From: Candidatus Microgenomates bacterium
GTDB lineage: Bacteria; Patescibacteriota; Microgenomatia; UBA8517; JACQJR01
NCBI GenBank assembly: GCA_016204995.1
Contig: JACQJR010000001.1
Coordinates: 369,132-433,131, forward strand
Direction: 5' to 3'
DNA length: 64,000 nucleotides
Shown: piece after piece, positions 1 to 64,000 of the stretch
Numbering within the stretch: position 1 is the first letter of the stretch
Layout of the letters: every line of letters starts with the position of its first letter
Made by a program: the position numbers and the translations under genes
The notes under the pieces: generated by a model
What the model saw: only the letters and a program-made list of their open reading frames with translations
The model's database searches: none
What the model was told of the DNA's origin: nothing

Positions 1-46
1 CTTCAGTTTCTTTTTCTCACGCACCATTTTTGATGTCTTCGCCACC

Positions 47-592
47 TTATTTACCACCTTTCTCAAACGGCATGCCTAATTCTTCTAGTAATCTTTTAGC
101 TTGAGTCTCGCTTTTGGCACTAGTCACAATTGTAATACCTAAACCCCGGCCGCGACTAACTTTAGCTAAATCAATCTCCGGGAAAATAGTATGTTCAGTT
201 ATACCTAACGTGTAATTACCCGCTTTATCAAAAGAGGCGGTTTTGACTCCCCGAAAGTCCCGAATACGAGGAAGAACAATTTTAAAAAGTTTCTCCAAAA
301 ATGACCACATATATTTACCTCGCAAAGTTACCCGCAAACCAACTGGCTGACCTCGCCTAATACCAAAGCCGGAAATATCCCGGCTAGCCGGGCGAACTTG
401 CCCTTTTTGGCCGGTAATCGCTGCCAGCTCTGCTTGCACTTGCTCCAAGACACTTGCAGTTTTAGCAGCCTCGCCAATACCCATATCTAGGACTACCTTG
501 GTAATTTGCGGTACTGCCATCACACTTTTAACTCCTATTTCTTTTTGGAGCTTAGGCCGAATTTCATCTTTATATAATGTTTGTAAATTCAT
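47..592 (-). CDS. rplE: 50S ribosomal protein L5
   Basis: ORF translation MNLQTLYKDEIRPKLQ...; typical L5 length and position upstream of L24/L14 in spc-type order. Confidence 0.9.
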   Translation of the reverse strand: MNLQTLYKDEIRPKLQKEIGVKSVMAVPQITKVVLDMGIGEAAKTASVLEQVQAELAAITGQKGQVRPASRDISGFGIRRGQPVGLRVTLRGKYMWSFLEKLFKIVLPRIRDFRGVKTASFDKAGNYTLGITEHTIFPEIDLAKVSRGRGLGITIVTSAKSETQAKRLLEELGMPFEKGGK

Positions 593-594
593 AT

Positions 595-924
595 CTATTT
601 AGCTTTCTTTCTTTCTTCTATGCCTTTACCGCATTTTCTGCACATCCGTATCTTGCTACCATCTTTCAAAACTTGCGTGCCAATTCTGGTCGGTTTATGA
701 CAAGTCGGGCAAATAAGGGCGATATTAGAAACTGGAAGAGGCCGGGAAAATTCTATAATACCTCCTGGTTTACCGCCTGGCATACCTTTACGATGTCTTT
801 TATAGACATTAACGCCCGCGACTAAAAGACGGCTTCTGGTAGGAAAAATCTTCTCCACTGTTCCTTTTTGGCCCTTATCTTTACCAGCCATGACTAATAT
901 TTCATCTCCGACTTTGAATCTCAT
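595..924 (-). CDS. rplX: 50S ribosomal protein L24 with C-terminal CxxC...CxxC zinc-ribbon extension
   Basis: KOW-type N-terminus MRFKVGDEILVMAGKDKGQKGTV; C-terminus CPTCHKP...CRKCGK; located between L14 and L5. Confidence 0.85.
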   Translation of the reverse strand: MRFKVGDEILVMAGKDKGQKGTVEKIFPTRSRLLVAGVNVYKRHRKGMPGGKPGGIIEFSRPLPVSNIALICPTCHKPTRIGTQVLKDGSKIRMCRKCGKGIEERKKAK

Positions 925-1289
925 ATGACCTCCTTTGCCAGTGATACTATCTTAGCAAATCCTGCTTCACGTACTTCCCTGGCAATTGGACCGAAGATCC
1001 GGCTGCCGCGAGGTACACCCTGTTTATCAACTACCACTGCCGCATTCTCGTCAAAACGAACTGATGAACCATCTACCCGCTTCCTTTCTTTTTTGGTCCT
1101 GACAATAACTGCATCTACCAGTTCTTGATCCTTTACTATTCCGTTCGGATCAGCTCCCCGCACTACACATTTGATAACCATTCCTGAATAGGCAAAACGC
1201 TTTCTAGAATAGTGTGGAATACCTATTAATTTCAAAAGATGAGCTCCTGAATTATCAGCCGGTTTTAACATAGAAAGTAGCTGTACCAT
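921..1289 (-). CDS. rplN: 50S ribosomal protein L14
   Basis: MVQLLSMLKPADNSGA... matches L14 N-terminal signature; 122 aa. Confidence 0.9.
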   Translation of the reverse strand: MVQLLSMLKPADNSGAHLLKLIGIPHYSRKRFAYSGMVIKCVVRGADPNGIVKDQELVDAVIVRTKKERKRVDGSSVRFDENAAVVVDKQGVPRGSRIFGPIAREVREAGFAKIVSLAKEVI

Positions 1290-1290
1290 A

Positions 1291-1518
1291 TTATTTAATA
1301 ACCTCCATTATTTTCCAACTAATTGTGCGTGATATCGGCCTAGTTTGTACTAAAATTACCTTATTACCAATTTTGGCATCTATTAAATTTTGAGCGTGAT
1401 AGTTTTTTTGGCGGCGCAGACGCTTACCATATAAAGGATGGGTCACCCACCGCGAGACCTTTACCGTGGCAGCTTTTTCCATTTTATTACTAATTACTAC
1501 TCCTTGAACTTTCTTCAT
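1291..1518 (-). CDS. rpsQ: 30S ribosomal protein S17
   Basis: 75 aa; ...KTAVVKVSRWVTHPLYGK motif; between L29 and L14. Confidence 0.85.
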   Translation of the reverse strand: MKKVQGVVISNKMEKAATVKVSRWVTHPLYGKRLRRQKNYHAQNLIDAKIGNKVILVQTRPISRTISWKIMEVIK

Positions 1519-1727
1519 GATTTTTTGACCTCCAATTGTAAATTACGCAAGACCGTTAAAATCACCGCAATTTGCCGGCGCAAATTACGCCCAGCGTGCA
1601 CATTTTTAATCTTGCCAGTTTTAATATCCAGTTTAGTTTTAATAAACTCCTGTCTCTTTTTAGACAACAAGTCACCCAGTTCTTTAATTGATTTATTTTT
1701 TAATGCTAATAATTCTTGCTTTTTCAT
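1515..1727 (-). CDS. rpmC: 50S ribosomal protein L29
   Basis: 70 aa helical protein MKKQELLALKNKSIKELGDLL...; position between L16 and S17. Confidence 0.8.
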   Translation of the reverse strand: MKKQELLALKNKSIKELGDLLSKKRQEFIKTKLDIKTGKIKNVHAGRNLRRQIAVILTVLRNLQLEVKKS

Positions 1728-1752
1728 ATTTCTAAGATCTAATTTCTAATAT

Positions 1753-2220
1753 CTAAGATCTAACTACTATCTTGCAGGCCACTGGTAATTTGGCAGCTGC
1801 TAGCCTTAAAGCCTCATGAGCTATTTCGCTACTTACTCCCGCTACTTCAAATAACATCCGGCCAGGCTTAATTACTACGACATAACCGGTAATTTCACCT
1901 TTGCCTCCGCCCATCCGGACCCCGGCTGATTTTCCCGTAATTGGCTTATCAGGAAAAACCCTGGTCCAAATTTTACCACCCCGGCGCGTAGAATGAGCAA
2001 TTGCTCGTCTGGCGGCTTCAATTTGGGCGGCGCTGACCCAACCAACTGAAAGAGATTTCAAGCCATATTCACCAAAGGCGATATTTGCTCCTCTGGTAGC
2101 AATACCTTTCATACTTCCCCTAAATTGCTTGCGATATTTTTGTCTTTTTGGCTGTAACACAGCATCTGGAAGGACACCTACGGTTTCCCTCCAACTCCTT
2201 TCCCTTTTTTGTGAATCCAA
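1753..2220 (-). CDS. rplP: 50S ribosomal protein L16 (annotated start probably too far upstream; N-terminal ~20 aa overlap rpsC)
   Basis: ...LQPKRQKYRKQFRGSMKG...GANIAFGEYGLKSL matches L16; 43-nt overlap with S3 ORF suggests a later or non-ATG start. Confidence 0.88.
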   Translation of the reverse strand: MDSQKRERSWRETVGVLPDAVLQPKRQKYRKQFRGSMKGIATRGANIAFGEYGLKSLSVGWVSAAQIEAARRAIAHSTRRGGKIWTRVFPDKPITGKSAGVRMGGGKGEITGYVVVIKPGRMLFEVAGVSSEIAHEALRLAAAKLPVACKIVVRS

Positions 2221-2828
2221 ACTTTTATTCCGACATACCCTCTTTTTAAGAGAGCCGTAGCTTGGGCATAATCAATATCAGCCCGTAAAGTTTGAGTCGG
2301 CACCGACCCAGTGTGAAATTTAGCTTTACGAGCAATCTCTGATCCTTCAATCCGGCCGGCAAATAAAATTTTAATACCCGCCGCTCCAGCTGACATTACT
2401 CTTTCCATCGCCCGAGTGGCCACCCGCCGATGCGGCAAGCGTCGTTCCAGTTCAGTAGCAATTCTATTGGCAACCAGTCTGGCTGATAATTCCGGCTCCC
2501 TTACCTCTTCTATTGCTAAATCTAATTTCATAGGAATATCTGGCAAATCTTTACGGATAAATTCCCGTAGCTCTTCCACCCCTGTTCCGCCTCGGCCAAT
2601 TACCATACCAGGTCTGGTCACTAAAATTCTGATAGTCATGGCCTTGGGTAGCCGTTCAATAATGACGTTTGTAAGCCCAGCGTTTTTTAATTTTTCTGTT
2701 AGTATCTCTCTTAGCCTCAAATCTGCCAAAAGATATTGACTAAAAAGACGCTTATCCGCAAACCATTTCGCCTTCCAATCGGAAAACGTCCCTGTGCGAA
2801 ATGCGACTGGATTAACCTTTTGTCCCAT
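2178..2828 (-). CDS. rpsC: 30S ribosomal protein S3
   Basis: MGQKVNPVAFRTG... KH domain signature; 216 aa. Confidence 0.9.
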   Translation of the reverse strand: MGQKVNPVAFRTGTFSDWKAKWFADKRLFSQYLLADLRLREILTEKLKNAGLTNVIIERLPKAMTIRILVTRPGMVIGRGGTGVEELREFIRKDLPDIPMKLDLAIEEVREPELSARLVANRIATELERRLPHRRVATRAMERVMSAGAAGIKILFAGRIEGSEIARKAKFHTGSVPTQTLRADIDYAQATALLKRGYVGIKVWIHKKGKGVGGKP

Positions 2829-3183
2829 CTTTAACTCCTTTCACTTCTTCTTTAGTCTCAAGTACCACTCTAATATGGCTGGTTCTTTTCAAAATCGGCT
2901 TGACTCTGCCTGATGTACCAGCCCGAAATCTTTTAATTCTCGGCCCTTCGCCAATTTGGATCTCGCGAATTTCTAAACTATCTGGATTTATCCCTTTATT
3001 GTTTTTGGCATTGGCTATCGCCTGTTTGATAACTTTACTTAAAGGAGAAGCCGCCTTTTTATGCACAAATTCCAGTTGGGTAATTAAAAGAGCGGGGTTT
3101 TTGATCTTTTTAGCCAGGTAAGCCACATCCCGTAATTTTTGCGGGCTCATTCTAATATATTTTTGTTCAGCTTTTATAATCAT
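2812..3183 (-). CDS. rplV: 50S ribosomal protein L22
   Basis: 123 aa; position between S19 and S3; L22-like basic protein. Confidence 0.85.
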   Translation of the reverse strand: MIIKAEQKYIRMSPQKLRDVAYLAKKIKNPALLITQLEFVHKKAASPLSKVIKQAIANAKNNKGINPDSLEIREIQIGEGPRIKRFRAGTSGRVKPILKRTSHIRVVLETKEEVKGVKDGTKG

Positions 3184-3197
3184 AAAATCTAAGGTAT

Positions 3198-3227
3198 CTA
3201 GGCTGTTAGGCTCTTAGGCTATTAGGT
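3198..3227. repeat. short tandem repeat (TAGGCTNT)x4 in the rplV-rpsS spacer
   Basis: CTAGGCTGTTAGGCTCTTAGGCTATTAGGT. Confidence 0.6.
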
Positions 3228-3267
3228 AAAACCCAATACCCCAGTGGCCCAGGAACCCAATAGCCCT

Positions 3268-3552
3268 CTACGTTTTTTCTAATATTCTCTTAACAACTGC
3301 TCCGTGTCCACGAAACAGGCGAGTGGGAGCAAATTCTCCCAAGCGATGTCCCACCATGTCTTCGGTCACAAACACCTCTACAAAATTTTTACCAGTATGC
3401 ACCAAAAACCTCTGTCCCACAAAATCTGGCGAAATCTGACTCCACCTGGACCAGGTTTTAATAGGTGATTTCTGACCGCTCTCTTTTTGAGCCATCACCT
3501 TTTTGACTAACATTTCATCAATTGCTGGACCTTTTTTACTAGAACGACTCAT
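3268..3552 (-). CDS. rpsS: 30S ribosomal protein S19
   Basis: ...[18 protein letters not shown]-terminal S19 signature. Confidence 0.9.
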
Positions 3553-4295
3553 GATAACCTAGATCTTCTCCTTCCAATAATATACTTATCTGAATATTTA
3601 TGTCGTTTTCTGGTTTTAACTCCTCTGGCCGGCTTACCCCAAGGTGTTTTAGGCGGCATACCTTCACCCGATCTACCTTCTCCACCTCCGTGGGGATGGG
3701 CAGTCGGATACATGGCAACCCCTCTAACTGTCGGTCTAATTCCCATATGGCGGCTGCGGCCGGCCTTGCCAATTATTTCAGTTTTATGCTCCAGCCTGCT
3801 TACTTGACCAATGGTAGCAAAACAGCGACCATCAATTTTTCTGATTTCTCCTGATGGCAACTTGATAGTTATCATACTATCTTCTTTACCTTGCACTGTG
3901 GCTAAAGTACCTGCGCTCCTGACAATTTGACCACCTTTACCAAAAGTTAGCTCAATATTGTGGATATTGGTTCCAACTGGAATTTTAGACAGCGGCAAAG
4001 CATTACCCACCTTCAAAGAGGCATCTTTTGAAGCCATAATGGTTTGACCAACTGCCAAACCTGCGGGCGCTAAAATATAGCGTCTCTCGCCGTCGGTGTA
4101 AACCACTAACGCTACATCAGCAGTTCTATTTGGATCATATTCAATCGCCTCCACCCGACCAACAATATCTAGCTTATCGCGTTTAAAGTCAATTTCCCGC
4201 AAAAAGCGTTTATGTCTGCCACCCTGATGCCGGACCGAAATCCTACCATTAGAGCTGCGGCCAGAGTTTTTAGCTAAAATTCTTTTTAATTTCAT
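3549..4295 (-). CDS. rplB: 50S ribosomal protein L2
   Basis: 248 aa; ...[14 protein letters not shown]... L2 signature. Confidence 0.92.
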
Positions 4296-4609
4296 TTTTT
4301 AATCCTGCCCGTCTTTTTGGACTTTTTCTCGCTAGGGAATAAATCAATGGTCTGACCTTTTTTAAGGTAAACTATGGCCTTAACTCGATCTGATAATTTC
4401 TGAAAATTCCTACGATTTCGTACCCGTTTAGTCTTACCAGCGAGTTTTATAGTTCTTACTTTGACCACCTCTACTCCAAAAGTCTCTTCCACAGTTTGGC
4501 TAATCTGATGCTTGTTAGCCGCCCAATCTACTTCAAAAGTAAAGGCGTTTAGATTTTCAACAATTTTAGTTGATTTTTCCGTTAATATTGGTTTGATTAA
4601 AACGTTCAT
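4292..4609 (-). CDS. rplW: 50S ribosomal protein L23
   Basis: 105 aa; position between L4 and L2. Confidence 0.85.
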
Positions 4610-5265
4610 TTATTCTCCTTTTGACCCAAGAAAGTTTTTTTCAAAAGTTCTACCCCCGCTTCAGTGATAACCACTTTAGGATAGATAATTAGCTGATAAG
4701 CATTAATTTGGGAAGCTGGCATCAGTTCTACGCTTGCTATATTCCCCAAACCTCTCGCTAATTTTTCTTCGCCGCCATGCAAAACTAAAACTTTAGTTTT
4801 AGTTAAACCTAATTTATCTAACCATTTTTGCGCGGTTTTAGTTTTTCCCTCCAAGGCCGTTGCTTTAACCACTATTAAGTCTTTACTTGCCAGTTTTTCT
4901 GACAAGGCGACAGTTGTGGCTTGACGAGCCAGCCTCTTAGATAAACTCAACTGACGTTTTAGACCAGTTGGGCCATGAGCAATGCCGCCGCCGACAAAAA
5001 TAGGGGCTTTTTTCATGCCATGTCTGGCCCGGCCAGTTCCCTTTTGACGAAACATTTTAGCCGTGGTGCCAACTATTTCAGCTCTGGTTTTCACCTTATG
5101 GGTACCCTTGTGTTGTCTATCCTGATAAACATAGAAAGCCTGGGCCAGTAATTTATCATTTGGTTTCTGGCCAAATAACTCGTCAGGCAAAGACAATTTG
5201 GCAGCAGTTTTTCCTGTAGTTGGCCCCGATTTAATCGGGGTTGGTTGTATAATTATCTGTTTCAT
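4606..5265 (-). CDS. rplD: 50S ribosomal protein L4 (coding sequence contains a copy of the 17-bp palindrome CCCCGATTTAATCGGGG)
   Basis: 219 aa; L4-like; position between L3 and L23; palindrome at 5224-5240 encodes PIKSG near the N-terminus. Confidence 0.88.
   Translation of the reverse strand: MKQIIIQPTPIKSGPTTGKTAAKLSLPDELFGQKPNDKLLAQAFYVYQDRQHKGTHKVKTRAEIVGTTAKMFRQKGTGRARHGMKKAPIFVGGGIAHGPTGLKRQLSLSKRLARQATTVALSEKLASKDLIVVKATALEGKTKTAQKWLDKLGLTKTKVLVLHGGEEKLARGLGNIASVELMPASQINAYQLIIYPKVVITEAGVELLKKTFLGQKENK
5224..5240. repeat. 17-bp palindrome CCCCGATTTAATCGGGG, copy 1 of 4 (others at 6231-6247, 26712-26727 and 26921-26937 with 1-2 mismatches)
   Basis: a 13-bp core CCGATTTAATCGG would not be expected even once by chance in 64 kb; three copies lie within coding sequence and encode PIKSG or PLKSE. 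Confidence 0.8.
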
Positions 5266-5267
5266 AA

Positions 5268-6050
5268 TTACTCTTCTTTCTTTTCCTCCTTCGGCTCGCC
5301 GGAGTCTGCGGCGGAGGCGGCTTCAGCTTGTTCTGCTTCTACTTCTACTTCCATTGGCGGTAATTCCTCTGGTTTAATATCTTGGCCACGGACTACAAGG
5401 GGAGAAAAATCTTTAATTTGACCAATTTTGGTAATGGTCACCAAACTATCTTTATTGCCTGGTACCGGACCGGATAATAACACTTCACCGTTATCTTTCA
5501 CCGATAAGACTACCAAATTACGGATTGTGACGCGGTCGCTACCCATTCTACCAGCCATTCGCTTACCCTTATAAACCCGGCCAGGAGTGGTAGTTTGGCC
5601 GATGGATCCGGGGGCGCGTTCTCGATCTGATTGGCCGTGGGTGCGAGGACCACCGGCAAAATGATAGCGTCTGACCACACCGGCGAAGCCTTTACCTTTG
5701 GAAATACCAATTACTTTAACTAAATCACCAGGGCTAATCACATCCGAAGCTTTAACTTCATCTCCCACTTTTAAATCTTCGGCAGGCTGTTTGATTTCCC
5801 TTAAAAAGCGAGGAGCAACTTTTTCGCCTTTTGTTGCTCCTTTAAGATGCCCTAAAACTGCCTTTGAGATATTTTTAATTTTTCGCTCTCCTAAGCCTAA
5901 TTGAACTGCCTCATAACCATCTCTATCGTGAGCTTTAATTTGGGTAACCACCAGAGGACCAGCCTGAATTAAAGTAGTCGGGATCCGCCGACCATCTTCA
6001 CTCCAAGCCTGTGACATACCCTTTTTGATTCCTAAAATAGCATTAATCAT
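5268..6050 (-). CDS. rplC: 50S ribosomal protein L3 with acidic C-terminal tail
   Basis: MINAILGIKKGMSQAWSEDGRRIPTTLIQAG... L3 signature; C-terminus EVEAEQAEAASAADSGEPKEEKKEE. Confidence 0.9.
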   Translation of the reverse strand: MINAILGIKKGMSQAWSEDGRRIPTTLIQAGPLVVTQIKAHDRDGYEAVQLGLGERKIKNISKAVLGHLKGATKGEKVAPRFLREIKQPAEDLKVGDEVKASDVISPGDLVKVIGISKGKGFAGVVRRYHFAGGPRTHGQSDRERAPGSIGQTTTPGRVYKGKRMAGRMGSDRVTIRNLVVLSVKDNGEVLLSGPVPGNKDSLVTITKIGQIKDFSPLVVRGQDIKPEELPPMEVEVEAEQAEAASAADSGEPKEEKKEE

Positions 6051-6083
6051 ACTTGTTTGTTTTTCCTGTTAGGGAAAAGAGAT

Positions 6084-6108
6084 GGAGAAAAACCGTAGGT
6101 TTGTCTCC
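6084..6108 (-). promoter_or_regulatory. 10-bp-stem hairpin in the rplC leader
   Basis: GGAGAAAAAC-CGTAG-GTTTGTCTCC, 9 of 10 pairs, about 30 nt upstream of the rplC ATG. Confidence 0.35.
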
Positions 6109-6110
6109 AA

Positions 6111-6137
6111 GCACAAAAATGGGTGCTCGCCGCACCC
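6111..6137 (-). terminator. rho-independent terminator after the crp/fnr-family gene
   Basis: minus strand GGGTGCGGCGAGCACCC followed by ATTTTTGTG. Confidence 0.55.
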
Positions 6138-6252
6138 TAAATGTGGAGTGTCAGACCGAACACACTTTTCAGGAAGTAACGAACTCTTCCATTAACAATA
6201 AGTATATCAAAAAGAAGCTAATATGGCAAGCTCCGATTTAATCGGAGTAAGC

Positions 6253-6909
6253 TCAATATTCGCTCAAGGATTCTTTCGCCAGATCTGCCAGATTATTGAC
6301 TGCGGGCAGATGCTTCTGGAAAGAAATTAAACCTTTCTTTTCCAGCTTTGATAATTCAAGGCTGGTAGTTTCCCGAGTCACTCCTGCCAGACTGGCGATA
6401 TCTTGATGGGTGAGCGGCAACTGAATCACTACCTTATTGCCTTCTTTTTGCCCGAACTTTTCCGCGCAGATTAAAATCATGGAGGCAACTTTAGCGTAAG
6501 CATCTCCAAAGGCCAGATATTCCATTCGCCGCAGAGCAAATCTAAACCGATCATTAACTTGTTGACTGACTATTCTAAATACTGCTGTATTTTGATAAGC
6601 AAAGTCTATGAATTGTTTTTTATCCGCCCGTTTGAGTTCCACAGGCGTTAAAGCTTCGCTGTAATAAAGACTGGGCCCTCCCCCGGCCAAGACCAGAGCG
6701 GCCGGAAAGACATCACCTGCTTGGTAAATTAATAAGGTCAATTCTTTGCCTTCTGCGGAAAGTGAATAAAGCCTCACATAACCTTTTTCCAGTAAATAAA
6801 TACCGGCGGGGGGGTCGCCAGCGCGAAGAATGGTTTCTCCTTTTTTGTAGGTTATTTTTCTGAACTGGCTAAAAAAATTCTCTAGCGCGGAAGGGACTAT
6901 ATTACTCAC
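6253..6909 (-). CDS. Crp/Fnr-family transcriptional regulator (cNMP-binding domain plus C-terminal HTH)
   Basis: 218 aa; beta-roll-like region GETILRAGDPPAGIYLLEKGYVRLY and C-terminal HTH QDIASLAGVTRETTSLELSKLEKKGLI; inserted between rpsJ and rplC. Confidence 0.75.
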   Translation of the reverse strand: MSNIVPSALENFFSQFRKITYKKGETILRAGDPPAGIYLLEKGYVRLYSLSAEGKELTLLIYQAGDVFPAALVLAGGGPSLYYSEALTPVELKRADKKQFIDFAYQNTAVFRIVSQQVNDRFRFALRRMEYLAFGDAYAKVASMILICAEKFGQKEGNKVVIQLPLTHQDIASLAGVTRETTSLELSKLEKKGLISFQKHLPAVNNLADLAKESLSEY

Positions 6910-7131
6910 TTAAAAACATTGTACCACTTGTTAGTTATCTTACACAAATTTGGTAGTCAGTCTTACTGCATCCGCCAAAAATCCGAAATAAAATTTTAGT
7001 AAGTATGGGGAAAAGATTGTTAGACTTAATCGGTAGCTTGATTGCCTTCTTTAATGCGCCGACTGGTTAAAAATTAATTGGCTATGGAACGCCGCGTGGT
7101 ACCGCAAGTGTCGCGAGGACCTTAAATTAGG

Positions 7132-7440
7132 CTACATTTTGATCTCTATTGATACTCCGGCCGGCAAATCTAAATTGGATAACGAATCAATGGTACGGGA
7201 AGTAGGATTCATAATATCTACAATCCTTTTATGGGTTAAAATTTCAAAATGATCTTGGGCGTCTTTATCCACATGAGGCGAAGCATTAACAGTGATTAAT
7301 TTGCGACGAGTTGGTAAAGGGGTGGGACCGGACACACTAGCACCCGTGGAAAGAGCCGCCTCCACGATTTTGGCGGCTGCCTCATCAATGACCCGATGGT
7401 CAAAGGATTTAAGTTTAACTCTAATTCTTGACGCTGGCAT
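7132..7440 (-). CDS. rpsJ: 30S ribosomal protein S10
   Basis: 102 aa; ...IRVKLKSFDHRVIDEAAAKIVEAA... S10 signature. Confidence 0.9.
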   Translation of the reverse strand: MPASRIRVKLKSFDHRVIDEAAAKIVEAALSTGASVSGPTPLPTRRKLITVNASPHVDKDAQDHFEILTHKRIVDIMNPTSRTIDSLSNLDLPAGVSIEIKM

Positions 7441-7493
7441 ATTTACTCCAATTCAAAGTGCAAAATGCAAAATTAAAAATTCCGATAGTAGAA

Positions 7494-7522
7494 ATTATAA
7501 CCTAGAAATTAAGTGAAGTCAA
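7494..7522 (-). promoter_or_regulatory. sigma-70-like promoter for rpsJ (TTGACT-N17-TATAAT)
   Basis: the reverse complement of 7494-7522 reads TTGACTTCACTTAATTTCTAGGTTATAAT, about 55 nt upstream of the rpsJ ATG and just after the tuf stop. Confidence 0.55.
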
Positions 7523-7524
7523 AG

Positions 7525-8727
7525 TTAAGCAGTTACACTGGAGATGACGCCGGCGCCGACGGTTCTGCCGCCCTCACGAATGGCAAAACGCAGACCTTCT
7601 TCTAAGGCTACCGGCTGAATCAATTTCACTTTTAATTTGGCGTTATCCCCAGGCATGACCATTTCTACGCCTTCCGGCAAAACAACATCTCCGGTCACAT
7701 CAGTGGTTCTAATATAGAATTGGGGTTTGTAACCTGGGAAAAATGGGGTATGACGACCACCCTCCTCTTTGGTTAAAATGTAAGCCTCTGCTTCAAATTC
7801 TGTATGAGGAGTAACGCTGCCTGGTTTAGCCAACACCTGACCACGTTCTACATCATCTTTTTCAATACCGCGAATCAAAATCCCGACGTTGTCTCCAGCT
7901 TGACCTTCATCAAGAGTTTTTCTAAACATTTCAACACCAGTCACGACAGTTTTCTTGGTATCTTTAGTTAAACCGACAATTTCCACCTCTTCTCCCACCT
8001 TAATTTTGCCGCGCTCTACCCGGCCAGTCACTACTGTACCACGGCCTTTGATAGCAAAAACGTCTTCTACCGGCATCAAAAATGGTTTATCTATCTCCCG
8101 CTCGGGCGTTGGAATAAACTCATCCACTGCCTTCATCAGTTCCAAAATTTGTTTCTCTGCTTCCGAGTCGCCCTCGTAGGCTTTCAAAGCTGAACCACGA
8201 ATGATCGGAGTATCTTTACCTGGATATTGATATTTGTTCAAAAGTTCCCGAACTTCTTCTTCCACTAAGTCTACTAAACCCGGATCATCAACCATATCAA
8301 CTTTGTTCAAGAAAACTACTAAAGCTGGGACGTTGACTTGACGAGCCAGTAAGACGTGCTCGCGGGTTTGGGGCATCGGTCCATCAGCAGCGGAAACTAC
8401 TAAAATAGCTCCATCCATTTGAGCGGCGCCGGTGATCATGTTTTTGACGTAGTCAGCGTGTCCCGGAGCATCAATATGAGCATAATGACGTTTATCCGTT
8501 TCATACTCCATGTGGGTAATGTTGATGGTCACTCCGCGTTGTTTTTCTTCCGGGGCATTATCAATATCATCAAAAGCAGCCGATTTAGTAGGATTACCAG
8601 GTTGTTTGGCTAAAACGCGGGTAATAGCTGCAGTTAAAGTAGTTTTACCATGATCCACGTGACCAATAGTACCTACATTAATGTGAGGTTTAGTTCTCTC
8701 GTATTTCTTTTTTGCTTCTTCTGCCAT
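7525..8727 (-). CDS. tuf: elongation factor Tu
   Basis: 400 aa; [27 protein letters not shown] motifs. Confidence 0.97.
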
Positions 8728-8756
8728 ATTAAAAAGGGCCTCTGCCCTCTATATCA

Positions 8757-8790
8757 AGTATTATATGAAATATGAGCCTAATCTGTCAAT
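8757..8790 (-). promoter_or_regulatory. candidate tuf promoter (TTGACA-N18-TATAAT) immediately after the fusA stop
   Basis: the reverse complement reads TTGACAGATTAGGCTCATATTTCATATAAT, followed by a GGGCAGAGGCCC hairpin in the leader. Confidence 0.5.
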
Positions 8791-8792
8791 AG

Positions 8793-10958
8793 TTAACTTT
8801 TCTTAGCGCTAATTATTTTCTCGGCAATGTTATTGGGCACTTCTTCATAATGAGATGGTTCAACATAGGGATTGGCCCGGCCTTGAGTCAGCGAACGCAA
8901 AGTAGTAGTGTAGCCGGAAATTTCAGCTAGTGGCACTCGAGCCAGCACAATGGTAGAATTACCCCGTTTTTCCGTCCCTAAAATTTGGGCCCGGCGGGAA
9001 GATAAATCACCAATCACATCACCCATAAATTCTTCCGGCGTAGTCACTTCTACTTTCATAATTGGTTCCAAGAGTACTAAACCGGCTTTGCGGGCCGCAT
9101 CCTGTACTGCCATAGAGCCGGCAATTTTAAAAGCAATTTCCGAAGAGTCAACATCATGATAAGTTCCGTCAAAGACCGTCACTGACAAATCAACTACCGG
9201 GTAGCCTGCTAAAATGCCATTAGATAAAGCTTCAACCACTCCTTTTTCAATTGGCGGAATAAATTCATTAGGAATGGCACCGCCTTTGATTTTATTAATA
9301 AACTCAAAACCTTCTCCCCGGCCTTTAGGTTCCACTTTTAAGAAACAATGACCATATTGTCCATGGCCGCCGGTTTGGCGAATGTATTTACCTTCGCCTT
9401 CAGCCAAGCCCTTGATAGTCTCCTTATAAGCCACTTCCGGAGAACCAGTGGTCGCCTCCACCCCAAATTCCCGGCGCATCCGATCCACTAGAATTTCCAA
9501 ATGCAGCTCACCCATACCGGAAATAATCGTCTGGCCAGTTTCCGGATTGGAACGAATTCTAAAAGTGGGGTCTTCCTCTGACAATTTGCCCAAGGCTTCA
9601 CCTAATTTTTCCTGGTCGCTTCTGGTTTTAGGCTCAATAGCCAAGGAAATAACTGGATCGGGGAAAGCAATTGATTCTAAAACTAAAGGATAACTGCTAT
9701 CTGCCACTGTATCCCCAGTAACGGTTTCCCGTAAACCGACTGCCGCGACAATTTCTCCCGAGTAGGCTTCGCTGACCAACTCCCTTTGATCGGCATGCAT
9801 CAACACTAAGCGGCTAGTTCTTTCCCGTCTGTTTTTAGTGGTGTTGTAAGTCTCCTGGCCGGCTTTTAAAACACCGGAATAAATTCTTAACCATACTAAC
9901 CTACCCACATGAGGATCGGTTTGCACTTTAAAGGCTAAGGCTGATAAAGGCTCATCATTACCCGGTTTTCTTTCTTCGGTATTACCATTCCATTGACCCG
10001 TCACCGGCGGCAAATCAATCGGCGAAGGCAAATATTCTACGACCGCATCCAGTAATGGCTGAACTCCTTTATTGCGCAAAGATGAACCGCAAAAGGTCGG
10101 AAAGAGTTCGGATTTAATGGTGGCCCGGCGCAAAGCAGACTTTAACTCGTGAGTATCCGGCTCTACTCCCCCCACATACTTTTCCAAAATGCCCTGGTCG
10201 GTTTCGGCAATGGCCTCAATAGTTTGAGCCCTGTATTTTTCCATTTGCGCGACTAATTCTTCCGGCACCTCGGTCTCTGTATAAACTGCGCCTGTATCAA
10301 CTTGTCCTGAGACAGCCGAAGGATCACCTTCCCAAATATAGGCTTTGCGATCTAAAACTGACACAATGCCCCGGAAACTTTGTTCACTGCCAATGGGAAA
10401 GGTTAAAACTACAGGTTTTGCGCCTAATCTCTCGCGAACGGCAGCTAACGTCCCATCAAAGTTAGCTCCTAATTTATCCATTTTATTGACAAAAATAATT
10501 CTTGGGACATGATATTTATCAGCCTGGCGCCAGACTGTTTCAGTTTGCGATTGAACCATTTCTTCCGCATCTAACACCGTAATGCCGCCGTCCAAAACGC
10601 GTAAAGATCGCTCCACTTCAGCCGTAAAATCCACATGGCCCGGAGTATCAATGATGTTAATCCGGTAATTACCATGCTCAACGGAAGAGTCTTGTTTTAA
10701 TTCCCAAAAAGCGGTGATGGCTGCCGACACAATGGTGATACCCCGTTCCCGTTCCTGGGCCATCCAATCGGTAACAGTGGTACCCTCATCAACCGATCCC
10801 AACTTATAAGTCCGGCCGGTGTAAAAAAGAATTCTTTCGGTAGTGGTAGTTTTACCCGCGTCAATATGAGCAATAATACCGATGTTGCGGATTTTATCCA
10901 AAGCCACTTCGCGATTTTTGGTGACTACTTGTGATAGTGATGCTTTTTGCCCGGCCAT
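8793..10958 (-). CDS. fusA: elongation factor G
   Basis: 721 aa; AHIDAGKTTTTERIL, DTPGHVDF G-domain motifs; upstream of tuf. Confidence 0.97.
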   Translation of the reverse strand: MAGQKASLSQVVTKNREVALDKIRNIGIIAHIDAGKTTTTERILFYTGRTYKLGSVDEGTTVTDWMAQERERGITIVSAAITAFWELKQDSSVEHGNYRINIIDTPGHVDFTAEVERSLRVLDGGITVLDAEEMVQSQTETVWRQADKYHVPRIIFVNKMDKLGANFDGTLAAVRERLGAKPVVLTFPIGSEQSFRGIVSVLDRKAYIWEGDPSAVSGQVDTGAVYTETEVPEELVAQMEKYRAQTIEAIAETDQGILEKYVGGVEPDTHELKSALRRATIKSELFPTFCGSSLRNKGVQPLLDAVVEYLPSPIDLPPVTGQWNGNTEERKPGNDEPLSALAFKVQTDPHVGRLVWLRIYSGVLKAGQETYNTTKNRRERTSRLVLMHADQRELVSEAYSGEIVAAVGLRETVTGDTVADSSYPLVLESIAFPDPVISLAIEPKTRSDQEKLGEALGKLSEEDPTFRIRSNPETGQTIISGMGELHLEILVDRMRREFGVEATTGSPEVAYKETIKGLAEGEGKYIRQTGGHGQYGHCFLKVEPKGRGEGFEFINKIKGGAIPNEFIPPIEKGVVEALSNGILAGYPVVDLSVTVFDGTYHDVDSSEIAFKIAGSMAVQDAARKAGLVLLEPIMKVEVTTPEEFMGDVIGDLSSRRAQILGTEKRGNSTIVLARVPLAEISGYTTTLRSLTQGRANPYVEPSHYEEVPNNIAEKIISAKKS

Positions 10959-10971
10959 AAATCAATTGTAC

Positions 10972-10998
10972 ACAAAAAAGAAGCGTTATTGTCGCTTC
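10972..10998 (-). terminator. hairpin plus U-run between the unknown gene and fusA
   Basis: minus strand GAAGCGACAATAACGCTTC followed by TTTTTTGTG, ending 13 nt before the fusA ATG. Confidence 0.45.
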
Positions 10999-11075
10999 CG
11001 TAGCTAATTTTAACCTAAAATTTGAATTTAAGCAACCTATGAATAAATTATAATAATTAAGAGGCGTACTTTTGC

Positions 11076-11558
11076 TTAAGGATTTTGGTTCTCTTTATCG
11101 TTTTCTTTGTTGCCCGTCTGTCTCACTTCATTTTCATTATATCCATGTTCTTTACCCCACTTAATCCAATCAGCCGCCATCGCTTTCAAACGCCCTCTAT
11201 GTTCTGGAAGAATAGGATCAACTCCAGTAATGGTGTATAAAGCCTCAAACCAGTGATCCGGCTTTTGCGCAAGTTTCTCTAAAATTAAAGGAACAATTGG
11301 CATTCCCATCTCAATAATTTGCTGGTAGGCTGGATGTTCCACCATCACGCTAATATCCATGTGATGTGGTCTTTCTCGCACCCAGAGATCAGCCAGTTGA
11401 TTAAATTTATCTCTAGTAGCCCTACCTTCAATTACCTCATCAGTAAATTTTGTCAAAGCCTGTCTATCTTCGTTTGATATGTATGGAATCCATAGGTATT
11501 GTTCAAGTTGACTTGCTCTTTCTTCACCATTGAAGTTTGAACCTTGTTCTTTTTTCAT
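11076..11558 (-). CDS. hypothetical protein inserted between rpsG and fusA
   Basis: 160 aa ORF with no recognisable family; host-like composition; own candidate promoter upstream and hairpin plus T-run downstream. Confidence 0.5.
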   Translation of the reverse strand: MKKEQGSNFNGEERASQLEQYLWIPYISNEDRQALTKFTDEVIEGRATRDKFNQLADLWVRERPHHMDISVMVEHPAYQQIIEMGMPIVPLILEKLAQKPDHWFEALYTITGVDPILPEHRGRLKAMAADWIKWGKEHGYNENEVRQTGNKENDKENQNP

Positions 11559-11618
11559 TTGGAGTTAGTTTACCACCCTAAACTCGCTTGTCAAGCAATA
11601 TCACCAAGGAGTGATCAT

Positions 11619-12098
11619 TTACCATTTAAAGTGGGCAAAGGCCCGATTGGCTTCGGCCACGCGTTCCATATCTTTTTTCTTACCGATGGCTCCACCCAAC
11701 CCGCGACTGGCATCAATAATTTCTGCCGCTAGTTTCTCGGCAAAGGTGTGATAATCTTTATTGGAACGAGCGCGGGCGGCCATAATTAGCCAGCGGATGG
11801 CCAGAGATTCGCGCCTGGGACCCCGAACTTGCATGGGTACTTGATAAGCAGCGCCTCCCACCCGGCGAGGCCTAACCTCCATCAAAGGCTTAACTTGGTC
11901 AATTGCCGACAGAAAAATCGGTAAAGCTTCTTCGCCTGAATCTTGGCCAATTTTTTCCAAAGCCTCGTAAACTTCCGCTTGGGCCACTGATTTTTTACCA
12001 TCCAGCATGACTCCGTTAATAAATTTGGTCAATAGAACGTTATTAAAAACCGGATCGGGAGCAACAATTCTAGTAGGGGTTTGTCCGCGTCTGGCCAT
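11619..12098 (-). CDS. rpsG: 30S ribosomal protein S7
   Basis: MARRGQTPTRIVAPDPVFNNVLLTKFINGVMLDGKKSVAQ S7 signature. Confidence 0.92.
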   Translation of the reverse strand: MARRGQTPTRIVAPDPVFNNVLLTKFINGVMLDGKKSVAQAEVYEALEKIGQDSGEEALPIFLSAIDQVKPLMEVRPRRVGGAAYQVPMQVRGPRRESLAIRWLIMAARARSNKDYHTFAEKLAAEIIDASRGLGGAIGKKKDMERVAEANRAFAHFKW

Positions 12099-12103
12099 AA
12101 AAA

Positions 12104-12559
12104 TTAAGCTGCGGCTGGGGCCGGTGCGGCCGGTCGGGGCGCAACCCCTCCTCCTTCGCGACGTGTGCCATAGCGAGACCGGCCGGTTTTGCGGCCGACC
12201 ACGCCGGTAGTATCATATTTGCCGCGCACCACATGATATTTAACGCCTGGCAAATCTTTGACCCGACCACCCCGAACCATGACGTTTGAATGTTCTGCCA
12301 GTTCATGTCCTTCACCAGGAATATAGGCGGTAATTTCCTGCTTATTAGACAATCTAATTCTGGCCACTTTGCGCAAAGCCGAGTTAGGTTTTCTGGGAGT
12401 CATCGTGCGGACAGATAGCACCACCCCTCGTTTAAAAGGACTGGCTAGCTCACTAAATTTGCGGGTTCTGGTATTGAACCAACGGCGCAATGACGCGCTG
12501 CGGAATTTACTCACAGATTTCTTTCTCCCATGTTTGACTAATTGATTAATTGTTGGCAT
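12104..12559 (-). CDS. rpsL: 30S ribosomal protein S12 with Ala/Pro-rich C-terminal extension (start taken at internal Met of MPTINQL)
   Basis: [14 protein letters not shown]...[14 protein letters not shown]12 signature; the ORF-track N-terminal 15 aa ([15 protein letters not shown]) look non-native; C-terminus [13 protein letters not shown]. Confidence 0.9.
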
Positions 12560-12672
12560 AGCTCTCCCTTCGGTCGAGAATAATACCAATATTACAAATT
12601 TCAAATTTCAAATGTTTTATCATTGGTATTTATTGGTATTTATTTGATATTGGTACTTATTTTACCATGTTT

Positions 12673-15600
12673 TCAGCTTTGGGGCAATGGGGCTTGGGGT
12701 AAATGCGCCCTTTCAGCGGTAACAGGAATCAGCCTACCGATAATCACATTTTCTTTTAAGCCCACCAGTTTATCTTCCTTACCCAAAAGGGCCGCTTCGG
12801 TCAAGATGTTGGTAGTTTCCTGGAACGAAGCTGCCGACAGCCAAGACTCGGTGTAAAGCGAAGCTTTAGTCACCCCTAAAATGACCACTTGGGCCGTAGC
12901 CGGTTCTCCACCGGCGGCCAAGACCCGTTCATTTTCCTCCACAAAAGTGACTCGGGAAACGAGCTCTCTAGGCAGTAAAGTAGTATCGCCGGAATTAATA
13001 ATCTGCACCTTATCGCTCATCTTGCGCAAAATTACCTCAAAATGCTTGTCATTAATCGGAATACCTTGCGACTCATAAACTGCCTGAATTTCAAAAATTA
13101 AATATTCTTGGGCAGAGCGCAAACCACGAATAGCCAACACCTGTTTAATATCCAAGAGTCCTACCGCCAGTTGCTTGCCGGCCGCGATTAAATCGCCGTC
13201 TTCTACAGCCAGCTGAATAGTTTTAGGCACCACATATTCCCGTTCCTCCGGTGGTTTCACATCGGTGCTTTTAACCCGGACTTTCCAGGAATCCTCCGAC
13301 TCAACTACCTCTACCAAACCTGCAATCTCTGCTAGAGGCGAAATAATCTTGGGCATTCTGGCTTCAAACAATTCCTCTACCCGAGGTAAGCCTTGAGTGA
13401 CGTCCAGACCGACGATACCGCCCGAATGCTTCACCCGCATAGTAAGTTGCGTACCCGGTTCGCCGATGGATTGAGCGGCAATGACGCCCACCGGTACTCC
13501 CAATTCCACTCGCTTTTTGGTAGCCATATCCCAACCATAGCAGGCGGCGCAAAGTCCATAGCGAGAGGCACAAGCCAAAGGTGAACGAATTAACACTTCA
13601 GGAATTTCCATCTCAAAAATTTTCTGGGTAATTTCTTCACTCATTTCCTCACCGGCCCGAACGATGGTTTCCTTACCAACTATGACATCGCTGGCGGCTG
13701 TTCTACCCAGTAAACGGGCACTAAAGGCCCGAGTTCGTTCAGATCTTTTGACTAACACCCCTTCGGCAGTACCACAATCCTCAATTCTGATAATCACATC
13801 ATGAGCCACATCTACCAGGCGGCGTGTCAAATAACCGGCATCGGCTGTTTTTAAGGCTTGGTCTGTTAAACCTTTGCGCGAACCGCGGGCGGTAGAAACG
13901 TATTCAAAAATAGACAAACCTTCCTTAAAGTTGGATTTGGTCGGCAATTCCACCACCCGGCCCATCGGATCTACCACCAAACCGCGCATGGCGGCAATTT
14001 GCTTAATCTGCTCCCGAGAAGCCCGACCGACTCCGGCGTCAATAATTAGCTTGATAGGATTGTCCGCCTCAAATTTTTCCCAGGTCCGGTCAGCCAACTC
14101 TTCGGTAGTTTCAATCCAGACTTCCTGGGCCAGTCTCTTTTTCTCTTCTTCGGTAATAAGGCCGCTCCTGAAATTTTCTTCAATCTCTGCGACCTGCCCG
14201 TTAGCAGTTTCTATCCGCTCATTTTTCCCTTCTAAGGTGACGGCATCAGCCACGGAGAAAGACAAGCCGGACACAGTCCCGGCAGAAAAACCAATGTTTT
14301 TAATGGTGTCAATCATTTCTACTACTTCTGCTTTGGAACCGCGGGCAAAAGCGGTATTAAAAATGCCTTTGAGTCTTGCGGCCGTCACCGATTCGTTGAC
14401 ATAATTCATCCAGGAAGGCAACAGCTCATTGAAAAGTAAGCGGCCGACAGTGGTGGTTAATTTTTCTCCCTCATGGAAAATCTCTATTTCCTGCCTCAAA
14501 CCCAGTTGTCCCCGTTGGTATAAATAAATGACAGTTTCGGCATCGCCAGTAATTTCCCGCTTGGAAAGACGAGGATCGGTGGAAGTTAAGTAGTAAACTC
14601 CCAAAGTCATTTCCCGACTAGCCGGGATCGTAATCGGGGCGCCGTCAGAGGGTTTGAGTAAATTGTGTTCCGGCAACATCAGATCGCGAGCCTCTGCTTT
14701 GGCCCGTTCTGACAAAGGCACGTGGACGGCCATTTGATCACCGTCAAAGTCAGCGTTGTAGCCGGCGCAGACGCAGGGATGCAGCCGGATAGCATTACCT
14801 TCAATTAACACCGGATAAAAAGCCTGGATACCCAGTTTGTGCAAAGTGGGAGCGCGGTTAAGTAAAACCGGATGATCAGAAGTAATTCCCTCTAAAATAT
14901 CAAACACTTCCGGCACCCGTTTTTCCACCATGCTCTTGGCGCTTTTAACATTGGGGGCAATGCCTTGAGCAATCATTTCCCGCAGCACAAATGGCTTAAA
15001 CAACTCCAAAGCCATTTCTTTAGGCAAACCGCATTGGTTAAGAGATAATTCCGGACCGACTACAATGACAGACCTGCCCGAATAATCTACTCTTTTACCC
15101 AATAAATTCTGTCTAAATCTGCCCTGCTTACCGCGCAGCATATCAGATAGCGATCTTAAAGGTTGGCGCGTCCTACCCCGGCGCATCACCTGTCTTTGGC
15201 TGGCATCAATTAAAGAGTCTACTGCCTCTTGCAACATTCGTTTTTCATTCCTCAAAATAATTTCTGGCGCGCCCAATTCTAATAAATGACGCAATCGATT
15301 ATTGCGATTGATGATGCGGCGATATAAATCGTTTAAGTCGCTCGTCGCAAAACGGCCGCCGGATAGCTGCACCATCGGCCGCAGATCTGGCGGTAAAACC
15401 GGCAAAATTTTACAAATCAGCCAAGCAGGCGACACACCGGATTTTCTCATTCCCTCTATTAATCTCAATCTTTGGGCAAGCTTAATCGCCCGGCTGCCGC
15501 TGACTTCGCCGATTTGTTTACGGACCGCAGCAGCTGTCTCCTCCAAATTCAATTCGGAAAGAAGGCTATTAATCGCTTCGGCGCCCATTTTAGCCACAAA

Positions 15601-16383
15601 GAAATCGTTAGCGTCATGTTCTGCCAGTTCCTGATACTCTTCTTCCGACAAAAACGTCCGGGGAGTAATATCGCCCACCACGGCAATTAATTTTTCAAAT
15701 AATTCGCGGGTTCTATTAATAGTTTCAGCTGCCTGCTCGGTCTGGGCTGTCTTTCTTTTGCGCTTTTCCAGTTCCAGTTCCTCCAAGGCTAAAGCCTGCT
15801 GTTCAGAACCGCTAATTTCCTTTTTCTTTTCCGATATTAAATGATCAAATTCACGATCTAAGGCAGCCAACCGCTCTTTAAGCTGCACCTGCTGCTCCTT
15901 TTCCAAACTCTCTCGCTCTTTGGCTAAACCAACCAATACCCCTTTTCTCTTTTCCTCGTCTACCGAGATGACTACATAGCGGGCCAGATAAATTACCTGT
16001 TCTATTCCTTTGGAAGGTAAATCCAGTAACACTGACAGACGGGAAGGCGAGCCTTTGAAGAACCAAACATGAGCGGCAGGACAAGACAGGTTAATATGTC
16101 CCATTCTCTCCCGGCGGACCCGAGATTGAGTAACCTCCACACCGCATTTGTCGCAAACTACCCCTTTATAGCGAATTCGTTTGTATTTGCCGCAGTAACA
16201 TTCCCAATCACGGGTCGGACCAAAAATTCGTTCATCAAATAAACCGTTTTTCTCCGGCTTCAGCGTCCGGTAATTAATTGTCTCTGGTTTGGTAATCTCG
16301 CCATGCGACCAGCTCTTAATATCATCGCCCGAGGCCACTTTAATAACCAGCGATGAAAAATCAGCTAAATCTCTAGTATCCAT
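12673..16383 (-). CDS. rpoC: DNA-directed RNA polymerase subunit beta-prime, with lineage-specific coiled-coil insertion
   Basis: 1236 aa; N-terminal zinc finger CYCGKYK...CDKCGVEV; NADFDGDQM catalytic motif. Confidence 0.97.
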   Translation of the reverse strand: MDTRDLADFSSLVIKVASGDDIKSWSHGEITKPETINYRTLKPEKNGLFDERIFGPTRDWECYCGKYKRIRYKGVVCDKCGVEVTQSRVRRERMGHINLSCPAAHVWFFKGSPSRLSVLLDLPSKGIEQVIYLARYVVISVDEEKRKGVLVGLAKERESLEKEQQVQLKERLAALDREFDHLISEKKKEISGSEQQALALEELELEKRKRKTAQTEQAAETINRTRELFEKLIAVVGDITPRTFLSEEEYQELAEHDANDFFVAKMGAEAINSLLSELNLEETAAAVRKQIGEVSGSRAIKLAQRLRLIEGMRKSGVSPAWLICKILPVLPPDLRPMVQLSGGRFATSDLNDLYRRIINRNNRLRHLLELGAPEIILRNEKRMLQEAVDSLIDASQRQVMRRGRTRQPLRSLSDMLRGKQGRFRQNLLGKRVDYSGRSVIVVGPELSLNQCGLPKEMALELFKPFVLREMIAQGIAPNVKSAKSMVEKRVPEVFDILEGITSDHPVLLNRAPTLHKLGIQAFYPVLIEGNAIRLHPCVCAGYNADFDGDQMAVHVPLSERAKAEARDLMLPEHNLLKPSDGAPITIPASREMTLGVYYLTSTDPRLSKREITGDAETVIYLYQRGQLGLRQEIEIFHEGEKLTTTVGRLLFNELLPSWMNYVNESVTAARLKGIFNTAFARGSKAEVVEMIDTIKNIGFSAGTVSGLSFSVADAVTLEGKNERIETANGQVAEIEENFRSGLITEEEKKRLAQEVWIETTEELADRTWEKFEADNPIKLIIDAGVGRASREQIKQIAAMRGLVVDPMGRVVELPTKSNFKEGLSIFEYVSTARGSRKGLTDQALKTADAGYLTRRLVDVAHDVIIRIEDCGTAEGVLVKRSERTRAFSARLLGRTAASDVIVGKETIVRAGEEMSEEITQKIFEMEIPEVLIRSPLACASRYGLCAACYGWDMATKKRVELGVPVGVIAAQSIGEPGTQLTMRVKHSGGIVGLDVTQGLPRVEELFEARMPKIISPLAEIAGLVEVVESEDSWKVRVKSTDVKPPEEREYVVPKTIQLAVEDGDLIAAGKQLAVGLLDIKQVLAIRGLRSAQEYLIFEIQAVYESQGIPINDKHFEVILRKMSDKVQIINSGDTTLLPRELVSRVTFVEENERVLAAGGEPATAQVVILGVTKASLYTESWLSAASFQETTNILTEAALLGKEDKLVGLKENVIIGRLIPVTAERAHLPQAPLPQS

Positions 16384-16386
16384 ATT

Positions 16387-19300
16387 TTAAGATTTAATCT
16401 CCACCTCCATCGGAGATTCGGCCGCAGTTAGCTCGCCTTCTTCTGCTTCCAGACTGGCACCGGCTGCCTCGGCCAGCTCGCGGGCTGCTCTGGCGGTAGT
16501 TTCCCCACTCTCTGGTTCTGTTTGGGTAGCAATAACTGCTCCTTTAGGTTCTACCGACAAGTTCAAGGCATTTAATTCCCGCATCAATACTTTGAAAGAA
16601 TCAGGAATGGTGGATTCCGGAATGTCGGTCCCTTTGACAATCGCTTCAAAAGCCCGAGCCCGACCGACAACGTCGTCCGACTTAATGGTTAGCATCTCCT
16701 GCAGGGTGTGACCGGCCCGATGCGCTTCCAGGGCCCACACTTCCATTTCTCCCAAGCGCTGACCACCCATTTGGGCTTTGCCGCCTAAAGGCTGCTGCGT
16801 CACCAAAGAATAAGGACCGGTGGAACGGGCATGCATTTTATCCTCCACCATGTGAATTAATTTCATGATGTAAGCCACTCCCACCATGGTTTCCTGCTCA
16901 AACGGCTCGCCGGTTTTGCCATTAATCAGCCTGGTTTTGCCAGAGACTGGTAATCTCGCTTCTTTTAGTTTTTCGCTAATCAGCTCAAAGGGCACTTTTT
17001 CAAAAACCGGAATACCACCATGCTCGCCTTTTTTATCTAATGCCCAGCCTAAATGCGCCTCTAACAGTTGCCCTAAATTCATCCGGGCCAGGACTGACAA
17101 AGGGGAAATAATAATATCAATCGGGGTGCCATCAGGCAGATAAGGCATGTCGGCGGCCGGCACAATTTTAGAAATAACTCCCTTATTGCCGTGACGGCCG
17201 GCCAATTTATCTCCGGCGGTGACTTTTCTAATTTGAGCTACCCGTACTACCACTTTTTTCAACGTCCCTGGCTCCAATTCATCTCCTTTTTCTCTGTCTA
17301 AAATGGAAACGCCAATGACAATACCACGCTCACCATGAGGCATTCGCAGCGAAGTATCGCGCACTTCCCGGGCTTTCTCGCCGAAAATGGCCCGCAACAG
17401 TCTCTCTTCAGAAGTCAGTTCTGTTTCGCCTTTAGGCTGAATTTTACCGACCAAAATATCATTTGGCCCTACTTCAGAACCCACCACCACAATGCCATCT
17501 TCATCCATTAAACCTAGATCAGTCTCGGGCACATTAGGAATATCTTTGGTTAATTCTTCCGGACCCAGCTTAGTTTCCACCACTTCCGCTTCATATTCCT
17601 CAATATGAATGGAGGTCAAAACATCTTCTTTCACTAACCTATCAGAAACTACTAAAGCGTCTTCATAACCTAAACCTTCAAAAGAACAATAGGCAATCAA
17701 CATATTTTGACCCAAGGCGATCTCGCCGTTATCCGTAGCCGGACCATCAGCCAGGAAATCACCGCGCTTGACCTGATCGCCCACCGAAACCCGCGGCTTT
17801 TGGTGATAACAGGTGGATTGGGAAGTCCGCTTAAAGACAGTTAAATAATGAATTTCGCGCTTTTCGTCAATTTCCAGATGATCGCTTGTAATCTTTTCTT
17901 TGACTTTTTCCTCCAGTTGAATTTCAATTCTTTGGGCATCAACGTAAGACACCCGACCGGCGTTTTGGGCTAGAATCACCCAATTTTGCGATCTGGCTAC
18001 CATTTCTTCCATGCCGGTACCGACAATCGCCGCCGCTGGTTTGATCAAAGGCACAGCTTGACACTGCATGTGAGTACCCATAAGAGCACGGTTCGCCTCA
18101 TCGTGAGCCAAAAAGGGAATTAGGGAAGCGCTGGTACCGACTACTTGCCCCGGCGTCATATCCATAAAATCAATCAGTTCGGCCGGACCTTCCAAGAATT
18201 GACCTTGATAGCGCATCGGCACCCAGTCATCTTCAATTAGGCCAGATTCAGAAACTAATACACCGGCATGAGTCAAGTGATACTCTTCTTCATCATCAGC
18301 CGATAAATAAACAATTTCATCCGTTACTCTGGGCCTGATTTCACCGCGGATTTTGTCTTTGACCACCCGACGATAGGGTGCTTCTAAAAAGCCATATTCA
18401 TTAACTCGGGTATATAAGGCCATATAAGTTACCAAGCCGATGTTGGGGCCTTCCGGCGATCTGATCGGATCAATCCGACCGTATTGAGAAGAATTGATAT
18501 CGCGAATAGGAAAGCTCGCTCGCTCGCGGGAAATGCCGCCGGGACCAGTGACAGTTAAACGGCGTAGATTGTCAATTTCCGAAAGTGGATTGGTTTGATC
18601 TAAAATGGAAGATTGCGGGTTGGAGCGGAAAAATTCGTTTAAGGAAGCAATCACCGGCCGGGCGTTGACAAAAAATGAGGGGGCAACTAAATCATCGGTG
18701 GAAGTTAAGCTCATTTTCTCTTTTACTGATCGTTCCAGCCTTAACAGCCCCATGCGAAAACCATAAGTGGCCACTAATTCTCCCACCCGGCGGACCCGAC
18801 GATTGGCCAGATGATCAATATCGTCAATTCTACCCTCGTTATTTTGTAAACCAATTAAATAGCGAATCGTCCCAACAATATCTTCTTTTTGTAAAATCCA
18901 GTTCTCTTTAACATTTTCCAGACCAAGACCTAACCGCTTATTAATTTTATAGCGGCCAACCTTGGATAAATCATAGCGACGATAGCTAAAAAACAAATTA
19001 GTAAAGAAATTCTTGGCTGTGTCTAAAACCACCGGCTCGCCCGGCCGCATTCGGCGGTAAATTTCCAATAGAGCCTCGTCGGCGCTTTTGGTATTATCTT
19101 TATCCAAAGTAGCCTGAATATAACGATGTTTATCATCTCTATCAATATCGGCAAAAAGGTTTAAAATTTCTGCCTCCGTAGCAATTCCCAAGGCCCGCAG
19201 TAAAATCGTTACCATGATGCGGCGGCGGCGATCAATTCTGGCCATAATCACGTCATTTTTACCTACTTCAAATTCCAGCCAGGAACCGCGCACCGGCCTA

Positions 19301-19770
19301 ATTTCCGCCCGATGCAAGAAACGTGCGCTGACTGGATCCTGATCTCGGGAAAAATAAACTCCGGGAGAACGGACAATTTGATTAACAACTACTCGCTCAA
19401 TGCCGTTAATAATAAACGTCCCCTTATCGGTCATTTGGGGAATATCGCCCAAAAAGACATCCTGGGTGGTGGATTTCTCGGTCTTTTTGTTGAAAAGTTT
19501 GGCTTCTACTTTAAGGGGAGAACTATAAGTGAGTCCTTTTTCTTGGGCTTTTAAGGGAGTAATAGTTGGTTTGCCCAAGTAATACTCGCCTAGGCTCAAG
19601 GCCCAATTTTTACCGGTAAAGTCTTCTACGGGGGAAATTTCAGAGAGAGCCTCGGCAATTCCTTCCGCCAAAAAGCGCTCCCACGATTCTTTTTGGACGG
19701 CTACCAAGTCTAAGGGCGGCAGTTTAAATTGCCCCTGTCTCTGCGCTAGTATTTGACGCTTTGACGGCAT
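16387..19770 (-). CDS. rpoB: DNA-directed RNA polymerase subunit beta (start probably the internal Met MPSKRQ at 19770, since a terminator-like leader hairpin lies at 19790-19816)
   Basis: about 1127 aa; rpoB-typical motifs; immediately upstream of rpoC. Confidence 0.95.
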   Translation of the reverse strand: MPSKRQILAQRQGQFKLPPLDLVAVQKESWERFLAEGIAEALSEISPVEDFTGKNWALSLGEYYLGKPTITPLKAQEKGLTYSSPLKVEAKLFNKKTEKSTTQDVFLGDIPQMTDKGTFIINGIERVVVNQIVRSPGVYFSRDQDPVSARFLHRAEIRPVRGSWLEFEVGKNDVIMARIDRRRRIMVTILLRALGIATEAEILNLFADIDRDDKHRYIQATLDKDNTKSADEALLEIYRRMRPGEPVVLDTAKNFFTNLFFSYRRYDLSKVGRYKINKRLGLGLENVKENWILQKEDIVGTIRYLIGLQNNEGRIDDIDHLANRRVRRVGELVATYGFRMGLLRLERSVKEKMSLTSTDDLVAPSFFVNARPVIASLNEFFRSNPQSSILDQTNPLSEIDNLRRLTVTGPGGISRERASFPIRDINSSQYGRIDPIRSPEGPNIGLVTYMALYTRVNEYGFLEAPYRRVVKDKIRGEIRPRVTDEIVYLSADDEEEYHLTHAGVLVSESGLIEDDWVPMRYQGQFLEGPAELIDFMDMTPGQVVGTSASLIPFLAHDEANRALMGTHMQCQAVPLIKPAAAIVGTGMEEMVARSQNWVILAQNAGRVSYVDAQRIEIQLEEKVKEKITSDHLEIDEKREIHYLTVFKRTSQSTCYHQKPRVSVGDQVKRGDFLADGPATDNGEIALGQNMLIAYCSFEGLGYEDALVVSDRLVKEDVLTSIHIEEYEAEVVETKLGPEELTKDIPNVPETDLGLMDEDGIVVVGSEVGPNDILVGKIQPKGETELTSEERLLRAIFGEKAREVRDTSLRMPHGERGIVIGVSILDREKGDELEPGTLKKVVVRVAQIRKVTAGDKLAGRHGNKGVISKIVPAADMPYLPDGTPIDIIISPLSVLARMNLGQLLEAHLGWALDKKGEHGGIPVFEKVPFELISEKLKEARLPVSGKTRLINGKTGEPFEQETMVGVAYIMKLIHMVEDKMHARSTGPYSLVTQQPLGGKAQMGGQRLGEMEVWALEAHRAGHTLQEMLTIKSDDVVGRARAFEAIVKGTDIPESTIPDSFKVLMRELNALNLSVEPKGAVIATQTEPESGETTARAARELAEAAGASLEAEEGELTAAESPMEVEIKS

Positions 19771-19789
19771 CGGGATTTTTCTTTGTATA

Positions 19790-19816
19790 CGCAAAAAGTC
19801 CCGTTTCTCACGGGAC
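19790..19816 (-). terminator. terminator-like hairpin plus U-run in the rpoB leader (putative attenuator)
   Basis: minus strand GTCCCGTGAGAAACGGGAC followed by TTTTTG, about 20 nt before the MPSKRQ start. Confidence 0.45.
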
Positions 19817-19852
19817 AAAATAATTTTGCGTACCTGACTACGCCTGGAATTG

Positions 19853-19883
19853 TTTATATCACAGCTAGCCGACAGTTGTCAAT
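19853..19883 (-). promoter_or_regulatory. candidate rpoBC promoter (TTGACA-N18-TATAAA)
   Basis: the reverse complement reads TTGACAACTGTCGGCTAGCTGTGATATAAA, between the lemA stop and the rpoB leader. Confidence 0.5.
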
Positions 19884-19893
19884 ACCCAGCTGA

Positions 19894-20445
19894 CTAGAGG
19901 GAAACTTTAACGGCGGCGCGGTTTTCCTCTTCCGTCTGGAAGAATTCCTGGCGACGGAAGCCAAAGATAGAAGCTAACAGATTATAAGGGAAACTTTCAA
20001 TTTTAATATTCAGCTCCCGCACATTGGCGTTATAAAAACGTCTGGCGGCTTCAATTTTATTTTCCGTATCAGTTAAATCACTTTGCAGTTTGGCAAAATT
20101 TTCCGAAGCTCGTAGTTGAGGATAGTTCTCTGCTACTGCAAAAAGAGATTTCAAAGCGCCGGCCAGCATATTGTTAGCCTCGGCAGCAGCAGCCGGATTT
20201 TGAGCGCTCATCACGGCGGTACGGGCCACAGTGACATCGGTAAAAACTTTCTTTTCATGCTTGGCATAACCTTTGACTACTTCCACCAAATTGGGAATTA
20301 AATCAGCCCGGCGCTTCAGCTGAACATCAATATCGGCCCAGGCATTTTTAGTCTGATTGACTAAGGAAACAAAACTATTGTAGGCAAATATCACCCACAA
20401 GAAGATGACACCCACTAATCCTAAGATGATATAAGTTAAATTCAT
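19894..20445 (-). CDS. lemA: LemA-family membrane protein
   Basis: 183 aa; N-terminal TM helix then the conserved LemA core ...YNSFVSLVNQTKNAWADIDVQLKRRADLIPNLVEVVKGYAKHE... Confidence 0.8.
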   Translation of the reverse strand: MNLTYIILGLVGVIFLWVIFAYNSFVSLVNQTKNAWADIDVQLKRRADLIPNLVEVVKGYAKHEKKVFTDVTVARTAVMSAQNPAAAAEANNMLAGALKSLFAVAENYPQLRASENFAKLQSDLTDTENKIEAARRFYNANVRELNIKIESFPYNLLASIFGFRRQEFFQTEEENRAAVKVSL

Positions 20446-20483
20446 GATTTAATTGTCCTTTAAAATCACCTGTTTGTCAATCT

Positions 20484-22220
20484 TTACCAACTGCCGCCGC
20501 CTCCACCACCAAAACCGCCGCCGGAAAAACCTCCGCCTCCGGCGAAGCCCGATCTGGGACTAGCCATAATGGCCGAAGACATAGAACTGGAAAAATTACT
20601 AATATTGGAACTAAAGATGACCGGATTAAAGCGGCCTGTACCATAATACCAGGCCGGTTGAGTAGGTTTGATGCCCATCTCTTCAAAAACTTTGGCAAAT
20701 TTTTCAGTTAAGCCAAAAACAATGGCATAAGGCAATACTTCGTTAAAAATATTTTCCCTCTCCATAAATTGCTGTTTATATTTTTCGGCCTTTTCAATAA
20801 ACATTCTAAAGCCAAGTACTCTTCTAAATAATTGATAACCCGCCGTGGTTCTTCTAGGGAAAGAGCGGGAGAAAATCATTAGGATAATCCCTATAAAAAA
20901 TATACCCAGGATAAAGCCGGGCCAATACCCGCCTTCTTCAAAGGCGGCGGCGCTGGGAGCAAGAATCACGCCTAAAAAGAAAAGTATGGATCCAAAACCA
21001 GTGTATTTATTTCTTAATTTTTCGGGATTGGTGGGAAAATATTTTTTATCTATCATATCTTTGTATAAAGCATCCTTAACCAAAACCAAATCTTTATAAA
21101 ATTTATTTTGTAAGTCGGATAATAAAATTTCCTCTTTTTCTTTAAATAAACTCTGTAAAAGTATTTTTTCGTAATTAACCAAGCCGGTAATTTCCTTTTT
21201 AGTCCGAGTCAAAGTGTAATCTCCGCGACTTAACAATCCTTTTTTCGGCTCTTCCGTAATGGTTAAAAATCCACGGGCCGCCAAATCCACAATGGTAGCC
21301 GTTACATCCAGACTATCTGCCTTCTCATCCACTAGAGTACCGACTTGAGCCGGTTTTAATTTTTCCGGCGGAAAATATTCCGCGACCAGTGGCAAATTTT
21401 TACCCACTTCCCGGCCATGGTAAAACCAATAGGCAAAAATTGTCCCGCCGCCCAACAGAAAAAATACCCCGGCCACAATCAACATTGTTAAAACTGCTTT
21501 ACCCTGCTCTGGATTATAATTTTGGGAAGAGATTTTAGGACTTTGGGTTAAGGTAGTAATTGGTATGCTTCCCTTTTTATATCCGACTACAACTGTTAAT
21601 CCCCAACTAGGCAGCAAGGGGTTGCGCGCCTGAAAAGAAGCTTGGCTAGCAGATAACAAATTACTGCGACACTTGTTGTTTACCCCAAATCGTCCTTCAA
21701 AACAGGTAATACCGGTAATGGCATTTTGCGGTAAAGTGACTTGAGCCGAAGCCTTATTAATAAAAACCGGCCACTGATCACCAGTCACATCCCAATACAA
21801 CTCATCATGATCGCTAAAACTTCTTAAAGCACCCCTGACCAAATATTGAATTTGATAACTAACTTTACCAGAAACCGTTTGGCGGGGATCACCAATTTTA
21901 ATATGTAAAAAGTCGCCACTCGTAGAAGACTCATAAATCGCCGGAACGTTATTTTGTAAAACACCTAACAGAAGAATATCTATGTAATAATTCTGGCTAT
22001 TACCCAGTTGGTAAATATAAGGAATATCGCGGAAGATACCGTGTTTATCAAGCTCGCCAAAATCCGCATCAATCGTTTCTAAAACTTGTACTTTGCCATC
22101 AGATTGAATATTGATCTCGCTTTTAAAATTATCAATCACCCAATTTTCCGCAGCCTGTGCCTGCCGAACAAAAAGAAGAAAAAATAAGCTAGTAAATAAT
22201 AGAACTAAATGCTTTATCAC
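20484..22220 (-). CDS. DUF2207-family membrane protein with C-terminal Gly-rich tail (usual partner of LemA)
   Basis: 578 aa; signal peptide, extracytoplasmic domain, TM helices, C-terminus [18 protein letters not shown]; adjacent to lemA as in the conserved LemA-DUF2207 gene pair. Confidence 0.7.
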   Translation of the reverse strand: MIKHLVLLFTSLFFLLFVRQAQAAENWVIDNFKSEINIQSDGKVQVLETIDADFGELDKHGIFRDIPYIYQLGNSQNYYIDILLLGVLQNNVPAIYESSTSGDFLHIKIGDPRQTVSGKVSYQIQYLVRGALRSFSDHDELYWDVTGDQWPVFINKASAQVTLPQNAITGITCFEGRFGVNNKCRSNLLSASQASFQARNPLLPSWGLTVVVGYKKGSIPITTLTQSPKISSQNYNPEQGKAVLTMLIVAGVFFLLGGGTIFAYWFYHGREVGKNLPLVAEYFPPEKLKPAQVGTLVDEKADSLDVTATIVDLAARGFLTITEEPKKGLLSRGDYTLTRTKKEITGLVNYEKILLQSLFKEKEEILLSDLQNKFYKDLVLVKDALYKDMIDKKYFPTNPEKLRNKYTGFGSILFFLGVILAPSAAAFEEGGYWPGFILGIFFIGIILMIFSRSFPRRTTAGYQLFRRVLGFRMFIEKAEKYKQQFMERENIFNEVLPYAIVFGLTEKFAKVFEEMGIKPTQPAWYYGTGRFNPVIFSSNISNFSSSMSSAIMASPRSGFAGGGGFSGGGFGGGGGGSW

Positions 22221-22227
22221 TCCTATA

Positions 22228-23187
22228 TTATATAGCAGGGGAAGTAGCAGCAGGCCTAGAGGTTGGTTTTAAGATGGGGGTGGTGGTGGCATATGGCGAA
22301 GCCAGAGGCAAAACAGACGGCAAAGGCATTTCCTGTTGCAAAGATTTGATCCTAACTGCTTGCGAAATTATGCCAATAATTAAGGAAAAGAAAAGAATGG
22401 CTAAAATCCAGCCGAGCACTGCGATAATCCACACCCACATCAAGCTGGCTCCTTTTTCATTTTCCAGCCCCTGACTGGCTTGCTTATATAAAGTGACTGA
22501 ATAGGCAAGAGCATACCAACCCAATAAAATATTAACTAACATAGATAAAACAGGCGCTATTCTATTTAAAATTAGGACTATGCCTACTGTGACTAAAAAT
22601 ATAATCAGCACTCTGATTAAAATTTCTCCGCCATGTTTTTCAAATATTAATAAACTTCTCCTTAAAGCGCCTGTCCAGCGCTGATTATTAAGCACTACTT
22701 CATAAGCTGCAAAATAAAATAGGAACATAAAAAGTATTGCCGGCAAAATTAATAAAAATAATCCGCCTAAATTAATAAATAATAATAAAAGATTGACTAG
22801 AAAAAGAGGAATAACCAGCCGGAAACTTTTACTAATAGCACTAACTAAAGCTAATTCCCCCTTACTGTCTACCGTCAAGATGGAAGCTATCTGAAAGACA
22901 GCCGTAATAACCATGAAATATATTACTAAGGAAATTATTAAAACAGGCCAAATGGGGGGCATCATGGAAATACCTGATAAACCGCCTTCTTTTAAGTTGG
23001 CTAAAGATAAACCTAGGGTGTCGATAAAAATGATTATGAAGGGGATTAGCACAATGAAAGTTACTATCAAACTGATAATAGTTAGAATGAAAAGCTTTAA
23101 GGAGCTTTTGGCAAAAACATCCCAGGATTCTGTAAACAAGGCACCGATGGAAGGCAATGAGGAAACGGCTGATTTAGAACTATCCAT
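22228..23187 (-). CDS. polytopic membrane protein, hypothetical
   Basis: 319 aa with 7 or more hydrophobic segments; Pro/Thr/Ser-rich C-terminus. Confidence 0.5.
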   Translation of the reverse strand: MDSSKSAVSSLPSIGALFTESWDVFAKSSLKLFILTIISLIVTFIVLIPFIIIFIDTLGLSLANLKEGGLSGISMMPPIWPVLIISLVIYFMVITAVFQIASILTVDSKGELALVSAISKSFRLVIPLFLVNLLLLFINLGGLFLLILPAILFMFLFYFAAYEVVLNNQRWTGALRRSLLIFEKHGGEILIRVLIIFLVTVGIVLILNRIAPVLSMLVNILLGWYALAYSVTLYKQASQGLENEKGASLMWVWIIAVLGWILAILFFSLIIGIISQAVRIKSLQQEMPLPSVLPLASPYATTTPILKPTSRPAATSPAI

Positions 23188-23202
23188 TTTCTAATTAAAA
23201 AC

Positions 23203-24240
23203 TTACAACAAGTATTTGTCAATGTTCTGTTGATGTTCTTCGGAGTTGGCCGCATAGTGGATTTGGCCGGTATTATCATGCAGATAGAACCAATAAGGAG
23301 AATCTTGGGGACTCGCTGCAGCTTTAATTGAGGACAGTCCAGGACTGGCAATTGGTCCGGGCGGCAAACCGCGATGTAAATAAGTATTGTAAGGAGAATT
23401 TATTTTTTTATCCGCCACTGTGGCTGGTTCCCACCAGGAACAATTTTCGTCCAGATGACGACCAGCCTTTGGCTGGGAGATTTGACCTGCCTGCGCAGGC
23501 AGGCATTTGAGATTGACAACTGCGTACTGCAGTGTCGCATCAGCTTGCAAAGGCCAACCAGCCTTTATTCTTTTCAGTAAAATACCGGCGACAATCGGCC
23601 GCTCCTCATCGGTTCTGGTTTCCCGCTCTATGATGGAAGCCAAGGTTACTAATTTTTCCAAAGTTAAATCTTGTTGCTTGGCTTGGGAAATTATGTCTGC
23701 GGAAACTTTTTTATCAAAAGTATCACGCAGTTTTTTCACCACTGCCCCGGCAGTAGCATTTCTGCTCAACAAATAAGTATCGGGGAAAAGGAAACCTTCC
23801 ATGCCTTGCGACTCTTTCATAAATTCTTTCAAAAAAATCTGCTGTTTTTCTGAAGTTAACTCCAAAGCAGTCGCTATTTTTTGGGCGATTTCTTCCCGGC
23901 GAAAACCTTCCGGAATAGTCACCCATAGAGCCACTGGCCCACGAATTAACTCTGCTACTAATTGAGGTAATGGTAAATTTTTAGTAATTCTAAAATCGCC
24001 GGCCGGGATTTTTTTAGTCCGATCGGCAATGGAAACGTAAACTTTAAAAGCCAAAGAAGAACGAATAAAACCTTGTTTTTCTAACTCATCACCGATTTGA
24101 GAAGCGCTTTCGCCTTTGATAATCACAAAGGGATAGTAAATTTTATCAGTGGAAGGAGCAATGGTAGCATCTCGCCACCACCACATCACGAGTAGGGGCA
24201 AGGCAATGATTATCAGAAGAAATGTAACAAGACGTTTCAT
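23203..24240 (-). CDS. mltG: endolytic murein transglycosylase MltG/YceG family; carries an 18-bp palindromic insertion encoding LPAQAG
   Basis: 345 aa; N-terminal TM; YceG-like core ...GEGFLFPDTYLL...LASIIERET...; synteny alaS...ruvX-small ORF-mltG as in Firmicutes. Confidence 0.85.
   Translation of the reverse strand: MKRLVTFLLIIIALPLLVMWWWRDATIAPSTDKIYYPFVIIKGESASQIGDELEKQGFIRSSLAFKVYVSIADRTKKIPAGDFRITKNLPLPQLVAELIRGPVALWVTIPEGFRREEIAQKIATALELTSEKQQIFLKEFMKESQGMEGFLFPDTYLLSRNATAGAVVKKLRDTFDKKVSADIISQAKQQDLTLEKLVTLASIIERETRTDEERPIVAGILLKRIKAGWPLQADATLQYAVVNLKCLPAQAGQISQPKAGRHLDENCSWWEPATVADKKINSPYNTYLHRGLPPGPIASPGLSSIKAAASPQDSPYWFYLHDNTGQIHYAANSEEHQQNIDKYLL
23486..23503. repeat. 18-bp perfect palindrome CCTGCCTGCGCAGGCAGG (core of the 36-bp element), in-frame in mltG
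   Basis: matches the two 9-bp arms of the 36-bp element without the inner 18 bp; encodes LPAQAG. Confidence 0.8.
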
Positions 24241-24443
24241 ATTTCCGACAACAGTGCCCGACGATATTTTTTGGCTTTACTATCAAACAGAAAAACACGG
24301 CCGCAACTACAAGTAACTTTTTCCCAACCCTTGACTTTGCTTTTTTGAGGTTTATGAGGATTTAAATCCCGGCCGCAGCCGACACAGCGGCCCTGGGAGA
24401 TGAGCCAAGCTTGAACAGGAGAAATTAATTGCTTAATCACCAT
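24237..24443 (-). CDS. small zinc-ribbon protein (CxxC...CxC)
   Basis: 68 aa; CVGCGRDLNPH...VTCSCGRVF; sits between ruvX and mltG where Firmicutes carry a small ORF. Confidence 0.4.
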   Translation of the reverse strand: MVIKQLISPVQAWLISQGRCVGCGRDLNPHKPQKSKVKGWEKVTCSCGRVFLFDSKAKKYRRALLSEI

Positions 24444-24819
24444 GTGTCTCTAGATATGATTGTAGCATAACGGCGGCGGCAAATGCATCTTCCATGCTTT
24501 TTCGCCTGACCCTGGCCATGCCAGAAGCAATAGCTAACTTTTGAGCATCGTAAGTGGTTAAGGTTTCATCCCACAAAATCACCTTTATGCCTTGATGTTT
24601 TAGTTTATCAGCTACCTGTTTTATTATCTTTTCCATCTCTCCGCTTGGCAGGCCGATTACCACCTCCAATGCTTGTTCTCTTCTGGTTAAATCCGTGATT
24701 TTTTGGATCAATTTAGCTAAATTACTTTCTTTGATCACCACCAGCGGCTCGGCCAAAATTCCTACGCCCCGGGCCACTCCGGTTTTAATTTTGCCAATAT
24801 CTAATCCCAGTCTAATCAT
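24433..24819 (-). CDS. ruvX: RuvX/YqgF-family Holliday-junction resolvase-like pre-16S rRNA nuclease
   Basis: 128 aa; MIRLGLDIGKIKTGVARGVGILAEPLVVIK... RNase H-fold YqgF signature. Confidence 0.8.
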   Translation of the reverse strand: MIRLGLDIGKIKTGVARGVGILAEPLVVIKESNLAKLIQKITDLTRREQALEVVIGLPSGEMEKIIKQVADKLKHQGIKVILWDETLTTYDAQKLAIASGMARVRRKSMEDAFAAAVMLQSYLETHGD

Positions 24820-25505
24820 ATACTTGCCCCCGACTGCATCGGGGCTAACTCCGCTTTCACTATTAGCCGCCGCAAATAAGTTCCCGGCGGCACGCAGGTA
24901 ATTAAAGTCAGGTGGGGTTTATCGTTAGGTTGGGCCAGCACCGAGATTTCGGTCGGCGCCACCTCAAACATCTCTGAAATGACAAAACGATAAGTGATGC
25001 CATCATAGCTAACTATTATTTCATCTCCTTTCGCCAAAGTTGGCAGGGTAGAAAAAATAGATAAATAATTGGTAGGGCTAAAAAACTGCGGCAAAGTAGA
25101 ATGGCCAAAAATGACAGCATTACCCACTCGGCCTGGTATGGCCGTCCCCTTATAATGAATTAAATTTTTACTTAAGTCTTCGCCGGCAATTTCCACTGTC
25201 GCCTGGCTAATTTTTAATTTAGGAATTGATAAAGTATAGTATTTAATTTGAGAATTAGCTTCTGGCCGGTCGGGGAAATCCAAGCTGCCTACAAACCAAT
25301 TGGAAGCCCGAGTTAAATCTACGGGGCTATATTTTTGGCTATTGCTGTCTCCTACCGGAGATAAAAATTTAGAATCACTATCGCCCCGACTAAAGTTAGG
25401 GGCAGTAAACAATTCGTATGAAATAATAGGGAAAACGGCGCTGGTTAACACCAAGCCTCCCCCGATAATTAAAAAAATAGCCAATAACCGAAGCCAAAAC
25501 ATCAT
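24816..25505 (-). CDS. sortase-family transpeptidase
   Basis: 229 aa; N-terminal TM anchor; catalytic His (VIFGHS), TLITC cysteine motif, downstream Arg (RRLIV). Confidence 0.75.
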   Translation of the reverse strand: MMFWLRLLAIFLIIGGGLVLTSAVFPIISYELFTAPNFSRGDSDSKFLSPVGDSNSQKYSPVDLTRASNWFVGSLDFPDRPEANSQIKYYTLSIPKLKISQATVEIAGEDLSKNLIHYKGTAIPGRVGNAVIFGHSTLPQFFSPTNYLSIFSTLPTLAKGDEIIVSYDGITYRFVISEMFEVAPTEISVLAQPNDKPHLTLITCVPPGTYLRRLIVKAELAPMQSGASI

Positions 25506-27715
25506 TGTTCGGCAACCACCTTAATGGTAATGTTGTCGCTTTTTTGAGGCAGAAAATCGGACAGAAATGGCAAACGGGGAGAAAATTTAATGGAAGTACG
25601 AGAATAGCCTGGTAAAGCAGCCAGTTTTGTCTTAACCTCCGATTGGCTTTTACCAGCCAGTTGCGAAACCAGCTGTCTTTGATTAATCTGCGGCAGTAAA
25701 TTAGCTTGCGCTGTCACATTAATAGTCAGCACCTTATTTTTTTCTTTTTTCTCACCTGTCTGGCTAATGGAACTAAAACTAGCTGCTATATCACCCTCTT
25801 CTAAATTAAACTTCTCTGGCACTTTGGGACGCAAAACAGTTAATAGCTGGCTGTTTAACTGATCATGCGGTATGGTTACTGCTATTCCTTCCGCTTCTAG
25901 GTTTAACTTCAAGGTTTGTGCTTCCTCACCGACATTATGAGAAAATGAACGTCGCACAATGTTCATTTGGATTGATTCATTAATGACTGTTTCATCGCCA
26001 CTAACCTTCTGTCTAATATCTGTCTTAAATTTGTCGGTCAGTTCTGCCAACAGGTCTGTTTCCAGTTTTTGTCTATCTTCTTTGGCCACAGCCGGTACTT
26101 CTCGCGAGCTGCCGCCGGTAAAAACATTATCGTTTTTGGCAGCAAAACTATTGGTGGAAAAATTAGTGATCGCAAAACTATTGCCAGAGGCTAAATTGTA
26201 TTGGGTACCAATATCAGCCGCACTAATTACGGCTTTGGCTTGGCCTAGCACAATGTTGGGCAAAATGCCAGAGGCGGAGGCCACCGTCACCTGACTATCA
26301 AGACTGAACTTTAAACCGTTAGGACCAACTAAAATGGTATGAGCGGGAAAAGTTTTGGGCTGGGCGGTGTTATTGAAAATTATGACCTCTCCTTTGGCCC
26401 GATCTCCCACAGTTTTAGAACCGGTAGTGGAAGTAGTCTTTTCACCTTCCACGGTAGAAGAAATGGTCCGGCCGGCCACAATACCATCTCCGCTCCCACC
26501 AGTGGGATCAACCTGCAAAGTCAATTTTTCCTCAATTTTTTTAGGAGCAATATAAATAGTGAGCTGGGCCTTGGGTACAAAATACCACACTAAAGTAAAA
26601 ACTAAAATCGTTAATCCCCCTAAAATTAACCATATCTTCAACTTGCCTAAAAACCCACTTTTAGCAGAAACCGCATTAAAGAGGGAATTTAGTTTGGAAC
26701 CGGTCTCCGATCCTGATTTAATCGGGGCAGGCCCGCCTGCACCAACAGGCCTGTCTGCGCCAGCAGGCTCCACCACTTCCTCGTGGGTTTCCTGGAAACC
26801 GAAATCTTCTACTGGTGGTGTGACAGCAACTGGCAATTGCGGCTCTGGAGTCACTGAAGAAACCTTTTCCGTAGCAATTTCTTCCTCTACTACTGGTCTC
26901 CGGCCCTGGAAGGTCTCTGGCTCCGATTTAAGCGGGGCTGGTTCTGTCGCAGTGGTTAATTCCGGTTGAACCGGGGCTTCAGTGGAAGCAGCGACTGAAA
27001 TAGCGGATAATAACTCGTCCGATGTCAATCTTTCAATCCTGGGAGTATGCAGGAAAAAGGCCGAAGGCCATTCCCAGTTAACTAAATTTTGCCGTGCCTC
27101 CTCCAACTCGTTATTATTTCTGTTGTATAAAACTAACCGCGCAGGCAGTGATTCTCCGACGCCAAAACGGGATAAGCCCTCGGTAATATCATCTGCCAGC
27201 GATATACTGCGGCTGACCAGATGGGAATTAACAATTTTACCCGATCTAACCAATAACACTTCCGCTTCCTCTTCTTCAATACCAACTAAAATGGCCGAAA
27301 GGGGTGAGCCTTCTTTGTTTTTCAAAAAATGAATAATCGCTTCCGGTACTACCACAAAGCCTTTAGGTTTAAGTTCTAATTTTTCGCACAAGAGACGCAG
27401 GTGGGCCAGTTTTTCAGGAACAATATTACCATCTTCTATCCAGAAATTAGGCAAGCCAAAAACTACTGATAAAATTTCCTCCGGCGGCTCATTCATACTA
27501 CCTACTGCGGCTGATAAACTGTCATCAGCCGCCTGGACAAAAGATTCACTGTCCTGCCAAGCATCAGTCGTGCCGGCTGCCATTAATTCACCCTGACCGG
27601 ATAGAGTACGCCACAAACCGGCCTGAATCCAATTTTTACCAATCACAAAGGAAACAAATACTTCTTGCGGAGTTTCTTTTTTACCAATAATTTCCGTAAT
27701 GCTGGGCAATTTCAT
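25502..27715 (-). CDS. bitopic membrane protein: N-terminal cytoplasmic FtsA/PilM-like actin-fold domain, Pro-rich linker carrying repeat-element insertions, TM helix, large extracytoplasmic domain
   Basis: 737 aa; N-terminal region resembles PilM/FtsA subdomains (VFVSFVIGKNWIQAG..., AILVGIEEEEAEVLLVRSGKIV); TM KIWLILGGLTILVFTLVWYFV; the linker contains PAGADRPVGAG and PIKSG encoded by the palindromic elements. Confidence 0.5.
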   Translation of the reverse strand: MKLPSITEIIGKKETPQEVFVSFVIGKNWIQAGLWRTLSGQGELMAAGTTDAWQDSESFVQAADDSLSAAVGSMNEPPEEILSVVFGLPNFWIEDGNIVPEKLAHLRLLCEKLELKPKGFVVVPEAIIHFLKNKEGSPLSAILVGIEEEEAEVLLVRSGKIVNSHLVSRSISLADDITEGLSRFGVGESLPARLVLYNRNNNELEEARQNLVNWEWPSAFFLHTPRIERLTSDELLSAISVAASTEAPVQPELTTATEPAPLKSEPETFQGRRPVVEEEIATEKVSSVTPEPQLPVAVTPPVEDFGFQETHEEVVEPAGADRPVGAGGPAPIKSGSETGSKLNSLFNAVSAKSGFLGKLKIWLILGGLTILVFTLVWYFVPKAQLTIYIAPKKIEEKLTLQVDPTGGSGDGIVAGRTISSTVEGEKTTSTTGSKTVGDRAKGEVIIFNNTAQPKTFPAHTILVGPNGLKFSLDSQVTVASASGILPNIVLGQAKAVISAADIGTQYNLASGNSFAITNFSTNSFAAKNDNVFTGGSSREVPAVAKEDRQKLETDLLAELTDKFKTDIRQKVSGDETVINESIQMNIVRRSFSHNVGEEAQTLKLNLEAEGIAVTIPHDQLNSQLLTVLRPKVPEKFNLEEGDIAASFSSISQTGEKKEKNKVLTINVTAQANLLPQINQRQLVSQLAGKSQSEVKTKLAALPGYSRTSIKFSPRLPFLSDFLPQKSDNITIKVVAEQ
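26741..26781. repeat. degenerate copy of the 36-bp element in the linker of the 737-aa membrane protein gene
   Basis: GCAGGCCCGCCTGCACCAACAGGCCTGTCTGCGCCAGCAGGC shares TGTCTGCGCCAGCAGGC with the element; encodes EPAGADRPVGAG in the same relative frame. Confidence 0.6.
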
Positions 27716-27729
27716 TTTGGCGAGTATCT

Positions 27730-29076
27730 CTATTTTACACCTTGGCGGGAAACTTGTTGATGCCGACTAAATTCTTCGTTAAACTGTTGTCTATCAATTT
27801 TCTGACCTTTAACCGCAAATAATTCTTCCAAAACTTCTAAAGGAAAACCATAAGTTTGATAAAGATCAAAAGCAATCTTGCCGTCAATTTGAGCAATTTT
27901 TTCAATCTCTGCCAAACCTCTCTCTAAAGTTTTACCAAATTTATCCAGCTCTTGGCGAATAACATCAGCTATCTCATCTTTTTTAGAAATATCTAACATA
28001 TCGGTACCAGCGTATGTGTCAATAACACTACCACTGACTACTGCTAAATCTTGAGGTTTTTCCGTGGAACCGCAGATGCTATTAAATTTTACCGCCGCTC
28101 TTCTTAATAGTCTTCTTAAGACATAACCTTGCATTTTGTTGGAAGGTAGAATATCACTGGCAATAATAAAAGTAGCCGCTTTCATATGATCGGTAATGAT
28201 CTCAAATTGCTCTGATACAGCGATATCTTGGTAACTTCTTCCACTAATATTTTCTATTGCAGTAATAATTTTACTAAATAAGTCTGTCTCAAATATATCA
28301 GGGTTATCATTTGTTGCCGCTGTCATTCTCTCTAAACCGCCGCCAAAATCCACGTTTTTTTGGGTAAGTTCTTGTAAAGTTCCGTCCGCTTGCTTTTGAT
28401 ATTGGATAAAAACCGAGTTGCCGATTTCTACAAATCTGCCGCAATCGCAATTAGGATGACATTTATCTCCAAATCTTGGATCATGTTCCACTTGAGTAAA
28501 TTCATAAAATACTTCACTGTCCGGACCGCCGATTTCGCCGGCTGGCATTTGCTCCGGTGTGCCCGAACGAGACCACCAGTTTTTTTCTACGCCGTAGGCG
28601 AAAATATGATCCTCGGGGACGCCTAAACTTTTCCAGATTTCATAAGACTCATTATCTTTTGGTACTCCACTATTGCCACCTGTCCCGAGCGAAGCCGAGG
28701 GATCAAAAATACTGACATACAATTTTTCGTGAGATAGCTTTAACTCTTCTGTTAAAAATTGCCAAAACCAGGGAAGTTGTTCTTTTTTAAAATAATCTCC
28801 CAAAGACCAATTACCTAACATTTCAAAAAAAGTAGTATGGCGATTATCACCTACTTCTTCTATATCCTGTGCTCTAAAACATTTTTGGGAATTAACTAGT
28901 CTTTTTCCTTGCGGATGCGGCTTACCCAATAGATAGGGAACTAAAGGCTGCATGCCAGCACTGGTAAATAAAGTGGAAGGGTCATTTTCCGGAACAAGAG
29001 ATGCACTAGGGATTTCCTGATGCCCATATCTCACAAAAAATTCAATATATTTTCTCCGCACCTCTTCTGAAGTCAT
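27730..29076 (-). CDS. alaS: alanine--tRNA ligase, N-terminal catalytic/tRNA-recognition half only (448 aa; no editing or C-Ala domain)
   Basis: FTSAGM, FFEMLGNWSLGDYFK class-II AlaRS motifs; ORF ends after the tRNA-recognition region. Confidence 0.85.
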   Translation of the reverse strand: MTSEEVRRKYIEFFVRYGHQEIPSASLVPENDPSTLFTSAGMQPLVPYLLGKPHPQGKRLVNSQKCFRAQDIEEVGDNRHTTFFEMLGNWSLGDYFKKEQLPWFWQFLTEELKLSHEKLYVSIFDPSASLGTGGNSGVPKDNESYEIWKSLGVPEDHIFAYGVEKNWWSRSGTPEQMPAGEIGGPDSEVFYEFTQVEHDPRFGDKCHPNCDCGRFVEIGNSVFIQYQKQADGTLQELTQKNVDFGGGLERMTAATNDNPDIFETDLFSKIITAIENISGRSYQDIAVSEQFEIITDHMKAATFIIASDILPSNKMQGYVLRRLLRRAAVKFNSICGSTEKPQDLAVVSGSVIDTYAGTDMLDISKKDEIADVIRQELDKFGKTLERGLAEIEKIAQIDGKIAFDLYQTYGFPLEVLEELFAVKGQKIDRQQFNEEFSRHQQVSRQGVK

Positions 29077-29133
29077 GAAGATAGTATACTTGAGGCTACT
29101 CTTTAACTCAAGAGACGTATACCAGTATTATCA

Positions 29134-29550
29134 TTAATTAATACGCAATATACTATTTAATTCCGGTTGCAGATGGGGATTATTTTTCAGCTCACACCAC
29201 CATTTCAATTCACTACCTTGTGGTACGTAAACTTTTAATAAAGGGGTTATAGAAATTTTATAGTTTTTATCGAAATCTAAACCATAAGATTTAATAATAT
29301 TTTGCGCTTCCTCTTCACTAATAGATTTATATCCAACCAATAATACACCTTCTTGATATTGATGGCTTTTTCCAATCTCTTTTTGTTTTTGTTTTATACA
29401 TTGAGACAATTCATTAGGTATGGGAGAAGAAAATGGTTGAGAAGAAAAAAAGTTAATTTTTTGCGAAATAAGATAACCACCTATAACTAAAGCTACTACA
29501 ATAAATATTATTATTGGCACAAAGCCTTTTTGGGGAGAATTTACCGTCAT
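29134..29550 (-). CDS. membrane-anchored hypothetical protein with prepilin-like N-terminus (paralog of 30488-31102 at the N-terminus)
   Basis: 138 aa; MTVNSPQKG|FVPIIIFIVVALVIGG resembles a class III (G|F) signal; shared N-terminus with the neighbouring paralog. Confidence 0.45.
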   Translation of the reverse strand: MTVNSPQKGFVPIIIFIVVALVIGGYLISQKINFFSSQPFSSPIPNELSQCIKQKQKEIGKSHQYQEGVLLVGYKSISEEEAQNIIKSYGLDFDKNYKISITPLLKVYVPQGSELKWWCELKNNPHLQPELNSILRIN

Positions 29551-29806
29551 ACTTAACTATTAATTCCCCCCCCAACATGTCAAGTGCCAATCATGGAAAA
29601 TAATGATATAATGAATAACTATGACCAAGTCAACACGATTAACCAAGGCATATAGAAGGTACCGAAAAGAACGTGTTGGCACCAAAGTCGTGTTGGGATT
29701 TTTGCGCCTTTTTATGCCTGAAATGATTTTTAGAACCACCAGACTGGAAGGAGAAAAGGTCAGTCGCCGAACGGTTTCCTCTCTATTCAAATAATCTGGC
29801 GAGTTA

Positions 29807-30445
29807 ATGGCAAAAGCTACCACCAAACCAAAAGGGGCCACTTCTTATAAAGAAACTGCTTTTGGCATTATTCCCCATTCAAAACTTATCAAACTAGAAT
29901 TGGAAGGCATTAAAAGAGGACTGGAATATATTTATGGAATTATTCAGAGAAGAAAAGCTACTAACGTTACACCAAATTTAATCTGCAAGCTCCATCTAAT
30001 TTCCTTCGGTTGGATTTTCCCTACCTGGGCAGGAAAGTATAGAAAAATTCAAGTAACCTTTTCCGGAAAAGAAACACCATCTTATTATCAGTTACCAGAA
30101 CTCATTACAAATCTTTGCCAGGATTTAGAGGAACGATTAAAACATTTACCAGAACCCCTTAATGATGCTTTCATTATTGAAGTGGTAAAACTTTTAGCCT
30201 GGTTTCAACATCAATTTGTCTTCATTCATCCGTTTCAAGACTACAACGGCAGAACCGCCAGAATGTTAACAAGCTTCATCCTATTAAAACTTAATTTACC
30301 TCCAATTGAGCTTAAAGCAGAAACAGGTCTGGACAGAAAAAAATACCTCAAGGCTATGCAAAAAGCTGATGGGGGAAACTACTCGCTGCTTGAAACGCTT
30401 ATTAAGCGTGCTCTATCAGAATCATTAGAAAAAGTGAGGGGATAA
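29807..30445 (+). CDS. Fic/Doc-family protein (Fic motif variant HPFQDYNGRTAR)
   Basis: 212 aa; HPFxDxNGRxxR core matches the Fic HxFx(D/E)GNGRxxR motif with Gly to Tyr substitution. Confidence 0.75.
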   Translation: MAKATTKPKGATSYKETAFGIIPHSKLIKLELEGIKRGLEYIYGIIQRRKATNVTPNLICKLHLISFGWIFPTWAGKYRKIQVTFSGKETPSYYQLPELITNLCQDLEERLKHLPEPLNDAFIIEVVKLLAWFQHQFVFIHPFQDYNGRTARMLTSFILLKLNLPPIELKAETGLDRKKYLKAMQKADGGNYSLLETLIKRALSESLEKVRG

Positions 30446-30487
30446 TCTTCTTGTCATGGCGAGGAGCGAAGAGACGAAAGAATCTAA

Positions 30488-31102
30488 TTATTGAGTGAAT
30501 TTAAAGGTGGAGAGGATTTTAAATAGTTCATCTTCAATAGATTGATTTGGCCCTTCATATCTAAGGTAAAATATGAATTCATCGCCGTCCTTTTCAATCA
30601 TATTAGACATGAAGTCTTGGTGACCGTCATTAATACGGGCCATCTCATCTTCTGTGTTGTTTACCAACTTTTTATATTCTTCATCTGATATTTTGGTTAT
30701 TTTGTTAATTTTCAATTGATTATTTGATAATACTACCTTTATCTCTCCTGTAATGACATTAATACCATGGCCCCCCATGAATTTTTCTATAATTAATGTA
30801 GGCTTCTCGGGTATTCCTGCATTACTAATAACTACCATACTGCCCCCTCCTGTAGTATCCGCTAAGGAATAAGTTAAAGGATATTGAATTGAAAATTTAT
30901 ACCTTGAATTGGTATACGTTTTCCAGCTAGCAGTTTCATCTAAAGAGGTAGGAGAAGGTAAAACCGTGTTCATAGATTCGCGGGGAGTTAGAGTTATGGA
31001 TTGTTTACCCAGAAAGTATGCTCCGCCACCAATAGCTAAAATTACCACTATTATTAAAATTAGTATTGGAGTAAAACCGCCCTGTTTGGAGTTTACGACC
31101 AT
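30488..31102 (-). CDS. membrane-anchored hypothetical protein with prepilin-like N-terminus
   Basis: 204 aa; MVVNSKQGG|FTPILILIIVVILAIGG; the N-terminal 25 aa are paralogous to 29134-29550. Confidence 0.45.
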   Translation of the reverse strand: MVVNSKQGGFTPILILIIVVILAIGGGAYFLGKQSITLTPRESMNTVLPSPTSLDETASWKTYTNSRYKFSIQYPLTYSLADTTGGGSMVVISNAGIPEKPTLIIEKFMGGHGINVITGEIKVVLSNNQLKINKITKISDEEYKKLVNNTEDEMARINDGHQDFMSNMIEKDGDEFIFYLRYEGPNQSIEDELFKILSTFKFTQ

Positions 31103-31160
31103 ATTTAATTTTTAATCCCCCCCCAGCATGTCAATAGGCAAAAGGTGTATAATAAAATAT

Positions 31161-31376
31161 ATGCAAAAAGTTCATGCTGTTGTCTGGCAAGAAGATAGTT
31201 GGTGGGTAGCCAAAGCTCTGGAGGTAGAAGTGGCTAGTCAGGGCAAAAGCGAAAAATCAGCTCTGGCTAATTTAAAAGAAGCACTAGAGCTATATTTTGA
31301 AGATCAAACGAAAGTAGAATTAACTCCAGTTCACTCACCGAAACTTCAGGATATGGCTATTCAAACAAATGCCTAA
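31161..31376 (+). CDS. hicB: HicB-family antitoxin (UPF0150-like); the ORF track starts at 31128 but the internal Met MQKVHAVVWQ is the likelier start
   Basis: HAVVWQEDSWWVAKALEV...SEKSALANLKEALELYFED matches the HicB N-terminal domain; overlaps the downstream hicA by 8 nt. Confidence 0.65.
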   Translation: MQKVHAVVWQEDSWWVAKALEVEVASQGKSEKSALANLKEALELYFEDQTKVELTPVHSPKLQDMAIQTNA

Positions 31377-31593
31377 ACTTTACTCTGCTAGGGAAATCAT
31401 TAAAACACTAAATAGGGCAGGTTTTACTATTGTCAGCCAAAGAGGCAGTCATATTAAATTATTTAAAAGAGAAAGGGATAAATCTTTTACTGCTATTGTG
31501 CCCAATCACAAACAAGTTGCCATCGGTACTTTTAACAGCATCTTGAAACAAGCCGGCATGACCAGAGAAGAATTTGAAAAGTGGATTAGATAA
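31369..31593 (+). CDS. hicA: HicA-family mRNA interferase toxin
   Basis: 74 aa; ...REIIKTLNRAGFTIVSQRGSHIKLFK... YcfA/HicA signature with conserved GSH. Confidence 0.75.
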   Translation: MPKLYSAREIIKTLNRAGFTIVSQRGSHIKLFKRERDKSFTAIVPNHKQVAIGTFNSILKQAGMTREEFEKWIR

Positions 31594-31596
31594 AAA

Positions 31597-31962
31597 TTAA
31601 GCCAGGGGTTTACCTTGGCGGTGAAAGACCCGGCGGCCGCGTTCTTGCAGAGCCGTAATATGCTCCAAAGAATCTTTTTGGGTGTGAACTACCACGTCAT
31701 CAGTTTGATATTGGGCAGTACTAGTCACAGAATTTTCATATTCTGATGTAGAATTTTTACCGCTTTTTAAGACATGCTCTAATAACCCCCAGGCGGACAG
31801 AGTAGAAGTTTGGGCAGATTGCGAAATAGTATGGTTAATTTTTTTGACCGTGCCTCTGACATCTTTTAAGATAAAAATGACTTGTACTCCCACAAATACC
31901 AACAGGGCTGTTAAAATTAAGACCACCGCTCCCAATAATAATTGAACGCCAGCAATTTCCAT
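31597..31962 (-). CDS. small membrane protein, hypothetical
   Basis: 121 aa; single N-terminal TM. Confidence 0.4.
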   Translation of the reverse strand: MEIAGVQLLLGAVVLILTALLVFVGVQVIFILKDVRGTVKKINHTISQSAQTSTLSAWGLLEHVLKSGKNSTSEYENSVTSTAQYQTDDVVVHTQKDSLEHITALQERGRRVFHRQGKPLA

Positions 31963-32555
31963 TATGGTATGGCTACTTCTTTTCTGGTAGCCTTGCCGCT
32001 TCTGGATAAAGCTTCAATAGTCAAAGTGGTGCCGGTTTGGGCGGTTAAGTTAAATTGAAAACTGCCATTATCTTCTACCAACACCACCTCGTTATTAATC
32101 ACAACGCGGCTATCAGCGTTAGTGGTGCCTTTAATTAAAACTGAATCACCTTTTCGTTCCATACCTACGGTCAATGGCGGCGGAACGGCATATACTAAAT
32201 ACTGTTTAGTCAGATAAAAAACTAACAGCCCAATAGTAAACACTGCTACTGCCGCTATGGTTAGTCGGGGAGTCCAGATAGCCCGTGGAACTACTGTCTC
32301 CACTTTTTCCTCTTCTGCAAAATCACGACGCAGAAGTGCCAAAGCCAATTCCTCGCTCACTCCTACTGCCCCGGCAATGTTTCTGACAAAGCCGCGCGCG
32401 ACAGCAAAATTTGGCACCATTTGCCACTCGCCCTTTTCAATCGCCAGAATATAACGTGGTTTAATTTTGGTGGCGAAAGACAAGCGATCAATAGACACCC
32501 GATGTTTTTTTCTGGCTTCTTGAATAATTTCTCCCAAAGTCTTCATATAGGTCAA
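31962..32555 (-). CDS. RodZ-like HTH (XRE-type) bitopic membrane protein
   Basis: 197 aa; N-terminal HTH LGEIIQEARKKHRVSIDRLSFATKI, central TM, C-terminal beta-rich domain; adjacent to ftsK. Confidence 0.55.
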   Translation of the reverse strand: MTYMKTLGEIIQEARKKHRVSIDRLSFATKIKPRYILAIEKGEWQMVPNFAVARGFVRNIAGAVGVSEELALALLRRDFAEEEKVETVVPRAIWTPRLTIAAVAVFTIGLLVFYLTKQYLVYAVPPPLTVGMERKGDSVLIKGTTNADSRVVINNEVVLVEDNGSFQFNLTAQTGTTLTIEALSRSGKATRKEVAIP

Positions 32556-34612
32556 TTTCCCGATAGAAATTCTTCAGCATTTTTGACTAACACTTCGCGA
32601 GGCTTAGCTCCTTCGGCCGGCCCGACCACTCCTGACCCTTCCAGTTGATCTAAAATTCTGGCGGCCCGGGCATAGCCGATAGATAATCTTCTTTGTAAGA
32701 GCGAAGCCGAAGCCCGATCGTATTGGCAAATAATGCGCACTGCCTGATCAAATAAATCATCTCGTTCTTCTACCCCGCCATCTCCCCCCACACCGCTTGT
32801 CACATATTTAGTCGGCATGGTTACCACCTCTTCCGTATATTGCGGCGTCACTCCATTACGCTTTAAGAAATCAATCACCCGATTAATCTCCGCATCTGAC
32901 ACGAATGACCCTTGAATCCGAGTGGGTTTGGCTTGCTCCGGAGGAATAAACAACATATCGCCCCGACCCAATAATTTCTCGGCCCCAGGCACATCTAAAA
33001 TCACCCGCGAATCAACTTGAGACGCTACGGCAAAAGCGGCTCGGGCCGGGATGTTGGCTTTAATTAAACCAGTAATAATATCAACTGATGGCCTTTGAGT
33101 AGCAATCAACATGTGAATGCCGGTCGCGCGGGACATTTGGGCAATTCTGGTGACTGTTTCCTCCACTTCGGCTGGGGCAAATAACATAATATCCGCTAGC
33201 TCGTCAATGAACAAAACTATGTAAGGCAAGGCTTGAAAGCCGGACAATTCGTTAAAACTTTCAATGTTGCGGGCCCCTACCTGGGCAAACAGTTTATAGC
33301 GGCGGTCCATTTCCGCCATGGTCCATTTTAAGGCAGACAAAACTTTTTCCGGTTCCACAATCACTGGACTTAATAAATGGGGAATGCCGTTGTAGCCGGT
33401 CAATTCCACCCGTTTAGGATCCACCATAATAAATTTCACTTCATCCGGCGAAGCCCTAAATAGAATTGAACAGATAAAAGAGTTAATGGCGACAGACTTG
33501 CCGCTGCCGGTTTGGCCGGCAATTAACATGTGGGGCATCCTAGCTAGATCTGTCACAATCGGATTACCGGAAACATCCAAGCCCATAGACAACCCTAATT
33601 TGGATTTGAGATTACGCATATTTTCTGCTTCTAAAATTCGTTTTAAACCCACAAATTCCGGACTTCTATTGGGCAATTCTATGCCGATTAGGGAACGGCC
33701 GGGGATAGGCGCTTCAATTCTGATTTGTCCGGTAGGAGCAGCCAAAGCTAGGGCTAAATCCCGATCCAGAGCGGTAATGCGAGACAGCTTGGTTCCCAGT
33801 CCTACTTCCAAAGCATATTGAGTAACTGTCGGGCCTAAATTAACTTCTACTACTCTGGCAGTAATACCAAAAGATTCCAGAGTCCGTTCAATAATAGAAG
33901 CATGCTGTTTAATATCGCCCCGCTCGGCTTTGCCGCCGACGCTGTCAGATAAAAGCGATAAGGGCGGATATTGCCAGACCCGGGCTTGACCGGGGACATT
34001 ACTGACTAAAGTTTGAGAAAGGGGTTGCTCTTTATTATTTTTGACCGGCGAAGACGGTTTATTCTGCTCGGCTCCGGAAACCCGCAAATTAGAACGCGTT
34101 GCCAGCTGCGGTCTCTTACCAAATAAAATCCCCTTCAAAAAATTAAAGGCAGATAAAATTCCGCCAATAATCTGATCGGTAGAGGTGTTGAAAAAGACCA
34201 AGATACCAACGATGGCACCGGCTAAAAATAGTAAAAAGGCGCCGGGGGCGGTAATTAATGAAGTAACGCCGGCAAAAGCATTTTGTCCGGCCAGGCCTGC
34301 TTGGGTCAAACTGATCGCACAGACAAAAAAAAGTAAAAATCCCACAAAAACATTAGGCGAGTTTAGAGGAGTTTTAAAACGGGAGAATAAAAAACCAGTA
34401 ACGATCAATAAAAATGGCAATAAGAATGTGGCCCAACCCACCATTTGGAAAAGCAAATCATTTAAAAGGGCCAGCCACATCCCCTGGCGGGAAAAGGAGA
34501 CAATTACTAAAACCGCCAAAATTAAAAAGGTAATTTGGGCGATAGAATAAACAGTCTGCTTCTTAATGCGGAGTTTAAAGGCTCGGACAGTCAACTTCCT
34601 TCTTCTGGACAT
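32552..34612 (-). CDS. ftsK: DNA translocase FtsK/SpoIIIE
   Basis: 686 aa; N-terminal TM helices; motor domain with HMLIAGQTGSGKS Walker A and FIMVDPKRVEL. Confidence 0.92.
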   Translation of the reverse strand: MSRRRKLTVRAFKLRIKKQTVYSIAQITFLILAVLVIVSFSRQGMWLALLNDLLFQMVGWATFLLPFLLIVTGFLFSRFKTPLNSPNVFVGFLLFFVCAISLTQAGLAGQNAFAGVTSLITAPGAFLLFLAGAIVGILVFFNTSTDQIIGGILSAFNFLKGILFGKRPQLATRSNLRVSGAEQNKPSSPVKNNKEQPLSQTLVSNVPGQARVWQYPPLSLLSDSVGGKAERGDIKQHASIIERTLESFGITARVVEVNLGPTVTQYALEVGLGTKLSRITALDRDLALALAAPTGQIRIEAPIPGRSLIGIELPNRSPEFVGLKRILEAENMRNLKSKLGLSMGLDVSGNPIVTDLARMPHMLIAGQTGSGKSVAINSFICSILFRASPDEVKFIMVDPKRVELTGYNGIPHLLSPVIVEPEKVLSALKWTMAEMDRRYKLFAQVGARNIESFNELSGFQALPYIVLFIDELADIMLFAPAEVEETVTRIAQMSRATGIHMLIATQRPSVDIITGLIKANIPARAAFAVASQVDSRVILDVPGAEKLLGRGDMLFIPPEQAKPTRIQGSFVSDAEINRVIDFLKRNGVTPQYTEEVVTMPTKYVTSGVGGDGGVEERDDLFDQAVRIICQYDRASASLLQRRLSIGYARAARILDQLEGSGVVGPAEGAKPREVLVKNAEEFLSGN

Positions 34613-34690
34613 TAAGCCTATTATAGCATCACTATACGAAGTTGCAATTCAAAATCTTGACAAGAAAACTATGGGTAGTAAACTACAAAT

Positions 34691-35023
34691 ATGCCACAAA
34701 TAGAATCACCATTGCCTCATCTACCAGTAGAAATAATTACTATTGGCAAACGCCATGATGAAACGGAAATTCACCCTTGTATGCTTTGCAAAACTCCCAC
34801 TCAAAAAGTCTATTTATCTCACGAGATGTGGACAAATTATAAAGCAATTAGAGCCGAGGAAATGCCGGCTTACAGGTGCGATGACTGCGGTGGACTGGAA
34901 ACTTTTAACACTGAAGGTGTAATTGAATTTCTTACTCAAGCTATTGGTTTAATTAATCCCACTAAAGACCCGATAATACACGAACTTCTCCGTCAAGAGC
35001 TAACTGCTGCTCTTATAGCGTAA
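34691..35023 (+). CDS. hypothetical protein with 4-Cys zinc-ribbon-like motif
   Basis: 110 aa; CMLC...CDDC. Confidence 0.4.
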   Translation: MPQIESPLPHLPVEIITIGKRHDETEIHPCMLCKTPTQKVYLSHEMWTNYKAIRAEEMPAYRCDDCGGLETFNTEGVIEFLTQAIGLINPTKDPIIHELLRQELTAALIA

Positions 35024-35080
35024 AAAACAAAGTCTGAAATACTTAGGTCGCGAAGCTATCTAACCTGGAAGGTTAAGAAT

Positions 35081-36730
35081 CTAGACTTCTACTACTACCG
35101 GAATGACAATGGGGCGACGGGAGGTTTCTTCCCATAAAAACGGCTCGGTCATAGCCACAATTTGCTCGCGGACAAAATGAACGTCTTTTAATTTCATCTT
35201 TTGCAAGCGTTGGAAAATCAAATTTTTTAATTTATTGTTAATTGCTTCTTCTGATTTGCCAAACAGGAAACCGCGGGTAATCATATCAATATTTATTAAT
35301 TGGCCACTGGCTGCTTCCCATTGAGCAATCACTGCCACAATTCCTTCCTGGGCTAAAGTTTTGCGGTCGCGCAAAATAACCGGCCCCACTTCACCTATCC
35401 CCATACTATCCACAAAAACTTCCCGCACCGGCACCTTACCAGCCACTTTCACCTGATGCTTGTCTATTACAATAGCATTATCCGCCTCTGGCAAAATTAT
35501 TTGCTCTTTTCTATATTTCATCTCATTTGCCAATAGGCGGAATCTGTGCATATGGCGTAAAGTTCCGCCAATTGGGATAAGAGCGCGAGGACGAGTTAAG
35601 GCAATTAACAAAGCAATTTCTGAATGACTGGCATGACCAGACACATGCAAATCATCGGCAATTTCCGCATAGGTAACTGACACGCCGCTGGCGGTTAATA
35701 AATCAATTAAGGCATGAATGGCTAGCTCATTGCCGGGAATATAATCGGTGGAAAAAAGCACGTGGTCGCCGCTGGTCAGTTTAATATGAGGATTTAACCC
35801 TTGAGCAATTTTATCTAAAGATGAACCCATCTGGCCTTGAGCCCCGGCCACAATCAAAGTTAATTTTTGCCTCGGAATTTTATGTAATTGTCGTGGGTCA
35901 ACCAAAGTACCAGAAGGAATTCGCAAATATCCTAGTCTTTGGGCCACCCGGGTAGTTTGCTCAAATGATCTTCCCACAAAGCCGACTTTACGGCCGTTTC
36001 TGACCGAAGCATCAATCGCCTGCTGCACCCGGGAAATATTGGAAGACATAGTGGTCATGATAAAACGGCCCTGAACGTGTCTAATCTCCCGATCAAACAT
36101 ATCATCCAGCGTACTTTCCGACGGAGTTACTCCTTCGTTTTCAATTCTCAAGCAATCTGAAAAAAGCAAATCCACTCCGGCATCGCCGGCCCGGGCAATG
36201 GCTGCCACATCGGAAATTTTGCCGTCAATCGGCGTCCAGTCAAATTTAAAATCACTGCCATGATAGACATTGCCGTAAGGAGTCCGGATAAAATAATGCC
36301 TGGAATCTGGAATAGAATGAGTAATGGGAATAGCCGTAATTTGAAAAGCTCCCAAAGTTAGCTGTTTATCAATCTCACGAAAATTAGCCCCGACGGCAAA
36401 TTCTTTTAGTTTCTCGCTAGCCAGCCCTAAAGTTAATTTACTGCCGTAAATAGGAATTTGTGAACCGCCTTGCAGTTTAGGTAAAACATAAGGCAGGGCG
36501 CCAATGTGATCTTCGTGACCATGGGTTAAAACTATTCCCTTAATTCTTTTTTCCTTGCCCCGTAAAACCGAAATATCAGGAATTACTAAATCTACCCCAA
36601 ACATTTCTTCCTGGGGAAAACCAAAGCCGCAATCTACAATTAAAATATCTCCCTCCGGCGCAATCTCATAAACGAACATGTTGGTCGTCACCCGACCAAA
36701 ACCGCCCAAATTATAGATTTTTAACATCAT
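35081..36730 (-). CDS. rnj: ribonuclease J (beta-CASP metallo-beta-lactamase RNase)
   Basis: 549 aa; LTHGHEDHIGALPY motif and beta-CASP region. Confidence 0.85.
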   Translation of the reverse strand: MMLKIYNLGGFGRVTTNMFVYEIAPEGDILIVDCGFGFPQEEMFGVDLVIPDISVLRGKEKRIKGIVLTHGHEDHIGALPYVLPKLQGGSQIPIYGSKLTLGLASEKLKEFAVGANFREIDKQLTLGAFQITAIPITHSIPDSRHYFIRTPYGNVYHGSDFKFDWTPIDGKISDVAAIARAGDAGVDLLFSDCLRIENEGVTPSESTLDDMFDREIRHVQGRFIMTTMSSNISRVQQAIDASVRNGRKVGFVGRSFEQTTRVAQRLGYLRIPSGTLVDPRQLHKIPRQKLTLIVAGAQGQMGSSLDKIAQGLNPHIKLTSGDHVLFSTDYIPGNELAIHALIDLLTASGVSVTYAEIADDLHVSGHASHSEIALLIALTRPRALIPIGGTLRHMHRFRLLANEMKYRKEQIILPEADNAIVIDKHQVKVAGKVPVREVFVDSMGIGEVGPVILRDRKTLAQEGIVAVIAQWEAASGQLINIDMITRGFLFGKSEEAINNKLKNLIFQRLQKMKLKDVHFVREQIVAMTEPFLWEETSRRPIVIPVVVEV

Positions 36731-37797
36731 GCTGGCAGATACTCCTTAATGTTACTTTCCGTAAGTTGCACTTGACTAGTTTTTCCCTCTACTATCAGTT
36801 TAGCTACTTTTCGCACAATTGCCTCAATGGTTCTTTCTAAAGTTCTCATCCCTGCATCATAACCTAATGGTCGCACAATTATCGGCCAGACGGAATCGGC
36901 AATTTGGACAGCTTGGGAATTAAGACCGGCTTCTGTTAAAGTCCGAGGCAATAAAAATTTACTGCCAATCACGATTTTTTCGCTATCGGTATAAGAGGGC
37001 ATGGGAATTACTTCCAACCGATCAAGGACGGCTGTCGCGATATTATTAGTATTATTGGCTGTCGCAATAAATAGAGCTTCTGATAAATCAAATGGGTAAT
37101 CAAGATAGCTATCAAAAAAAGCCACGTTTTGCTCCGGATCTAAAATTTCAACTAGTGCCCCCATAATAGAAGCCCGTGAGGTTTGTTCCACCCGATCAAT
37201 CTCGTCCAACAGTATCACCGGATTTTTGGCACCACTCCGAATTAAAGCTTTCATAATTTGGCCTGGTTCTGCTACCATGTCAAAACGAGGCCGACCCCGT
37301 AGCATCGCCACCTCTCCTAAACCGCCAAAGGGAATTCTGACAAAATTTCTACCTAAGGCCTGGCTAATTGATTTGGCAATCGTGGTTTTACCAGTACCGA
37401 CTAAACCGACGAAACATAAAATCGGCGCCCGCAGGGAATGATTACCTGCCTGCGCAGGCTTGTCTGCGCCAGCAGGCAGGTCTCCTTTTTCTTTTTTCAA
37501 TTTCATCACGGCCATATATTCCAAGACGCGTTCTTTCAAATCGTTTAGACCATAATGATTACTATCTAAAATTTGTTTAGCGTGGGTTAAATCCAGGGTG
37601 TCTGGCGTTCTTTTCTCCCAGGGTAAAGTTGTAACTACATCAATATATTCATCAAGTCTTTCGCGTTCAGTAAAAGGCATTTCGGAAGAGCTAAAGCGGG
37701 AGAGGTAATTATTAATCAGGTCAGCTAAATCACCCGGCAAAGAAGCTTGTTTAACTTTCTCGGAAAGCTTAGTTAATTCATCCGTTGGGACAGGCAT
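36727..37797 (-). CDS. Lon-like AAA+ ATPase module without N-terminal substrate domain or C-terminal S16 protease domain; carries a 36-bp in-frame palindromic insertion before Walker A
   Basis: 356 aa; HYGLNDLKERVLEYMAV, ILCFVGLVGTGKTT, VILLDEIDRV, EILDPEQN and YDAGMRTLER motifs typical of the Lon AAA+ domain; stop overlaps the rnj start (ATGA). Confidence 0.75.
   Translation of the reverse strand: MPVPTDELTKLSEKVKQASLPGDLADLINNYLSRFSSSEMPFTERERLDEYIDVVTTLPWEKRTPDTLDLTHAKQILDSNHYGLNDLKERVLEYMAVMKLKKEKGDLPAGADKPAQAGNHSLRAPILCFVGLVGTGKTTIAKSISQALGRNFVRIPFGGLGEVAMLRGRPRFDMVAEPGQIMKALIRSGAKNPVILLDEIDRVEQTSRASIMGALVEILDPEQNVAFFDSYLDYPFDLSEALFIATANNTNNIATAVLDRLEVIPMPSYTDSEKIVIGSKFLLPRTLTEAGLNSQAVQIADSVWPIIVRPLGYDAGMRTLERTIEAIVRKVAKLIVEGKTSQVQLTESNIKEYLPA
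37445..37480. repeat. 36-bp palindromic element (CCTGCCTGCGCAGGCTTGTCTGCGCCAGCAGGCAGG) inserted in-frame in the lon-like gene
   Basis: identical to 43062-43097; 9-bp terminal inverted repeats CCTGCCTGC/GCAGGCAGG; encodes LPAGADKPAQAG on the minus strand. Confidence 0.9.
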
Positions 37798-37806
37798 ACA
37801 ACTTAA

Positions 37807-40113
37807 TTATCTCTCATCTCGTCGTGATCTGAAAGGTCGCACTCCACGTCTTTCCGGCATAAAACGCGAAATAGGAAAATGCGGCGCCCGGCTCATTCCT
37901 CCCGGACGGCGGCCGAAATTACGCGGCCCGCGACTGTCGTTCCGATCAGATCTGACTGGACCACCACGATCCCTCCGATCATCAGTTTTCGCGCCTTCAC
38001 CATTTCTCATGGTTAAATTAATTCTACCCAACTCATCAATTTCCTTAACTTTGACAGTAACTTTTTGACCAATAGAAACTACTTCGTTGGGATCATTGAC
38101 AAATGAATCGGACAAATCAGAAATGTGGACTAAACCGTCTTTACCTGGCAAAATCTCCACAAAGGCCCCGAATGGCTGAATCCGTTTCACTTCCCCTTCG
38201 TAAACCTCCCCCGGCTGAACTTTTTTGGTTAAACCCTCTATCACGCTTCTGGCTTTCAGGACTGATTCATCACTTACGCCGCTGATATTAACTGTGCCGT
38301 CATCTTCCACCTCAATTTGAGCCCCGCTATCGGCCATAATCTTGCGGATCATCCGACCGCCCGGACCAATCACTTCGCCAATTAATTCGGTAGGAATATG
38401 CAGCATCACAATCCGGGGAGCGTATTCCGACAGCTTCTCCCGCGGCGCAGCTAAATGCTCGGTAATTTTAGCTAAAATATGCATTCTGCCTACTTTGGCC
38501 TTCTCCAAAGCTTGTTCCAAAATAGCCACTGTCAACTCTAACGTTTTGACATCTAATTGAATAGCGGTAATACCTTCACTCGTGCCTGCTACCTTAAAAT
38601 CCATATCGCCCGAGCCATCTTCAATACCGGCAATATCAGATAAAACTACAAAGTTGTCTTTATCTATTACCAAACCCATGGCAATACCGGCTACTGGCCG
38701 GGAAATTGGCACGCCGGCATCCATTAAGGCTAGCGTGGAACCGCAAGTAGAAGCCATAGAAGTGGAACCGTTGGAAGATAAAATTTCTGACACCACGTGA
38801 ATTGCATAGGGAAACTTTTCTTCACTAGGCAAAACTGGCATGAGAGCTCTTTCTGCCAAGGCTCCATGGCCGATTTCGCGGCGGTTAGGACTGCCAATCC
38901 GACCAGTTTCGCCAGTGGCATAAGGCGGCATGGAATAATAATGCATATAGCGCTTGGTTTCTTCGCCTTCGGCCGACTCTATCTTTTGTTCTAAACTAGG
39001 AGCACCTAGCGTTGCTACTGACAAAGCTTGAGTTTGGCCACGGGTAAAAATGGCTGAACCATGAGTGCGGGGCAAAATACCAGTTTGAACGGTAATTTGA
39101 CGAATTTCTTCTGGTTTACGACCATCTGGCCGAATACCTTTCAAAAGTTTATCTCTTAATCTTTTACGAACAATTTCTTCAAAAACGAAGGAGGCTTGTT
39201 GATCAGTGATGTGGAAATCTTCTTTAATGGCAGCCTTGATGGCAGCTGCTTCTTGCTCACTGGTACGGTTGGTAGCCCGGCCAATGGCCCATTCTTCAAT
39301 CTGATCACCATATTTTTTATCAATTTCGGCACTTTCTTTAATCTTGGCTGAAGAGGTTGGTAATTGTTTAGCTCCTACTTTTTGGACAAATTCGTTAATT
39401 CCGGTTTGTATAACTTTAATTTCGCGTTGTGCAGCAGTGATGGCTCCAATGATCTTTTCCTCGCTGATCTCACGAGAGCCTGCTTCTAACATTAAAATTG
39501 ATTCATCATGTCCAGTCACCACTAAATCAAGGTCGGAAAATTTCAATTCTGACTCTAAAGGATTAATAATAAAATCACCATTGATGGCGCCTACTCTAAC
39601 TACCCCGACTGGCCCCTTCCAAGGGGTACCAGCTAAAGCTAGAGCTGCTGAAGCTGCTACCGCTGATAAAACTGCCGGATCATTTTCCGCGTCAACCGAC
39701 AGGGTAGTTAAAACTACTTGGACTTCATCACGATAATCTTTAGGAAAGAGGGGACGAAGAGAGCGATCAATTAAACGACCGGACAGAATTGCCTCGTCAC
39801 TTGGCCTACCTTCTCGTTTGACCCATTGGCTACCTTTGATCCGGCCACCGGCGTAAAGTCTTTCCACATAATCAACCGTCATCGGCATATAACCAGGATC
39901 ATTAAGTAATGGTTTAACCACCACGGTCGCCAAAACTATTAAATCGCCATAGCGAGCCATGACCGCGCCGCTGGCAAAGCCGGCAATATCACCAGTTGAG
40001 AAAATTAATTTTCTGCCTGCGACTTCAAATTCGTGGGTAATCTTCTCACGAGTCATTTTTACTTGAGTAACTTTTTTTTGAGTTTCTTTTTTCATTCTTT
40101 CTTTGTCTAACAT
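37807..40113 (-). CDS. pnp: polyribonucleotide nucleotidyltransferase (PNPase) with Arg-rich C-terminal tail
   Basis: 768 aa; two RNase PH domains, KH and S1 domains; C-terminal DRRDRGGPVRSDRNDSRGPRNFGRRPGG... Confidence 0.95.
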   Translation of the reverse strand: MLDKERMKKETQKKVTQVKMTREKITHEFEVAGRKLIFSTGDIAGFASGAVMARYGDLIVLATVVVKPLLNDPGYMPMTVDYVERLYAGGRIKGSQWVKREGRPSDEAILSGRLIDRSLRPLFPKDYRDEVQVVLTTLSVDAENDPAVLSAVAASAALALAGTPWKGPVGVVRVGAINGDFIINPLESELKFSDLDLVVTGHDESILMLEAGSREISEEKIIGAITAAQREIKVIQTGINEFVQKVGAKQLPTSSAKIKESAEIDKKYGDQIEEWAIGRATNRTSEQEAAAIKAAIKEDFHITDQQASFVFEEIVRKRLRDKLLKGIRPDGRKPEEIRQITVQTGILPRTHGSAIFTRGQTQALSVATLGAPSLEQKIESAEGEETKRYMHYYSMPPYATGETGRIGSPNRREIGHGALAERALMPVLPSEEKFPYAIHVVSEILSSNGSTSMASTCGSTLALMDAGVPISRPVAGIAMGLVIDKDNFVVLSDIAGIEDGSGDMDFKVAGTSEGITAIQLDVKTLELTVAILEQALEKAKVGRMHILAKITEHLAAPREKLSEYAPRIVMLHIPTELIGEVIGPGGRMIRKIMADSGAQIEVEDDGTVNISGVSDESVLKARSVIEGLTKKVQPGEVYEGEVKRIQPFGAFVEILPGKDGLVHISDLSDSFVNDPNEVVSIGQKVTVKVKEIDELGRINLTMRNGEGAKTDDRRDRGGPVRSDRNDSRGPRNFGRRPGGMSRAPHFPISRFMPERRGVRPFRSRRDER

Positions 40114-40139
40114 CTAAATTCTAATATCTAAAATCTAAC

Positions 40140-40415
40140 TTATGGAAGCTTTTCCTCTTTTAATTGCGACATCAGTTTAGCGTATCTTGTTTTATCCCGT
40201 CTTTCTAAATAACTTAATAATCTTCTCCTTTTGGCTACCATTGATAAAAGACCGCGACGGGAATGATCATCTTTTTTATGAGTTTGCAAATGTTGAGCTA
40301 GTTTTTGAATTTGGACGGAAAGAAGTGCTATTTGTACTTCAGGACTGCCTGTATCTTTCTCTCCCTGACCAAATTTTTCAATGATTCTCTGCTTTTCTTG
40401 AGGCTCAAGTGCCAT
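40140..40415 (-). CDS. rpsO: 30S ribosomal protein S15
   Basis: 91 aa; [49 protein letters not shown]15 signature; upstream of pnp. Confidence 0.85.
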
Positions 40416-40532
40416 AACCTAAACGAGAAACAAAGTAAATCGAAATTCCCGAAGAACCTTGTTTTCAATCCTTTTCGTGAATTATATCACTAAATTTCTG
40501 CTTTAGCAAGCAGTAAATAATTACCTTAAAGA

Positions 40533-41111
40533 TTAGGCTGTGTGTCGTTGTGAAGGATGACGTAATTTTTCCAGAGCTCTAGTTAAAGATTGTTCTACCT
40601 CATCCGGGGAAATGTTCATACTTTGGGCAATTACTTCTAATTCCTCGGGCCGACCGGTAAACAAACCAAAATATCTATGGATAATTAAATTTTCTCTCTC
40701 TGTTAAGATCCCAAGCACTTCTTTTACTTCATCCTTAATACCTTCAGGATATTTTTCATTGTATTTCGCTTTAATTTCCTCGTATGATAAGGAAGTATCA
40801 ACTGCCTCTCCTACTTGTTTTGCCATCCTTACTCTTTGCCTTTCCTGTCGTTCTTCATCTTGTTTAGCTAAATAATCGGCAGGCCTATTAACTATCTCTT
40901 GAAAATCAGGATAATCCTCAAATATATTCATTAATAACTTATCTTCTGCCGTTAATTTAGTCTGTAAATCTATATATGCTTGAGGTGTACCCTCCGGCCA
41001 GCGCCCATCTTTTCTTCGTGTGTTTCTCTCTTCTTCGGTCATAGAAGCTTCCCAATTAAAGAATTCCTGCCATTCTTGAGGAACAAATTTTGGTTGTCTT
41101 TCTTCTGTCAT
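40533..41111 (-). CDS. hypothetical protein with C-terminal sigma-70 region-4-like HTH
   Basis: 192 aa; the C-terminal 60 aa (LTERENLIIHRYFGLFTGRPEELEVIAQSMNISPDEVEQSLTRALEKLRHP) resemble sigma-70 region 4.2; no region 2. Confidence 0.45.
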   Translation of the reverse strand: MTEERQPKFVPQEWQEFFNWEASMTEEERNTRRKDGRWPEGTPQAYIDLQTKLTAEDKLLMNIFEDYPDFQEIVNRPADYLAKQDEERQERQRVRMAKQVGEAVDTSLSYEEIKAKYNEKYPEGIKDEVKEVLGILTERENLIIHRYFGLFTGRPEELEVIAQSMNISPDEVEQSLTRALEKLRHPSQRHTA

Positions 41112-41156
41112 TTGAGAATATTATAATACCGTTTCACTAAAAGTCAATCTCTATAT

Positions 41157-41357
41157 TTAAGTTAGCTCTTCTTTTTTAATTCCAGATTGTCTAAGTATAC
41201 TTTGCAAGGTGCCTGGTTTTAAATCTTTATTGTGATATGGCACTGTAACTCTTAAATCACTTTTTCTATATAATCTATGACTACCTTTTTGTCGGATAAA
41301 TTGAAACCCTTCTTTTTCCAAGACTTTAATAATTTGTCTTGGTTTGACAGATTTCAT
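41157..41357 (-). CDS. hicA: HicA-family mRNA interferase toxin
   Basis: 66 aa; QIIKVLEKEGFQFIRQKGSHRLYRK... with conserved GSH. Confidence 0.75.
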   Translation of the reverse strand: MKSVKPRQIIKVLEKEGFQFIRQKGSHRLYRKSDLRVTVPYHNKDLKPGTLQSILRQSGIKKEELT

Positions 41358-41593
41358 AGACTAACTTGGATGGGGGAAACCACAATGGGTTTAGATTCAC
41401 GGGGAATTTCTGTTCCTTTTAAATCTTCTACATAAAGTTCTGCCGCTTCTTTAATATTATCTAAAGCTTCTTCAAAAAAATCCCCTTCAGAAATACAACC
41501 TGGCAAAGCAGGAATTGACACTGAATATCCCCCACCCTTTTCAGGCTCAAAAACCGCTGTATAAGTTAAAACTTGAGCCATTTTCTTGACCAT
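41354..41593 (-). CDS. hicB: HicB-family antitoxin (UPF0150-like)
   Basis: 79 aa; YTAVFEPEKGGGYSVSIPALPGCISEGDFFEEALDNIKEAAELYVED; 4-nt overlap with the downstream hicA. Confidence 0.65.
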   Translation of the reverse strand: MVKKMAQVLTYTAVFEPEKGGGYSVSIPALPGCISEGDFFEEALDNIKEAAELYVEDLKGTEIPRESKPIVVSPIQVSL

Positions 41594-41671
41594 GATGAAG
41601 ATATTATATCAAAAATAAGAAGGGAATCAAACCTCCGCTTTTTAAAAATTCTGAAATTGGGATTTGATTGC

Positions 41672-42487
41672 CTATGGCAATGCTGTGCCCTTGTAGACTT
41701 TGGGACCGAGCCATTCTTCCGGCGGATTTTCTTCCGCTGTGGCTACTTGCTGTTCGTTAATCACGCCACCCTTAATATGACCCTTCATTCGCATTAACTT
41801 GCCTGCCACTTCAAAAGTTTCCGGCCGGACGCGATTGGAGGTGAAATTAGCGGTTGCTCCCACTATTCCCATTAGTAGATTAGCCGCCATATCTTCATCT
41901 AACGGCAAATTATTATTGAGAATGTTAATAGCCATAATTTCACAAATAGAGGAAGTTTGCCGGTCAATCAGTTCTATCACCCGGCCGCGTCTGGCAAAAG
42001 CCGGAGTCGCCTGGACAGTAATAAATTGAGACACCGAATTTAAATCTTCCAATATTTGCTGATCTAATTGTACCTCGTTAATAATGCCCACCAGGATTAC
42101 CACATCGGCGTTCATACCACCCATTTGACTGCGGACTTGTTCCGGCGTAGGAGAAGCAAGATCTGCTTTAGGAACAATTGTTAAACGAAATTCTCCATGA
42201 TCAATGTCATAACTAACTTTTTCAATATTGGTGGCCGGATAACCAGCCAGACTAATAGTTAAATTGCTGCTACCCAGTTCGGTAGTTATTTTATCTACTC
42301 CCACCAGACGATTAAATTCTACCAGCATCGGAGAAGAACAGGAAATAGTCGTTTGTTTACCGTATTTATTTAAAGACAGAAAAAGAGATAGGCCGGCGGC
42401 CACTGTGTCAAAATCCGGCTCTTTCGGCAAAAGTATTAAAAAGTTTTTGCCTTGGGCAATAGCGTCTTGAAAATTTTTAGGTTCCAT
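41672..42487 (-). CDS. DHH/DHHA1-like phosphoesterase-fold protein (NrnA-like position after infB) with degenerate catalytic motifs
   Basis: 271 aa; N-terminal FLILLPKEPDFDTVAAGLSL resembles the NrnA start but the DHH triad is not obvious; synteny nusA-infB-X. Confidence 0.45.
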   Translation of the reverse strand: MEPKNFQDAIAQGKNFLILLPKEPDFDTVAAGLSLFLSLNKYGKQTTISCSSPMLVEFNRLVGVDKITTELGSSNLTISLAGYPATNIEKVSYDIDHGEFRLTIVPKADLASPTPEQVRSQMGGMNADVVILVGIINEVQLDQQILEDLNSVSQFITVQATPAFARRGRVIELIDRQTSSICEIMAINILNNNLPLDEDMAANLLMGIVGATANFTSNRVRPETFEVAGKLMRMKGHIKGGVINEQQVATAEENPPEEWLGPKVYKGTALP

Positions 42488-42496
42488 TTATATTAA

Positions 42497-43936
42497 TTAC
42501 CTTACGGACTCTAACACATCTCCAATCTGAAAGTCAACAGTACCTGCAAAAATAAGGCCGCATTCTTGACCTTTTTCCACTTTATCCACTGTTTTGTCTG
42601 CTTGTTTCATGGAACTTATCTTAACCTTACCGATAACTTCCCCTTTTCTACTTAAAGTTAAATTATCGCCGCGGGCAATTCGGCCTTCAGCGACACGAAT
42701 TCCGGCAATTTTTTGATTCGCCCCAAAAGGAAATTGAGCAATAATTTCTGCCCTGCCTAAAATTTTAACTTCTTCTGCCACTTCTCCAGCCAAAGCTTTG
42801 GCTATCCAGTCAAAAATTTCATAAATAATGGCAAAAGAGAAAATTTTAACCTTGTCTTCTTCGGCTTGCTGGAGGACTTCTGGCGGGACTTTGACCCCGA
42901 AGGCAATAATGGTAGCGCCAAAAGAACTAGCCAGCGCTACATCGCCGGCAGTCACTTCACCAGTACCGCTAGATAAAACTACTACTTCGCTAGACAATCC
43001 TGCCATTAACGCTTCTAGTCTGCCGGCCGTATCAGCCTTGATAATTAAAGAGAGTTTTGCTCCTGCCTGCGCAGGCTTGTCTGCGCCAGCAGGCAGGCCT
43101 TCTTTAACTTCTTGTTGTTTAACGTTAGCTGATTCCACCTTCACCACCCCACCTTCGCCCGCAAGTTTTACCTGACTGCCGACTGTCGGTACTTTTTCCA
43201 ACCCTAAAATTTGCCCGGCCTGTCCCGGCAACACTGACTCTAAATTTTGGCCTTGATCACCGATTAAAGCCTTAACTTTTCCCACTACTTCACCAGCTGT
43301 AATTTTATCGCCCAAATTAAGCTGTCCATTTCTGACAATGACAGTGGCTAAGGCTCCCTTCCGGCTGTCAAATTGCGATTCAATCACTGTAGCTTCTAAG
43401 ACGGCTTCGCTGTCGCCTTTAATCTCGTGAATTTCACTTACCAAACTAATCATTTCTAGTAAATGAGAAATTCCCTGACCGGTTTTACTGGATACTTCCG
43501 TCACCACAATATCGCCGCCGCGACCCTCCAGAAGAATTCCTTCTTTTTCTAGTTCTTGTTTGACTCGCTCTGGTTGGGCAGTCGGTAAATCAACTTTAGT
43601 TAAAACAACGATAAAAGGCACCTGGGCGGCGCGGATAAATTGCAAAGACTCCCTAGTTTGCGGTTTAACCCCATCATCGGCTGCCACAATTAATAACACA
43701 ATATCAGCCACATTGGCTCCCCGTGAACGCATTTGAGAAAAAGCGGCATGGCCGGGAGTATCTATAAAAGTGATGGGTTGAGAGTTATGAGTTATGAGGT
43801 AAGCGCCGATGTGCTGGGTAATACTGCCTGCTTCCCGAGAGGCTACGTTAGTTTTACGGATCGCGTCTAACAGGGAAGTTTTGCCATGATCAACATGGCC
43901 TAAAACGGCGACAATCGGTGAAAGTGATATATTCAT
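42497..43936 (-). CDS. infB: translation initiation factor IF-2, minimal form starting at the G domain; carries the 36-bp in-frame palindromic insertion
   Basis: 479 aa; [27 protein letters not shown] motifs; C-terminal IF2 beta-barrel; insertion LPAGADKPAQAG in domain II. Confidence 0.9.
   Translation of the reverse strand: MNISLSPIVAVLGHVDHGKTSLLDAIRKTNVASREAGSITQHIGAYLITHNSQPITFIDTPGHAAFSQMRSRGANVADIVLLIVAADDGVKPQTRESLQFIRAAQVPFIVVLTKVDLPTAQPERVKQELEKEGILLEGRGGDIVVTEVSSKTGQGISHLLEMISLVSEIHEIKGDSEAVLEATVIESQFDSRKGALATVIVRNGQLNLGDKITAGEVVGKVKALIGDQGQNLESVLPGQAGQILGLEKVPTVGSQVKLAGEGGVVKVESANVKQQEVKEGLPAGADKPAQAGAKLSLIIKADTAGRLEALMAGLSSEVVVLSSGTGEVTAGDVALASSFGATIIAFGVKVPPEVLQQAEEDKVKIFSFAIIYEIFDWIAKALAGEVAEEVKILGRAEIIAQFPFGANQKIAGIRVAEGRIARGDNLTLSRKGEVIGKVKISSMKQADKTVDKVEKGQECGLIFAGTVDFQIGDVLESVR
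43062..43097. repeat. 36-bp palindromic element, in-frame in infB
   Basis: identical to 37445-37480; same reading frame; encodes LPAGADKPAQAG. Confidence 0.9.
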
Positions 43937-44010
43937 AATTCAAATAATCGTAATACCCAGAAAACTCAGCTTGCCAGAACTTCAGAGAATCAGATAATCT
44001 GATAGGTAAA

Positions 44011-45072
44011 TTAACTAGCTTGCTCATGTTCTGGCTCTACTGGTTTACTGATACTTTGATTTTCCGAGTTCTCCGAGTTGTCTGGTTCTTTGATAGGGCT
44101 CTCCGAGCCCTCAATATCAATATCAAAACCAGTTAGGATAGCGGCCAGTCTAACATTTTGCCCTTCCTTACCAATCGCTAGAGAAAGTTGATCAGTAGGC
44201 GCTTTGACGATCGCTTTTTTATTTTTAGGATCAAGCGAAACTGACAAATTCTGGGCTGGCGCGAGAGCCGACGTAATCAGCTGCGTCATTTCATCCGTCC
44301 AGGGAATAACATCAATTTTTTCTCCGCCTAATTCATTAATAACTGCCTGGACTCGCACGCCTTTTTGGCCAACACAAGAGCCGACCGGATCAACTCCGGA
44401 GGTGCTGGATTTAACAGCAATTTTAGTGCGGACCCCAGGTTCTCTGGCAATAGCATAAATTTCCACCGAACCGCCAGCAATTTCCGGAACTTCTCTGGCA
44501 AATAATTTTTTGACAAATTCAGGATCTGCCCGGGAAACGATTAAATCCTTGCCTTTAGCTCCTTCGCGAATTTCTTTTAATAAGAAAGTTAATCTTTGGG
44601 AAAGCTCTAGCCTTTCATTGGGAATTCGTTCACCGGCCGGAAAAAGGGCTTCAGTTTTACCTAAATCCACCCGGGCATTTTGGCCGTCAAAGCGCAAAAT
44701 CACCCCGCTGACCAGTTGACCAATCCGACTCTCAAAACCAGCTAAAATGGCTTCCTTTTCTACCTCCCGGGTTTTTTGTCTGAAGATCTGTCGAAAAGTT
44801 TGAGCGGCAATTCTGGTAAAACCAGGAGGCGTCACTTCAGTCTTTTTTTTACCTTCAACTTTGAAAATTGAAACTTCACCGGTCAGAGAATTAATTTCTG
44901 CGGTAAATTCTTCTTCCTCGGCAACTTCCACGCCTTGTTCCCGCATTTCCCGGCGATAGGCCCCAATTAAGGCCAGCTTTAACTGATCCATTAAAACTTC
45001 CGGCGTTAAACCCCGCTCGGCAGCAAGAGCCGTTAGTGCTTGGGCAAATTCTGATCTTGGTAATTGCGGCAT
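44011..45072 (-). CDS. nusA: transcription termination/antitermination factor NusA
   Basis: 353 aa; S1 and two KH domains (GVDPVGSCVGQKGVRVQAV..., LAIGKEGQNVRLAA); acidic C-terminal tail. Confidence 0.9.
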   Translation of the reverse strand: MPQLPRSEFAQALTALAAERGLTPEVLMDQLKLALIGAYRREMREQGVEVAEEEEFTAEINSLTGEVSIFKVEGKKKTEVTPPGFTRIAAQTFRQIFRQKTREVEKEAILAGFESRIGQLVSGVILRFDGQNARVDLGKTEALFPAGERIPNERLELSQRLTFLLKEIREGAKGKDLIVSRADPEFVKKLFAREVPEIAGGSVEIYAIAREPGVRTKIAVKSSTSGVDPVGSCVGQKGVRVQAVINELGGEKIDVIPWTDEMTQLITSALAPAQNLSVSLDPKNKKAIVKAPTDQLSLAIGKEGQNVRLAAILTGFDIDIEGSESPIKEPDNSENSENQSISKPVEPEHEQAS

Positions 45073-45086
45073 AATTTTATTTTCTA

Positions 45087-45114
45087 CAAAAAGGGTGGGT
45101 CTAACTCCCCACCC
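45087..45114 (-). terminator. terminator-like hairpin plus U-run in the nusA leader (putative autoregulatory attenuator)
   Basis: minus strand GGGTGGGGAGTTAGACCCACCC followed by TTTTTG, about 12 nt before the nusA ATG. Confidence 0.45.
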
Positions 45115-45131
45115 AACCTCACTACATGGGT

Positions 45132-45160
45132 AGTATAAAGCGAAACTGACTAACAGTCAA
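45132..45160 (-). promoter_or_regulatory. candidate nusA promoter (TTGACT-N17-TATACT)
   Basis: the reverse complement reads TTGACTGTTAGTCAGTTTCGCTTTATACT. Confidence 0.5.
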
Positions 45161-45180
45161 CCGGCCGGTTGATTTTTTAG

Positions 45181-45339
45181 TTATTGGCTCTGAGAACTTT
45201 CACCCTCTTCGCCTTCACTTTTTTCTTCTTCACTACCCATAGGTTGGCCTGGATGAGCTTCGTTGTGATGTCGCTCATGTTCTTCCTGGGTATCAAATTC
45301 CATACCGCAAATGTTACAAACAAATGGTTTATCAACCAT
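45181..45339 (-). CDS. small C2H2-type zinc-finger protein with acidic tail (not in the supplied ORF track; below 60 aa)
   Basis: my own minus-strand translation gives MVDKPFVCNICGMEFDTQEEHERHHNEAHPGQPMGSEEEKSEGEEGESSQSQ (52 aa); CxxC-x12-HxxxH spacing. Confidence 0.4.
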   Translation of the reverse strand: MVDKPFVCNICGMEFDTQEEHERHHNEAHPGQPMGSEEEKSEGEEGESSQSQ

Positions 45340-45443
45340 ATCTATCACCTCCCTCCATAGTTAAATTAAAACCATACAGTATGTGAATTGTTTAAGAGGC
45401 AAGAAAGAGAATAGTAAGTAGAAATTATGGCTTTAGAAAATCA

Positions 45444-45854
45444 GTGGCAATTTCAGTCATAGGCATATTATATGCTAAAATAAGTTTGATTATGTTAAAA
45501 GATCGTCCTTTAATCCGCAAAATTTATTTATACCTCTTTTCTTTTGTGGGATTACTTCTGATAGTAATCGGCTTGGTACGATTAGTAGATTTAGGATTAA
45601 AAGTTTATATTTTTAAAAAGGCGGACACATTTGTTTTTTATCCTACTACTCCTAGCCGCCTGGACAAAAATGGCAATACCGTGGATATAACTGAAGAGGA
45701 AAAAGCTAAATTTCAAAAAGAGCAAGAAGCAACTCAATTTCAGCAAACAGAGAGTAACCGCCAGAGAACTGCTTCAAATTCTATTGCCATGATCTTAATC
45801 GGCGCACCCTTATTTTTCTATCACTGGAGAACTATCGGTAAGGAAAATAGCTAG
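45444..45854 (+). CDS. small membrane protein, hypothetical
   Basis: 136 aa; two N-terminal and one C-terminal hydrophobic segments. Confidence 0.4.
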   Translation: MAISVIGILYAKISLIMLKDRPLIRKIYLYLFSFVGLLLIVIGLVRLVDLGLKVYIFKKADTFVFYPTTPSRLDKNGNTVDITEEEKAKFQKEQEATQFQQTESNRQRTASNSIAMILIGAPLFFYHWRTIGKENS

Positions 45855-45863
45855 GGTATAAAT

Positions 45864-46097
45864 TTAAAACTGCACGACAGGAACATCTATTGTATTGTCA
45901 GGTTTAGCATTTAAGGCCTGGTGGATTTTTTGATCAATTTTATCGCTAACTTTTGCCTCAAAATACCTTTCTCCGCATTGTTGGCACACCAGAGCTGGAA
46001 CATCACGTAGAGCAAGAAGATCCTTACCCCAATATCGGGCAATATCTACTTTTTCTTTCTTTAATTTACCACCGCAAAAATAACAAATGTTTGTCAT
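45864..46097 (-). CDS. YgiT-type (MqsA-like) zinc-finger protein, putative antitoxin
   Basis: 77 aa; CYFCGGK...CQQCGERY two CxxC pairs with YgiT-type spacing; downstream of the DUF4258-like gene. Confidence 0.6.
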   Translation of the reverse strand: MTNICYFCGGKLKKEKVDIARYWGKDLLALRDVPALVCQQCGERYFEAKVSDKIDQKIHQALNAKPDNTIDVPVVQF

Positions 46098-46133
46098 ATT
46101 TCACCTCTTATACATTATTATAACATGAACTTA

Positions 46134-46436
46134 TTAGTCGTTTGGTATATAGACTGTGACAATAACAGGTTTTTTAAATCTTAAACCAATGACTACATGA
46201 ATTAATTTATTAGTTTTCGTCTTACCTGCTATCAGACGGCTTTCGCCTCGTGGATCATCCAATCTCTCTTTTATAACAGAACCTGAAAATATTGCTTCCT
46301 CTATCTCATTAACAGTCAACTTATCATTTATTCTTTCTTCATCTGCATGTTCTGAAAAAAGATAATCTTTTTTGCTGATTAAACCCTGTATCTTCTTAAA
46401 ATCCATAGGCAAGAATCTATTTATTATAACTCTCAA
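46134..46436 (-). CDS. DUF4258-like small protein, putative toxin partner of the YgiT zinc-finger protein
   Basis: 100 aa; ...YLFSEHADEERINDKLTVNEIEEAIFSG... resembles the DUF4258 fold; paired gene arrangement. Confidence 0.5.
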   Translation of the reverse strand: MRVIINRFLPMDFKKIQGLISKKDYLFSEHADEERINDKLTVNEIEEAIFSGSVIKERLDDPRGESRLIAGKTKTNKLIHVVIGLRFKKPVIVTVYIPND

Positions 46437-46504
46437 TTAATTGATAAAATGTCTATTATAATAATATTGTGGAGATGCCTGAAGGGTGAAATCGTATTGA
46501 CACC

Positions 46505-47392
46505 TTATAATCCTTCTTCCGCCAATTCTTCAATTAATTCTTTTTGATCTCGGGTCAGTTTTTCAGGGATAGCCACATTCACCCGAACATACTCGTCGCC
46601 TCGTCCCCGGCCGCGCAGATGGGGGATACCACGCTCCTTTAATCTCATCATGGAGCCTGATTGAATACCAGGCCGGATCCGCAATTTCAAATCGCCATCA
46701 ATTGTCGGCACTTTAATTTCCCCGCCCAGTACCGCCAGGCTAAAAGGAATTACTACTTCTACAATCACGTCGCTCCCTTCTCGTCTAAAAACCGGATCTG
46801 GCTGAACACCAATTGTGATATCAAAATCGGCAAAGGCCAAATGAGTTCCATCGTCTGCCCCGGCCGGGATTTTAATAGTCCGTTTTTTGCCCTCAATAGC
46901 AACAGTTTTTTCAACTCCTTTGGCCGCTTCCTTAAAACTAATCTCTAAATGATAATGGGGTTTTTGGGCGCGTCTGTCTCCAAAAGGCGAACCGCCACCG
47001 AAAAATTGTTCAAAAATTTCAAAGGGATCGCCAAAGTCTCCAAAAGGCGAACCGCCACCAGAAGTGGTATAAGTATAAGTAAAAGGACCATAACGGCCAG
47101 TGCGAGCCTGTCCACCGCCACCTCCGAAACCACCACCAAAAGGCCCGCCGCCTGGCATGCCACCGGGGGTAAAAGCGGCATGACCAAATTGGTCATAAGC
47201 GTTCTTTTTTTCCGGATTAGAAAGGACTTCGTAGGCCTCGCTGGCTTCTTTGAATTTTTGTTCAGCTTCGGCGGATTTATTGCGGTCTGGATGCCACTCT
47301 AGGGCTTGCTTGCGATAAGCGCGTTTTATTTCCTCACTTGAGGCATTTTTGGTAACTCCCAGAATATCATAGTAATCTCTTTTTGTAGCCAT
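46505..47392 (-). CDS. dnaJ: J-domain co-chaperone (DnaJ/CbpA-like, no zinc-finger region, single C-terminal domain)
   Basis: 295 aa; J domain [33 protein letters not shown]; G/F-rich region with internal duplicated GGGSPFGD; no CxxCxGxG repeats. Confidence 0.8.
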
Positions 47393-47404
47393 AATAATTC
47401 AATT

Positions 47405-47817
47405 ACAAATGCTAAATGATAAATGCTAAATTAATTTTTCTTCGCATTGATAACAATTTTGCTAATTATAGCAATTATCTGCTGATTCTCATCTAAAACT
47501 GGCTCAAATCTAGTTTTTAAACTTAAATTATGGTCGGACAATAATGATAGCCAATAATGCGTTTCTTTTGCTTCTTTCTTAGAAATAGTAAACCTATGTA
47601 TAAACTCTTTCTTAGATTCTGCTCCATCCGCCTCGCTGGCATTCGCACCTATTGAACCAGATGATCTTATAACTTGTCTTATCATTACTAAATTTTCTGG
47701 AGTATTGGGTACGAATTTAACTATTTGGAGAACACCTAAGACGAATTTATATATTCTATTATGTATATCTCTAGTTTTGATTTCATTGGCCATTTATCAT
47801 TGGACATTTAGCATTAA
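47405..47817. repeat. inverted repeats flanking the four-helix-bundle gene (left 47405-47430, right 47794-47817)
   Basis: left AAATGCTAAATGATAAATGCTAAAT; reverse complement of the right AATGCTAAATGTCCAATGATAAATG; shared AATGCTAAATG and ATGATAAATG blocks in inverted orientation. Confidence 0.6.
47431..47793 (-). CDS. four-helix-bundle protein (23S rRNA intervening-sequence protein family, TIGR02436-like)
   Basis: 120 aa; ...SGSIGANASEADGAESKKEFIHRFTISKKEAKETHYWLSLL... typical of this family; inserted between dnaK and dnaJ; flanked by inverted repeats. Confidence 0.7.
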   Translation of the reverse strand: MANEIKTRDIHNRIYKFVLGVLQIVKFVPNTPENLVMIRQVIRSSGSIGANASEADGAESKKEFIHRFTISKKEAKETHYWLSLLSDHNLSLKTRFEPVLDENQQIIAIISKIVINAKKN

Positions 47818-49730
47818 CTTACCACTTCTCCCTCTTCCACATTCTCTTTCTTTTTATCTTCTTTTTTTTCTTCCGCTTTCTCATCGGATCCGGCTTCACC
47901 GGAGGAGGCGGCTTCACCCTGTGGCTGAGCTTGTTGGTACATGGCACTTCCAACTTGCTGTAAAACTTCAGAAAGAGATTTGGTAGCCAGTTCCAACTGA
48001 TCTTTGCCAGCATCTTCTTGGGCCAGCAGTTCTTTCACTTTCTTCACCTCGTCTTCTACTTTAGTTTTGACATCGGCCGACACTTTATCTCCCGCATCTT
48101 TTAAAGTTTTATCGGCAGTAAAAACCAACGCATCAGCATTGTTTCTGGCTTCAATCGTTTCCTTTTTGGCTGCATCTTCGCTGGCGTGCTTTTCTGCCTC
48201 TTCTTGCATCTTCTTGATTTCACTATCTGACAAACCCACCGCCCCGGTAATGGTAATTTTCTGTTCCCGGTTGGTCGCTTTATCGTGTGCTTTTACATTT
48301 AAGATGCCGTTCGCGTCCATATCAAAAGTTACTTCAATTTGGGGAATGCCGCGTGGTGCCGGCGGAATACCATCTAAAATAAACCTGCCTAAAGATTTGT
48401 TATCAACAGCTAATGGCCGCTCACCTTGAGTGACATTAATCTCCACTTGAGTTTGATTATCAGCCGCCGTGGAGAAAATTTGGCTTTTGCTGGTGGGCAC
48501 CGTGGTATTTCGCGGAATCATGGGGGTAGCCACTCCGCCTAAAGTCTCAATAGATAAACTCAAAGGCGTCACATCCAGCAGTAAAATGTCTTTGACTTCA
48601 CCTGATAACACCCCGCCTTGAATGGCCGCGCCGATTGCCACCACCTCATCCGGATTAACCCCCTTATGCGGCTCTTTGCCGAAAAATTCGTGGACTACTT
48701 CCTGAACTTTGGGCATTCTGGTCATTCCCCCTACTAACACCACCTCGTCTACTTTTTTGGAATCTACTTTGGCGTCTTTCAAACAAGCCGCGACTGGCTT
48801 CATCGTCTTCTCAATTAAATCACCCACCAAAGCTTCCAATTTGGCCCGAGATAATTTCATGGTCAAATGCAAAGGAGTGCCGTCTTTTTGAGTAATGTAG
48901 GGTTGGTTAATTTCAGTTTCGGTGGCGCTGGAAAGTTCAATCTTGGCTTTTTCGGCCGCATCTCGTAATCTTTGTAAGGCTTGAGGGTCTTGCCGCAAAT
49001 CAGTACTGTATTCTTTCTTAAACTCATCGGCAATCCAATTCATAATCACCTGATCAAAATCGTCTCCGCCTAAATGGGTATCGCCGTTAGTAGCTTTAAC
49101 TTCAAAAACACCTTCGCCCAATTCCAAAATAGAAATATCAAAAGTGCCGCCGCCCAAATCGTAAACGGCAATGGTGTGGGCATTTTTCTTATCAAGACCA
49201 TAGGCCAAGGCCGCCGCGGTTGGTTCGTTAATAATCCGCTCCACTTTCAACCCGGCAATTTCCCCGGCCTGTTTAGTGGCAGTTCTTTGATTGTCGTCAA
49301 AATAAGCAGGAACCGTAATAACGGCCCGATCAACTGTTTCGCCTAAATAACTTTCCGCATCTTTTTTCAATTTTGTCAAAATGCGAGCAGAAATTTCCTG
49401 AGGAGAATAAGCTTTCCCTTCTACCACCACTTCAGCCAAACCATCTTTGCCGGCGCGAATCTCATAAGGCACCATTTTCTTGGTTTTTTCTACTTCGGGA
49501 TCGCTAACTCTGTGGCCCATCAATCTTTTAATGGAATAAATGGTGCTCTTGGGGTTTAAAATCATTTGCCGTTTGGCCACATCACCTACCAAATTTTTAA
49601 CCGGCTCAACAACGGATGGGGTAATATTGCGGCCAGTATCAGCCGCCGGAATCACCTTGGGCTGTCCGCCTTCCAAAACCGCGACGACCGAATTAGTCGT
49701 TCCTAAATCAATACCGATTATTTTACTCAT
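47814..49730 (-). CDS. dnaK: molecular chaperone DnaK (start taken at internal [14 protein letters not shown])
   Basis: [32 protein letters not shown] Hsp70 signatures. Confidence 0.96.
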
Positions 49731-50151
49731 GTAATTCCTCCTTTTTTCCAAAAACCTTCACTTTGGCTGGCCGAATGATAAAATCCTCATTTTTCATTTT
49801 CCAGCCTGGCTGAACTACTTCGCAAATGGTATTAACCTGATCGTCTTCTACCATCTGTACTGCTTCTTCCAAAAGCGGATTAAATTTATCTCCTACTTGG
49901 ACTGCTATTACTTCTACTCCTAGATCCGCCAGAGCCGATTTAAAATCTTGAATGACTAATTCTAAACCGCTATCCTTTAAATGCTCCTGGGCCTTATTTA
50001 GCATATCAAAAACTGGCAAAATTCTCAAAACTATTTTGGCAGTTTCAATTTTTGACCAATCTGCCCGATCTGACTCAATCCTTTTTCTTAAATTATCATA
50101 ATCGGCCAGAGCTCTGGCCAGTTGAATTTTTAACTCATTTTTTTTCTGCAT
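49723..50151 (-). CDS. grpE: nucleotide exchange factor GrpE (short form)
   Basis: 142 aa; coiled-coil then ...[14 protein letters not shown]... GrpE motif; between hrcA and dnaK. Confidence 0.8.
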
Positions 50152-50155
50152 ACAA

Positions 50156-50893
50156 TTAGAAATCCCTCATCGCTTCTGATAATAAACTGCCAAAATATCT
50201 GACGCGGGGTATGACATAAGAAAAAGGCAGGCGAGCCGGCCCTACTACCCCGACTGCACAATGTCGACCTTTATTACCAATGAGAAATTTGGTGGCCACA
50301 ATCCCAATTGGCTCAAAATAGGGCCAGCCTAATTCTTCCCCGAACAGAATTGCTACCGGCTCTCCCGGTAATTTTTCAAAAAATAGTTCCTGTATTCTTT
50401 TAACTTCTTCCAAGATGGCTAAAACATGAGAGGTCACGTCAATATTATAAAATTCCGGCTTTTCTAAAATTTTAGCATAGCCGGCGTGCCAAATTGAATC
50501 GTCATCTTCTAGGGCGCCAATCGCTAAAGTACCAGTAGATTGGGCCAGAGCGCGAGTGGCTTCGCGCATCACATGATCCACGTCACGCTTTGAATCTTTA
50601 ATTCGCTCCTTAGCTGAAACCTCTTCGGTGACTGACAGCTGTTTTTCATCCATTAACTGCTGGACATAGAAACGCAAACCGCGAGAGGTGGGAATGCGGC
50701 CGGCAGAGGAGAAGGTCTGTTTTAGAAAGCCAGAACGAGTCAAAGCTACCATTTCATTACGAATAGTAGCAGGCGATACACCTAAACTATATTTTTTCTC
50801 CAGAGTTTCTGAACCGACTGGTTCAGCCGCTTCAATATATTCTTCAATTAGCGCCTTTAAAATATGAGCTTGTCTGGGAGTTAATTCGTTCAT
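50156..50893 (-). CDS. hrcA: heat-inducible transcription repressor HrcA
   Basis: 245 aa; N-terminal wHTH LTPRQAHILKALIEEYIEAAEPVGSETL; CIRCE element immediately upstream. Confidence 0.85.
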   Translation of the reverse strand: MNELTPRQAHILKALIEEYIEAAEPVGSETLEKKYSLGVSPATIRNEMVALTRSGFLKQTFSSAGRIPTSRGLRFYVQQLMDEKQLSVTEEVSAKERIKDSKRDVDHVMREATRALAQSTGTLAIGALEDDDSIWHAGYAKILEKPEFYNIDVTSHVLAILEEVKRIQELFFEKLPGEPVAILFGEELGWPYFEPIGIVATKFLIGNKGRHCAVGVVGPARLPFSYVIPRVRYFGSLLSEAMRDF

Positions 50894-50920
50894 ATATTTA
50901 CCCTGAGTAAAATCTAAGGG

Positions 50921-50947
50921 TTAGCACTATAATACCACGACTGCTAA
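50921..50947. promoter_or_regulatory. CIRCE operator (HrcA binding site) upstream of hrcA-grpE-dnaK
   Basis: TTAGCACTA-N9-GACTGCTAA, 27 nt before the hrcA start; one mismatch to the consensus TTAGCACTC-N9-GAGTGCTAA. Confidence 0.75.
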
Positions 50948-51089
50948 TCTTGTCAAGGGCCAACTTAACTTTAAAAGAGGCATAAAACGTGTAAGTGCGG
51001 ATATATGTAAGTTTTCCTCAGGGTGTAAGGATAACCATAAAGATATTGTGAATATTAATCCAAAATTACATTAGATCTGAAAATAGGAG

Positions 51090-52814
51090 TTATCCTCCAG
51101 GGGGAAGAGGAATACCGTTTTCTTCCGTCGCTTCGCGAGGAACAGGTGGAGCTTCTCTTTTTAATATTTGGCCGACCCAGCGGGCTAAAATTTCCACCTC
51201 GCGAACTTTGAAAAAGACACTCATGGCAAAATAAACCAAAAAGCCGACAGTCATTACCAAGAGGGTTAAAAAGATTAAATTAATCGTATATCTGGTATCC
51301 AGCACAAATCTTTCAAAACCAGTCGGCAAGGACAAGCCTAAGTTGCCCAAGAAAGAAAGATTTTTATCCCAGACTGCCCGGTCCAAAATTTTCAGTAACA
51401 GATACATCACTAATCCTGACGCGGCAGCGGCAAAAATAATTCTCCCCACGCTCAAAAATAAATCACGTGTCAAAACTGCTACTTTTTTATTTAAAATCAG
51501 CATCAAAACCACCAGCTGCACCAAAGAGGCTAGGGAAAAAGCCAGGGCAATGCTCCATACTCCAAAACCCAGAGTTTTAATAAAGAAAAAGGCCAGTATT
51601 GCCTCAATTGACAAAGTCGCCAAAGAAGCCAGCATAGGAGTCTTGGTATTTTGCAGGGCGTAAAAAGAGCGAGTGACTAAATTTAAAACCGCTTGGGCGA
51701 CTGTACCAATGGTAAAGGCGGATAGAGCTAGTCCAGTCTGGACAGTGGCATCCCAGCTAAAACGATCCGTCCCAAAAGCCAGACGGACAAGCGGAATGCG
51801 CAACACCAAAAATACTGTGGCCAGCGGCACCACAAAAAAGAGAATTTGGGAGATAGTAAAATGAAAAGTTTTGGCAAAAGTTTCCCGATCGTTTCTAGCT
51901 ACATGAGCGCTCATTGTGGGAAGGGCCGCCTTGGCAAAGGAGTAACCGAATAAAGCCACCGGAAAAAGCTGGAGGGTGTTGGCAAAAGTTAAAAAGGTAT
52001 AAGAAGCCACCGAAATCAGGGTGGACAAGAATAACTCCACCGACTTAGTAATTTGCACTACCAATAGTTCAATTATACGAGGAGCCGCCAGCTTAATTAT
52101 TCTTCTGAAATCCGGATCTCTTAAATTAAAATAGGGTACAAATCTAAAACCTAAATTTTGGGCAAAGGGCACTTGAAAAGCAAAATGAACCCCGGCCCCA
52201 AATACCGCCCCGATCGCCGCCCCCCACACCCCTAAATGGCCCAGGAAAATGGCTCCGGCAATAATACCTAAATTATAAAAAAGCGGGGCAATGGCCGGCA
52301 CTAAAAAGCGGCCGGTCGCCTCTTGAGTACTGCTGGCAAAAAAACTCAACAGAAAAAAGCCTTGTGCTAATAATAATAAACGGGTTAACCCTGCCATTGT
52401 TTCCTGCATGGCTGGGGGAAAACCGGGAGCTAAAATCTGGGCTAGGGGAAAAGCAAAAATGAAAATAGCCAGGGAAAATAATAAAAAGGCGAACAAAATC
52501 ACAGTTTGCATTAAACTGGCTACGTACCAGGCGCGTTTAGCTTGGCCGCTGGAAAGAAGAGTAGTAAAAACCGGAATAAAAGCCGAAGCTAGCGATCCGG
52601 CCACCAAAATTTCAAAAATTGTTTCCGGTAGCCTAAAGGCGGCAAAATAAACAGATAACTCCTCTACCGAAAAATAGTCTACCAAGACCCGTTGTCTGAC
52701 TAAACCTAAAACGCGGGAAACAGCAATCATGGCCATCACCAAAAAGGCCGCCGATAAAATACTGCCCTGTTTTCGGCTTAAAAAAGCTTTGCCTCTAATT
52801 AACCACCTTTGCAT
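51090..52814 (-). CDS. murJ: lipid II flippase MurJ/MviN
   Basis: 574 aa, about 14 TM helices; N-terminal AAFLVMAMIAVSRVLGLVRQRVLVDYFSVEELSVYFAAFRLPE matches the MurJ signature. Confidence 0.85.
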   Translation of the reverse strand: MQRWLIRGKAFLSRKQGSILSAAFLVMAMIAVSRVLGLVRQRVLVDYFSVEELSVYFAAFRLPETIFEILVAGSLASAFIPVFTTLLSSGQAKRAWYVASLMQTVILFAFLLFSLAIFIFAFPLAQILAPGFPPAMQETMAGLTRLLLLAQGFFLLSFFASSTQEATGRFLVPAIAPLFYNLGIIAGAIFLGHLGVWGAAIGAVFGAGVHFAFQVPFAQNLGFRFVPYFNLRDPDFRRIIKLAAPRIIELLVVQITKSVELFLSTLISVASYTFLTFANTLQLFPVALFGYSFAKAALPTMSAHVARNDRETFAKTFHFTISQILFFVVPLATVFLVLRIPLVRLAFGTDRFSWDATVQTGLALSAFTIGTVAQAVLNLVTRSFYALQNTKTPMLASLATLSIEAILAFFFIKTLGFGVWSIALAFSLASLVQLVVLMLILNKKVAVLTRDLFLSVGRIIFAAAASGLVMYLLLKILDRAVWDKNLSFLGNLGLSLPTGFERFVLDTRYTINLIFLTLLVMTVGFLVYFAMSVFFKVREVEILARWVGQILKREAPPVPREATEENGIPLPPGG

Positions 52815-52849
52815 TGAGTTTTTCCCCTTGTTGGATTATACTGTAAGAT

Positions 52850-53158
52850 ATGCCACAGACAAAATCGGCAAAACGGGCTTTAAGAGCCAGCAAGGACCGG
52901 AGATTAAGAAATGCCAAAATTTCTGCCGGTTATAAAAAGGCCATTAAGCTGGCACGCGCCAAAAATACTCCCAGCCTAATAAGCACTGCATATCAAACAT
53001 TGGATATGGCAGCTAAAATTGGCGTTATTCATTGGAAAAAAGCGGCCCGCCTAAAAAGCCAATTAGCCAAAGCTGGACAAAAGACTCCAAGTTCCACCAC
53101 TCAACCAAAAGTCAAGAAATCTTCTAAGAATGTAAGTTTGAAAAGTATTTTTAACTAA
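52850..53158 (+). CDS. rpsT: 30S ribosomal protein S20; the last 9 codons are supplied by the 94-bp repeat element
   Basis: MPQTKSAKRALRASKDRRLRNAKISAGYKKAIK... S20 signature; C-terminus ...NVSLKSIFN encoded by the repeat starting at 53131. Confidence 0.8.
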   Translation: MPQTKSAKRALRASKDRRLRNAKISAGYKKAIKLARAKNTPSLISTAYQTLDMAAKIGVIHWKKAARLKSQLAKAGQKTPSSTTQPKVKKSSKNVSLKSIFN

Positions 53159-53224
53159 CTTTAGGTTCAATTTTACAAATTTTGATAAATTTTCGAACCT
53201 AAATCATTTTTCAAACTTACACTC
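53131..53224. repeat. 94-bp repeat element copy 1 (internally palindromic, MITE-like); left boundary of the GC-rich insert
   Basis: identical over 94 of 94 bp to 55877-55970; terminal inverted repeats GAGTGTAAGTTTGAAAA / TTTTCAAACTTACACTC and inner AGGTTC...GAACCT. Confidence 0.9.
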
Positions 53225-53395
53225 GGAATACCGGTCCCGCCACCGTACCTGCTTGCTTGCCACCACGATGTCGCTTCTCAGGAACAAATCCATTGTCCAG
53301 GGGGCAAGAAGAAACCCAAAAGCAGGTGCTCGCGGGTTTTTTTATTTCCGGCTAACTGCCAATTCTGGGCCGATTTAGGAACGATGTTGGGGGTT

Positions 53396-53470
53396 TGGAG
53401 CGGGAGACGGGACTCGAACCCGCGACAGCCTGCTTGGAAGGCAGTCTGTTACGGCCTAGCTAGTCTCCGC
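53396..53470 (-). tRNA. tRNA-Gly(UCC)-like element with non-canonical 5' half (pseudo-tRNA or integration-site remnant)
   Basis: minus-strand reading gives anticodon arm CTGC-CTTCCAA-GCAG (anticodon UCC), T-arm GCGGG-TTCGAGT-CCCGT and 3' end CTCCCGC-T-CCA (Gly-like C70/G71/C72 and U73). The 5' strand GCGGAGA mispairs and there is no canonical D-arm. Confidence 0.3.
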
Positions 53471-53990
53471 ACGGTCCTGGGGAGGAGGGTCCAGGCAGAC
53501 GGTCACCGACCATGTCCACTGGACACTAACAATATGCACTATTGGGCTGAATCTGGCAAGGCTCTGCAAGGCATTCGGTAATTATTGACGGCAAGCTACT
53601 ACCTGCCTGACGCGACTCTCTCGCGTCAGGCCGAACAACCAGTTATGCCTGTTCTTAGGAAACGGATCAGTTGTCAACCCCCCAATTCAAGGTCAAGAAC
53701 GGCGGTATTCAGAATACCTGTCTTATAATGAGGTCGGCAGGCAGGGCCGCAAATCATGAGCAAGGAGGCAGAGCCACAGCTACATACATCATCAGAAGTA
53801 AGACCATCGAACCCCGCGGTCTCTAACATCCTGCGGGGCATACATCATAGCTTTCGAAGACCCAGGGCGTTAGAAGTCGCTCTATACTCTGTCCCGGTAC
53901 TTGCCGGAGCCGCAAATTGCTATTTGTCGAAACAATTGGCTTCCAGTGACCTAGCTGAGCGCAGAGCAGCGCTCGGTACCATGCTGATTG

Positions 53991-54653
53991 TCACTGGGGT
54001 ATGGGGCTTGGCTCTCCGTTTGAGGAATTTAAAGCCTTGAATAGGCAAACAAGTGCTTCAATAGCCACTGAAGTGAGTATACTACCCAGCAACACAATCG
54101 ATATCTCTCGAAAATCCGGCAGGGCAGGTGACCCAGAGAGCTGGGAGGAATCCCGAGTTATCTCTAGGAACAATAATGCGCCCGAAGTAACCGCTCCACC
54201 TATCCAAATAATCAAAATACTCGTATTAGCGCCAAGAATTACGCAGGCAACCCGGAAGACCCCCAAGACGGATAATGTAAGAAACGAAACCAAGATAGGA
54301 TTGTTGATGCCTGCGGGTGTTCCTGATCCCACTACGCTTCCTAACCCGAGGCTTGTCCACCCCAACATAATGTACACGAACCAAATCTCCGGGAACTTAG
54401 GGTGTCCCTTATCGCCATTCGAGCAGAACACAGGCAGAGCCCACCCGGAGAATCGATTTGGCCAAACCGCTGCTAGAGTTAACGCACCGATTCCGACCGC
54501 TAATGTTAAGTTGCCACTCCGCGCAATTACCTCAAGTAGCACTTCTCGCTCGCTGCATTCGTTTGTACCTCCGATCACGCCAAGGGCAGCGACGAGCAAC
54601 AACATGAGGGCAACACGGCAGATCTGCTGCCCACGTAAAAGAATACCTAGCAT
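53991..54653 (-). CDS. polytopic membrane protein, hypothetical (inside the GC-rich insert)
   Basis: 220 aa, 6 or more hydrophobic segments; the opposing plus-strand ORF 54001-54666 is Arg/Ser/Pro/Thr-rich and looks antisense. Confidence 0.4.
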   Translation of the reverse strand: MLGILLRGQQICRVALMLLLVAALGVIGGTNECSEREVLLEVIARSGNLTLAVGIGALTLAAVWPNRFSGWALPVFCSNGDKGHPKFPEIWFVYIMLGWTSLGLGSVVGSGTPAGINNPILVSFLTLSVLGVFRVACVILGANTSILIIWIGGAVTSGALLFLEITRDSSQLSGSPALPDFREISIVLLGSILTSVAIEALVCLFKALNSSNGEPSPIPQ

Positions 54654-54680
54654 GGCGTCCGTTTAGCTGTTCCTTCTAGG

Positions 54681-55484
54681 TCAAAATAGCTTCAGAGAAA
54701 CGAGGACATGTTGGAAAGCATCGATCATGCTGCCGTCTTCAGCTAAATCGGTACTTGAGACGCCAGTAAGATTGGCCGTCAATACCAAGAACCTCCCTGT
54801 CCTTGGGAACGCCGCGTGGACGCTCTTTCCTAGAGCACCAGCTGTGAAGAAGTGTCCAGTTACGCCGCTGACCGTAACCTCTTTGCGGTTGGCAACGGTG
54901 GGATCATCTTCTGCAGGCAGTGTATACGAATCAGTCAACACAGCTTCAATGCATTTTGGGCCACCTGGTATCTGATCGCGCAAATTGGTAGTTGGAGGGC
55001 AAAGTCTAAAACCCTTCTGGTTCGGCTGCTCGATAGCAACCTTAATCCAGTCTTTGGGGTACTCAATCGAATATCCGCCTTGGTTGTCCGTAAAAGAAGT
55101 CCATGTTGGTTCTGTGAGCGGTTCGGACGGCAAGCTATAAGCGATGTAGCCGCCAGAGGGGTCTCTAAACATCAGGGAATTGGCCGTATCTCCCTGCTGC
55201 TCGACATCTTCTGTGGAAACAGGCTTCCACCGGGCAGACGGTACGGGAGAAGGACTTGATGATACTCTTTGTCCATGATTTTGGATCATCGTTCTATCGA
55301 CCGCTCGCCACCTAACATAGTCGACGGTACCAATAAGGAGAAGTATGCCAACGACTAGCAAAGGAAGAAACGTGGGAGAATGGGCTACGACGCCGAACAC
55401 CTTTCTCATGTGGCTTGTTGGTATGTTTTCCGAACTTTCATCGGGCTTTAGTAGGTTATTGAGGCTGTCATCGGGTGGTTCCAT
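54681..55484 (-). CDS. membrane-anchored hypothetical protein (inside the GC-rich insert)
   Basis: 267 aa; one TM near residue 40 to 60; higher-GC codon usage than the host. Confidence 0.4.
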   Translation of the reverse strand: MEPPDDSLNNLLKPDESSENIPTSHMRKVFGVVAHSPTFLPLLVVGILLLIGTVDYVRWRAVDRTMIQNHGQRVSSSPSPVPSARWKPVSTEDVEQQGDTANSLMFRDPSGGYIAYSLPSEPLTEPTWTSFTDNQGGYSIEYPKDWIKVAIEQPNQKGFRLCPPTTNLRDQIPGGPKCIEAVLTDSYTLPAEDDPTVANRKEVTVSGVTGHFFTAGALGKSVHAAFPRTGRFLVLTANLTGVSSTDLAEDGSMIDAFQHVLVSLKLF

Positions 55485-55510
55485 AGAAAACGATATGAAT
55501 ACTCATAATA

Positions 55511-55876
55511 TCACATGCTTTCAACAGATCCCGGATGTTCCCTGGTCGGCAGTATCTTACCCAATTCGGCAGCGATGTCATTGGTAGTAATATTCAGTTC
55601 GTCGCCAAAGGCACCCACAGTTCTGGCTGCTCTCATAGCAGCCTGACGCGCCCCTGCATTGACAGCTCCGGCGATTTCGGCCGGTGATCGTCCTGCCGCA
55701 ATTTCTACTAGGCGCTCCAGATCGACCAGGTCTGCCCCCGGCTTGCCGCTAAGATGAATTTTCAAGACAAGGCGCCTAGCATCCGGATCAGGTAATCCTA
55801 CTTCGACCTTACTATCGAAGCGGCCCGCGCGGAGCAGTGCCTCATCCAAATCGGACGGACGGTTTGTCGCTGCGAG
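55511..55876 (-). pseudogene. 5'-truncated AAA+ ATPase gene (FtsH/CDC48-type C-terminal fragment) cut at the 94-bp repeat
   Basis: the reading frame runs ...[22 protein letters not shown]... (AAA second region of homology and sensor) with no upstream Walker A or B; the upstream end is replaced by repeat sequence at 55877. Confidence 0.6.
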
Positions 55877-55970
55877 TGTAAGTTTGAAAAGTATTTTTAA
55901 CTAACTTTAGGTTCAATTTTACAAATTTTGATAAATTTTCGAACCTAAATCATTTTTCAAACTTACACTC
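55877..55970. repeat. 94-bp repeat element copy 2 (direct orientation)
   Basis: perfect copy of 53131-53224; flanked on the left by the truncated AAA gene and on the right by the truncated istA. Confidence 0.9.
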
Positions 55971-56956
55971 ATAACGATTTCGCAAATTATAAGCGTAGTA
56001 AACATATCGAAACTGGCCCAGGCGAACAAGCACAAGTTGATTGGGCAAGTTTTGGTAAAATTGAAATTAACGGTAAAGTAAAAAAAGAGAGATTGTCCTG
56101 TTTTGTCTACGTTTTAAGTTATAGTCGGGCTTTATATATTGAATTTACTATTAAACAAAACCTTCAGACTTTAGAAGAATGTCATCTCCATGCCTTTGAA
56201 GAATTGGGTATACCTAAAACTATTGTTTATGACAATATGAAGACCGTAGTTTTAAAAAGAGAAAAATTACCTAAAGATAAATCAATAATACATTACAATC
56301 CAGCATTTGCTGATTTTGCCCAACACTATGATTTCCATCTATGGGCTTGTACGCCTCATTTACCTCGGGCTAAGGGAAAAGTAGAAAGAACAATTAGGTA
56401 TATAAGAAGTAATTTTATGCAAGGTATTAAAGTCAGACGGCAAGGGCTATCTCTGGAAGAGTTAAATAAAAAGGCATTAACGTGGTTAGAAAATGAAGCT
56501 AATGTCAGAATACATAAAGCTACTAATGAACGGCCACTGGATAGTTGGAAACGAGAAAAACCCTATCTACGATTTCCCAAAGATTATCATCCCTATACTA
56601 CCTCACCTTTCATAGTAAGATACAGCACTAAAGACGGAATGGTGCAATATAAATCAAACTTTTACTCCATACCAACAAAATTTTCTAGGAAAAAGCTCTT
56701 GGTAAGAGAAATAAACAAAAATGGCATGATTTTTCTAGAAATTTATCATGAAGATCAACTTATCACTGCTCATGGATTAAATAGAGATCGTGGACAATGG
56801 ATTACACAAGACCAACACCTTTTATCTGAAAACAAAACATCGCCTAAAAGAAAAATCAAGAAAAATTTATTTCACAAAGCAAAAATACAAAAAATAAAAG
56901 ATTTTACCAGAGGATTTGAGTACTACGAAAGGATAATTTCTACCTATAATGTCTAA
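55971..56956 (+). pseudogene. istA: IS21 transposase IstA, N-terminally truncated
   Basis: the open frame from 55971 reads ...KHIETGPGEQAQVDWASFGKIEINGKVKKERLSCFVYVLSYSRALY... (IS21 DDE region) with no start codon or HTH domain; the ORF track starts at a TTG at 56093. Confidence 0.75.
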
Positions 56957-57758
56957 GTCAAAATCTAATCAGTCTTATATTATTCCCGATGGTTTAAAGC
57001 AAAAGGAAAAAATAGATGTTGGGTTAAAGTTATTGAAGCTAGAAGGAATGAGATTTTCTTTTGATGCCTTAGCGCGGGACTATATTAAACAACAAAAAAC
57101 ATCTTATGATTTTTTGGAAAGCTTAACAGAGATTGAGTGTTCATGGAAACATGATAACAGAGTTGAATATTTAATTAAAAATGCCCGCTTTCCATTTATT
57201 AGAAGTATTTATGATTTTGATTTTGATTTTCAACCTAATATTAATAAACAACAAATAATGGAACTTGCTTCCTGCAGGTTTATTGAGCGGGGAGAAAATA
57301 TTATTTTTCTAGGTAAATCTGGAGTAGGTAAAACTCATTTAATTATTTCCTTGGGTATGGAGGCTATTGATAAATTATATTCTGTGCGTTATTTGCACAT
57401 CGGTGATCTAATTGAATCAATAAATAGAACTACAAATAACGGTGACGATTTATATAAACTTCTCAAGAATTTGCTACGCTTCAGATTACTTATTCTTGAC
57501 GAAATGAATCCTTATAACGTAAGTCCAGAATCAAGTAAGTTTTTATTCAAATTATTATGGGAACGTCACGAACAAAGACGTTCTACAATTTTTGCTTCTA
57601 ATCACGATCTTAAAGAGTGGGTTGTATTATTCGGGAGCAAAAATCGAGCCGAGGCAGTGATGGACCGTATTTTAACCCGCCAGATGTATGAAATTATTAC
57701 TATCGAAGGACCTTCTCACCGAGCCGAAAGAGGAGAAAATAGCCTAAAACTGCTTTAA
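56949..57758 (+). CDS. istB: IS21 helper ATPase IstB
   Basis: 269 aa; Walker A FLGKSGVGKTHL, Walker B LLILDEM; overlaps the istA stop. Confidence 0.8.
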   Translation: MSKSKSNQSYIIPDGLKQKEKIDVGLKLLKLEGMRFSFDALARDYIKQQKTSYDFLESLTEIECSWKHDNRVEYLIKNARFPFIRSIYDFDFDFQPNINKQQIMELASCRFIERGENIIFLGKSGVGKTHLIISLGMEAIDKLYSVRYLHIGDLIESINRTTNNGDDLYKLLKNLLRFRLLILDEMNPYNVSPESSKFLFKLLWERHEQRRSTIFASNHDLKEWVVLFGSKNRAEAVMDRILTRQMYEIITIEGPSHRAERGENSLKLL

Positions 57759-57767
57759 AGAAGTAAA

Positions 57768-58424
57768 TTATTCTAAAGATTTACCGCTAATTTCCTTTGC
57801 TTTCTGTCTGAAAAATGAACGCAACTCCTCCAAAGTTAATAGCTTAATCATCTCGGGCAGAAAATCAAAAGTTTCTACTTTTAACAAATCAGCTCCTACA
57901 ACAAAAGGATCCATTTTAACCTTAAATTTTACTCGTACTCCTTCTAATAAATCCCAAATAGTGAATTCTTTTAATAAGAAATAAAGATCAGCAAAATCTT
58001 TGACTTCAGTCCTTTGTTCTATTGCTAATAGTTTATTAATGGATATATCTAACAGTGAATCAATAGCCAGATTATCTACTATCTTACTCTTCTCTACTCG
58101 CTTATAAGGATAAAAGGCAAAATCAACTTTGACAGTCCGTTTGTCTGAAAAAATTAGGTTAAATATCTGGGTATTTTCTACTGCTAGATAATCAACTATA
58201 AAATGTAATTTTTTCTCCCAGAGAGTCATCTTGTCTAAGATAACTTGCGGATCAAATTTCTCTTGGCTGAAAAAATCAAGATCAATAGACTTACGATGTT
58301 GCAGATAATATAAACTTAAAGCTGTCCCGCCTGTAAAATAAAAAATGGAAGAAAGAAAGCGGTCTTTTCTAACTTCATCTAGTAACAATTCCTGCTCGGG
58401 GGTAATAATTCTTACTTGCCCCAT
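57768..58424 (-). CDS. AbiEii/AbiGii-family nucleotidyltransferase toxin (type IV toxin-antitoxin)
   Basis: 218 aa; FYFTGGTALSLYYLQHRKSIDLDFF matches the AbiEii NTase motif hGGTAL...R.S.DLD. Confidence 0.7.
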   Translation of the reverse strand: MGQVRIITPEQELLLDEVRKDRFLSSIFYFTGGTALSLYYLQHRKSIDLDFFSQEKFDPQVILDKMTLWEKKLHFIVDYLAVENTQIFNLIFSDKRTVKVDFAFYPYKRVEKSKIVDNLAIDSLLDISINKLLAIEQRTEVKDFADLYFLLKEFTIWDLLEGVRVKFKVKMDPFVVGADLLKVETFDFLPEMIKLLTLEELRSFFRQKAKEISGKSLE

Positions 58425-58606
58425 ATTAATAACTCTAGTAATCGTTTACGTGTGGGGAAAAGATGAAGATTTTTCCAGTTTTTTTTCACCTGGGATAAAT
58501 TAATTTTCTCCTTTCCGGGACCATAATTAATCATTCTTTCCAAAAGGAGAATTTTTCCTTTTTCGCTTTGCTCAAGTTTCTTTCTGTTATAATCCCACAG
58601 CCACAT
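58412..58606 (-). CDS. small ORF upstream of and overlapping AbiEii; possible minimal AbiEi-like antitoxin remnant
   Basis: 64 aa, basic; position and 13-nt overlap are consistent with an antitoxin partner, but it is much shorter than the roughly 200 aa of a canonical AbiEi. Confidence 0.25.
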   Translation of the reverse strand: MWLWDYNRKKLEQSEKGKILLLERMINYGPGKEKINLSQVKKNWKNLHLFPTRKRLLELLIWGK

Positions 58607-58800
58607 ATCTTTTTTTATTATACTACAAAATCTAATGTTGCAAAAAAATTTACCAAAACCGCTTCAAAGTAATCCTAGACAAACATAGTTTCACTTCATA
58701 TACTGCGTTTAGTAATTAGTAATGAGAGCTGAGAGGTTGGTAAAATAAAACATTCAACTACTAAACTCTAACCTCTAAACTACTAACTACTCATTGACCC

Positions 58801-59337
58801 ATGCCTGTCCGGAAAAAATCAATCAGCCTGCTACCACAAGATGAGTTTGCCGCCTCACCCTTAGGTAGAGTATTGACTTGGGCATTAGGCGCCGGCCGAG
58901 TTATCGTCATTATCACCGAACTGGCAGTCATTTTAGCTTTCCTTTCCCGCTTCTGGCTGGATCGCCGGCTGACTGACTTAAACGAACAAATTGACGCTAA
59001 ATCCCATCTGGTTGCCGCCAGCAGCAACTTTGAAAATCAATTTCGCAGTTTACAAAATCGTATCAATCTAGTAGCTCAAAAACAGAATAAAGACGATTTA
59101 TTTAAAATCGTAAACAATATTGTTACTCTGATTCCCCCAGAAGTAAAACTAACTCAACTTACCGTCAACCAAGAAGACATCCAAATTACCGGTTTAGGCC
59201 TGTCGGAAAACGGCATTGCCAGGTTTTTAAATAAACTAAACAATGCCAAGCTGGGAGAAGCCAAACTAACTCAATTAGCTACCGGCGAGCAGGAATCAGG
59301 CATTAAATTTAGTCTGGTGATTAATACTAAACATTAA
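58801..59337 (+). CDS. pilN: type IV pilus assembly protein PilN-like
   Basis: 178 aa; N-terminal ISLLPQDE motif (PilN INLLP signature), then a TM and periplasmic coiled coil. Confidence 0.6.
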   Translation: MPVRKKSISLLPQDEFAASPLGRVLTWALGAGRVIVIITELAVILAFLSRFWLDRRLTDLNEQIDAKSHLVAASSNFENQFRSLQNRINLVAQKQNKDDLFKIVNNIVTLIPPEVKLTQLTVNQEDIQITGLGLSENGIARFLNKLNNAKLGEAKLTQLATGEQESGIKFSLVINTKH

Positions 59338-59338
59338 C

Positions 59339-59950
59339 ATGCAAAAATCCTGGCGAGCGAGTTACCAAAGATATTTGAAGCTGTTAAGTTTAACCTGGCA
59401 AAAGCGACAAGATATCCGGGCTTATATTGGCATTTTGTTATCTTTATCTGCCATTTCCTTCTTTGGCGCTTTCGCTCTGCGCCCTACCCTAATTACTATT
59501 GGAGAGCTGGTTAGTCAAATTAAAACCCAAAAAGAAACTCTCGCCCAACTTGATCAAAAGGTCCAAAATCTGCAAACAGCCAGCACTAATTTTAATAAAG
59601 TCAAAAGCGATTTAGGTTTAGTTGATCAAGCCATGCCTGCCAGTCCTAAACCAGATGCCTTTTTGAGACAGATAGAGGCCTTAGCCGCCCAAGAAGGAGT
59701 GGCAGTGCAGGATACAAACATAGAAAAAATTATCCTTAAGGGAGAACAAAAATCAAATCCGCCTACTTTCAAAATAACTTTTACCACTGACGGAGAATAT
59801 ATTAATACCGTCTCTTTTTTGCATAAATTGGTGAGTCTTAGACGGGAACTAACGTGGGATTCGCTCACTTTAGGAGCCAAAGCCGGTGCTGACGAGGGTG
59901 GCAGACCAATTTCGCTGACTATTTCCGGCCAGTTAGTTTTTGTACCATGA
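59339..59950 (+). CDS. pilO: type IV pilus assembly protein PilO-like
   Basis: 203 aa; single TM then coiled coil LAQLDQKVQNLQTAS...; immediately after the pilN-like gene. Confidence 0.5.
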   Translation: MQKSWRASYQRYLKLLSLTWQKRQDIRAYIGILLSLSAISFFGAFALRPTLITIGELVSQIKTQKETLAQLDQKVQNLQTASTNFNKVKSDLGLVDQAMPASPKPDAFLRQIEALAAQEGVAVQDTNIEKIILKGEQKSNPPTFKITFTTDGEYINTVSFLHKLVSLRRELTWDSLTLGAKAGADEGGRPISLTISGQLVFVP

Positions 59951-60165
59951 AAAAAACATCTCAACCCAGAATTGTCACTTTTGCCTTGTTAACTACCATT
60001 ACTATGCTCACCTGGGTAACTTTTGAAGTCTGGCATTCTTTTAACAAACCAGCTCCAATCCAAGTGGAACAAAAGCTGCTGGCGCCTCTTAATCCTCAAT
60101 TAGATACTAAAACTATAGAAGAACTACGGGATAAATTATTTTTTGAAGGAGGAGTAAACCCATGA
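59947..60165 (+). CDS. small membrane protein in the pilus-like cluster
   Basis: 72 aa with one TM; translationally coupled to its neighbours by overlaps. Confidence 0.35.
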   Translation: MKKTSQPRIVTFALLTTITMLTWVTFEVWHSFNKPAPIQVEQKLLAPLNPQLDTKTIEELRDKLFFEGGVNP

Positions 60166-61580
60166 GGAAAGAACGGACTATTCCCACCGTCATTGGTCTA
60201 GTGTTACTGCTGGCCGGGGTAGGAATTTCCGTTCTGCTAGTTCAGCGCCAGCAGTTTTTTAAACTAACGGCGGCGCCGGAAATTACCCCCAAAGATGTCA
60301 GAATCACCAATGTAACTGATGGCGGCTTTACTGTTTCCTGGATGACAGACAAAGAAACCATCGGTTTTGTTTCCTTTGGCGATTCCACCTCATTGGGTCA
60401 GATAGCCCAAGATGATCAAGGGACCAAGAGTTCTCCCTTACACCATGTTACCATCTCCAATTTATCTACCAATACTCGCTACTTTTTCAAAATCGGCTCC
60501 GATCGCGACACCTTTGACCAGGATGGGAAGCCGTGGGAGCAAAAAACCGCGACACAACTTTCACCTCGGACAGCCGATGTCATCTCCGGTACTGTCAAAA
60601 ATAGCCAAGGCGCGCCGGCAAGCGACGCTTTAGTCTATGTCACCCTGCCGCAAGCCGCCCCTCTCTCTACCACCACCGATAGTTCCGGTAGTTTTTCTTT
60701 GTCACTGGCCCCTGCCCGCACCACCAATTTATCTTCCTATGTCACCTACGATAAAAATAATGCCCTCTTGTCTATTTTCGTCCAGGCAGGAAGCGGTCAA
60801 GTATCTTCGGCCCAAGTAGCAGCCGCTAGCGCTCACCCTGTCCCGCCTTTAATTTTGGGCCAGACTCATGATTTTCGTCGCTTAAGCCAGACTGGCGAAG
60901 CTACCTCTCCCGGCGCTGATTTAGCCTTACCATCGGCAGCGCCGACTGCTTCGCCCGAAAGCGCCAGCTCGGGTTTTAATTTAAACCCGATTGCTTCCAG
61001 CTCGCCCGCACCCTCGGTAGATAAACTAACTATTGATAATCCCAAAGAGGGAGAAAATATCAGCACTAAAACTCCGGAGTTTCGTGGTCAGGGTCCTAAA
61101 GGCGTTAAAGTTAACTTAACTCTTAACTCCACTACCCCCATCACCGGTACCGCCACAGTAGCCGCAAATGGCACTTGGACCTGGACGCCGCCCCAAACCT
61201 TAACTACCGGTAGTCACATCCTAATTGCCACTCTTACCGATAGCAAAGGTCAAAAACAAACCACTTCGCGCAATTTTAGCGTCTTAGCCAAAGCGGCTAA
61301 TTTACCAGCTTTTACCGCCACCGGTTCGGCTCAAGCCAGCCCCGGTCCAACCGGGGCCAGTCCCAGTGCCACGCCTCGCGTTACTGCTAGTCCTTCTGCT
61401 TCACCTCGAGCTAGTATTATACCCACTGTGGCCCCTCGCATCTCTATGCCTTCTACCGAATCTGGGGTACCCGTTTCTGGCGACTTGACAAATACTATTG
61501 CAGTTTTCATACTGGGTATAACCTCCATTTTTGGAGGGGCTCTCTTGTTCATAAAAACAAGAGGGAATAATTACCAATAA
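60162..61580 (+). CDS. cell-surface protein: N-terminal signal anchor, FN3-like domain, carboxypeptidase-regulatory-like domain, Thr/Ser/Pro-rich spacers, C-terminal TM plus basic tail (sortase-substrate-like architecture)
   Basis: 472 aa; VRITNVTDGGFTVSWMTDKETIGFVSFG (FN3/purple-acid-phosphatase N-terminal-like); ISGTVKNSQGAPASDALVYV (CarboxypepD_reg-like); C-terminus ...VPVSGDLTNTIAVFILGITSIFGGALLFIKTRGNNYQ. Confidence 0.55.
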   Translation: MRKERTIPTVIGLVLLLAGVGISVLLVQRQQFFKLTAAPEITPKDVRITNVTDGGFTVSWMTDKETIGFVSFGDSTSLGQIAQDDQGTKSSPLHHVTISNLSTNTRYFFKIGSDRDTFDQDGKPWEQKTATQLSPRTADVISGTVKNSQGAPASDALVYVTLPQAAPLSTTTDSSGSFSLSLAPARTTNLSSYVTYDKNNALLSIFVQAGSGQVSSAQVAAASAHPVPPLILGQTHDFRRLSQTGEATSPGADLALPSAAPTASPESASSGFNLNPIASSSPAPSVDKLTIDNPKEGENISTKTPEFRGQGPKGVKVNLTLNSTTPITGTATVAANGTWTWTPPQTLTTGSHILIATLTDSKGQKQTTSRNFSVLAKAANLPAFTATGSAQASPGPTGASPSATPRVTASPSASPRASIIPTVAPRISMPSTESGVPVSGDLTNTIAVFILGITSIFGGALLFIKTRGNNYQ

Positions 61581-61663
61581 TTACCAATATCCGATAATAC
61601 CAATGCATCAATCATTGGAAATTGGACATTTGAAATTGGTAGTATTGGTATTATTTTATTATT

Positions 61664-63382
61664 ATGCCCGACGAATCTGCCCAGAAGCCTGTTTCACCCG
61701 CTAGTCCTACAGTCGGACCGGCTACCCCGCCTCCTGTCCATGAACCCATCACTCCTAACTCTGAACCATCTATGCCGGAAGCAACCCACGATTTCCCGAC
61801 GATTCCCACTTCAGAACAAACTATTCCTACCATGCCGCCAACAGATCCCACTTCCCCTCCCTTCGGCTCCAGTTCGACTTCGCTCACTGCGGGCGCTCAG
61901 GGCCTGCGGCCTACTGCACAACCGGCACCAGCCGCTCCCAATTTTAGCCCGGGCGGCATCCCGCCTGTCATTACTCCACCCTCGCCCCGCCGGCCCAAAG
62001 CCAAAATTGTCGGAGCGATACTGGCTTTATTGATTTTAGTGGTGGGTATTCCGGTCGGAGTTTTTTTAGTCCAGCAAAATCAAGAAGTCCGCGAAAAAGC
62101 TTCTACTTGTCAAGATGATTGTAACAGCGCGCTCACTAGTTGTAATAATCAATGTAATCAAAATTTTGACAGCTGTACGGGCACTTGTGGGCCTGCAGAT
62201 GGCTCTACAGAATACGAAAGCTGCTATGGCGCTTGTCAAGGTGCACAAAACAGTTGCAATAGTGGGTGTGGTGGCGAATTTGATTTTTGTCTCACTTCTT
62301 GCGGCAGCACCACTTGTCCTGACGGCATTTGCAGCGATGAAGAATTTAATAATGGTTCCTGTGCTCAAGACTGCGGTTCGCCTGGATCAAACGTCTGCGG
62401 CGATGGAACCTGTAGCGATGAAGAATTTAATAACAACAATTGTCCTCAAGATTGTACGCCAACCGATGGGGACGGGGATGGTGGGGGTGGAGAAAGTAAC
62501 TATTGTATAGAAGCTGGGTATCATCAATGCACTCCTGGTAGCCCAGCCGGAACTTGTACCAATAATGGTCAAACCTGTACCTCTTATGAGCATTATGCCT
62601 GTAATTATGGAGGGCAGAATTACTGCGACGCACCGATTTGCGATACCAATTCTTGTGGTGGTGGAGATGACGGCGGAGGTGGTGGAGGCTGCCAATACAA
62701 TAACGCCTATGATGCCGGCTTATTAGCCGACAAACCAAATCCTAATGACCAATGCGGCACTCAAGATGGCATTTATTGTAACAATGGCAATACTAATTTC
62801 TGTTGTTACGGCGATGGAAATTGTTTTGCAGGCCAGCAAGGATCCTGTACTAATAACGGCAATGGCAGTATCACCACTACTCAATCTGCCCAAATTATTG
62901 AATTCTCGTGTCCCGGCCAGACTTCAGCGACGGGCAGCTGTTCGGAAAATCAAACCTCTAAAGGTAATCAACCGGCCGGCACTTACACCACGGGCGGCAG
63001 CGGCTGCGGCGGCTTCCAGATAGATGCAGTGGGTCTGTGCGGCAGCTATAAATTTGTTTCCTGCGGGGGCGGTGGCGAGCCAGAGGTTAACAATCAATGT
63101 TTGAACATTAAAGCTTATGATACTAATTGGAAACAGCTGTCAACCAGTGAACTGGCTCAACTTAAAGTGGGAGATCAAATTCGGGTGGCGGTTAACGGCA
63201 ATACTACTTCCGGGACGTTAAATAAAGCCAGATTTAGAATTAATAATAGTTCGTCCTGGCAAGAAACTACGGCTAAAAATCCCAACGGCGAATTCTATAT
63301 TTCCGTGACTATTTCTCAAGGACCACCTACTTGGAAATTTGATGCCCAATTACATCATCAAGAAAGTGATACTTGGTTCTAA
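61664..63382 (+). CDS. type II membrane protein with Pro-rich N-terminal cytoplasmic region, one TM, and a very cysteine-rich repeat ectodomain (about 70 Cys) ending in a beta-rich C-terminal domain
   Basis: 572 aa; TM IVGAILALLILVVGIPVGVFLV; repeated units CPDGICSDEEFNNGSCAQDCGSP and CGDGTCSDEEFNNNNCPQDCTPT plus many CxxxC pairs; Gly-rich spacers. Confidence 0.6.
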   Translation: MPDESAQKPVSPASPTVGPATPPPVHEPITPNSEPSMPEATHDFPTIPTSEQTIPTMPPTDPTSPPFGSSSTSLTAGAQGLRPTAQPAPAAPNFSPGGIPPVITPPSPRRPKAKIVGAILALLILVVGIPVGVFLVQQNQEVREKASTCQDDCNSALTSCNNQCNQNFDSCTGTCGPADGSTEYESCYGACQGAQNSCNSGCGGEFDFCLTSCGSTTCPDGICSDEEFNNGSCAQDCGSPGSNVCGDGTCSDEEFNNNNCPQDCTPTDGDGDGGGGESNYCIEAGYHQCTPGSPAGTCTNNGQTCTSYEHYACNYGGQNYCDAPICDTNSCGGGDDGGGGGGCQYNNAYDAGLLADKPNPNDQCGTQDGIYCNNGNTNFCCYGDGNCFAGQQGSCTNNGNGSITTTQSAQIIEFSCPGQTSATGSCSENQTSKGNQPAGTYTTGGSGCGGFQIDAVGLCGSYKFVSCGGGGEPEVNNQCLNIKAYDTNWKQLSTSELAQLKVGDQIRVAVNGNTTSGTLNKARFRINNSSSWQETTAKNPNGEFYISVTISQGPPTWKFDAQLHHQESDTWF

Positions 63383-63387
63383 AAAAT

Positions 63388-64000
63388 ATGTCTAATAGAA
63401 TTAACTTAAAAAGTATTTTAATTATTATTGCCACTGTCATATTGGCAGCCATTGCTGTTTTTACGGCCTGGCGGCTTTACCAATTAAGAAGCGAACCGGT
63501 CGCTCCCACTGCTCCTAAAAAAGCTCCGGCGGCAGAAAATAAAGCCTGTTCCGCTTTGACATTCACCATTGCTACGGCTACTGCTTCTCCCACCGCCACT
63601 CCTGTTCCCTGCACTGTTACCTGCGCCCAAGCTGATCTTAATAAAGATAATAAAGTTACTATTTTAGATTTGACTAAACTGGGCCAATGTACGGGCAAAA
63701 CTCCTACTGGAAACTGTGCCGGCACCGACTTAAATAAAGATAATGTTGTTGACCAAAAAGATGCTGACTGCGTCAAAACCGTCTGGCAGCAAACCTGCTC
63801 GGCAGCTACAGCTAGTCCGACTGCCTCGCCGACCAGTACGGCGACAGCCCGACCAACTGCCACCGCAACTGCTGCTCCTACCTCTTCTGCAGCACCAACT
63901 GCGACTTCTGCACCTGCCGCCACCGCTACGACTCGGGCGGGAACAGCCGCACCTACTGCAACTGCCGCTGCCCTACCAGTAGCCGGCATGTCCTGGCCGG
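63388..64000 (+). CDS. dockerin-repeat-containing membrane-anchored protein (partial; runs off the window end; not in the ORF track)
   Basis: my translation from the ATG at 63388 gives MSNRINLKSILIIIATVILAAIAVFTAW... then two dockerin-like Ca-binding repeats ADLNKDNKVTILDLTKL and DLNKDNVVDQKDADCV, followed by Thr/Ala/Pro-rich linker; no stop before 64000. Confidence 0.6.
   Translation, partial: MSNRINLKSILIIIATVILAAIAVFTAWRLYQLRSEPVAPTAPKKAPAAENKACSALTFTIATATASPTATPVPCTVTCAQADLNKDNKVTILDLTKLGQCTGKTPTGNCAGTDLNKDNVVDQKDADCVKTVWQQTCSAATASPTASPTSTATARPTATATAAPTSSAAPTATSAPAATATTRAGTAAPTATAAALPVAGMSWP

Follow-up and report, generated by a model that had tools for sequence, protein, structure and literature searches.

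A cysteine-rich hypothetical protein of a Microgenomates bacterium belongs to a large undescribed CPR family, and its gene is the fifth of a conserved six-gene operon headed by pilN and pilO. The gene occupies positions 61664–63382 of the window, by which we mean the whole 64,000-nucleotide stretch of DNA analysed; all features given with window coordinates below lie on the + strand. Across the family, a membrane anchor and a C-terminal immunoglobulin-like head are conserved, and the cysteine-rich region between them is a hypervariable stalk. We propose that the protein is a bitopic envelope protein that assists the type IV pilus alignment complex, with its head cysteine disulfide-linked to the sortase-signal protein encoded downstream. 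We regard this proposal as evenly poised between right and wrong.

Results

The reading frame at 61664–63382 is a genuine gene of a CPR Microgenomates bacterium. It is complete, opens with ATG and encodes 572 aa, recorded at NCBI as hypothetical protein HY404_02235 of Candidatus Microgenomates bacterium. The initial annotation would have been refuted by a clear match to a characterised family. Pfam and NCBIfam gave none for the 572-aa protein (E<=1), and a PDB sequence search returned zero matches at E<=10. A word-indexed homologue search with the full protein recovered only 3 relatives, its list being taken up by low-complexity candidates. Relatives were recovered with a head-domain alignment as query, followed by an exhaustive profile search. 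With the head profile, 1331 representatives score E<=1e-3, of which 861 reach E<=1e-10; the profile matched the protein itself (P0001) at E=2.0e-37 over aa 471–572. Throughout the best 150 of the 1331 profile matches the domain is C-terminal. The family, which has no Pfam or NCBIfam model, comprises at least 1331 clusters at 50% identity.

Family members share one architecture. In 126 full-length members a tail is followed by a transmembrane helix, the motif LVxQQQDIREKA, a variable linker and the head; minimal members (e.g. P0014 and P0058) have nearly no linker. The tail of the 61664–63382 protein (aa 1–114, 61664–62005) begins MPDES, most relatives starting M[PD]D[QE]N, and is free of cysteine, as are the tails of the relatives (0/126 with any). 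One strong hydrophobic segment follows and no other, a single predicted transmembrane helix at aa ~115–137, preceded by KKK/RRPKAK. With the juxtamembrane motif FLVQQNQEVREKA, for which the family consensus is LVxQQQDIREKA (looser form LVxQxQxxRxKA), it spans 62006–62101. No part of the protein is better conserved than this anchor stretch, which shares 72% identity with the closest relative; the AlphaFold model extends its helix to aa ~158. The tail is predicted to be cytoplasmic and the remainder an ectodomain, from the basic residues on the N-terminal flank of the helix and from an architecture that the whole family keeps. The initial annotation's Pro-rich cytoplasmic N-terminus before a single transmembrane segment is upheld, at 114 aa and about 26% proline with RRPKAK on the N side.

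The head defines the family. It covers aa 476–572 (~97 aa, 63089–63379) and is modelled by AlphaFold as an all-beta, Ig/Fn3-like sandwich (pLDDT 92.9) that looks complete without a donor strand. Its structural neighbours are generic Ig, Fn3 and CBM folds at low Z, carbohydrate-binding modules and Ig-like adhesin domains among them. A His-His pair (His564/His565) is conserved within it. Seven of 15 head domains gave weak matches to CusF_Ec, which fall on a 21-aa 'LKAGDKVRFTV' hairpin. The protein ends ...HHQESDTWF, with no C-terminal LPxTG-type motif plus hydrophobic segment.

Everything between anchor and head evolves quickly, apart from one semi-conserved module. Identity to the closest relative is 32% in the stalk versus 56–72% for the anchor motif, the second cysteine-containing module and the head, and stalk and tail change much faster than the remainder of the protein. 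Stalk modules are swapped wholesale between relatives, and the positions of stalk cysteines are unconserved even against the closest relative. These comparisons identify the cysteine-rich region as a hypervariable stalk that links a conserved membrane anchor to a conserved head.

Genomic context ties the family to pilN and pilO. In every locus with enough flank, the order is murJ (on the opposite strand), then rpsT, pilN, pilO, a gene for a small transmembrane protein, Big13, the head family and a family we call 'dock'; these loci come from distinct Microgenomates, Woesebacteria and Patescibacteria genomes. In the window, pilN (58801–59337) and pilO (59339–59950) score above the gathering cut-offs of the Pfam models PilN (E=1e-7) and PilO (E=1.3e-7), and the N-terminal INLLP-type motif of PilN is kept in the orthologues of all 21 pilN-carrying loci. 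A small bitopic protein (59947–60165) and a 472-aa Ig-repeat protein with Pfam Fn3/CarboxypepD_reg/Big_13 matches (Big13, 60162–61580) come next, both without cysteine. The Big13 protein, which we take to be wall-anchored, carries a signal anchor at its N-terminus and, at its C-terminus, 'VPVSG' plus a transmembrane segment resembling a sorting signal. PilN, PilO, the small protein and Big13 are cysteine-free in nearly every locus. A scan for terminators showed no terminator-like site separating 61664–63382 from the gene before it. Genes for pilM, pilB and pilC are absent from the window and from the flanks examined, Pfam gave no match to a PilP or Secretin domain, and a literature search for this operon found no paper. 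It is the gene order that suggests a link to type IV pili.

A rival reading takes the protein for a stand-alone adhesin or host/substrate-recognition protein. Its head or stalk would bind a partner-cell surface or polysaccharide, its stalk would vary under diversifying selection, and the nearby pilN-pilO would reflect no more than the co-expression of surface structures. The rapid evolution of stalk and tail and the wholesale replacement of stalk modules suit this reading, as do the carbohydrate-binding modules and Ig-like adhesin domains among the head's low-Z neighbours. So do the tandem extra family copies present in some genomes (L005, L009 and L019) and the reliance of CPR bacteria on cell-cell contact (PMC6744442; PMC11623550). 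However, the conserved part is the head and not the variable stalk, so every lineage would have to bind the same adhesin ligand. The invariant place in a six-gene pilN-pilO-headed operon argues for a machine component, and an adhesin leaves unexplained the spare cysteine shared with the neighbouring family. An adhesin role, one of the functions first suggested for the protein, is possible; the stand-alone reading we hold to be unlikely, though far from negligible.

The neighbouring 'dock' family supplies a candidate partner for the head. Its member in the window (63388–64000, Pfam Dockerin_1 E=2e-6) runs past the window end; the full protein, seen in L026 (7448–8122), has 224 aa and 7 Cys. A signal anchor comes first, then a strand with a lone cysteine ('ACSALTFTI'), a dockerin-like insert with 6 Cys, a linker rich in Pro, Thr and Ala, and finally 'LPVAG' with a hydrophobic tail. 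No cohesin fold or profile was found in the head that could partner the dockerin-like insert. The 'dock' family lies directly downstream of the head family in 25 of the 25 loci examined (L001–L025), and in L019 head and partner genes are duplicated as a unit. Stalk length and partner linker length show no correlation (Spearman rho -0.10, p=0.66, n=24).

Both families carry one spare cysteine. In the head it is Cys479 (codon 63098–63100), at the head start in QC-LNIKAYD; this position is cysteine in 99% of 159 aligned relatives, and its equivalent is the sole cysteine of several minimal members (P0058, P0106, P0119, P0124 and P0136). In the 'dock' family, 24 of 27 members have odd (2n+1) cysteine counts, with the lone cysteine of 'C(T/S)ALTFT' conserved. 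Paralogues that fuse the partner's cysteine strand to the head (P0062, P0118, L005 8293–9006 and L005 9013–9729) have exactly 2 Cys.

We picture the protein as lying N-in, C-out in the cell envelope, its disordered Pro-rich tail in the cytoplasm. The fast-evolving Cys/Gly/Asn-rich stalk, stiffened by about 20 intramolecular disulfides, would hold the head at a fixed distance from the membrane, within or past the cell wall. There C479, unpaired within its own chain, would be joined by an intermolecular disulfide to the one spare cysteine of the sortase-signal protein encoded downstream, a bond that would covalently couple a membrane-anchored to a wall-anchored component. C479 could instead form a homodimer, remain a free thiol or bind metal with the conserved His564/His565.

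Strand and head could also meet in another way, with the protein serving as a donor-strand-type component of a CPR pilus or fibre like Pam. The head would be the acceptor, and the downstream strand 'C-T-A-L-T-F-T-I' would insert into it or augment it, possibly locked by a disulfide. CPR Pam pili are built of Ig-like domains joined by donor-strand exchange, with PamT, a tip pilin of one domain, and PamR, an anchor whose donor strand is N-terminal and whose transmembrane segment is C-terminal, among their components (bioRxiv 10.64898/2026.03.03.709456). The downstream protein has the PamR layout of N-terminal strand, linker and C-terminal anchor, and the fused paralogues hold strand and head in a single chain. 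Yet where Pam pilins have a truncated Ig-like C-terminal domain that depends on a donor strand, the head is modelled on its own as a sandwich that looks complete (pLDDT 93). Pam pilins also have a cleavable signal peptide, a nine-strand N-terminal beta-sandwich and a linker strand; here a long cytoplasmic tail precedes an N-terminal anchor, and AlphaFold predicts no confident beta-sandwich in aa 156–389. PDB searches covering entries released up to April 2026 found no matching chain. Among the neighbours, Pfam detects no PapD-like chaperone, only PilN, PilO, Fn3/CarboxypepD_reg/Big_13 and Dockerin_1, and the pam operon is reported beside ATP synthase genes, not pilN-pilO. We consider a Pam-like role distinctly improbable.

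Cysteine parity points to disulfides in the stalk. The ectodomain cysteine count is odd in 114 of 126 full-length relatives, at totals from 1 to 45, the members being related and their counts not independent. Behind this rule lies an even stalk count (0 to 44) plus one head cysteine; in P0001, 41 = 40 + C479. Such odd counts favour disulfides over metal clusters, and the stalk cysteines are probably paired. The initial annotation had inferred an oxidative folding route or metal coordination; the first would be needed here, and the even stalk counts across relatives with 0 to 44 stalk cysteines agree with that need. An MdbA-like thiol-disulfide oxidoreductase is a CPR-enriched family, often adjoining VKOR, and nearly all Microgenomates have sortase (Meheust et al. 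2019, PMC6744442). In the window itself the CxxC proteins are zinc-ribbon-like ORFs and RpoC, none of them DsbA- or VKOR-like. Disulfide-dense ectodomains had been thought unusual for such bacteria, an expectation at odds with the CPR enrichment of the MdbA-like family (PMC6744442) and with the 22 of 126 relatives that have at least 8% Cys in the ectodomain.

Parity also weighs on the idea of a metal-binding or storage protein, in which the cysteines (CX3C rows, CxC and CC) would be cell-surface ligands for Cu(I), Zn or Fe-S. The very high cysteine density invites this idea, together with the conserved His-His pair of the head and CX3C rows whose 11-residue spacing resembles the cysteines lining the helices of copper storage proteins. 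Even stalk counts in 114 of 126 relatives, whatever the total, nevertheless fit pairs and not clusters, and cysteine positions differ even in the closest relative. Pfam and NCBIfam gave no metallothionein, Csp or CusF family match (E<=1), the hairpin behind the weak CusF_Ec matches lies outside the metal site, and Gly, Asn, Ser and Thr abound in the stalk, where AlphaFold places no helices beyond aa ~158. A metal-binding sink, as first suggested, is thereby disfavoured and strikes us as very improbable. Nothing in the analysis pointed to a toxin-like module, another early suggestion.

All 41 Cys of the protein fall within aa 149–479, where they make up 12.4% of residues, in line with the roughly 12% first noted for the ectodomain; the share is 9.4% of the whole post-transmembrane ectodomain and 7.2% of the protein, against a mean of 0.31% in the other 38 large ORFs of the window. 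The stalk contains two 6-Cys units of the form CX3C-X6-CX3C-X6-CX3C (aa 149–175 and 187–213, 62108–62302), which give an 11-residue cysteine periodicity and spacings of 4,7,4,7,4, then 12, then 4,7,4,7,4. This spacing is not due to chance, as 0 of 20000 shuffles of aa 149–479 attained the observed 4 CX3C-X6-CX3C matches. The two units are identical at 12 of 28 aa and show no DNA-level repeat, and the CX3C-X6 pattern is almost unique to this protein within the family.

Two 27-aa 4-Cys units follow, C-x-D-G-x-C-S-D-E-E-F-N-N-x2-C-x-Q-D-C (aa 218–244 and 245–271, 62315–62476). The initial annotation had described them as near-identical in protein and DNA. The units are real; whole units (62315–62395 and 62396–62476) agree at 47/81 nt (58%) and 15/27 aa, so near-identity holds only for the core DGxCSDEEFNN, where 27 of 32 nt are identical (62321–62352 versus 62402–62433) and the final 20 nt match exactly. 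The true period is 81 nt (27 aa), and the ranges first given, 62310–62385 and 62395–62470, are out of register with an offset of 85 nt. Tandem Repeats Finder detected no array within the ORF; the 27-aa units number just two and have diverged, and the suggested contingency locus finds no support. The CxDGxC...CxxDC units gave no profile match to known cysteine-rich repeat families such as the Myxococcus cysteine-rich repeat TIGR02232 or DUF4215 (Pfam/NCBIfam, E<=1).

The rest of the stalk is less regular. Gly/Asp spacers, GDGDGGGG at aa 269–276 and GGGDDGGGGGG at aa 332–342, occur as first described and flank an irregular cysteine-rich segment at aa 281–331 (spacers and segment together 62468–62689). 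The second cysteine-containing module (aa 343–469, 62690–63070) is semi-conserved, with 64% identity to P0002; its aa ~390–469 part is predicted to be beta-rich (AlphaFold pLDDT 63–82) and carries a 'CGxxQ(I/V)D' element that recurs among relatives. A search with aa 145–342 alone found no relative, a weak negative since the query protein itself was also missed. Structure prediction of the repeat region, as the initial annotation advised, gave no confident fold: in a model of aa 140–572, aa 156–389 have pLDDT 30–45. The internal repeats are lineage-specific stalk modules, not a conserved or functional core; their motifs are nearly confined to this protein.

The low-complexity, internally repetitive composition and the metagenomic source might suggest that the ORF is spurious or arose by misassembly across repeats, a reading already refuted by the identical 572-aa protein in three independent assemblies (the NCBI Microgenomates MAG and Logan assemblies SRR12113430 and SRR12113384), by the shortness and divergence of the repeats, and by same-architecture homologues in hundreds of clusters with conserved synteny.

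Discussion

CPR bacteria (Patescibacteria) account for a large share of bacterial diversity. Contact between cells, made by way of pili and surface proteins, is how they live, and the majority of these proteins are annotated as hypothetical. One such protein is now placed in a large family that is without a domain model and is tied to an operon of six genes with pilN-pilO at its head. A simple and directly testable hypothesis, a specific intermolecular disulfide, follows from the 2n+1 cysteine rule that the two neighbouring families share. The repeats that first drew notice are a lineage-specific decoration, of little weight alone.

A bolder form of our proposal concerns the whole operon. Two adjacent CPR-specific families, each with one spare cysteine, might be locked by a disulfide, perhaps with strand augmentation of the Ig head, into a covalent bridge from membrane to wall. 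This bridge, along with the Cys-free Ig-repeat protein and the small transmembrane protein, would be a monoderm CPR counterpart of PilP/PilQ, the outer part of the type IV pilus machine, a prospect that we offer as speculation and think rather unlikely. To our knowledge, no PilQ has been found in CPR bacteria. If it is true that the four extra genes encode the outer, wall-crossing part of a type IV pilus, they would fill this gap.

Relation to known systems

Some likenesses concern pattern or composition. The Tenebrio antifreeze beta-helix has a 12-residue repeat with two Cys per coil, and copper storage proteins have cysteine-lined helices; the protein described here resembles them in pattern only, with two Cys per 11-residue CX3C-X6 repeat in two runs of three. 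Unlike them, it offers neither a sequence match nor an AlphaFold fold, and the pattern is confined to this protein and not family-wide. The variant-specific surface proteins of Giardia combine ~10–12% Cys and a variable Cys-rich region with a conserved membrane anchor. The parallel is one of analogy only, in cysteine share and in a variable ectodomain on a conserved anchor, whereas the Giardia proteins are eukaryotic, have CXXC motifs and a C-terminal anchor, and share no head, homology or operon context.

The MdbA/VKOR-dependent, sortase-handled surface proteins and pilins of Actinobacteria (FimA and SpaA) come closer in cell biology. They too are Ig-like domains exported by monoderms and needing extracytoplasmic disulfides, with LPxTG-like sorting signals, which here occur on neighbouring gene products, and the CPR MdbA-like family would be the presumed oxidase (PMC6744442). 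In contrast to these pilins, the 61664–63382 protein has a cytoplasmic tail, no C-terminal sorting signal or pilin motif, and roughly 20 putative disulfides where they have one or two.

Pam pili, compared here by their description, share the use of CPR-specific Ig-like envelope proteins with paired cysteines and no outer-membrane machinery, a partner that has a beta-strand at its N-terminus and is anchored in the membrane by its C-terminus, and occurrence in Microgenomatia, where Pam homologues have been reported (Troman et al., bioRxiv 10.64898/2026.03.03.709456). They differ in genomic setting, an ATP synthase neighbourhood with PapD-like chaperones as opposed to a pilN-pilO operon, and in design, the 61664–63382 protein being N-terminally anchored with a cytoplasmic tail and a head that looks like a complete sandwich.

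The outer parts of the type IV pilus machine in diderms, PilP/PilQ and components of TsaP/FimV type, have no sequence or fold relationship to the protein, and its organism is thought to be without an outer membrane (PMC6744442). The likeness lies in position and proposed function: like PilP and PilQ, the proteins described here are encoded directly after pilN-pilO, and gene order suggests for them an envelope-spanning or wall-associated accessory role.

A large protein family defined by its head

The cysteine-rich ORF at 61664–63382 (plus strand) encodes a stalked, Ig-headed member of a large undescribed family. Its 572-aa product, read from an ATG start, contains 41 Cys, every one within aa 149–479. 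Cys accounts for 12.4% of that span, 9.4% of the protein beyond the membrane helix and 7.2% of the whole; the mean in the window's other large ORFs is 0.31%. A Pro-rich N-terminal tail of 114 aa precedes one strong hydrophobic helix (aa ~115–137) with RRPKAK directly N-terminal to it, and Gly/Asp spacers are present. The initial annotation thus read the ORF, its Cys-rich ectodomain, spacers, single membrane pass and overall topology correctly. No obvious Shine-Dalgarno sequence precedes the ATG, and a small tandem repeat of AT-rich DNA (CATTGGAAATTGGA ×1.9 at 61613–61639, then ATTGGTAGT ×2.3) lies in the 83-nt spacer 5' of the gene (61581–61663).

Independent records confirmed the gene, and database searches found no known family. 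An identical protein is annotated as "hypothetical protein" on a 609-kb contig of Candidatus Microgenomates bacterium, and the sequence was recovered unchanged in two independent assemblies from different sequencing runs, excluding an assembly artefact. The initial annotation had left room for a characterised family; Pfam, NCBIfam and PDB sequence searches returned no match. An initial homologue search yielded only three relatives, whose alignment exposed conserved parts: the beginning of the tail, the TM helix and its juxtamembrane motif LVxQQQDIREKA, and a C-terminal domain of ~97 aa. Their Cys-rich middles could not be aligned. Exhaustive searching with a profile of the C-terminal domain recovered 1331 representative proteins at E<=1e-3 (861 at E<=1e-10). 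Among the best 150 of these 1331 matches the domain is C-terminal, and all 126 that are full length follow the same architectural plan, with an anchor-to-head linker of about 10 to about 500 residues. Conservation of the domain and variability of linker length identify the repeats as a variable linker, or stalk, and the head (aa 476–572) as the family-defining part.

The repeats are a lineage-specific decoration on a hypervariable stalk. Identity to the closest relative is 72% in the anchor motif, 64% in the pre-head module (aa 343–475) and 56% in the head, and 35% in the tail and 32% in the stalk; CX3C rows and CxDGxC...CxxDC units are almost exclusive to this protein within the family. Structure prediction of aa 140–572 extends the membrane helix to aa ~158, assigns no confident fold to aa 156–389 (pLDDT 30–45), including a stretch with 11-residue Cys periodicity, and places a beta module of moderate confidence at aa 390–469, followed by the head. 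The DNA-level repeat has a true period of 81 nt. Its 32-nt core (62321–62352 versus 62402–62433) is identical at 27 of 32 positions, the final 20 exactly, and the full 27-aa units share 47 of 81 nt and 15 of 27 aa. The initial observation was therefore real and partly mis-described: two repeated units exist, but they had been placed out of register, and "near-identical" suits the core rather than the whole units. A second internal duplication, which the annotation described only loosely, comprises two six-Cys units (CX3C-X6-CX3C-X6-CX3C) at aa 149–175 and 187–213; their CX3C-X6 spacing was matched by 0 of 20000 shuffles. No tandem array was detected in the ORF, leaving the suggested contingency locus unsupported, as is the suggested toxin role.

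A fixed place in a pilN–pilO operon

Constant gene order places the stalk-head gene in a conserved operon that opens with type IV pilus alignment genes. Four genes precede the stalk-head gene: pilN, pilO, one for a small bitopic protein, and one for a 472-aa Fn3/CarboxypepD_reg/Big_13 protein (Big13). PilN and PilO both exceed their Pfam gathering cut-offs, and all PilN orthologues keep an N-terminal INLLP motif, which in the PilM–PilN literature is the PilM-binding peptide. Loci in other genomes of Microgenomates, Woesebacteria and Patescibacteria all show the order murJ(–)|rpsT–pilN–pilO–small–Big13–stalk-head family–downstream family where their flanks reach far enough. Intergenic gaps in those genomes are a few bases, with 1–10 nt 5' of the stalk-head gene; the 83-nt gap here contains no terminator-like site. 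In diderm bacteria, pilP and pilQ come after pilN–pilO. PilQ is absent from CPR bacteria (PMC6744442).

Two of the six operon products look wall-anchored. Big13 (60162–61580), itself Cys-free, and its orthologues in relatives' loci L002–L025 end in a sortase-type sorting signal. The motif is either LPETG or LPEAG, or in other genomes VPVSG/PESG/PDSG then LTPT, and it precedes a hydrophobic segment and then a basic tail. The downstream gene (63388–64000, plus strand) runs past the window end; its full 224-aa product was read from a related locus, L026 (7448–8122). It comprises, from the N-terminus, a signal anchor, a short, conserved lone-Cys strand (ACSALTFTI), a dockerin-like six-Cys insert matching Dockerin_1, a Pro/Thr/Ala-rich linker, and an LPVAG sorting signal with hydrophobic tail. 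This is the real conserved gene, with orthologues directly 3' of the stalk-head gene in 25 of 25 loci examined. Stored gene calls give an Ala/Val-rich minus-strand ORF there (63477–63989; L026 7537–8076).

Other operon features vary or recur. The small bitopic protein (59947–60165) has 72 aa here and 97–137 aa in orthologues (e.g. L002 1890–2270); the copy here is reduced to the TM helix and the conserved PLxPxLDxxxL segment, without the acidic or Pro/Thr-rich tail at the C-terminus. Three unrelated exported operon proteins have in common a juxtamembrane segment rich in Gln and Arg that directly follows the N-terminal hydrophobic helix (60162–60290, LLVQRQQFFKLTA; 62063–62101, FLVQQNQEVREKA; 63388–63500, RLYQLRSEPVAPTAP). 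It may serve export or retention in a way specific to this lineage, and not be a standard signal-peptidase site. Upstream, an inserted island at 53396–58700 parts rpsT (52850–53158) from pilN (58801), which adjoin in nearly all related genomes. It holds tRNA-Gly(TCC) (53396–53470), a stretch of higher GC content in which ORFs overlap on both strands (53756–55849), an IS21-type pair of 5'-shortened istA (56093–56956; TTG start, rve match from profile position 26) and istB (56949–57758), and an AbiEii toxin-like gene on the minus strand (57768–58424).

Cysteine parity points to disulfides

Cysteine counts across the family follow a 2n+1 rule. None of 126 relatives has a Cys in the cytoplasmic tail, and 114 of 126 have an odd ectodomain count; relatives are non-independent samples, and the rule spans very different totals (1 to 45). 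Several stalk-less minimal members have exactly one Cys, at the head start (QC-LNIKAYD). This position, C479 here, is a conserved Cys, present in 99% of the 159 sequences aligned. Odd totals and the lone head Cys together imply an even number in the stalk plus one spare in the head. Even stalk numbers, as for intramolecular pairs, argue for disulfides and against the metal-coordinating clusters raised initially, since nothing would hold a cluster to an even count. The suggested need for an oxidative folding route fits this parity, and such a route is plausible in this lineage. CPR-enriched families include an MdbA-like thiol-disulfide oxidoreductase that often adjoins VKOR, and nearly all Microgenomates have sortase (Meheust et al. 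2019, PMC6744442). Disulfide-dense ectodomains therefore need not be unusual for such bacteria. The window itself contains no DsbA- or VKOR-like gene.

The downstream family carries a spare Cys of its own. Its Cys count is odd in 24 of 27 sequences (1, 3, 5, 9, 15, 17, 23, 29), the three even ones being masked or over-extended ORFs, and its conserved lone Cys lies within C(T/S)ALTFT. PilN, PilO, the small protein and Big13 have none in nearly all loci. Fused paralogues (P0062, P0118 and two genes of locus L005) join the neighbour's Cys-strand through a Pro/Thr linker to a head and have exactly two Cys; in locus L019, stalk-head gene and neighbour were duplicated together. Extra tandem head-gene copies occur in some genomes (L005 8293–9729, L009 9034–10410, L019 4276–9018), including short fused forms with a neighbour-type N-terminus and just two Cys. 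Fusion, joint duplication and paired spare Cys are usual signs of two proteins working together, and a specific disulfide between C479 and the downstream protein's spare Cys would be their most economical explanation. The head Cys could instead form a homodimer, stay a free thiol, or join the conserved His564/His565 in binding a metal. A correlated-length test between stalk-head protein and downstream partner was negative.

Comparison with known systems

The stalk-head protein falls outside all the known classes considered: sortase substrates, known Cys-rich repeat families, metal-binding families, PilP/PilQ or cohesins; weak CusF matches covered a short hairpin only. Among published systems, the Pam pilus of CPR bacteria comes closest: donor-strand exchange links its Ig-like domains, and homologues are reported in Microgenomatia. 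The downstream protein's layout recalls that of the Pam anchor, in which an N-terminal strand is combined with a C-terminal TM helix. Judged by published descriptions of Pam, however, the stalk-head gene lies in a different operon, has no PapD-like chaperone among its neighbours and encodes no Pam pilin architecture, and its head looks complete alone; for these reasons we do not class it with the Pam components. Stalked envelope proteins with an Ig-like head are a known kind; noteworthy here are the family, which is large and undescribed, its constant position in the pilN–pilO operon and the paired 2n+1 Cys rule.
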